The position numbers were made by a program, and so were the translations under genes. This document shows, in pieces, positions 1 to 31,259 of a stretch of DNA of 31,259 bases. Origin of the DNA: a virus (taxonomy: Duplodnaviria; Caudoviricetes); IMG/VR virus record IMGVR_UViG_3300032324_000227, positions 1 through 31,259 of that record; one strand, written 5' to 3'. Within the stretch, counting starts at the first letter, position 1; each line of letters opens with the position of its first letter. The notes beneath the pieces were generated by a model, which was given only the letters and a program-made list of their open reading frames with translations, searched no databases and was not told the origin of the DNA.

Positions 1-426
1 CAAGGCATCCAAGGAATTCAAGGCATCCAAGGAAACACTGGTGCAACAGGTGCAACTGGTCCACAAGGCATCCAAGGAATTCAAGGCATCCAAGGAAACA
101 CTGGTGCAACAGGTGCAACTGGTTCACAAGGAATACGAGGTGCAACAGGAGCCACGGGTGCAACTGGTCCGCAAGGAGTTCCTGGAACTCCAGGTGATAC
201 AGGAATCCGAGGTGCAACAGGAGCCACGGGTGCAACTGGTCCTCAAGGCATCCAAGGAAACACAGGAGCCACGGGAGCCACAGGTGCAACTGGTCCACAA
301 GGCATCCAAGGAATTCAAGGAAACACTGGTGCAACAGGAGCCACAGGTGCTACGGGTCCACAAGGCATCCAAGGCATCCAAGGAAATACTGGTGCAACAG
401 GTGCAACTGGTCCACAAGGAACTGGA
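1..426 (+). repeat. Collagen-coding 9-nt-periodic repeats, including a near-exact 63-nt tandem duplication (1-63 / 64-126)
   Basis: Repeated caaggcatc / ggtgcaaca / ggagccacg units are directly visible. Confidence 0.9.
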
Positions 427-750
427 TTATCATGGTCTGTAGTTACAGCAGATCAAACAATGGCAGTTGATAATGGATATCTTGCTAATAAATCTAGTGG
501 AACATTAACTCTCACACTTCCAACCACATCCGCAGTTGGAAAAACATTAAGAGTAAGTGGAATGCAAAATACATGGAGAATCGCACAAAACGCTTCTCAA
601 AAAATACACTTTGGAAAGACTACAACTACAACTGGAGTTGGTGGATATCTAGAAAATTCAAATGCAAAAGATTCTGTAGAATTGGTATGTTCTGTTGCTG
701 ACTTAGAGTGGAATGTGATTAGTTCAATAGGAAATATAACAATCGTATGA
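1..750 (+). CDS. Collagen-like tail fibre protein (5' truncated); G-X-Y repeats followed by a beta-rich C-terminal fibre domain
   Basis: Frame +1 is open from base 1 ([21 protein letters not shown]...) and runs in frame into the 460..750 ORF ([17 protein letters not shown]...ELVC...WNV). The 41..442 ORF is an off-frame shadow. Confidence 0.85.
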
Positions 751-1166
751 GTCAATTCATTGGACTATTATCTGCAACTGGATTGGGGAGTATGGTGGCT
801 CCTGCTGCTGATGTCACTCCAGATGCCATCAACTTTCCAGACCTCATATACGATGGCAACTGCGGAGTTGGTGTCTCAAGGCAAATTACAGGAATAAGCG
901 GCTCCATAACAATTTCAGTCTCTTGGAATCAGTTGGATGGTGGTTACGGATACAGAGTAGACAACACAGAACCTGTCGGAGAAACCACGGGGTTTTCCGC
1001 TTTGACTTCTAATGAGCAGTTCTCCATATCAAACAACCAATGGCTGACAATTAGAAACTGCACCACACAGGTTCCAGACGAAACCGCTTCAATCATCAAC
1101 CACAGCGATGGAAATGCGGTTCTTGATACATTCACTTGGGTAAATCAAAGCGGTGGTGGAACATAA
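747..1166 (+). CDS. Small fibre-associated tip/adhesin-like protein (paralog of 2695..3141)
   Basis: ATGA overlap with the upstream fibre gene. Shares DVTP, Q(I/V)TxIS, ISNN and SDxNxV motifs with 2695..3141. Confidence 0.6.
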
Positions 1167-1169
1167 ATA
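1162..1169 (+). promoter_or_regulatory. T4-type late promoter (CATAAATA)
   Basis: Matches the TATAAATA-type consensus 14 nt before the fibre gene ATG. Confidence 0.55.
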
Positions 1170-1183
1170 AAAAGAGAAATTAA

Positions 1184-2698
1184 ATGGCAAAACAAAATTC
1201 AGTCAATCTTGATATAACAAACAATGCTGATGGATTTAGCATTGCTGGTGGATCAACTTCCAGAACTCTTGGAGTCTCTGGTGGTGATATTACCTTAGTT
1301 GGATCAGGATCTGCCACTCTTACATTTCCAACCACTTCAACTACGGTTGCTGGTCTTGGCATAACTCAAACATTTACAGCATTACAACAGTTTTCTGCTG
1401 GCATGTCAGTATCAGGTGGAGAGGGTGGAACAGGTCATACCAGACTCTACTCGACCATCTACGACAACTTCTTGGAAGGGTATGGAAACAACTTTAGAAT
1501 CCGCCATGCGACAGGCAAATACATCACCATCGGTGACAGTTCGGCGTTTGGTGGGATAGGCAACGGAACACACATCTTTGTCTCCGACAATGATGCTTCG
1601 ATCATCCTTTATGGACAGTTGATTTGGACACGCGGTCCAAGTCTTTTTGAGTATGGCGCGACATTCGATCAGGGTGTGAACCTCAAGGGTCAGGGGCTAC
1701 GAATATCAGGTTCTACTGGAGCGAATGGACAAGTCTTGACAAGCACTGGATCCAGTATCACATGGGCAACTCCAAATGCAGCAACTTCTACGATAACAAA
1801 TACTAATAGTGGATCAACATTTTATCCTACATTTGTTGGTGGAAGTGGCAATACTGGACTTTTCATAGATGGAATAACAACACCGTTTACTTATGTTCCA
1901 TCCACTGGAACCATTAATGCAAAAGTATTACAGGCAAAAGATGGTTCGTATACAGCACAACTAAATGGATCTGATGGCACAATAACCATTACAGACGGTG
2001 CTAATGTAAGCGTTATCACTCCAATTAGTCTTGAATATTATAGTGGTTCTGTTTATCCATATTACTTTTATACTGCAACCCAAAGAACATTTTTAGTCAC
2101 ACAAGCATTACAAATATCTAATGGTGATTACGATCAGTTTTATGGTCCATCATCTTGGGGTTATACATTCCCTGCTTCAAACGGCACAAGCGGTCAGGCA
2201 ATGCTCACCAATGGAGATGGTCAACTCTATTGGGGTAATGTTGTAAATACAGTCAATGGTGTGACTGGTGCGATTACAAATGTAGCGAAGACCGATGCAA
2301 CACAAACATTCACTCTGTTGCAGAACTTCTCTGCTGGAATTTCTGCTGCTGGTGCTACCTTTAGTGGAGCAGTTATTTCAGACGGTGGATATAGAATCAC
2401 TTCAAATGCAATCAATGCCCTTACAGGAACGACATATTCCCTATTAACTACTGATAATGGTAAAATCATCACATGGAGCAATGCTAGCGGAGTTACCCTT
2501 ACTGTTCCTTCAGGTTTGCCTGTAGGATTTAATACTACTGTGATTCAGATAGGTGCTGGTGCAGTCGGAATCACTGGATCGGGAACAACAATCAATAGTT
2601 TTGAAGGCAAACGTCGAACTGCTGGTCAACACGCTGCGGTAAGTATTATATCTTACAGCAGCAATGTGTTTAATATTGCAGGAGGGTTGACTGCATGA
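1184..2698 (+). CDS. Tail fibre protein
   Basis: G/T/S-rich 504 aa. Repeats TQTFTxLQxFSAGxS and GxxGQxxxxxGxxxxxW. C-terminal domain TLTVPSGLPVGFNTTVIQIGAG is typical of phage fibre ends. Confidence 0.8.
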   Translation: MAKQNSVNLDITNNADGFSIAGGSTSRTLGVSGGDITLVGSGSATLTFPTTSTTVAGLGITQTFTALQQFSAGMSVSGGEGGTGHTRLYSTIYDNFLEGYGNNFRIRHATGKYITIGDSSAFGGIGNGTHIFVSDNDASIILYGQLIWTRGPSLFEYGATFDQGVNLKGQGLRISGSTGANGQVLTSTGSSITWATPNAATSTITNTNSGSTFYPTFVGGSGNTGLFIDGITTPFTYVPSTGTINAKVLQAKDGSYTAQLNGSDGTITITDGANVSVITPISLEYYSGSVYPYYFYTATQRTFLVTQALQISNGDYDQFYGPSSWGYTFPASNGTSGQAMLTNGDGQLYWGNVVNTVNGVTGAITNVAKTDATQTFTLLQNFSAGISAAGATFSGAVISDGGYRITSNAINALTGTTYSLLTTDNGKIITWSNASGVTLTVPSGLPVGFNTTVIQIGAGAVGITGSGTTINSFEGKRRTAGQHAAVSIISYSSNVFNIAGGLTA

Positions 2699-3141
2699 TT
2701 ATTCCAAGTTCAACCCACGGTGTCATTGCTTCTAGTATACCAAGAGTAGTAGTTGCTGGTCCAGATGTAACTCCTGCAACAATAACAGTAACTTCTTTGG
2801 CTTACGACCCCAGCACCGCGTCAACGGCTCATAGAATACAGGTAACTGACATAAGCACAACAATATCATTTAGTGTTTCATATACTGGAACATTAGGTAG
2901 TTTTGCATATTTAAAAACAACAAATGGAACACTAACTAGCAATTCTGCATTTACAAATGCCAATAAAGTGGCGATTACATCTTCGCCCACAACAATAACA
3001 AATATATCAAACAATGATTACATTTATTTTATAGTAACTCGCACTGCAAGAGGAGCAACTACAAGTAGAACCGTTACCTTGACAAATACTAGCGATTCTA
3101 ATACCGTTGTGTTGAATGCCTATTTGATGTCTTCTGGTTAA
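2695..3141 (+). CDS. Small fibre-associated tip/adhesin-like protein (paralog of 747..1166)
   Basis: ATGA overlap with the fibre gene; Thr-rich beta-type sequence; shared motifs with 747..1166. Confidence 0.6.
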   Translation: MIIPSSTHGVIASSIPRVVVAGPDVTPATITVTSLAYDPSTASTAHRIQVTDISTTISFSVSYTGTLGSFAYLKTTNGTLTSNSAFTNANKVAITSSPTTITNISNNDYIYFIVTRTARGATTSRTVTLTNTSDSNTVVLNAYLMSSG

Positions 3142-3151
3142 AGGTTTAAAT

Positions 3152-3691
3152 ATGAGAATTCAGACAAATATTCCTGCTGGTGTATGTGGAGATTATTGCA
3201 TAACAAACAATCTTCATGGGTTTGATTGTTATGGCAGAAAGGATACTGAAGGATTTTATAGTTACTTGATGCACAATGATGCAATTATTATGCATGATTG
3301 TGAACACGAATACGCAGAACACTCAGAATTGTGGCAAAAAGCGCATGGTCATATATTGATCGCTGGACTTGGTTTAGGAATGGTCAACGCTTATCTTATC
3401 AATCTTCCAACAGTAGAAAGTGTTACTATAATTGAAAAGAGCAAAGAAGTAATTGATTTGGTTTGGAACCACTGTAAAAAGGATGAAAGATTTGAATTGA
3501 TAAATGCGGATATTCATACATGGGATAATCCAAAAAATAAAAAATGGAATATTGGTTGGTTTGATACGAATCCTTGGTTATATGGAATGAGTTTTGACGA
3601 ATATATAGAAAATATTAATAAAAAATATCAACCTTTTTGCGACTGGATAGGATTTTGGAAAGTAAAAGAAAACAATTTGACTCATATTTAA
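3152..3691 (+). CDS. Class I SAM-dependent methyltransferase (spermidine-synthase-like)
   Basis: Motif I ILIAGLGLG, acidic residue at the end of beta2 (VTIIE), then INAD and WFD. Confidence 0.75.
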   Translation: MRIQTNIPAGVCGDYCITNNLHGFDCYGRKDTEGFYSYLMHNDAIIMHDCEHEYAEHSELWQKAHGHILIAGLGLGMVNAYLINLPTVESVTIIEKSKEVIDLVWNHCKKDERFELINADIHTWDNPKNKKWNIGWFDTNPWLYGMSFDEYIENINKKYQPFCDWIGFWKVKENNLTHI

Positions 3692-3704
3692 AACGAGGTA
3701 TAAT
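3677..3704 (+). promoter_or_regulatory. Sigma70-type early promoter TTGACT-16-TATAAT; probably gives a leaderless dUTPase mRNA
   Basis: Near-consensus hexamers; ATG at 3712 lies 7 nt after the -10. Confidence 0.7.
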
Positions 3705-3711
3705 TCTAGTC

Positions 3712-4233
3712 ATGCTAAACATCTATAAGACTGATCCAAAAGTTCCCACACCATCATATGCAACAGCAGCCTCTGCCTGTTTTGATATTGCAGCCTTCAT
3801 TCCATACATGGGAAGCGTTAAGGCTTATACAAAAACAAATGAAACAGTAGAATTACTTGCTGTTGCAAATGCCGAAGAGACAGAATCTTACATTGAGATT
3901 CCCGCTGAATGGCGAGTCCTTATCCCAACAGGACTTATCTTTGATATTCCTGATGATCATTGCGTAAAGATCTATCCACGGTCAGGAATGTCAACAAAGA
4001 TGGGCATTAATCTCATCAACTCTGTTGGTATTGTTGATTCTGACTATGTTCTTCCTGTTTTCGTTCCTGTGTATAATAATTCACAGAATCGCATAAAGAT
4101 CAAGAATGGTGATCGCATTGCACAAGGAGAACTCGTTCCTGTGCTTAAAGCAAAGATCAAGATCACCGATCAAAGACCATCTCAAAAGACAGACCGTGAT
4201 GGTGGTTTTGGTAGCACTGGTCTGTCATCCTGA
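3712..4233 (+). CDS. dut: Trimeric dUTPase
   Basis: Motifs ACFDI, PRSG, GIVDSDY, GDRIAQ and RDGGFGSTG. Start reassigned to ATG 3712. Confidence 0.95.
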   Translation: MLNIYKTDPKVPTPSYATAASACFDIAAFIPYMGSVKAYTKTNETVELLAVANAEETESYIEIPAEWRVLIPTGLIFDIPDDHCVKIYPRSGMSTKMGINLINSVGIVDSDYVLPVFVPVYNNSQNRIKIKNGDRIAQGELVPVLKAKIKITDQRPSQKTDRDGGFGSTGLSS

Positions 4234-4245
4234 AAGGTATTCATT

Positions 4246-4563
4246 ATGAATCGTGAAGAATTGTTTAAGCATCATGAAGAGTTGTGCAAAGTCGCTCTTA
4301 ATATCATGCGAAAGAAGAACCATGATTATGCAGGAAACAGCGGTGAAACTCCATTTGCAAATTTTGAGCGTTGCGAAGCGATGGGTATCTGCTCTACAGA
4401 GGCAGGATTCCTCGTTCGTCTCACAGACAAGTTGTCTCGCCTATCAACATTTACAAGTGCTGGTCGCCTTACTGTAGAAAATGAAAGTTATGAAGATGCG
4501 ATTCTTGATATTATCAATTATTGCATTCTTTTCTCGGCTTATGTAAAGAGTCGAGACGAATAA
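4246..4563 (+). CDS. DUF1599 / nucleotide-modification-associated-domain-like helical protein
   Basis: KKNHDYAG...NF...VRLTDKLSRL...EDAILDIINYC pattern. Confidence 0.7.
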   Translation: MNREELFKHHEELCKVALNIMRKKNHDYAGNSGETPFANFERCEAMGICSTEAGFLVRLTDKLSRLSTFTSAGRLTVENESYEDAILDIINYCILFSAYVKSRDE

Positions 4564-4565
4564 AC

Positions 4566-4593
4566 TTGCACACATCAAAATCTCTGCTATAAT
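4566..4593 (+). promoter_or_regulatory. Sigma70-type promoter TTGCAC-16-TATAAT with extended TG
   Basis: Lies upstream of SD AAGGAG and the methylase ATG. Confidence 0.65.
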
Positions 4594-4611
4594 CTCGGCA
4601 AAGGAGCCTAG

Positions 4612-5466
4612 ATGAAGGATCGCTATCAGATCATACAGGGAGATTGTCGCGAGTCTCTAAAGACTCTAACCGAAAATTCGGTGAATTGTTGTGTGACTTC
4701 TCCACCCTATTTCGGACTCAGATCATATGGAGGAGGAGAGGATGAGATCGGCATTGAAGACAGGGTTGAAGACTATATTCAATCCCTCGTTGATGTTTTT
4801 CGTGAAGTTCGCAGGGTTCTGCGTCCTGATGGCACTCTATGGTTGAATCTTGGTGATTCATACATGGCACAGAAGAATGTCGCTCCACCACCACAGACAA
4901 TCGGTGGACAACGCGACATGCCTACAGGAATTCCTGGCAATCGCAAGAATCAAAACGGACTGAAGCACAAGGATCTCATCGGTATTCCTTGGCGAGTGGC
5001 ACTTGCGCTCCAAGCCGATGGTTGGTGGCTTCGTCAGGATATCATTTGGCATAAGCCAAATCCAATGCCTGAAAGTGTTGAAGACCGCTGCACTCGCGCA
5101 CATGAATACATCTTCATGCTTTCAAAGAAGTCTCATTATTACTATGACCATGAGGCGATTAAGGAAACTACTATGTCGGGTGAGGAAAAGAAAAACAAGC
5201 GTTCCGTTTGGACTGTGAACACAAAAGGCTATAAGGGCGCGCATTTCGCCGTATATCCCAAACAACTTGTGCTTCCCTGCATCTTAGCAGGATGTCCTCA
5301 AGATGGAACTGTTCTTGATCCTTTCAATGGCAGCGGAACCACGGGTGTCGTGGCTCTTCAGAACAATCGTCGCTATATTGGGCTTGAACTAAATCCAGAG
5401 TATGTTAAACTAGCAGAGGCTCGTATCGCTGAAGAAGTGTCTCCTCTTACTAGTCTATTTGAATGA
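4612..5466 (+). CDS. DNA N4-cytosine/N6-adenine methyltransferase (beta class)
   Basis: Catalytic TSPPY near the N-terminus, DIIWHKPNPMP, HFAVYP, SAM motif DPFNGSGTT near the C-terminus. Confidence 0.92.
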   Translation: MKDRYQIIQGDCRESLKTLTENSVNCCVTSPPYFGLRSYGGGEDEIGIEDRVEDYIQSLVDVFREVRRVLRPDGTLWLNLGDSYMAQKNVAPPPQTIGGQRDMPTGIPGNRKNQNGLKHKDLIGIPWRVALALQADGWWLRQDIIWHKPNPMPESVEDRCTRAHEYIFMLSKKSHYYYDHEAIKETTMSGEEKKNKRSVWTVNTKGYKGAHFAVYPKQLVLPCILAGCPQDGTVLDPFNGSGTTGVVALQNNRRYIGLELNPEYVKLAEARIAEEVSPLTSLFE

Positions 5467-7988
5467 ATTTCTATACACACATCACACGAATCGGTGACAC
5501 AATCGCTTACCGTGGCTATAAGGACGGTAAGCGAATCATTGAGAGGCGGGATTTTTATCCACGCTTCTTTATGCCATCCAAGGAAAACAATCGTTGGAAG
5601 ACGCTTGATGGTAGGTCCGTTAAAGAGATAAAACCTGGCACGATGAGTGACTGTCGAGATTTTATCGACCGTTATCGTGGAGTTCGTGGTTTTGAGATTT
5701 TCGGAAATTCCGACTACATCTATCAGTTTATCGGTGACGAATTTCCAAATGAAATTCAGTATGATCCTAGCCTATTGAAGATCTGTTGCATCGACATTGA
5801 AACTCGCTGCGACAATGGTTTTCCGAACATTGAAGAGGCAAACGAGCCTCTTAATGCAATTACTGTTCGTGTCGGTGATCAGATCAATGTCTATGGAGTG
5901 GGAAACTACAAACTAGACTCTCAGTTCAACTGCCATCGTTTTGATAATGAAGAGGAGATGTTGATGGAGTTCCTGCGTTGGTGGCAGGGAGCAGACATCG
6001 ACATCATCACAGGATGGAATGTCAATCTATTCGATATTCCTTATCTTGTTCACCGACTGAACCGAGTCTTTGGTGATAACACGGCAAATGCTCTGTCTCC
6101 GTGGAAGAAACTAAAGAAGCGAACGATCAAGATCATGGAACGAGAGAACACAGCCTATGAGGTTGTGGGAATTCCAATTCTAGATTATCTTGATCTATAC
6201 AAGAAATTCACCTTCATCACCCGTGAAACCTATAAACTCGACCACATTGCAGAGGTTGAGTTGGGCGAACGAAAGGTAGATTGGTCAAAGGACTATGAGT
6301 CCCTAAAGGATTTCTACACCAGAAACTTTCAGCGATTCATGGAATACAATGCACAAGATGTCAATCTTGTGATCCGATTGGAAGAGAAACTAAAACTTCT
6401 TGAATTGGGTCTTGCTCTTGCCTATTCAGCGAAGGTAAATCTTACCGATGTGTTTTCACAGGTAAGAACATGGGATCAGATCATCTATCACCACCTCAAC
6501 GAGCGCAGAATCGTCATTCCGATGAAGCCTGAAGGTGAGGAAAAGGATGAGCAATATGTGGGTGCTTATGTAAAAGAGCCGCTGATTGGTATGCATAAGT
6601 GGGTTGTGTCTTTCGACATCAACTCGCTATATCCACACCTTATCATGCAATACAACATCTCTCCCGAGACTCGTCTTGAAGACAAGTTGGAACTGAATAT
6701 AGACAAGATTTTGAACGGACAGGAAACCGAAAAGATCGGTTCTGTCGGAGATATGTGTGTTGCTGCAAATGGCACGATCTATCGCAAGGATTTTCAGGGA
6801 TTTTTGCCTGAATTGATGGATAAGATGTATGCCGACAGAAAGCACTACAAGAATCTCATGATTGAGGCAAAGAAGGAACTTGCTTCGGTCGAAGACCATA
6901 TCAAGAAGAACTCCACAATTGAGTTGTTGGCAAAGAAGCGCAAGTTGGAGTTTGATGTCTCAAAGTATCACAATTTCCAACTAGTAAGAAAGATTCAACT
7001 CAACTCTGCCTATGGAGCCGTTGGAAACGAGTGGTTCCGTTACTATTCAAAGGACATGGCAGAGGCAATCACTTGTTCAGGTCAATTGTCGATTCGTTGG
7101 GTGATTAATCACATCAACAGTTTCCTTAACAAGACAATGAAGAGTGACAAGGACTATGTGATTGCATCTGACACAGATTCAGTCTATCTTTGCCTTGATG
7201 ATCTTGTCAATAGTGTCGTTCCTGGTGCAGATGTAACAAAAACAGTCAATTTCCTCGACAAGTTCTGCAAAACTGTGCTTCAGAAAGAGATTGACAAGTC
7301 GTTTGATCAACTATGCACCGTGATGAATGCTTATGCAAACAGAATGGTGATGGAGCGAGAAGTTATTTCTGATCGCGGCATATGGACGGCAAAGAAGCAC
7401 TACATTCTCAATGTTTGGGACTCTGAAGGAGTAAGAAACTCGTCTCCCAAACTGAAGATAATGGGAATTGAGACGAGTCGTTCATCGACTCCTGCTCCTG
7501 TTCGCGAGGCTCTGAAGCAGTCGATTCATATCATCATGAATGGAGATGAAAAGCAACTTCAAGATCAGGTTGCAGAATTCAAGAAAAAGTTCATGAGCCT
7601 GAAGCCTGAAGAGATCTCCTCGCCAAGTTCATGCAACGGACTGAATGACTACAAGAGCAGCAATACGATCTACAAGAAGGGAACACCGATTGCAGTAAAG
7701 GGTGCTTTGCTTTTCAATCATCACCTGAAGCGTTTTGGTATTGACAAGAAATATCAGGAGATTCGTGAGGGTGAAAAGGTTAAGTTCATCTATCTGAAGG
7801 TTCCAAATCCAATTTCAGATGCTGTTATTTCCTTTCAGTCTTCATTGCCGAGAGAGTTCGATCTACATCGTTTCGTAGATTATCAAACTCAATATGAAAA
7901 GAAGTTCTTGAAGCCCCTGAAAACGATCCTAGATACCGTAGGATGGGTAGAAGAAGAGCAGTCAACACTTGACTCTCTGTTCGCATGA
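5463..7988 (+). CDS. gp43: T4-like family B DNA polymerase
   Basis: Exonuclease motifs DIET, TGWN..FD, YNAQD; polymerase motifs SFDINSLYP, KIQLNSAYG, SDTDS, KK.Y, RSSTP. Confidence 0.97.
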   Translation: MNFYTHITRIGDTIAYRGYKDGKRIIERRDFYPRFFMPSKENNRWKTLDGRSVKEIKPGTMSDCRDFIDRYRGVRGFEIFGNSDYIYQFIGDEFPNEIQYDPSLLKICCIDIETRCDNGFPNIEEANEPLNAITVRVGDQINVYGVGNYKLDSQFNCHRFDNEEEMLMEFLRWWQGADIDIITGWNVNLFDIPYLVHRLNRVFGDNTANALSPWKKLKKRTIKIMERENTAYEVVGIPILDYLDLYKKFTFITRETYKLDHIAEVELGERKVDWSKDYESLKDFYTRNFQRFMEYNAQDVNLVIRLEEKLKLLELGLALAYSAKVNLTDVFSQVRTWDQIIYHHLNERRIVIPMKPEGEEKDEQYVGAYVKEPLIGMHKWVVSFDINSLYPHLIMQYNISPETRLEDKLELNIDKILNGQETEKIGSVGDMCVAANGTIYRKDFQGFLPELMDKMYADRKHYKNLMIEAKKELASVEDHIKKNSTIELLAKKRKLEFDVSKYHNFQLVRKIQLNSAYGAVGNEWFRYYSKDMAEAITCSGQLSIRWVINHINSFLNKTMKSDKDYVIASDTDSVYLCLDDLVNSVVPGADVTKTVNFLDKFCKTVLQKEIDKSFDQLCTVMNAYANRMVMEREVISDRGIWTAKKHYILNVWDSEGVRNSSPKLKIMGIETSRSSTPAPVREALKQSIHIIMNGDEKQLQDQVAEFKKKFMSLKPEEISSPSSCNGLNDYKSSNTIYKKGTPIAVKGALLFNHHLKRFGIDKKYQEIREGEKVKFIYLKVPNPISDAVISFQSSLPREFDLHRFVDYQTQYEKKFLKPLKTILDTVGWVEEEQSTLDSLFA

Positions 7989-7996
7989 GTTATACT
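7969..7996 (+). promoter_or_regulatory. Sigma70-type promoter TTGACT-16-TATACT
   Basis: Overlaps the end of the polymerase gene; upstream of SD AAAGGAG. Confidence 0.65.
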
Positions 7997-8014
7997 ATGT
8001 CTAAAGGAGACAAT

Positions 8015-8320
8015 ATGCTGAAGGTAGTTAGAATGATGAGTGGTGAAGAAATCCTCACCGAAATTGAGCAGAATGCTGATGGTAGTTGGCTCTTGAAGAA
8101 GCCATGTATCATCATCCCACAGGATCGCATGACCATTGGCATCATGCCTTGGATGAGTTACTGCAATATAAAGGATGGGGTGAATATTTCTGAAAAGTTC
8201 ATTGCCTTTATGGTAGATCCATCCGCTGAACTTGCTTCAGAATACGAGGGAATGACCTCAAAGATCATCAAGCCAAACAAGGGTCTTGTTTCTCCGCAAC
8301 TTTCACTTGTAGGAGAGTAA
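8015..8320 (+). CDS. Sm-like/SH3-fold small protein conserved in T4-like phages
   Basis: KVVRMMSGEEIL...LKKP...PWM pattern; SD AAAGGAG before ATG 8015. Confidence 0.65.
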   Translation: MLKVVRMMSGEEILTEIEQNADGSWLLKKPCIIIPQDRMTIGIMPWMSYCNIKDGVNISEKFIAFMVDPSAELASEYEGMTSKIIKPNKGLVSPQLSLVGE

Positions 8321-8524
8321 ATGGCATCAACTGTTGCTGATCGACTTGTGGCACTCAATGTCTTGACAAAATATGTCGATGAAACAACTGAGCGTCTTAA
8401 GTTGAAGATGAAGGACAAGAACTGTAAACTTGCAGAGATTGAGCAAGACAATAATAATATTTCGTGCCTTAAGCGAGTTATCGCTGAATTAAAGGATGAA
8501 CAGAATGAATACTTTCCTAGATGA
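8321..8524 (+). CDS. Hypothetical coiled-coil protein
   Basis: SD AGGAG; fills the gap in the operon. Confidence 0.6.
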   Translation: MASTVADRLVALNVLTKYVDETTERLKLKMKDKNCKLAEIEQDNNNISCLKRVIAELKDEQNEYFPR

Positions 8525-9563
8525 TATTATCAAGACAAGTCAAAATCAATACGCATCGGTGGTTTCCGATGGACTTGATGGAGCAGATGTTCGTGGTTTC
8601 GTTGATACGGGTTCCTATTCTTTTAATGCTCTCGTTTCAGGTAGCCTTTATGGTGGCATTCCTGATAACAAGATCGTTGCTCTCGCGGGTGAACAGGCTA
8701 CAGGCAAGACATTTTTCGCCATTAGCATGGTTTCGAAGTTCCTTGAAGTGAATCCTGAAGGACTTGTGCTTTACTTCGATTCTGAACAGGCTGTGACAAG
8801 CGAGATGTTCACGGATCGCGGCATTGATGCAAAGCGCATTGCAGTATTTCCTGTGTCAACGGTTGAAGAGTTCCGTCTACAGGCAATCCGAATCGTTGAT
8901 CAGATTCTTGCAAAGCCTGAAAAGGAACGCAAGCCTGTGATGATGGTTCTTGATTCGCTAGGAATGCTTTCAACTAGCAAGGAAATGGGAGATACGGCTG
9001 AAGGTAAGGAAGTTCGCGACATGACCCGATCACAGGTCATCAAGTCAACTTTCCGTGTCCTAACCCTCAAGTTGGGACAAGCCCGTATTCCAATGATCCT
9101 AACCAATCACACCTACGATGTTGTTGGTGCTTACATTCCAACAAAGGAAATGAGTGGTGGAGCGGGTCTTAAGTATGCTGCATCGACAATTGTCTATCTG
9201 AGCAAGAAGAAGGACAAGGATGCTGCAAACGAGGTGATTGGTAACATCATCACCTGTAAACTATACAAGAGTCGCTTGACAAAGGAAAACAAGACCGCAG
9301 AAGTTCAGTTGAATTATGAAACTGGTCTGAACAAGTATTACGGTCTTGTTGATCTTGCCTTGCGACACAACATCTTCAAGAAGAATTCCACAAAGATCGA
9401 ACTGCCGAGCGGCAAGACTGTCTTTGAGAAGCAGATCAACAACAATCCCGAGCAATACTTCACAACAGAAGTGTTGCAACTACTAGAAACAGCAGCAGAA
9501 AAGGAATACAAGTATGGAACAGGAAACGCAGAATCCGACGAGTCAGCAAATTCAGGTGAGTGA
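8505..9563 (+). CDS. uvsX: UvsX RecA-like recombinase
   Basis: DTGS, Walker A GEQATGKT, YFDSE, LDSLG, DMTR, TNHTY, GGAGLKYAAS. Confidence 0.95.
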   Translation: MNTFLDDIIKTSQNQYASVVSDGLDGADVRGFVDTGSYSFNALVSGSLYGGIPDNKIVALAGEQATGKTFFAISMVSKFLEVNPEGLVLYFDSEQAVTSEMFTDRGIDAKRIAVFPVSTVEEFRLQAIRIVDQILAKPEKERKPVMMVLDSLGMLSTSKEMGDTAEGKEVRDMTRSQVIKSTFRVLTLKLGQARIPMILTNHTYDVVGAYIPTKEMSGGAGLKYAASTIVYLSKKKDKDAANEVIGNIITCKLYKSRLTKENKTAEVQLNYETGLNKYYGLVDLALRHNIFKKNSTKIELPSGKTVFEKQINNNPEQYFTTEVLQLLETAAEKEYKYGTGNAESDESANSGE

Positions 9564-9918
9564 AACCGAAGTAGTGCCTGATTACATCCTAGTTCCTCAT
9601 GGAGAAAAGGATCTTGCGGTTCTTATTCTTGATGGAGAATGTAAGGGTGTGAAGTATGCCTACGGAGTCATCACCCCGAAGGATAATGAGAGTGCTGATA
9701 AGGCAGTTCTTGAATATCACTACGATGTGATTGAAAATCCTATGAATTACACCACAGAGCAACTTCATAAGGTAACAGCAGTCATTCTAAACCAAATTGT
9801 GTTGAAGATGGTTGCAGAAGAGTCAGACTTGGGGTATACTGTGGAGAGAGAAGAAGGAGAAGAAATTGAGCCAATTGACGATGGAGAAGTTGATTCTACA
9901 GAATCTTCTGGTGAATGA
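9514..9918 (+). CDS. Acidic hypothetical protein at the gp40 syntenic position
   Basis: Lies between uvsX and gp41 as T4 gp40 does; sequence homology not established. Confidence 0.55.
   Translation: MEQETQNPTSQQIQVSETEVVPDYILVPHGEKDLAVLILDGECKGVKYAYGVITPKDNESADKAVLEYHYDVIENPMNYTTEQLHKVTAVILNQIVLKMVAEESDLGYTVEREEGEEIEPIDDGEVDSTESSGE
9812..9840 (+). promoter_or_regulatory. Internal sigma70-type promoter TTGCAG-17-TATACT upstream of the helicase
   Basis: Correct spacing; followed by SD AAGGAG (9854-9859) and TTG 9866. Confidence 0.45.
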
Positions 9919-11296
9919 GAAATTCACCCGAAAAGTCCTTCCATTCCTGAAGACTGAATATTTTCAGGACGAGACAGCAGGAAGTCTCTTCAGCACCATC
10001 TCTGAATTTGTGCAGAAATACAGCAACCTCCCCACAAGGGAGGCTGTTGTTATTTCGGTAAGTAATAATAAGAAACTTACTCAAACACAGTTTGACGAGA
10101 TCAATGGTCTGATTGAAGAACTCTACAAAGATCCGAAGCCGCAAGACATGGATTGGCTTGTGGCGGAAACAGAGAAGCATTGCAAGGATCGTGCTGTTTA
10201 CAATGCAATTCTTGAATCTATTCATATTATCGACGGCAAGAATAAAAACAAGACCACCGATGCCCTGCCTTCGATATTATCGGATGCGCTAGCAGTTTCA
10301 TTCGATACTAATGTTGGTCACGATTATTTCATAGATTCGGATGCTCGTTATGATTTCTATCATAGAACCGAGACAAAGGTTCCATTCGATCTAGAGTTCT
10401 TCAATACGATCACGAATGGGGGAGTCACACCAAAAACCCTCAATGTTATCCTTGCAGGAACAGGTGTTGGTAAGTCTCTGTTCATGTGCCACCACGCGGC
10501 TAATTGTCTGCTGCAAAATCAAGATGTCCTCTACATTACATGCGAAATGTCAGAGGAGAGAATCGCTGAACGAATTGATGCGAATCTTCTTGATGTAACG
10601 ATGAGCGATCTTCATCAGTTGCCAAAGGATGCTTATGATAAGATGATTCAGCGAGTAAAGGGAAACTGTGGTGGCAGACTCATCATCAAGGAATATCCCA
10701 CTTCTTCGGCAAATGTGAATCACTTCCGTGCATTGCTTGAAGAGTTGAACATTAAGAGAAAGTTCAAGCCAACAGTCATCTTCATCGACTATCTGAACAT
10801 CTGCTCCTCTGCAAGAGTGAAGATGAGTGGTTCAGTCAATTCGTATATCTTTGTGAAGGCTATTGCAGAAGAGATTCGCAGTCTAGCCGTGGAATACAAT
10901 GTTCCAATCTTCACAGCGACACAGACGAATCGCGAAGGTTTCAACAATACAGAGGTCGAACTTACAAATACTTCTGAATCATTCGGTCTTCCCGCTACAT
11001 CAGATCTTATGTTTGCTCTGATTTCCACGGAAGAACTTGAGAAGGTGAATCAGATAATGGTGAAGCAACTCAAAAACCGTTATCATGAGGCTTCTTCAAA
11101 CAAGAAGTTTGTGGTTGGCATCAATCGTGCAAAGATGAAACTGATGGATGTTCCGAAGTCAGAGCAGCCTAATCTGTCTATGGCAAATCAGACGGATGTG
11201 GATGATGATGATGACGAGAAAGCATTCGAACCAGTCGTCAAGGATTGGAAGAAGATGTCTTGGAACTCTAACAAGAATTCAGATTGGAAATTCTGA
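9866..11296 (+). CDS. gp41: Replicative DnaB-like helicase
   Basis: Walker A AGTGVGKS, YITCEM, IKEYPT, IDYLNI, TATQTNR, SESFGLPAT, QLKNRY. Start is TTG 9866 or ATG 9881. Confidence 0.96.
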   Translation: MSQLTMEKLILQNLLVNEKFTRKVLPFLKTEYFQDETAGSLFSTISEFVQKYSNLPTREAVVISVSNNKKLTQTQFDEINGLIEELYKDPKPQDMDWLVAETEKHCKDRAVYNAILESIHIIDGKNKNKTTDALPSILSDALAVSFDTNVGHDYFIDSDARYDFYHRTETKVPFDLEFFNTITNGGVTPKTLNVILAGTGVGKSLFMCHHAANCLLQNQDVLYITCEMSEERIAERIDANLLDVTMSDLHQLPKDAYDKMIQRVKGNCGGRLIIKEYPTSSANVNHFRALLEELNIKRKFKPTVIFIDYLNICSSARVKMSGSVNSYIFVKAIAEEIRSLAVEYNVPIFTATQTNREGFNNTEVELTNTSESFGLPATSDLMFALISTEELEKVNQIMVKQLKNRYHEASSNKKFVVGINRAKMKLMDVPKSEQPNLSMANQTDVDDDDDEKAFEPVVKDWKKMSWNSNKNSDWKF

Positions 11297-12315
11297 TGTC
11301 TCTGTTTGTAGATAAGAAGTTCATCAACATGATCTCTTCAAGGCTAGATCTCTTCTCATGGAAGAAAGAGACTTTGGCTAATTTCCGTTGCCCGATCTGT
11401 GGAGATTCAAAGAAAAACAAGCGAAAGACTCGCGGCTATTTCTTTGCAAAGGGAAATGACATGTATTTCAGATGCCACAACTGTGGGGCATCTCATACGC
11501 TGTTCAAATTTCTAGAGATTGTTTGTCCTGCCCTTATAAAGGAGTATGCCCTTGAGCGGTGGAAGGGTGGAGAGAATGGAAATTCTAACTACAAAAAGCC
11601 TGAATTTTCATTCGATGCTCCTAAGTTCAAGCCAAACAATGAGTTGCTACAGACCATAGATTGTGTCGAGAGTCTTCCAGCAGATCATTTCTGTCGGCAA
11701 TTTGTCGAGAAGAGAAAGATTCCCTCTATTCACTATAAGAATCTTTACTTCACAAACAACTTTGCAAAGTTCGCTCACAAGATTGACATCAATGTAAAGG
11801 CTCCTGAAGACAAGAGACTTGTCATTCCAATCTTCGATTCGGATGAGCAGATGATTGGAGTTCAGGGACGAGCATTAGATCCACAGGCTGAAGTTCGTTA
11901 CATAACAATCAAGGCTAACAAGCAAATTGAAAGACTTTGGTATGGTCTTGATAGAGTCCGTGATCAAAAACTTGTTTTCGTGGTTGAAGGTCCACTCGAC
12001 TCGTTGTTTCTAGACAATGCTATTGCGATGGTTGGCATCTGTGATGGATCTAATCTGCCTGAAGAGTTGGCTGACAAGACCGTGATATTCGCCCTTGATA
12101 ATGAGCCTAGAAATCCGCAAGTGATTGCACAGATGAAAAAGATCATCAGCAACGGAAATAAGATAGTGATATGGGATGATGTTGACGGCAAGGATATCAA
12201 TGATATGATACTTGCAGGAAAGACGAAGGGACAGTTGGTTTCCATCATGAATCGCTGTGCCGTAAGCGGAGCAGAGGCTCTTCTAAAACTAAACTCTTGG
12301 AGAAAGATTGCTTGA
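11296..12315 (+). CDS. gp61: DNA primase
   Basis: Zn finger CPICGDS...CHNC, QGRAL, TOPRIM VVEGPLDS, DNEPRN, KDINDM. Confidence 0.95.
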   Translation: MSLFVDKKFINMISSRLDLFSWKKETLANFRCPICGDSKKNKRKTRGYFFAKGNDMYFRCHNCGASHTLFKFLEIVCPALIKEYALERWKGGENGNSNYKKPEFSFDAPKFKPNNELLQTIDCVESLPADHFCRQFVEKRKIPSIHYKNLYFTNNFAKFAHKIDINVKAPEDKRLVIPIFDSDEQMIGVQGRALDPQAEVRYITIKANKQIERLWYGLDRVRDQKLVFVVEGPLDSLFLDNAIAMVGICDGSNLPEELADKTVIFALDNEPRNPQVIAQMKKIISNGNKIVIWDDVDGKDINDMILAGKTKGQLVSIMNRCAVSGAEALLKLNSWRKIA

Positions 12316-12316
12316 T

Positions 12317-13012
12317 ATGAGTAACGATAAGATTGATGTTCTTGATCGCGGGTTTGTTCAGTATGTCGAGCATATGGGCAGCGATTTGACTGTCGTAAAT
12401 GCAGCGCGAGTTTCATTCAACAAGGAAAGTGATTGGGAACATCCTGATTCTCATGTTCCTGCAAACATCCTTTCAGAAAAGGATGGCAAACTCATCTCTT
12501 ATCTTGCAAAGCACCATCATTGGACACCTTTCGCACACCCGCAGATCACTCTGCGGATAAAGGCTCCAATCTCAATCCGAACTCAACTATTCAAGCACAA
12601 GGTTGGGTTTGTCGAGAATGAAATCTCTCGTCGCTATGTTGATGACGATCCAGAATACTTCTATCCACGCTGGTCATCACGACCAACCAATATGAAACAA
12701 GGTGCTGGAGATCATGTTGAAACTGATCTTCAGAATAAAGCATATCTAATCTATTCGCAAGCAATCGAAGTATGTAATCATGCTTACAAAGATTTGTTAA
12801 AGATTGGTATTGCACCTGAACAGGCTAGATTCGTCCTGCCACAAGGAACCTACACCGAATGGTGGTGGACAGGTAGCCTTGCAGCCTACGCCCGTGTCTA
12901 CAAGCAGCGTTCCGATCCTCACGCCCAATGGGAAGTGCGAGAGTATGCCAATGCAATCGGCAAGATTGTCGAGCCTCTTTACCCAAAGGCATGGGTCGCT
13001 CTTACTACATAA
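12317..13012 (+). CDS. thyX: Flavin-dependent thymidylate synthase
   Basis: VNAARVS, HWTPF, RTQLFKH...NEISRRY, APEQARFVLPQ, HAQWEVR. Confidence 0.93.
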   Translation: MSNDKIDVLDRGFVQYVEHMGSDLTVVNAARVSFNKESDWEHPDSHVPANILSEKDGKLISYLAKHHHWTPFAHPQITLRIKAPISIRTQLFKHKVGFVENEISRRYVDDDPEYFYPRWSSRPTNMKQGAGDHVETDLQNKAYLIYSQAIEVCNHAYKDLLKIGIAPEQARFVLPQGTYTEWWWTGSLAAYARVYKQRSDPHAQWEVREYANAIGKIVEPLYPKAWVALTT

Positions 13013-13027
13013 GGGAAGAGGAAAAAC

Positions 13028-13474
13028 ATGGCACAAGATCCATATCTAGAATTTCCAAATTACGACCTTGAGGTAATTCAGGGTTCAGACTATAAGTATC
13101 ATTTTATTTGGAAAGATTCTGATAAAGTTGCATATAATCTAGCGGGTGCTACCGCAGAAATGCAGATCCGTAGATCATTTCTTTCTGAAAAATTGATCTT
13201 TTGGGTTCGTGGAAGCAATGCTACTGGTGGCGGATATACAAAGGAATTTTACGCAACTGGTGGCGTTAGTGGATCTGCCAGCATTTTACTCAATGTTAAC
13301 GCAAGTGGAGTAACAGGAACTACAGGTGGAATTTTGATTCAAATTAGCAATCAAATGACAAAGAATTTTCCTGTTAACTTCCATTTCTACGACATGGAAG
13401 TGACATTCCCTGATGGCACAAAAGATAAGCCAATTCGTGGGCGTGTTACTGTTCCTTACGAAATAACCAAATAA
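13028..13474 (+). CDS. BppU-N-like beta-sandwich structural/hypothetical protein
   Basis: IQGSD...NLAGATAEMQIR...YDMEV...RGRVTV pattern typical of phage baseplate/fibre-attachment domains. Confidence 0.55.
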   Translation: MAQDPYLEFPNYDLEVIQGSDYKYHFIWKDSDKVAYNLAGATAEMQIRRSFLSEKLIFWVRGSNATGGGYTKEFYATGGVSGSASILLNVNASGVTGTTGGILIQISNQMTKNFPVNFHFYDMEVTFPDGTKDKPIRGRVTVPYEITK

Positions 13475-13517
13475 TAACCTAATTTTGAATCTAGTTAGCA
13501 TAATTAGCCTAACTATG

Positions 13518-13526
13518 TGCTATAAT
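13518..13526 (+). promoter_or_regulatory. Extended -10 promoter TGCTATAAT upstream of the RNR gene
   Basis: Followed by SD TAAGGAG and ATG 13556. Confidence 0.55.
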
Positions 13527-13555
13527 ATCGTATCGACTTAAGGAGTTTACAGTTA

Positions 13556-15487
13556 ATGATTTCTCTTCCTACTTACTATCAACAGTTCATTCATCTTTCT
13601 CGTTATTCTCGTTGGCTAGAAAAAGAAAATCGCAGAGAAACATGGGAAGAGACTGTTGAGCGTTACTTCTCATTTTTTGATGAGCATCTAGAACAAAATA
13701 ATAACTTCAAGATTTCTGCTGATCTGCGGTCAGAATTAAAGAACGCAGTTTTGAATCTTGAAATCATGCCTTCTATGCGTTCTCTCATGACCGCAGGAGA
13801 AGCACTCAAACGAGACAACACCGCTGGTTATAACTGCTCGTATGTTGCAGTTAACCGTGTTCGTGCGTTCGATGAAATTCTCTACATATTGATGTGTGGA
13901 ACTGGTGTTGGTTTTTCTGTGGAGCGGCAGTATGTTGAAAAACTTCCTACAATCGCTGAACAATTTACTAACTCGGACACGACGATTATGGTTCAGGATT
14001 CAAAGGCGGGTTGGGCGAAGGCTTTCAGGGAACTCGTCTCTCTTCTCATTGGAGGTCAAGTTCCCCAATGGAACTTGTCAAAGATTCGTCCTGCTGGAGC
14101 AAGACTTAAGACATTTGGAGGTCGCGCAAGCGGACCAAAGCCATTGGAGGATCTGTTCAGATTCACCGTTGACACCTTTAAACGGGCAGCAGGACGGAAA
14201 CTCACCTCCATTGAATGCCACGATATCGTCTGTAAGATTGCGGAGATTGTCGTTGTCGGAGGAGTCCGACGCTCTGCTCTCATTTCACTTTCGAATCTCA
14301 CAGATGAAAGAATGAGAGATGCAAAGACAGGCGCATGGTGGAATGATAATCCACAACGCGCACTTGCAAACAACTCGGTTGCATATAAGGAAAAGCCTGA
14401 AATCGGCACATTCATGGACGAATGGGTTTCACTCTACAAGTCAAAGAGTGGTGAGCGCGGAATCTTCAACCGTGACGCAGCAAAGAAGACTGTTGCAAAA
14501 TTGGGTGATCGCCGTGATCCGAACTATGAGTTTGGAACGAATCCATGTTCAGAAATCATTCTTCGTGATTGTGAATTCTGCAATCTAACAGAAGTCATTG
14601 TTAGAAGTGATGATACTTTTGATTCGTTGAAGCGTAAAGTTAGGCTAGCAACAATCCTTGGAACATGGCAAGCATCGCTCACGCATTTCCCCTACCTATC
14701 TTCGAATTGGGAGAAAAACTGCAAAGAAGAAGCACTTCTTGGTGTGTCACTTACAGGCATCATGGATAACAAGATGATGCATGATAGAAATTCTGTTCCT
14801 TCAGCATTAGCAGAAATCTTAACTGCACTAAAGCAAGAGGCAATCAATACAAACAAAGATTGGGCTGATAAGATTGGTATAAATCCAGCAGCCGCAATCA
14901 CTTGTGTGAAGCCAAGCGGAACAGTTTCTCAATTGACCGATGCTGCTTCAGGTATTCACCCACGACATAGTGAATATTATATCCGCACTGTTCGTGCAGA
15001 TCGCAAAGACCCACTATGTCAGATGATGATTGACATGGGCTTCCCCGCAGAGCCTTGCGTAATGAAGCCTGATCATACGATGGTTTTCTCATTCCCGATG
15101 AAGGCTGAAGGTTCTGTTACTCGTAACGATCTAACTGCAATTGAACATCTTCAGTTGTGGCTTGAGTATCAGCGTTACTGGTGTGAACACAAGCCAAGTA
15201 TTACAATTACTGTCCGCGAAAACGAGTGGATGGAAGTTGGCGCATTTGTATACAAGCACTTTGATGAGATCAGCGGCATCTCGTTCTTGCCGCATTCAGA
15301 TCACTCGTATCAGCAAGCACCATATCAGGAATGCACTAAGATTGCATATACTGCTTTGGCTGTAGAAATGCCTAAAAATGTAAACTGGTCGCTTCTAGAA
15401 AAGTATGAAAAGACCGACACCACAGCAAGTTCACAGACATTCGCTTGCACAGGAGATAAGTGTGAACTTGTAGATCTTACTAGTTGA
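13556..15487 (+). CDS. nrdJ: Class II (adenosylcobalamin-dependent, monomeric type) ribonucleotide reductase
   Basis: YNCS, GTGVGFS, VVGGVRRSALISL, TNPCSEI, TCVKPSGT, C-terminal CxxxxC; no adjacent nrdB. Confidence 0.92.
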   Translation: MISLPTYYQQFIHLSRYSRWLEKENRRETWEETVERYFSFFDEHLEQNNNFKISADLRSELKNAVLNLEIMPSMRSLMTAGEALKRDNTAGYNCSYVAVNRVRAFDEILYILMCGTGVGFSVERQYVEKLPTIAEQFTNSDTTIMVQDSKAGWAKAFRELVSLLIGGQVPQWNLSKIRPAGARLKTFGGRASGPKPLEDLFRFTVDTFKRAAGRKLTSIECHDIVCKIAEIVVVGGVRRSALISLSNLTDERMRDAKTGAWWNDNPQRALANNSVAYKEKPEIGTFMDEWVSLYKSKSGERGIFNRDAAKKTVAKLGDRRDPNYEFGTNPCSEIILRDCEFCNLTEVIVRSDDTFDSLKRKVRLATILGTWQASLTHFPYLSSNWEKNCKEEALLGVSLTGIMDNKMMHDRNSVPSALAEILTALKQEAINTNKDWADKIGINPAAAITCVKPSGTVSQLTDAASGIHPRHSEYYIRTVRADRKDPLCQMMIDMGFPAEPCVMKPDHTMVFSFPMKAEGSVTRNDLTAIEHLQLWLEYQRYWCEHKPSITITVRENEWMEVGAFVYKHFDEISGISFLPHSDHSYQQAPYQECTKIAYTALAVEMPKNVNWSLLEKYEKTDTTASSQTFACTGDKCELVDLTS

Positions 15488-15511
15488 CAGGTAGAGTTCA
15501 TGTGGTATAAT
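15484..15511 (+). promoter_or_regulatory. Sigma70 consensus promoter TTGACA-16-TATAAT with extended TG, driving the PEP-CTERM gene
   Basis: Both hexamers are perfect consensus. Confidence 0.8.
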
Positions 15512-15582
15512 AATGCTTCACAGATCTCCACAGACTACATTCAATGGTGAATGATAAGGTGGGGACAAAACAGGAGAGTATA

Positions 15583-16254
15583 ATGATCAAGAATGGTATT
15601 GTTGGTTTGGTAGCAGCCGTGATGTGTGGCGCAGTCGCAAAGGCAGAGTTCGTAGTTGTGAACAACCCAGTAGCAGATACTGTTGGTTTCTACTCTGATG
15701 CATATAAGTCAAGTGGCTCATACGCTTATGCACAAAGTGGAGCGCAAGGTTTTGATCTTGAGGATTCATACACAACTTCTTCATTGAAGTGGTGGGGTTC
15801 ATCCAACGGATTCAATGGTCAAGGTATTGGAAACATTACTGGATTCCAAGTTATTGTGTGGAGTTCAGACTTTAGTTCGCCAGTTAGTTCAACCAGTATC
15901 AACATCAGCAACATTTCTGTTGTCGATACAGGCGAATTCAACTTCTTTGGTGAACCAGTTTATGAATTCTATGTGCCATTTGTGACTCAACTTGCTGCTG
16001 GTTCATATTACATGAATATTGGTGCTTACCTCAATGACTCTGCTGGCGATCAGTTCGTGTGGTCGCAGGGTGAGAATGTTGAAGACTTCTGGTTCACCGA
16101 TGAAAACGGGCAGTATAATTGGGGTGATTGGCGACCGCTTCCAACTACCCTCATCGGGAACACAGCGGGTGGAGCATTTGTTCTCTCTGCTCCGACACCA
16201 GGAGCGATTGCTCTTCTTGGCATGGCGGGTTTGATGGGTCGCCGTCGCCGCTAA
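15583..16254 (+). CDS. Secreted PEP-CTERM-type (PTPG variant) surface protein
   Basis: Signal peptide ending VAKA; C-terminal APTPGAIALLGMAGLMGRRRR (Pro motif, TM helix, Arg cluster); SD AGGAG. Confidence 0.85.
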   Translation: MIKNGIVGLVAAVMCGAVAKAEFVVVNNPVADTVGFYSDAYKSSGSYAYAQSGAQGFDLEDSYTTSSLKWWGSSNGFNGQGIGNITGFQVIVWSSDFSSPVSSTSINISNISVVDTGEFNFFGEPVYEFYVPFVTQLAAGSYYMNIGAYLNDSAGDQFVWSQGENVEDFWFTDENGQYNWGDWRPLPTTLIGNTAGGAFVLSAPTPGAIALLGMAGLMGRRRR

Positions 16255-16255
16255 A

Positions 16256-16331
16256 TATACATAACAACAGCCCCGCTTGAGATAGCATCTCTTGCCCGAC
16301 AACCCCCGATCTCTCGGGGGTTGTTTCTTTT
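16256..16331 (+). ncRNA. Candidate ~65-nt small RNA between a TATACATA motif and an intrinsic terminator
   Basis: Late-promoter-like motif, internal hairpin GAGAT/ATCTC, then terminator. Could simply be a 3' UTR. Confidence 0.35.
16299..16331 (+). terminator. Rho-independent terminator
   Basis: ACAACCCCCGA-tctc-TCGGGGGTTGT followed by TTCTTTT. Confidence 0.85.
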
Positions 16332-16335
16332 GGAG

Positions 16336-16343
16336 TATAAATA
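16336..16343 (+). promoter_or_regulatory. T4 late promoter TATAAATA
   Basis: Exact consensus upstream of SD AAGGAG. Confidence 0.75.
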
Positions 16344-16363
16344 GTGGAAAGGAGACATACTCT

Positions 16364-17149
16364 ATGAGAAACTTAATCGCGTCGGTGGCATCGCTCTTTG
16401 TAATGACTTCTGCCTTAGCACAGACAAATCCAAATGCAAAAATAAACCTAGAAGTAGTTGCACCTGAGACGGCAGTTGCAGTCGGTGAAACTTTCGAAGT
16501 GCCAATTATGATGGTGGCTGCGACCGAACCACAGAGATACCTCGTTTCTGACATCATCTTTGGTTGGGATCAAACCAAACTTCAATTTACTGGATTGAAC
16601 CATGTCGGTTCTCATCCACTGATATGGGTTCCACCAAGTGGAATGCCATGTCCTGCTGGATATGTAAATTGTCAGGGTATCGGTGGAGACTACACTTTGA
16701 TCAACGAAGCAATTCCACCAGCAGATGGCAACGGACTATACTACGGATACGGTGCGCTTGGATATGTCTTCATGGTGAATCTAGAACCAGTTCAGATCGT
16801 TCGCTTACGGTTCAAGGTTCTTCAACCATTTGTAGAGACTCAGATAAGAATTCTTCCACAGTTCACCACCACCGTTAACAACCAACCACTCGTCAACAAG
16901 ACTGTGGTTTATGGAAGCAATATTCCTGGTCTTTCGGTCCTTGGAACCATCACCGATGCAGTCATCACGGGTGTTCCTCAGAACATCGTTGGAGACATTG
17001 ATGGAAATGGTTCAGTAGGCTCGGAGGACATGGCAATGCTCCTTGCAGCATGGGGAACTCAGTCCTTCAACAGCAATCCTGCCGACCTCAACGGCGACGG
17101 AACCGTGAACTCGCAGGATCTAGCCATCCTCATCACGAACTGGTCATAA
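16364..17149 (+). CDS. Secreted cohesin-like plus dockerin (duplicated EF-hand) protein
   Basis: Signal peptide ending ALA-Q; cohesin-like VAVGETFEVPI...WDQTKLQF...IVRLRFKV; dockerin GDIDGNGSVGSEDMAMLLAAWG / ADLNGDGTVNSQDLAILITNW. Confidence 0.8.
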   Translation: MRNLIASVASLFVMTSALAQTNPNAKINLEVVAPETAVAVGETFEVPIMMVAATEPQRYLVSDIIFGWDQTKLQFTGLNHVGSHPLIWVPPSGMPCPAGYVNCQGIGGDYTLINEAIPPADGNGLYYGYGALGYVFMVNLEPVQIVRLRFKVLQPFVETQIRILPQFTTTVNNQPLVNKTVVYGSNIPGLSVLGTITDAVITGVPQNIVGDIDGNGSVGSEDMAMLLAAWGTQSFNSNPADLNGDGTVNSQDLAILITNWS

Positions 17150-17174
17150 GTGGACATTTGACATCCACATGTGC

Positions 17175-17211
17175 GAACCCCGCTCAACTTCACAGGGCGG
17201 GGTTCTGCTTT
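17175..17211 (+). terminator. GC-rich hairpin, probable terminator
   Basis: GAACCCCGCTC / GGGCGGGGTTC stem followed by TGCTTT. Confidence 0.55.
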
Positions 17212-17218
17212 ATAAATA
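17211..17218 (+). promoter_or_regulatory. T4 late promoter TATAAATA
   Basis: Exact consensus upstream of SD GGAGG of the resolvase gene. Confidence 0.75.
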
Positions 17219-17234
17219 ATGTTGGAGGTTTCTT

Positions 17235-17846
17235 ATGACTTTCATAGCAGGAATTGATTATTCTCTTTGTGGTCCTGCTATCTGTGTCTACGACACCGAC
17301 GAGCCGAAGTTTAACTTTAAGAAGTGTTCTCTGTTCTATCTCACAAACACGAAAAAATTAGCCACGACATTCTGTGCTAATATTCGCGGTGAAATATTTG
17401 AAGATTACAATCACGATTGTGAAAGATACGAATCAATAGCAGACTGGGCAACTGATAAAGTCATAGGCTGCTCGGAGATCCTACTTGAAGGTTACGCTTT
17501 TGCGGCAAAGGGAAAGGTTTTCCACATCGCTGAAAATACAGGGGTATTAAAGTATAAACTCTATCAGCGAGGAATTCCTGTAAGCACAATCCCACCAACC
17601 ACAGTCAAGAAGATGGCTACTGGCAAGGGAAATGCCGACAAAGAAATGATGCATGACTCATTCATGCTTGAAACAGGCATTGATTTGCGTGGAATAATGA
17701 CACCATCAAAGAAAAGCATCGACAGTCCTGTATCGGATCTTGTCGATGCTTATTATATCTGCAAATCTCTCTATAGAACTATCAAGGGAGAACCGATAGT
17801 AAACAATAATGAGGTTGCAGATCGTGATGATGCGGAAGAGGACTAA
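17235..17846 (+). CDS. RuvC-like Holliday junction resolvase
   Basis: IAGIDYS, LEGYAF, PTTVKKMATGKGNADK, SDLVDAY acidic catalytic set. Confidence 0.85.
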   Translation: MTFIAGIDYSLCGPAICVYDTDEPKFNFKKCSLFYLTNTKKLATTFCANIRGEIFEDYNHDCERYESIADWATDKVIGCSEILLEGYAFAAKGKVFHIAENTGVLKYKLYQRGIPVSTIPPTTVKKMATGKGNADKEMMHDSFMLETGIDLRGIMTPSKKSIDSPVSDLVDAYYICKSLYRTIKGEPIVNNNEVADRDDAEED

Positions 17847-18334
17847 TCCTTCTTCTTTATTTCCTTGCGAATCTGAACATAGTGCCAAGCGGCAATGCCT
17901 ATTGCCAAGAGATAGAAAAGAATTGCATACCAATTTATTACGGTTGTTCTGATCTCTGTTCCTTGTGAGAGCATTATGTCGCTCTGTTCCTCAAGAACAA
18001 AAACCTGATCAGACTCTGTAATCAACTTTGTATTTGGTGGAAGTTCGATTTCAGTATTCTTTGGAAGAATTATCTCGGGTAATTCTGTCTTACCAGGATT
18101 ACGAACTTCAACTCTTATATCCTCGGTTGTGTATGCACTTGTTCTTGACTCTGTATCGGTTTTAACTTCAGTATCTCTTGGAGCAAATACAGGAGTCTCG
18201 GCAGACACCTTCACATAGGTGTCTTTTGTCAAGGTATCTGGCTCCTGTTTCATGATTTCAGGAACCTTTATATTTGCACATCCGATTGTAAAAAAACCTA
18301 TGATTATCGTGAAAAGAAATAGTCTGTAGTTCAT
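17843..18334 (-). CDS. Lipoprotein with C-terminal TM helix (unimolecular-spanin-like architecture)
   Basis: N-terminal hydrophobic stretch ending TIG-C; C-terminal WYAILFYLLAIGIAAWHYV followed by a Lys-rich tail. Confidence 0.55.
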   Translation of the reverse strand: MNYRLFLFTIIIGFFTIGCANIKVPEIMKQEPDTLTKDTYVKVSAETPVFAPRDTEVKTDTESRTSAYTTEDIRVEVRNPGKTELPEIILPKNTEIELPPNTKLITESDQVFVLEEQSDIMLSQGTEIRTTVINWYAILFYLLAIGIAAWHYVQIRKEIKKKD

Positions 18335-18807
18335 GTCTTGTTTCCTGCTGCGGCAGCACCGAAGTAGAATCCAACAATACTCAATAGGATCTGTCTATTT
18401 TCCTGAGTGAATAAATATCCATTCACATTTTGGAACACAGTATTTGTTGTTTCGGGTATCAGACCGAATAAAAATTCTGGATTCTTATCAACAACCTCTA
18501 CAACTGTTGGAATTCCAAAGAATGGTAGGATGAATGGAGCAAGTATAGTTCCGAATAGAATTGCAAGAACTATAACTTGTCTAACTCCCTTGCCTACATC
18601 AAGTGGAACTCGTTTTGACGCTTCGTTCTGATTCTTGTTCGTTCTTTCATTCGAAGTCATCAAGCGTTCAAACATCTCTTTTTCTGCTTGACGCTTTTCA
18701 GCCATGTGACGGAAGATAAAGCCCGTGGCACTACCTCCAATCAACGAGATTAATTCGGTTGGTATCATGTTTTGGCTCTCCGTTACTACTTGAGATAATA
18801 GCATCAT
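18331..18807 (-). CDS. Multi-TM membrane protein, 3TM-holin-like
   Basis: Three hydrophobic segments and C-terminal IVGFYFG. Alternative start at 18768. Confidence 0.5.
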   Translation of the reverse strand: MMLLSQVVTESQNMIPTELISLIGGSATGFIFRHMAEKRQAEKEMFERLMTSNERTNKNQNEASKRVPLDVGKGVRQVIVLAILFGTILAPFILPFFGIPTVVEVVDKNPEFLFGLIPETTNTVFQNVNGYLFTQENRQILLSIVGFYFGAAAAGNKT

Positions 18808-18821
18808 AAAAATACCTCAGT

Positions 18822-19196
18822 TTAGCGTCTTACGATTCCTTGACGCTTTCTCATTGAACGAGCGCGTTTTGCATTTGCTCTTGAACGCTTTGCCTTTGCT
18901 TTACGAGCAGAACGCTTCGCGATTCTTGACTTCTGTGCCTTCTCCTTGCCACTCATCTTCATGCAGCGTCTAGCAGCACCCTTGGTGACAAGTTTCATTC
19001 CTTTACCACAGACAAACTTAATCTTCTTCTTTCCACCACGAACAACAATTGTTCTCTTTGCTCCCTCTGCAAGAGCATGTAGAGCATACTCTGGTATCAT
19101 CTGAAGAATTTCATCGGGCGTGTAGTCCGAAAGATCTCCTTCAAGGATATACGACAAGTCTTGTAGGGTTGATTCAGCGAGGTTGACCTTTAGCAT
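18822..19196 (-). CDS. Protein with acidic N-half and very basic C-half (prohead core/internal protein-like)
   Basis: LAE sites precede a K/R-rich domain ending KRARSMRKR. Confidence 0.55.
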   Translation of the reverse strand: MLKVNLAESTLQDLSYILEGDLSDYTPDEILQMIPEYALHALAEGAKRTIVVRGGKKKIKFVCGKGMKLVTKGAARRCMKMSGKEKAQKSRIAKRSARKAKAKRSRANAKRARSMRKRQGIVRR

Positions 19197-19803
19197 TTTT
19201 CTTCCTTTTCTTGTTTACTAGAACAGGTTCTCCATCTGAAACCATAGCAAGACCAGGAGCAGAAGCGGTGTTTGCTACCTCTTCTTGAGCCACAGATCTC
19301 TTCACAGCACTGAAGACAGCCTGATCGCCTGTAATGCGATCAAGAAGATTCATGAGAAGACTCATTACAATAGTCTTGTATTCTAGTGGATTGACTTTGT
19401 TTGGATTTTTAACAACACGAAGAGTCTTTGAAAGAACGGAGCGATCAATAAGACCAGCCTTAGCGAGTTGAGTGAACTTTGCATATTCATCAACCGACTC
19501 TTCCATATCTTCCTTATCGCCTTTGATATAGGCAGAAACTATCATGTTGTAAACGCGAGGATCATCAACAACATTATCAATAAGATCCTGAAGTATGTCC
19601 ATTACAAGTTGGCGAAGTTCCATGTTGGAAGTCTCGCTGAACTTTTCTGGATTTTTAAACACACGGCGAGCCTTCGCCAAATTTACAGGAGAAACCAAGC
19701 CAAGCCGAAGCAAACGGTCGAACTTTCGCTTTGGTGTTATAGCGGCTTCAGCAATCGCCTGACGATACGCAGACTCTTCTAGGATGCTCTTGAAATCTTT
19801 CAT
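19174..19803 (-). CDS. Probable internal head protein with a tandem-duplicated helical domain
   Basis: N-terminal MKDFKSILEE; two copies of KFxxLxxxGL...KNPxK...VMxxLxxLxD. Confidence 0.6.
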   Translation of the reverse strand: MKDFKSILEESAYRQAIAEAAITPKRKFDRLLRLGLVSPVNLAKARRVFKNPEKFSETSNMELRQLVMDILQDLIDNVVDDPRVYNMIVSAYIKGDKEDMEESVDEYAKFTQLAKAGLIDRSVLSKTLRVVKNPNKVNPLEYKTIVMSLLMNLLDRITGDQAVFSAVKRSVAQEEVANTASAPGLAMVSDGEPVLVNKKRKKNAKGQPR

Positions 19804-20174
19804 ATGTTCCTCAGTATCTTCGATAGTTTTGAATCTATCGGTATGTCCTCAAGGTTTGCCTCTTCTATTTGTTCTGGCAATATTTCAAGAAAGGACATGA
19901 ATGTTTTCAGATAGATGTGTAGTTCTGGTTCTATCCTAAAGAATAACATTCTAGCCGCTGGTGTTTGAGAAAAAACATTCGATAATATTATCAGGTGATT
20001 TATTATCAGTCTTTCTCTCAGATTTCCATCTCTGTCATATCGCTTCAACAAGCGTTTCACATATCGAATACGGTTGAAATCTTCTTCAAACTCCTCAAGG
20101 CTTTTACATTGAGGATTATCATAATTTCTCATCGCATAATCAATGATGTTCGAATCATCTAGAACTTCAACCAT
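19800..20174 (-). CDS. Conserved hypothetical protein of T4-like phages
   Basis: YDNPQC..EEFEED..RIRYVKRLL...RLIINHLIIL.NVF pattern; adjacent to the cytidylyltransferase as in marine T4-likes. Confidence 0.75.
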   Translation of the reverse strand: MVEVLDDSNIIDYAMRNYDNPQCKSLEEFEEDFNRIRYVKRLLKRYDRDGNLRERLIINHLIILSNVFSQTPAARMLFFRIEPELHIYLKTFMSFLEILPEQIEEANLEDIPIDSKLSKILRNI

Positions 20175-20195
20175 GTTTTCACAATTCTCCACGAT

Positions 20196-20203
20196 TATTT
20201 ATG
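20196..20203 (-). promoter_or_regulatory. Late promoter CATAAATA overlapping the upstream stop codon
   Basis: Same motif and placement as at 1162, 21065 and 26455. Confidence 0.5.
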
Positions 20204-20825
20204 GAATATTGCGAATGATCTTTTGAAGCATTTCAGGTATCGAAAGAGCATAGGATTCCTTTATTCCCAAGTTCTTTCTGATCATCTTGTATAGTTTTGT
20301 TCCTTGAACCCGCGAGATGCCCTTTGCAAGACCTGAAAGGAATCCTTCTAGGTTTCCTTCGACGGCGTAAGCGCGTAACTTGCTTGCGCTCATTCCGACA
20401 ACTCCTTCTGCATCAGGATCTCGTTCTCCTGCTATGACCACATCGAAGTGGCTGAAGTTGTAAGCCTTCTTTGGATCTTCATGACCAATGTAACGGCTGA
20501 TGTTTGTCTTGTAGACTTTTCCACGGGGTTCGTCGGCAACAATGTAGACTTCTTTGTAGCCCTGATTTGAAAGGGTCATTGCTGCATAGAATGGATTGAT
20601 TAGTTTTGGATCATCCGATACCTTTACCTGTGGAAAAGCCATCTTTAAAAACTTCACTTTGTCTTTGAAAGGAATAGGATTTGTTTTATTATCATGAGAT
20701 GGTGAAGCAAATAAGATAGCGTCTCCACCAATCTCTCGCGCCTTCTTCAGAACGGTGTCAACAACTAGTTGATGTCCTATCGTTGGTGGCTGAAATCTAC
20801 CGAATGTGAATACGACTTTTTTCAT
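20199..20825 (-). CDS. Cytidylyltransferase-like nucleotidyltransferase (HIGH superfamily)
   Basis: FTFGRFQPPTIGH, AGERDPDA, MSASKLR. Confidence 0.85.
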   Translation of the reverse strand: MKKVVFTFGRFQPPTIGHQLVVDTVLKKAREIGGDAILFASPSHDNKTNPIPFKDKVKFLKMAFPQVKVSDDPKLINPFYAAMTLSNQGYKEVYIVADEPRGKVYKTNISRYIGHEDPKKAYNFSHFDVVIAGERDPDAEGVVGMSASKLRAYAVEGNLEGFLSGLAKGISRVQGTKLYKMIRKNLGIKESYALSIPEMLQKIIRNIP

Positions 20826-20836
20826 AACTCTCCTCT

Positions 20837-20866
20837 AAAGACAGAGGGGGTCGAAAGACCCCCTCT
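20837..20866 (-). terminator. Hairpin, probable (weak) terminator
   Basis: AGAGGGGGTC-tttc-GACCCCCTCT then GTCTTT on the - strand. Confidence 0.6.
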
Positions 20867-20867
20867 T

Positions 20868-20922
20868 TGATCCCTCGCGTTTGGTGTAAGGCTCGGATCA
20901 CCTCCTAATGTGCGAAGGATCA
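20868..20922 (-). ncRNA. Stem-loop displaying AGGAGGUGAUCC (complement of the 16S rRNA 3' end) with no downstream start codon
   Basis: 11-bp stem (20868-20878 / 20912-20922) with one G-U pair on the - strand; the loop holds the 12-nt motif. Confidence 0.6.
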
Positions 20923-21045
20923 CTTGTTCCAGGGAAACTTCTTGGATGCCCAATCCCAAAGTGGCTTGCCGATGAAAGCACCAGCAGTAAAGACCACTAG
21001 AGTATAAAAGATTGTTCCAAGAGTGCTAGAAAGAAATAGTTCCAT
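20920..21045 (-). CDS. 41-aa single-TM peptide MELFLSSTLGTIFYTLVVFTAGAFIGKPLWDWASKKFPWNK (not in the ORF track)
   Basis: Strong SD TAAGGAG and late promoter CATAAATA at 21065-21072; hand translation. Confidence 0.8.
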   Translation of the reverse strand: MELFLSSTLGTIFYTLVVFTAGAFIGKPLWDWASKKFPWNK

Positions 21046-21064
21046 TATGTTTTCTCCTTACCTG

Positions 21065-21072
21065 TATTTATG
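21065..21072 (-). promoter_or_regulatory. Late promoter CATAAATA
   Basis: Upstream of the SD of the 41-aa ORF. Confidence 0.55.
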
Positions 21073-22297
21073 TCTTACGGAATCTGGACGATAGTTGATT
21101 AATCGCTGAAAAGCCAGATCTATCAACGATTTTATAGAAATTATCATTTTTTGGATCAATAACAACAAAGCCTTCTGAACTGAACGGAGACAGACCGCCG
21201 TCCTCGCCTCGCTGAAAGGTAGTCAAGCCCTTGTATCGCTCTAGAACCTTCAGGACGATCCGTTTAACGGGCTGCACGACCGCGTAGAGTCCAAGCACAG
21301 CGTCGATAGACTTCATGCCGTCAATCTCTTTAAGGGTCGCCTGAGCCTTCTGGCGGCGTTTCTCCTTGCCAGCCTCGGACTTTAACTTATCAATTTCCTT
21401 CTGCTCCTTGCCCTCGACAAAGGTCTTGAAGGCAGATTTTGTCAATACCCCACCGCCACGGGTGTAGGCGGTGACAGCAAACGACTTGAGCATTGGGGCA
21501 AGAGAAGATTTTGCAATCTTGTTTATATCGGCGGCTTTGATAAATTTCACCGAAGCGAGAATCTGCTTGTGAGCATCCATGAAAGCCTTGTAGTTTGGAT
21601 CACAAGTATCAGGCTTCTGTATGTCAATTACAGGCGAGATGAGATAGAGAGTGTTTGTCTTTCTGGTGTTCGGAACACTCTTTAAGATCTCGGCACGGAA
21701 CGATCCACCAACTTGCTTGTAGTGGGTGTGGATTGCAAATCCCATGTTGTAAGTTGAGAAGCCCTTCATCTCGGCAGGGACGGCGTAGACAACCGTATTT
21801 GGTTGGAATGTAATGTAGTCTCTGCCTCCAACCTTTACACGCTCAAGCATCTTCTTTGTGAAGAGCATGTCTCCCTGATACACGCCATCAACTCCAATAG
21901 CCTTTAGTTCGTCAAAGGCTACCTTCAGGGTATGGGCTAGGTCTGGTTTGTCGCCAAACAATGAGTCGATCTCGGCGTGGCTCTTTGGAGCCTTACGAGC
22001 CTGTGTAAAGAATGACTTTGTGGAAACAAAGAATTTGTTGTCTAAAGGATCTAAACCAAAGACAATAGACGGTGCGCCGTCGATCTTCTCAGAATACTTT
22101 AGTTCCTCTCCCTTGCCACAACCTTCAAAGAAACTCTTCTTGATTCGCTCTAGAATCTGTAGCATCTCTTTGATGCCTTCGTGACCCTTGTTAAACATAA
22201 GATCTTCGAAATGCTCCATGTGAAGGTTCAAGCCCTCATTTGGTGCGGCGGATTCTTTTAAGGTAATAAATGCTCTGAAATCTAGAATGTTTGACAT
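21068..22297 (-). CDS. DUF6267-like protein with ATP-dependent RNA-ligase-type motifs
   Basis: NLHMEHFED; motif I KIDG, motif III-like YQGD, motif IV EGFVV, motif V KIV. Start reassigned to 22297. Confidence 0.7.
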   Translation of the reverse strand: MSNILDFRAFITLKESAAPNEGLNLHMEHFEDLMFNKGHEGIKEMLQILERIKKSFFEGCGKGEELKYSEKIDGAPSIVFGLDPLDNKFFVSTKSFFTQARKAPKSHAEIDSLFGDKPDLAHTLKVAFDELKAIGVDGVYQGDMLFTKKMLERVKVGGRDYITFQPNTVVYAVPAEMKGFSTYNMGFAIHTHYKQVGGSFRAEILKSVPNTRKTNTLYLISPVIDIQKPDTCDPNYKAFMDAHKQILASVKFIKAADINKIAKSSLAPMLKSFAVTAYTRGGGVLTKSAFKTFVEGKEQKEIDKLKSEAGKEKRRQKAQATLKEIDGMKSIDAVLGLYAVVQPVKRIVLKVLERYKGLTTFQRGEDGGLSPFSSEGFVVIDPKNDNFYKIVDRSGFSAINQLSSRFRKT

Positions 22298-22300
22298 GGT

Positions 22301-22313
22301 ATACATATTTATA
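22301..22313. promoter_or_regulatory. Overlapping divergent late promoters: TATAAATA (-, 22306-22313) and ATACATA (+, 22301-22307)
   Basis: Short gap between divergent genes starting at 22297 (-) and 22325 (+). Confidence 0.6.
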
Positions 22314-22324
22314 TTGGAGGAATC

Positions 22325-22552
22325 ATGCACAAGTCAGCAAAAGTTTTAGGAGCAAGCACATCAGGAACTATCCGCGCTCAAGCGTTAACAATCATCGCCA
22401 GTGGTGGTGCGGGTGGATGCACCTTTATTGGATTTTCTGATGGAGTTACTTTCGGTTTTGCCATCCCATCAGGTGCTGTCGTAAATCTTGATGTGGCTGT
22501 TTCGGGTGCATACACTATTGGGGCAAACACGACTGTGATTGCCAGAGGTTGA
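22325..22552 (+). CDS. Small Gly/Ala-rich hypothetical (beta-type, possibly virion) protein
   Basis: SD GGAGG at correct spacing; 38-nt convergent overlap with the exonuclease gene. Confidence 0.6.
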   Translation: MHKSAKVLGASTSGTIRAQALTIIASGGAGGCTFIGFSDGVTFGFAIPSGAVVNLDVAVSGAYTIGANTTVIARG

Positions 22553-23210
22553 TCGCCTCGCGGAGTTTAGGAACCCAATCCTTTGGGTCTTCAATAAACT
22601 CCTGAACGATTCCCTCCTCGGTAGAGATCAAGATCACAATTTGCTTTACAGGTATTCCTGTTCGCTCCTGCCACATTATCGCATAAGCAGTAGCCTGAAG
22701 AAAATAGTTTTCTATATCTTCAGGCTTCTTTGCTTTTGTGGAACCTTTGAAATCTACAATAGATAACTTTCCATCGTAGTCAGAGATGAGATCGACTCGT
22801 CCTGCCAACTCTAGGAGATCGCTCCAGAGCGGTGTCTCTTGAGCCACCACATTGTCTATCCGTCTGTCGATGTAGGGGCGCATCTGCTTAAAGAGGTCTA
22901 GGACGGTCGCTGAAAGGTTCTCGTCTACGAGTCCGTTAGAGTCTGTCGTGGTGGCATCCACGCCCTTGCCCTCCATATACCGCTCTACGAGGCTATGCAG
23001 GGCTGTGCCACGGGCTGTCACCCGCTGCGACTCTTTTGGATTTTTCTTTCGCCACTCAGCGAAGAATTTGTTCTTTTCAAATCCTACTACTGTTGTAACG
23101 GAGGGATATCTTTTTCCATCGGGAGTAAGATAAAAACGCTTTCCGTTTTCCTCTACAGATTTTGCTTCATCAATCTTTTTAAGATTGTAAGTAAACTTTT
23201 TCATTTCCAT
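22515..23210 (-). CDS. Cas4/RecB-like PD-(D/E)XK exonuclease
   Basis: YPSVTTV, RGTALH, AGRVDLI, IVDFK, QATAYA. Confidence 0.88.
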   Translation of the reverse strand: MEMKKFTYNLKKIDEAKSVEENGKRFYLTPDGKRYPSVTTVVGFEKNKFFAEWRKKNPKESQRVTARGTALHSLVERYMEGKGVDATTTDSNGLVDENLSATVLDLFKQMRPYIDRRIDNVVAQETPLWSDLLELAGRVDLISDYDGKLSIVDFKGSTKAKKPEDIENYFLQATAYAIMWQERTGIPVKQIVILISTEEGIVQEFIEDPKDWVPKLREAINLWQSQSCLPQ

Positions 23211-23226
23211 AACGAAAACTCATTTC

Positions 23227-23523
23227 TCAGACAACTTCTACAATCACTTGGTTCACACCCAACTTCTTCTTTGTCGCCTCAACTACTCTCTGTGTGGTTG
23301 TCTGTTCTTTCAGAGAAATAGTCTGTATTGTATTCATACCAGCGGCTTGAAGTTTACCTTTATAAATCTCAGCATCTCTCAGATTGTCGAAAACCGCAAC
23401 ATGGGCTTTTCGCGCCTCAGTCAGAGAGGCTACCGCATAACCAGAAATCTTATCATTTGGTTTCATGGCAGACACTCCAGTATACCGTTCACTTAAAGTT
23501 TGTTCAAGGGTTATCTTATTCAT
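23227..23523 (-). CDS. Hypothetical protein
   Basis: ATG 23523 lies just after a CATAAAT late-like motif. Confidence 0.55.
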   Translation of the reverse strand: MNKITLEQTLSERYTGVSAMKPNDKISGYAVASLTEARKAHVAVFDNLRDAEIYKGKLQAAGMNTIQTISLKEQTTTQRVVEATKKKLGVNQVIVEVV

Positions 23524-23695
23524 ACCATTTATGTAGGCATTTGGTAGGGACAAACAAGCCGTAAGTAACTGATGATCCTATGAAAACACACGCCCCCGTA
23601 GGGGGTCCAAATATCGGCAAGCAATACATAAGATATAGAAAACCTCTGCGGTGCTGTAACACCCAGAGGCATGGCATAGAGAGAAAGGACAATCC

Positions 23696-24208
23696 ATGCA
23701 TACTATCTATCTCGTCCGCAAGGATGATAAACCCGTTTATGTCGGGTATACTAGCAGATCCGTTGAGAAACGCTGGCAAGAACATATCTGCGATTCCAAT
23801 AAACCAAAGTTCCCGTTGCACCATGCTATCAATAAGCATGGTGCGGATTCGTTCACCATAGAAATGTTATACGAGTCCGATGACGAATATCACACACTCA
23901 ACCATATGGAGCATCATTACATCTGGCTCTACAGGACACACAAGAGTTTAGGTGGGTATAATGTTACCGTAGGTGGGGAAGGATGGTCGAAGGGTTTGAG
24001 TGAGAAACAGCGAAATGACAGGGAGAAGGCTCGAAAGAGAGCATGGAGAAAAGCCAACAGGGATTACTTCGAAAACAATAAGAACAAAATAAAGGCACAG
24101 AGAAAGGCTCGGTATAAAGCGGACAAGGAGAAATGGAAAGCAGTGGGAAGAAAGGCTTACTATGAAGACAAAAAAGGGTCTGTGGATTTTCTCCACAGAC
24201 CCCGGTAG
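23696..24208 (+). mobile_element. Free-standing GIY-YIG (Seg-like) homing endonuclease gene
   Basis: TIYLV...YVGYT...RWQEH...E...GYN with a basic tail; opposite strand to its neighbours; upstream ATACATA motif and hairpin CCTCTG.GGTG/CACC.CAGAGG. Confidence 0.85.
24170..24202 (-). terminator. Strong Rho-independent terminator
   Basis: GGGTCTGTGGA-gaaaa-TCCACAGACCC followed by TTTTTT on the - strand. Confidence 0.85.
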
Positions 24209-24318
24209 CGAAATTCCGTGTCGGGGGCTATGACCTCCACCAACGCGCGGTGAATAGCGTAACGACGCTTGCACCGTCCCCACGACCGACTCAGTGAGAA
24301 GAACGGGGGCGAACACTA
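24170..24318 (-). ncRNA. Structured ~145-nt RNA antisense to 23S rRNA domain IV (H70/H71/H67/H64/H61 region)
   Basis: + strand 24204-24299 aligns collinearly to recalled 23S ~1929-2015. TATACATA at 24320-24327 and the terminator are both on the - strand; several hairpins. Confidence 0.7.
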
Positions 24319-24350
24319 TTATGTATATCCAAAAAATTTTCAAGATTTAT

Positions 24351-24752
24351 TTAAAAATTTTTTGAAGACCGATAAAAGTCTGAATTGTGAAAATTCATTT
24401 TCACAAAACCTTCATTTGTGGTGTAGTGGATCGTATCAAAGACCGTTAGACACCAGGGAAGGCACTTGTCACAGGGACGCGAGATACGCATCTCTCCGTG
24501 AGAATTGAAACGGCAGTTAAAGAGATGCAGATCCTCGCGAGGCTCACACTTGATCAAGGCATCAAGTTCAGAATGCATCTCTTCAAAGAGATACCCATAC
24601 TTTCTAGCAAGCGGATGGGTCTTGAAGCGGTTAGTTCCGACAGAAACAATTTTACCCTTGCAAACAATGATAGAAACATGCTTCTTGCTGCGATCTATCT
24701 TTTTACAGGTTTCTGCGGCAACTTTGAGTATTTTGTCGATGTCGGCTCTCAT
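24351..24752 (-). CDS. Zn-dependent cytidine/deoxycytidylate deaminase-like protein
   Basis: HSE and SRPCDKC motifs. Confidence 0.8.
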   Translation of the reverse strand: MRADIDKILKVAAETCKKIDRSKKHVSIIVCKGKIVSVGTNRFKTHPLARKYGYLFEEMHSELDALIKCEPREDLHLFNCRFNSHGEMRISRPCDKCLPWCLTVFDTIHYTTNEGFVKMNFHNSDFYRSSKNF

Positions 24753-24775
24753 ATTTCGGAATTTTCACAATCAAG

Positions 24776-24849
24776 CACACCTGGCTGGATTCGAACCAGC
24801 GACAAACGGATTAGAAATCCGTTACTCTATCCAACTGAGTTACAGGTGC
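24776..24849 (-). tRNA. tRNA-Arg(TCT)
   Basis: Full cloverleaf; ACGGA-TTTCTAA-TCCGT; TTCGAAT T-loop; no CCA. Confidence 0.95.
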
Positions 24850-24856
24850 GTATAGG

Positions 24857-25003
24857 TTAAGACTTCTTCGGCTTCTTCTTACTCGTAGGCTTCAACTTCT
24901 TGATCTTGCCCTTACCAAAGATTCTATTCCAATTCTCATCCCACTTCTTCTGATCTACAGGACGATACGAGTCGCCCTTTCCTGCTCCGTGTTGTCCTTC
25001 CAT
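24857..25003 (-). CDS. Small basic hypothetical protein (GKGDxxRPVD...W.RIF family)
   Basis: SD GGAGG before ATG 25003. Confidence 0.7.
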   Translation of the reverse strand: MEGQHGAGKGDSYRPVDQKKWDENWNRIFGKGKIKKLKPTSKKKPKKS

Positions 25004-25017
25004 ATTTCCTCCAAGCG

Positions 25018-25046
25018 AAAGGGGAGGGAGCCGTAGCCCCCTCCCC
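25018..25046 (-). terminator. Terminator-like hairpin with cUACGg tetraloop
   Basis: GGGGAGGGGGC-tacg-GCTCCCTCCCC then TTT. Confidence 0.7.
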
Positions 25047-25064
25047 ACGCACCCAAGCCACCGA

Positions 25065-25370
25065 TCAAAGAGTGTAGTTGATGAAGTTGTGGACATCCGC
25101 AGGGTCCACGGTCGGATTCACAAGCAGGACGCGCTTCATGCTGTAGCGAGTGCTGCCGTTCTGAGTCTCCTCAGTCACGATCCGCCAGTTGCCACGGTTC
25201 TCAACGAGCGACTTGATCGAAGAGATCATCGCACGGAAGTTCTTGATACCGAAACGACTACGGGCTTCGGCAGCGGTAAGCGAGTTACCGTTGGCGAGGT
25301 AGTTGATCGCCTTGCGCTTCTTCGTAAGGCTTGCGGACGAGGACGAACGATTCTTGGTGCTGATAGCCAT
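25065..25370 (-). CDS. Winged helix-turn-helix DNA-binding protein
   Basis: YLANGNSLTAAEARSRFGIKNFRAMIS pattern; own promoter and terminator. Confidence 0.75.
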   Translation of the reverse strand: MAISTKNRSSSSASLTKKRKAINYLANGNSLTAAEARSRFGIKNFRAMISSIKSLVENRGNWRIVTEETQNGSTRYSMKRVLLVNPTVDPADVHNFINYTL

Positions 25371-25455
25371 TCTGAAAAATTCCTTTGCTGATGAACACTT
25401 TGTATGAGTCTGTCGAGCCATCAGCAACTCGCAGCACTCTCAACTAGATGACCAT

Positions 25456-25484
25456 AGTATACAGTTGAACTAGGTCTGTGTCAA
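25456..25484 (-). promoter_or_regulatory. Sigma70 promoter TTGACA-17-TATACT
   Basis: Near consensus with extended TG. Confidence 0.8.
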
Positions 25485-25503
25485 GTAGTTTATGCACTTT
25501 ACT

Positions 25504-25713
25504 CTAAAAATACTCGGAGTAGTCGCGCCCATAACGGTTGATTCTCTCGTTCGGAGACATCTGCTTGAGTTCTTCTACAGGATCTATGCCAAAAATTCTT
25601 TTTCTTGTATCGGGATGCAAATTGAACAGAGACAGATCGAATTCCAATCTGTCATCTGTAGTTTTTTTATGGTTTGAATCGTTGTGCAACCAACGATCAC
25701 TAGAACTGCTCAT
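25504..25713 (-). CDS. Hypothetical protein (paralog of 25710..25907)
   Basis: Shared C-terminal PVExL..MS..ERI..YGRDY.E. Confidence 0.7.
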   Translation of the reverse strand: MSSSSDRWLHNDSNHKKTTDDRLEFDLSLFNLHPDTRKRIFGIDPVEELKQMSPNERINRYGRDYSEYF

Positions 25714-25907
25714 TTTTGTGGATTTAGAAATTCTTCGTAGTCTCGACCATACATGTCAATTCTTTCTTGAATCGACATTGCACGAAGATCCTCTACAGGA
25801 TTGTAACCAAGTTCAGAAACAATTTCTTCGGGCTTCATGGTAAAAAGATTTTCATCAAACTTACACTTGCCCTTGAACGAATTCATCCATGCTGTATAAA
25901 AACTCAC
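25710..25907 (-). CDS. Hypothetical protein (paralog of 25504..25713)
   Basis: SD GGAGG before GTG 25907; shared motif as above. Confidence 0.7.
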   Translation of the reverse strand: MSFYTAWMNSFKGKCKFDENLFTMKPEEIVSELGYNPVEDLRAMSIQERIDMYGRDYEEFLNPQK

Positions 25908-25908
25908 T

Positions 25909-26436
25909 TTAGTTACCTCCACCTACAATGAATGGTCTGTTCTTGAGACGAGACTTGAAATCTCCCTTTTCAATTTCAGGTCCAGACTTCAGTCCTGCGC
26001 CACCGATACGCGCTCTCTTGCCCTTTGGAACCCAATCAGACTTGCCTGTGCCGTGGAACACGCTACCGTGCTTCTTGGAGACAGAGAGAACGGTGTCTTG
26101 TCCATGCTCTGAACCGTGCTTCTTGAGATCGGCAAGCATCTTTGCATGATCAGATGAGTGAACCATGAAAGACTTTTCCTTTACTTTCTTCTGACCGCCA
26201 GCCTGTGTCTCAATATACTCACCCTTCACAGGAACAGGAGCATAGCCGTGCGCTCGTAGACTGGCGCGTAGAGCCTTCGTGCGCTTGTTGTTCTCGGCAG
26301 GGCTTAATTCGCCACGGCTAGCCGATACGAAGCCAACCATCTTGCCACCCTCAATGTGACCGTGAAGGCGGGATAGCGACCTACGGGCTGCTTCTATGAG
26401 TTCTGCTTCTTCTCTGATCTGCTTAAAGTCTTTCAT
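25909..26436 (-). CDS. Conserved phage protein with MKDFKQ..EE N-terminus (probable packaged protein)
   Basis: SRL..H...GFVSASR...EN..R...GEYIE...EKSF...QDTVL pattern; late promoter at 26455-26462. Confidence 0.65.
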   Translation of the reverse strand: MKDFKQIREEAELIEAARRSLSRLHGHIEGGKMVGFVSASRGELSPAENNKRTKALRASLRAHGYAPVPVKGEYIETQAGGQKKVKEKSFMVHSSDHAKMLADLKKHGSEHGQDTVLSVSKKHGSVFHGTGKSDWVPKGKRARIGGAGLKSGPEIEKGDFKSRLKNRPFIVGGGN

Positions 26437-26457
26437 GCGATTCTCCATTTATCTTAT

Positions 26458-26916
26458 TTATGGAAACAACTTACTTCTCTGTCCATAACCAATCTTGTTG
26501 GAACCGAACATTCGCATGAGTTCTGCTCCCGTCCAAAAACAAACTTTAATTTTCGGAAATTCTGTAATATCAGTGAAACAATAGGATGTGTGCGCGGCAT
26601 GAGCCACGAATTCCTTAATGTCCACTTTTCTACCCACACCGATCATTCCTGAAGGTGCGTAGTTTGCTCCGCGTTTAGTGAACGCCTTTTGGTCTATCTT
26701 TGCCTCTGTTACTTTGTCAACAAAATCATATCCTTTTGCATCTACAAATTTTAAGTTGGGAAACCAGATTGGAATGTGTATTTCCAAAAATTTAGAGGCA
26801 ACTCTGCCGTCCATAAACAATTCTACTAGTTCTTCTTTTGGTATACTTCCAACTTGAAATGGAGTAAGGTTAAAATCGTAAGTTTTTTTATACTCAATTT
26901 TTGTAATTGCTGCCAT
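26458..26916 (-). CDS. Putative restriction-endonuclease-fold protein
   Basis: E...GYD...IDQK resembles a PD-(D/E)XK catalytic set; late promoter TATAAATA at 26938-26945; SD AAGGAG. Confidence 0.45.
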   Translation of the reverse strand: MAAITKIEYKKTYDFNLTPFQVGSIPKEELVELFMDGRVASKFLEIHIPIWFPNLKFVDAKGYDFVDKVTEAKIDQKAFTKRGANYAPSGMIGVGRKVDIKEFVAHAAHTSYCFTDITEFPKIKVCFWTGAELMRMFGSNKIGYGQRSKLFP

Positions 26917-26937
26917 ATCTACTCCTTGAGATATGGA

Positions 26938-26945
26938 TATTTATA
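26938..26945 (-). promoter_or_regulatory. T4 late promoter TATAAATA immediately after tRNA-Gln
   Basis: Exact consensus. Confidence 0.7.
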
Positions 26946-26946
26946 A

Positions 26947-27017
26947 CTGCCCGACTTGGATTCGAACCAAGACATGGAGGACCAAAATCTCCAGTGCTAC
27001 CATTACACCATCAGGCA
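26947..27017 (-). tRNA. tRNA-Gln(TTG)
   Basis: Cloverleaf TGCCTGA/TCGGGCA; A-C mismatch closing the anticodon stem; no CCA. Confidence 0.93.
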
Positions 27018-27021
27018 ATAA

Positions 27022-27231
27022 TCACAAAAGCCCGTTTTCCTCATCAAACTTAGCAATCCTGTCCATGGCGTAATTGCTGAGTTCTTTTTGAGTTTCCTTG
27101 AGTTTCCTCTGAAGTTCCATGATCTCCCCATATGCGTCCCCAATCAGAATGAGGACATCCTCGGGAAGGTCCGTGCGCTTGGTGGCGACGCGAAGGCGAT
27201 AGTCGATATGGTCTTCGTCATCTTGCCACAT
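27022..27231 (-). CDS. Hypothetical coiled-coil protein
   Basis: Stop/start overlap with the upstream PEP-CTERM gene. Confidence 0.6.
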   Translation of the reverse strand: MWQDDEDHIDYRLRVATKRTDLPEDVLILIGDAYGEIMELQRKLKETQKELSNYAMDRIAKFDEENGLL

Positions 27232-27857
27232 TACTTACTCCTTCTTCGCCTTCCAACCGCACCAGCAACCGCAAGCAGGGCAAGCGCGGATGGTGCAGGA
27301 ACCACTGCGTATTCGATGTTGTCGATAGCGAGATGAGAACTAAATGTATTGGTGTAGATTTTGATCTCTGTAATGTTGTTAAGCGGACCAGGATATCCAG
27401 AGGAGATGTTTAGTTTTACCCGCTGTGCTGCTGTGAGTTGTGTAGTATAGGTAAACACACCCTCCCCGTATCGGTATCCCTCTATAACTACTGCGGTCGA
27501 ATTCCAAACTGATGTGACTTCAATGCTGTTGAGAATCCAAAGATCATCACGACGAATGCGGTAGTTCTTATTCTGCTCAGAACCCCACGGGGTGAACAAA
27601 GCACGATCCCCGATGATTCCCTCATCGTATCCTCCGTATCCTTGACCACCTACGAGATCGTAGTATCCCCATTGGAAGTTGCCTTGGGAAGATGAACTTG
27701 TGAAGTGGAATCCCTCGTATGAGGAGAGGTAATCCCAATAGAATCCCGTGGTAGCGGAACTCATACTAGGAATGGTGGGAGCAGGAAGATTCTCAAAGGT
27801 GCAGAGACTTCCGTGTGCTGCCGTTGTGATAAATGCTGTTGCGATTAGTGTCTTCAT
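27231..27857 (-). CDS. Secreted PEP-CTERM-type (VPAP variant) surface protein
   Basis: Signal peptide ending AHG, then CTFE; C-terminal IDNIEYAVVPAPSALALLAVAGAVGRRRRSK. Confidence 0.88.
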   Translation of the reverse strand: MKTLIATAFITTAAHGSLCTFENLPAPTIPSMSSATTGFYWDYLSSYEGFHFTSSSSQGNFQWGYYDLVGGQGYGGYDEGIIGDRALFTPWGSEQNKNYRIRRDDLWILNSIEVTSVWNSTAVVIEGYRYGEGVFTYTTQLTAAQRVKLNISSGYPGPLNNITEIKIYTNTFSSHLAIDNIEYAVVPAPSALALLAVAGAVGRRRRSK

Positions 27858-28201
27858 TGTGTGTTTTCTTCTTCGTTTGGTGCGTTGTAGTAACTTCGGT
27901 ATGGTTCGTGGGTGATGTTGTTTCGTTTGAGTGTTTCCTCAAGGTGCAGGATGTGCCATGACATACGCAGCACGAACTCCCGTGTCTCTTCCTTTATCCA
28001 CTTGTTCTTGATGTGCCATGCCGCATCCAAGATGGCATCCTGAATGCGCGGAGAGCAGTTGCGCTGATCATGGCGTTCATAGATCATCTTGTCGATGATC
28101 TCAGGTTGACCAAAACCTCTATGAATCTTGTAGTATTCATCAAGATAAGGGTCGTTTGTCACATTGTCGTAGTTCACTTGTAATCCTTGTGGCAATCCCA
28201 T
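27854..28201 (-). CDS. Hypothetical protein
   Basis: Overlapping operon arrangement. Confidence 0.55.
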   Translation of the reverse strand: MGLPQGLQVNYDNVTNDPYLDEYYKIHRGFGQPEIIDKMIYERHDQRNCSPRIQDAILDAAWHIKNKWIKEETREFVLRMSWHILHLEETLKRNNITHEPYRSYYNAPNEEENTQ

Positions 28202-28425
28202 CCACGATGCTTCGCATAACCCTTCGGATCAAAATGTGGAAAATAATGATTCCACCTGACGGTTCCTTTCAGTTGGCAAATCTCCCGTCTTGCATCATCT
28301 CGCTCGGCACGGAGTCGTTCGATCTCGTCGGCGGCTTTGAGAAGATCAGCATTGACTATAAAGACAGGACTTGTCGTATCTACCTGTGTATAGTAGCGCA
28401 ACCGTGCCACAATATCATCGCTCAT
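28174..28425 (-). CDS. Hypothetical protein (DIVARLR...AADEIERLR...ERDDARRE)
   Basis: Common phage coiled-coil motif; SD AAGGAGG. Confidence 0.7.
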   Translation of the reverse strand: MSDDIVARLRYYTQVDTTSPVFIVNADLLKAADEIERLRAERDDARREICQLKGTVRWNHYFPHFDPKGYAKHRGWDCHKDYK

Positions 28426-28640
28426 TTGCAGTCCTCCTTGTTAGGTGGCAGCACATCTATCACGACGAGATCATCAAGGTCAGTCCAAAAACAGGTGTCT
28501 GCGAGTTCGTTGCGGAACTTCCCCACCTTGCCGTTTGGGGAGATTTCAAGCAGCGTCCATTCGCTGCGTTGGATTTGCGTGATCATGTCAGTCAGCAGTA
28601 GCCGCTTGCCTTTGAGTTTTTCCCATTTGTATTCGGTCAC
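28422..28640 (-). CDS. Hypothetical protein
   Basis: SD AAGGAGG with a GTGA overlap. Confidence 0.65.
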   Translation of the reverse strand: MTEYKWEKLKGKRLLLTDMITQIQRSEWTLLEISPNGKVGKFRNELADTCFWTDLDDLVVIDVLPPNKEDCK

Positions 28641-28924
28641 TTGCCGTCCTCCTTTCGTGGCACGGGGACAATCGTCACCAGATCGTCGGGAGGTGCAGGA
28701 AGGTCACGCACACCGCGTAGCACATCTTGACCGAGCAACAGCAAGCGACATTCTCGCCTTGCCTCGTCGCGCTCCTTGAGCAATTCGCGATTCTTGAGGG
28801 CAACAGGCTCACAAGCCACGCAGGAACCTTCGAATCCGTTTTTGAGGTCTTCGATATGAAGACGAAGAGCCTCGTTTTCTAGGATCAATTGCTGATTTCG
28901 CATTAGGATGTCTTCATTTTCCAT
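28637..28924 (-). CDS. Hypothetical coiled-coil protein with CxxC
   Basis: True start is ATG 28924 just after tRNA-Leu; the longer ORF runs through two tRNAs. Confidence 0.65.
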   Translation of the reverse strand: MENEDILMRNQQLILENEALRLHIEDLKNGFEGSCVACEPVALKNRELLKERDEARRECRLLLLGQDVLRGVRDLPAPPDDLVTIVPVPRKEDGK

Positions 28925-28926
28925 AA

Positions 28927-29011
28927 TACCAGCGACAGGATTCGAACCTGCATGATCAATTACGATCAGCGCATTTTGAGTGCGCCGTGTATTCCGTTCC
29001 ACCACGCTGGC
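28927..29011 (-). tRNA. tRNA-Leu(CAA)
   Basis: Cloverleaf with long variable arm TGATC/GATCA; no CCA. Confidence 0.95.
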
Positions 29012-29052
29012 GTAAATATCATTAAGAGGAGTAGTGTTCTTCTCTATGACAA

Positions 29053-29125
29053 TGCCTCCGGTGGGAGTCGAACCCACAACCCTGAAATTAAAAGTTTCCT
29101 GCGCTGCCAATTGCGCCACAGAGGC
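29053..29125 (-). tRNA. tRNA-Lys(TTT)
   Basis: Cloverleaf; G-A mismatch at the top of the anticodon stem; no CCA. Confidence 0.93.
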
Positions 29126-29139
29126 TTGAATTAACTGAA

Positions 29140-29378
29140 GAGGAAGCCCCTCTGATGTTTGCTGAGTAGCATCCCCTATATCGTGCTTGATATAAGTGAC
29201 TTGTGTTCCTTCTGTCACGACAGAGTGATCACAAACAGCAGAGGGGCTTTCCTCCACGCTCCGCATCCGCAGAGCATTTGCTTGCTTACGGAGCAAGCCT
29301 TACCGCCATCTTTAAACCTCCAAAAGTCGATGGATCTTTTGGATTCTCCCTCAGATGGTCCGCTAAGGGGGCGGTTAT
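29140..29378 (-). ncRNA. Unclassified highly structured RNA(s) upstream of tRNA-Lys
   Basis: Eight helices are visible, and three G-U pairs all favour the - strand. Confidence 0.65.
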
Positions 29379-29461
29379 TATAATATACCTGACAATTTAA
29401 AATATTTTCCTGCCAACCTGACGAGTTAAATACTATTCATTTTACACCTCGTTTGTTTCAA

Positions 29462-29731
29462 TTAACCATTAAGAATCTGGAAACTTGCATTGAACGAACT
29501 CACCGATTCAGGACGGAATGAGCGAAAAGCACCAGCCTCAACATCCCAAACAACAATGTTGTCGCCTGTTCGCGGTGGAGCATTCTCATTCAAAACCTGT
29601 TCACGCTTCGGCAAGTAAGTCTCATTCAGAGTGCAGCGCATCTTTCGCTGCGAACCATCCATCTTTGTGAAGATCACTTCACAAATTCCACGGTGAAGGT
29701 TCTCAACCATCTGTTCTCGCGTTTGAGTCAT
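29462..29731 (-). CDS. SH3/Sm-like beta-barrel (WYL-2/DUF2693-like) protein
   Basis: VIFTKMDGSQRKMRCTL...VWDVE..AFRSFR; SD AGGAG. Confidence 0.8.
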   Translation of the reverse strand: MTQTREQMVENLHRGICEVIFTKMDGSQRKMRCTLNETYLPKREQVLNENAPPRTGDNIVVWDVEAGAFRSFRPESVSSFNASFQILNG

Positions 29732-29750
29732 TTGTTTCTCCTGTGTGTAG

Positions 29751-29779
29751 AGTATAGCGTTTGTTGTCTGCGTTGTCAA
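29751..29779 (-). promoter_or_regulatory. Sigma70 promoter TTGACA-17-TATACT
   Basis: Near consensus. Confidence 0.8.
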
Positions 29780-29784
29780 GTAGG

Positions 29785-30081
29785 TCAATCGTCTTTTTCT
29801 TTGACGCGATAACCAATCTTCCACAAGACATCTGCAATGGTGCTAGCAGTCTCTAATACTGCCTCTTCTGCCAACTCAGGACGAACCGCATGAATCGTTT
29901 CGTGTATGAGTGTATCAAGAAGGTCTTTGTTTTTTGCGTTTCTGTTTACCCAAATTTCTGGATTTGAAACAGACGGATCGTCACACTCGCCCCAAGAATT
30001 TCGGGACATTTGTGAAGAGTTTACGAGACAGACTCGCCACTCTTTATGGTTGATCTTTGTTCGTATCTGTTTCTCTTTCAC
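29785..30081 (-). CDS. Small HExxH metallopeptidase-like protein
   Basis: WGEC...IWV...DTLIHETIHA...E; GTG start after GAGG. Confidence 0.7.
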   Translation of the reverse strand: MKEKQIRTKINHKEWRVCLVNSSQMSRNSWGECDDPSVSNPEIWVNRNAKNKDLLDTLIHETIHAVRPELAEEAVLETASTIADVLWKIGYRVKEKDD

Positions 30082-30256
30082 TTGGAACCTCGTCAAGCAC
30101 AAAGATTTCACAGGGGAATGGATAATGTTTAAGGCAACGAGATGCTGCCTTTCTTACTGCACCTGGAACTCGCGGAGTTTCCTTTGGATTTAGGAGAGTA
30201 AAAAGAAATTCGCGAGTGTTGAGTAGAGCGTTGATCTGTTCTTGCCTAGTGGACAT
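30044..30256 (-). CDS. Conserved phage hypothetical protein
   Basis: TREFL..L..PK.TPRVP..VR..A..CLKHYP pattern. Confidence 0.7.
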   Translation of the reverse strand: MSTRQEQINALLNTREFLFTLLNPKETPRVPGAVRKAASRCLKHYPFPCEIFVLDEVPSERETDTNKDQP

Positions 30257-30257
30257 T

Positions 30258-30503
30258 TTACTTCCAATCTGGATAAACAAGCACACCGTTTCCACTAGTA
30301 TCTAGAACTTCTATAGCGGCAATTCGCGGAATCTTTTCAAGATCTTCAGCAACTTGCTGCGGAGTCTGATAGTAGTGACACTTTTTGATTTCAGATTCAA
30401 TGTCTGAATTATTGATGCTGTCGAGAGAATCTTCTGTGCGCCACACACGAACTGCGAAACGCTCAGTATTTCCCTTTGTCATTGATTCCAATTGTCTATT
30501 CAT
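30258..30503 (-). CDS. Hypothetical protein
   Basis: SD GGAGG just after tRNA-Thr. Confidence 0.65.
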   Translation of the reverse strand: MNRQLESMTKGNTERFAVRVWRTEDSLDSINNSDIESEIKKCHYYQTPQQVAEDLEKIPRIAAIEVLDTSGNGVLVYPDWK

Positions 30504-30513
30504 AAAACCTCCA

Positions 30514-30585
30514 AGCCACCTATGAGATTTGAACTCATGACCCTCGCATTACAAATACGATGCACTGCCGCTGTGCTAAGGTGGC
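30514..30585 (-). tRNA. tRNA-Thr(TGT)
   Basis: Full cloverleaf GCCACCT/AGGTGGC; no CCA. Confidence 0.95.
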
Positions 30586-30592
30586 GAAACTT

Positions 30593-31015
30593 TTAGTCGA
30601 TGTGCTTTTCAACCTTGTCCCAATAGCCTTCAGTCTTGTCGGACTTGAAGCCATTCGGTCCACCATTGTGAATCCTAGCCATGTCTTCATAGGTAGGCGT
30701 GGAACCGATCCGTCGAGTCGTAGCGTAGCGATTCAGATACGCCACGACAACACGCTCTGCGTAGGCACGGTTCATGCAGTCCTTGTAAGATCCTCCAATC
30801 GAAGGATCAAACTCAACCGCATCTTCCCAATAGCACTTGTGAATTTGGTATGGACCAATTGCCTTTCCACGATCTCCGATGAGATTCTTGCCATCAGAGG
30901 ATTCAACCATACGGATTGCGTCGAGAAGCGGACGAATCTCTGTTGCGGTGATCCGCTGCTTCTGTGCAGGAGGCGTGAGGGTGAGAACCGTTGAGATGAG
31001 AATAGTGGTGAACAT
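30593..31015 (-). CDS. i-type (destabilase-like) lysozyme with signal peptide
   Basis: VESS..., GD.G.AIGPYQI...YWEDA, ARIHNGGPNG; hydrophobic N-terminus. Confidence 0.85.
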   Translation of the reverse strand: MFTTILISTVLTLTPPAQKQRITATEIRPLLDAIRMVESSDGKNLIGDRGKAIGPYQIHKCYWEDAVEFDPSIGGSYKDCMNRAYAERVVVAYLNRYATTRRIGSTPTYEDMARIHNGGPNGFKSDKTEGYWDKVEKHID

Positions 31016-31022
31016 GTTGATC

Positions 31023-31051
31023 ATCATACACTATATCGAACACTCTGTCAA
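31023..31051 (-). promoter_or_regulatory. Sigma70 promoter TTGACA-17-TATGAT; probably gives a leaderless lysozyme mRNA
   Basis: ATG 31015 lies 7 nt after the -10. Confidence 0.7.
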
Positions 31052-31071
31052 GGCTCTTAAGAAAATTTTAG

Positions 31072-31153
31072 TGGATCATGAAGGACTTGCACCTACGAAG
31101 TCTAAAGACAAGAGATTTACAGTCTCTCCCCGTTGCTGCTTGGGTAATGATCC
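31072..31153 (-). tRNA. tRNA-Tyr(GTA) with non-canonical D/T loops
   Basis: GGATCAT/ATGATCC acceptor stem; AGAGA-CTGTAAA-TCTCT; T-loop TGCAAGT. Confidence 0.88.
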
Positions 31154-31156
31154 GAA

Positions 31157-31228
31157 AGCGAACGAAGGGATTCGAACCCTCGACCATCGGTTTGGAAAAC
31201 CGAGACTCTACCGCTGAGTTACATTCGC
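31157..31228 (-). tRNA. tRNA-Gly(TCC)
   Basis: Full cloverleaf; no CCA. Confidence 0.95.
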
Positions 31229-31259
31229 GTCTGAGCGTTATTTGCAGAATGCGCTCACC

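Follow-up and report, generated by a model that had tools for sequence, protein, structure and literature searches.

The stretch of DNA analysed here (31,259 nucleotides; hereafter, the window) comes from the genome of a T4-like phage and encodes a family B polymerase, UvsX, a helicase, a primase, and a ribonucleotide reductase and carries seven tRNA genes. Between a GIY-YIG homing endonuclease gene (positions 23696–24208, plus strand; PF01541 and phrog_314) and an unnamed open reading frame (ORF) of 133 amino acids (24351–24752, minus strand), the minus strand holds a predicted RNA gene. Its transcript would be approximately 145 nt long (24170–24315; fold z-score −2.65) and antisense to positions 1929–2012 of 23S rRNA, with its ends placed by a T4-like late promoter motif (24320–24327) and an intrinsic terminator (24170–24203) that consists of twelve base pairs (24175–24203) and a U tract. 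The label 'late promoter' is an assumption that we carry over from T4; motifs of the same type recur ahead of several window genes with ribosome-binding sites. The endonuclease gene is convergent with the RNA gene, and its stop codon falls within the 3′ tail of the RNA.

Positions in 23S rRNA are given in E. coli numbering, with helices named to match; the sequences come from the analysis itself. The interval 24204–24315 is a near-collinear copy of 23S 1929–2012, with its nearest counterparts in the Phycisphaerales. Two alignments to E. coli given in the original prediction (21 of 22 positions at 24204–24225 and 32 of 48, ungapped, at 24252–24299) are reproduced with deposited E. coli-type 23S, and its pointer to Planctomycetota was well placed: the 48-nt block matches four Phycisphaerales 23S sequences at 38–39 positions, against 32 in E. 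coli. The 23S gene is the best BLAST match of the element in five of five Phycisphaerales genomes (E-values of 2.2e-9 to 1.3e-4 over 94 nt), and the similarity is therefore beyond chance, in support of the idea of a captured 23S fragment. A covariance search against the Rfam LSU model, once suggested as a check, does not register this resemblance: cmscan against Rfam gives no LSU match for the window element, though BLAST finds 23S, confined to about 94 nt. At the gathering threshold of Rfam 15, only a tRNA-Arg passes in the window region, and six relatives of the element have 0 matches. We rejected an rRNA gene, or an rRNA piece bearing a group I intron, on the grounds of the absent LSU match and of a resemblance that spans only about 94 nt and runs opposite to the expression signals. 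Apart from one match to the 16S tail, described below, rRNA-like matches elsewhere in the window do not exceed chance level.

At 68 compared positions, the window is identical to 17 Phycisphaerales records at 54–60 and to 56 other records at 42–59. G at 23S position 1938 is the allele read by many relatives of the element; a scan of species genomes for this allele gave 120 of about 1500 records, with Planctomycetota in most of the 80 titles among the matches listed. Because the closest allele and BLAST matches are to Phycisphaerales 23S, the host is likely a bacterium of this order, an assignment made from rRNA alleles only. Spacer or prophage links to a host are absent among the matches listed for 301 genomes, which include tRNA matches and are accompanied by 358 weaker ones. 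Two genomes labelled Berkelbacteria (L201) and Singulisphaera (L243) carry a Phycisphaerales-type 23S stretch and are possibly misbinned rRNA contigs.

The element recurs in related phages, a point on which the original prediction had hinged. From viral and metagenome contigs, seven pattern scans gathered 29 distinct full-length cores in 35 distinct contexts, in which the flanking genes of more distant phages are unrelated and no conserved neighbour gene lies beside the family members. On the strand complementary to 23S rRNA (minus), all 35 contexts have the late-type motif, 4–5 nt off the conserved 5′ end as at 24320–24327 of the window, and a U-tailed terminator whose stem differs in its letters among contexts, so that the signal is conserved and the sequence is not. 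On the plus strand, by contrast, one context of the 35 shows the motif and none a terminator. This distribution, which agrees with the claim that expression signals lie on the antisense strand and include a strong terminator, predicts a transcript antisense to 23S rRNA. The cores are 100–114 nt long, with insertions and deletions in all three frames, and a coding role is therefore ruled out. Before counting, we left out true rRNA loci (L036 and L041), chance matches (L428, L437, and L443), and 87 of 120 metagenome matches that lack a second rRNA block; one of the latter (L387), a short element with a terminator, an H71-loop block, and an H67 hairpin, may be another member. The invariance of two blocks of the family is partly forced by the search patterns used. 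An annotated phage collection of 50,697 records contains no carrier: 19 records have matches, all of them 22-nt 23S-type matches and none spanning the element.

Another 27 distinct cores are shorter and pass over H71 with a linker of 4–15 nt; in their 36 contexts the minus strand has the motif in 30 and the terminator in 32. Nineteen of the 27 have no partner strand for H67 and consist of tandem blocks equal to host positions 1927–1944, 1962–1981, and often 1986–2008. Judged from these blocks, such cores cannot adopt an rRNA fold in the sense orientation, and antisense transcripts of them would straddle H71; the missing strand, which a sense mimic would need, thus counts for the antisense reading. 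Other architectures of the anti-23S theme were seen in passing. In five relatives from other phage types (L102, L122, L171, L353, and L413), blocks resembling H71, H67, and H69 are circularly permuted and have alleles that are not of planctomycete type; further arrangements, some with a hairpin on both sides, occur in L117, L167, and L173, in L113 (which has a sigma-70-type promoter), in L145, L148, L332, and L355, and in L418–L458. A diverged member outside the 29-core set (L066) has two hairpins of interest, one that is H71-like and one in which the H69-loop sequence appears.

The minus strand is predicted to fold into four helices that meet in a four-way junction and are followed by a free tail and the terminator. 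Across the alignment, 95.6 per cent of cells pair, 5 of 28 pairs are changed on both sides, and 0 of 500 shuffles reach as high a value; the covariation is modest, and the sequences are related to one another. The closing helix, P1 (5′ arm 24311–24314; partner 24213–24216), is paired in 100 per cent of cells, 13 of which are G–U on the minus strand. Hairpin P2 (24278–24309), the 3′ arm of which complements 23S positions ~1993–2012 (the 3′ strand of H61), has two pairs changed on both sides and a U–G pair in 26 of 28 cores. Hairpin P3 (24248–24276), which bears out the earlier remark that the element folds on itself, complements 1962–1991 (the 3′ strands of H70, H67, and H64) and is 100 per cent paired, with one pair that is G–C in 17 cores and A–U in 10. 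Hairpin P4 (24220–24244), in place of H71, is 85.5 per cent paired and has a U–G pair in nine cores. The 3′ tail (24204–24212), single-stranded and likely a toehold, is the complement of 1929–1937 (the 5′ strand of H70), exact in 26 of 29 cores, with a predicted duplex energy of −13.5 kcal/mol. G–U types occur at 12 of the 28 pairs, the U–G pair of P2 included, and would read as A–C if the plus strand were transcribed; conserved C–A mismatches are present on that strand. Consensus energies from RNAalifold slightly favour the plus strand (−19.0 versus −17.4), one terminal pair reads as G–U in the plus-strand sense in 27 of 29 cores, and sequences folded singly have the better energy on the minus strand in just 20 of 29 cases. 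For this family, the match of the P3 5′ arm to 23S 1829–1836 was discarded as evidence for an rRNA mimic: all but one of its bases reflect collinearity or self-pairing, and the search pattern forced the match.

Three segments that match the host are predicted to be exposed in this fold, with unpaired probabilities of 0.92–0.98 compared to a mean of 0.40: the 3′ tail (0.92), the P3 loop (24261–24264, complement of 1977–1980; 0.98), and the P4 loop (24228–24234; 0.92). For the 23S stretch 1977–1981, which the P3 loop complements, the three commonest Phycisphaerales alleles are found in 8, 5, and 2 of 17 records, and the loop states of the phages are exactly these three (in 11, 10, and 8 cores, the 10 carrying one or two extra bases). 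The loop switches among the host alleles 15 times on a tree that was built without it, which is poorly resolved but has starred branches that force at least 4–5 changes per state; nine pairs of cores no more than two edits apart elsewhere, including the window and its relative L001, differ in the loop. In 12 of 29 cores, this window included, the P4 loop complements the H69 loop in its planctomycete form (1914–1920, with G at 1918) and lies out of collinear order. The 'expanded H71-like hairpin' of the original prediction does stand at the place of H71, but its loop was missed as an H69-loop sequence. An H69 loop with G1918 is present in 86 of 119 scanned host records and absent from E. coli; the predicted duplex with the P4 loop amounts to −8.2 kcal/mol for G1918 and −1.8 kcal/mol for A1918, and the chance that some 7-mer of the target region falls in the P4 loop is about 0.03. 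By a loose pattern, 22 of the 27 short relatives carry the H69-loop block in collinear position. RlmH is reported to methylate N3 of 23S position 1915 on 70S ribosomes (PMC5430550), and this methyl group would block pairing between the P4 loop and H69. RlmH was found in none of 121 genomes of the likely host order, in which G1918 also occurs, and H69 of the lineage may lack the usual methylation.

The original prediction had also read many substitutions as preserving G–U pairing with 23S rRNA. Compared with host alleles, 12 states are wobble-compatible (106 cells), 8 are reverse transitions (31 cells), and 7 are transversions (20 cells), while 1789 of 1946 cells fall within the host allele set. 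The bias is therefore slight, and it is confounded with the RNA's own stems, as most wobble-compatible changes also serve these helices. The G-to-A change in the H67 strand does not belong to this class, being the usual Phycisphaerales allele (13 of 17 records). The clade of the window mismatches 23S at 1943 and 1966.

The copy of 23S, its orientation relative to the promoter and terminator motifs, the conserved minus-strand fold, and the complementarity of exposed parts to host-type alleles are the observations from which an interpretation can be built. We consider it probable, with good confidence, that the RNA pairs with 23S rRNA. In cofolding, the net energy is −68 kcal/mol with host positions 1925–2020 and −50 kcal/mol with host domain IV, whereas shuffles give −9 and the plus strand −6 to −7; the true site is the best among 57 windows. 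These strong values arise because the element is a 23S copy, and they mean no more than that, with naked RNA, the gain from binding can cover the cost of both folds. With domain IV of E. coli, the value is the same as with the host (−50), and the 23S target appears conserved enough for the question to be extended to E. coli.

Our best reading, towards which we lean slightly, is that a late RNA of about 145 nt pairs with free or immature host 50S subunits and stalls domain IV folding and subunit joining. The RNA would be made late from the minus strand and would make first contact by its tail (with 1929–1937), its P4 loop (with the H69 loop), and its P3 loop (with 1977–1981), in the manner of loop-presenting antisense RNAs; the opening of its stems would follow, and with it the invasion of three 3′ strands, those of H67, H64, and H61. 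In what is the least secure step, these strands would be reachable in assembly intermediates and free 50S subunits and far less so in translating 70S ribosomes, so that new ribosomes would be stopped and working ones kept; rRNA trapped in this state may undergo degradation, and its nucleotides may be recycled. Published accounts are compatible with such access: H67–H71 are described as unstable in late 45S (50S-precursor) intermediates, with domain IV slow to mature (PMC3737534), H67–H71 as mobile in free mycobacterial 50S (bioRxiv 2022.08.30.505801), and the H70 loop as single-stranded enough for cleavage by MazF toxins (PMC5408214). Against a block, a late inhibitor of ribosomes could harm the phage's own translation. 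The fullest version of the idea, to which we give slightly less than even chances, is that a captured piece of 23S has been reversed into an RNA-only antibiotic, which grips H69, H70, and the H64 strand by allele-tracking loop contacts, pulls apart the long-range helices by which domain IV is closed, and shuts off 50S production late in infection. Were this true, phages would control the ribosome with RNA and not with proteins alone. The family would show, as a natural map, which rRNA strands are open to invasion in vivo; it could serve to probe the order of events in late 50S assembly and could inform the design of antisense antibacterials directed at rRNA. From the loop alleles, hosts could be assigned to uncultured phages by sequence.

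An RNA that pairs with 23S might also help the ribosome, either by acting for a short time as a chaperone while domain IV folds or by keeping idle 50S subunits in store for late phage translation. U3-type chaperoning exists in eukaryotes, all of the pairing evidence fits this possibility equally, late timing suits a need for ribosomes, and self-masking stems together with the fixed mismatches at 1943 and 1966 could permit release; however, a duplex of a predicted net −50 to −68 kcal/mol would need a helicase, and one carrier genome shows DNA-replication helicases only, so we regard a helper as unlikely, though worth keeping in mind. Masking of a nuclease site, one of the roles proposed originally, fits poorly. 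The RNA would here shield the H69–H70 region from a host ribonuclease toxin or soak up rRNA fragments from such a defence, and such toxins are reported to cleave the H70 loop, which is single-stranded, in the case of both MazF-mt3 and MazF-mt6, and in the case of MazF-mt3 the anti-Shine-Dalgarno tail of 16S rRNA as well (PMC5408214), a tail to which a second candidate RNA of the same phage is complementary. Yet MazF/PemK is found in just 17 of 121 likely-host genomes, 11 cores (that of the window among them) mismatch at 1943 inside the cut motif, the cut site is far from most of the complement, and the 16S-tail RNA was not found in ten other carriers; we deem a shield unlikely. A guide role, also among the original proposals, seems rather improbable to us; the RNA would then direct host RNase III, or else a nuclease or modifying enzyme of the phage, to its site on 23S. 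A long duplex with fixed mismatches resembles a guide design, and the Epstein–Barr virus (EBV) offers a precedent for a virus-encoded rRNA guide (PMC13597479), but neighbour genes are not conserved and no partner enzyme was found: 121 of 153 ORFs of one 86 per cent complete carrier include no RNase III, no RNA ligase, and no family specific to rRNA methyltransferases. Box C/D and H/ACA guides were rejected in particular, as no such family matches over threshold and the alignment has no box-like invariant motif. Among the roles proposed at the outset, a block of 50S assembly thus fits best.

Two further explanations do without antisense pairing. The plus strand could act as a structural mimic or decoy of H67–H71, produced by read-through or by copying of the minus-strand RNA. 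The types represented by L102 and L117 join both H67 strands with H69- or H71-like hairpins in permuted order, and the endonuclease gene of the window has a plus-strand late motif at 23625 with no plus-strand terminator ahead of the element, so that sense read-through is possible in this phage alone. A sense mimic was nevertheless rejected, and we see very little chance for it, given that the family's signals lie on the opposite strand (the plus-strand counts being 1 and 0 of 35), the C–A mismatches of the plus strand are conserved, and H67 cannot form in 19 of 27 short relatives. Copying would call for a reverse transcriptase, and PF00078 is found in 0 of 5 carrier contigs (29–86 per cent complete) and not in the window, a result that also removed a retron or other RT-template RNA from consideration. 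Lastly, the element could be a captured piece of rRNA that has no function and whose similarity to host rDNA is maintained by recombination. Identity to the host genes is high enough that gene conversion could take place, and the host alleles in the P3 loop would then be accounted for as well. This relic explanation, to which we attach the least credence, is already largely refuted by conservation: promoter spacing and terminator are kept across phages with unrelated flanks, the stems covary, the H69 loop is out of order, and the non-host bases that adjoin the P3 loop have not been converted to the host type.

CopA/CopT of plasmid R1 and RNA I/RNA II of ColE1 are, like the phage RNA, folded antisense systems with the complement in loops and a single-stranded tail and with stems that open after contact. 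They are cis-encoded, perfectly complementary, and directed at a plasmid mRNA or primer, whereas the phage RNA is trans-encoded and complementary block by block, with host 23S as its predicted target. The phage RNA presents its host-matching segments in predicted unpaired form, and it has no conserved gene on the opposite strand (GIY-YIG lies beside 2 of 41 contexts). By analogy, it resembles loop-presenting antisense RNAs in its presumable way of working, yet it is a member of none of the parallel systems. Bacterial 23S domain IV, H61–H71 (Rfam LSU_rRNA_bacteria), is the source of the sequence, 60 of 68 positions being equal to the best Phycisphaerales records, but the phage RNA covers only ~85 nt of it, on the opposite strand, and has new local stems and no Rfam LSU match. 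EBV v-snoRNA1 (PMC13597479) is likewise a small RNA of viral origin, reported to base-pair with the rRNA of its host and to disturb the maturation of that rRNA (both predicted for the phage RNA), but it is a eukaryotic box C/D methylation guide that works with host proteins, unlike a box-free, reversed rRNA fragment in a bacterial host; risiRNAs (PMC8450093, PMC7472701) are natural RNAs antisense to rRNA that lower pre-rRNA, but they are short, Argonaute-bound, and derived from the eukaryotic cell's own rRNA, whereas the phage RNA is a stand-alone folded gene; and cyanophage CfrI (PMC9602691) is an antisense RNA of a T4-like phage that adjoins a homing endonuclease gene, but it targets the phage's own psbA, whereas the RNA described here complements host rRNA and has an endonuclease gene beside it only now and then, as a passenger. 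Four tables of a phage RNA catalogue (Fremin et al. 2023; PMC10690425) contain no motif or contig match. In Rfam and in the openly available literature searched, we found no phage or bacterial RNA that base-pairs with 23S; the Fremin 2023 alignments (PMC10690425) and the Weinberg 2017 supplement (PMC5737381) may contain the motif without annotation.

Two river metatranscriptomes compared with positions 22000–27500 leave the element without read cover. For a relative (L014), one 201-nt contig from run X2 spans the promoter and 95 of 111 core bases with no mismatch; it comes from one study, is unstranded, and may be DNA. Run X1 covers only the upstream gene of this relative, and runs X3 and X4 give nothing.

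The GIY-YIG gene is a passenger. A close relative of the window (L001), with flanks 94–98 per cent identical, has no such gene, and its terminator survives in the window as a remnant at ~23583–23605; with the insertion, the RNA gained a new terminator. A related gene flanks L024, for a total of two among 41 contexts (five of the 41 have less than 320 nt of flank). The 133-aa ORF has no Pfam match and 111 unnamed homologues, and it was dismissed as a partner gene, not being a constant neighbour; a deaminase-like pattern (HxE and PCxxC) was noticed by eye in its L001 homologue. The second candidate RNA (20835–20935, minus strand; fold z-score −4.56) follows a late ORF of 41 codons and is closed by a strong hairpin. 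Over 12 nt (20895–20906), with no start codon after them, it is exactly complementary to the 3′ tail of 16S rRNA; it is present in two close relatives, in which the complement is invariant. Elsewhere, the window encodes a dockerin-domain protein (16292–17149), an S-adenosylmethionine lyase (25909–26448), an Sm-like WYL_2 protein (29462–29824), and a destabilase (30593–31027).
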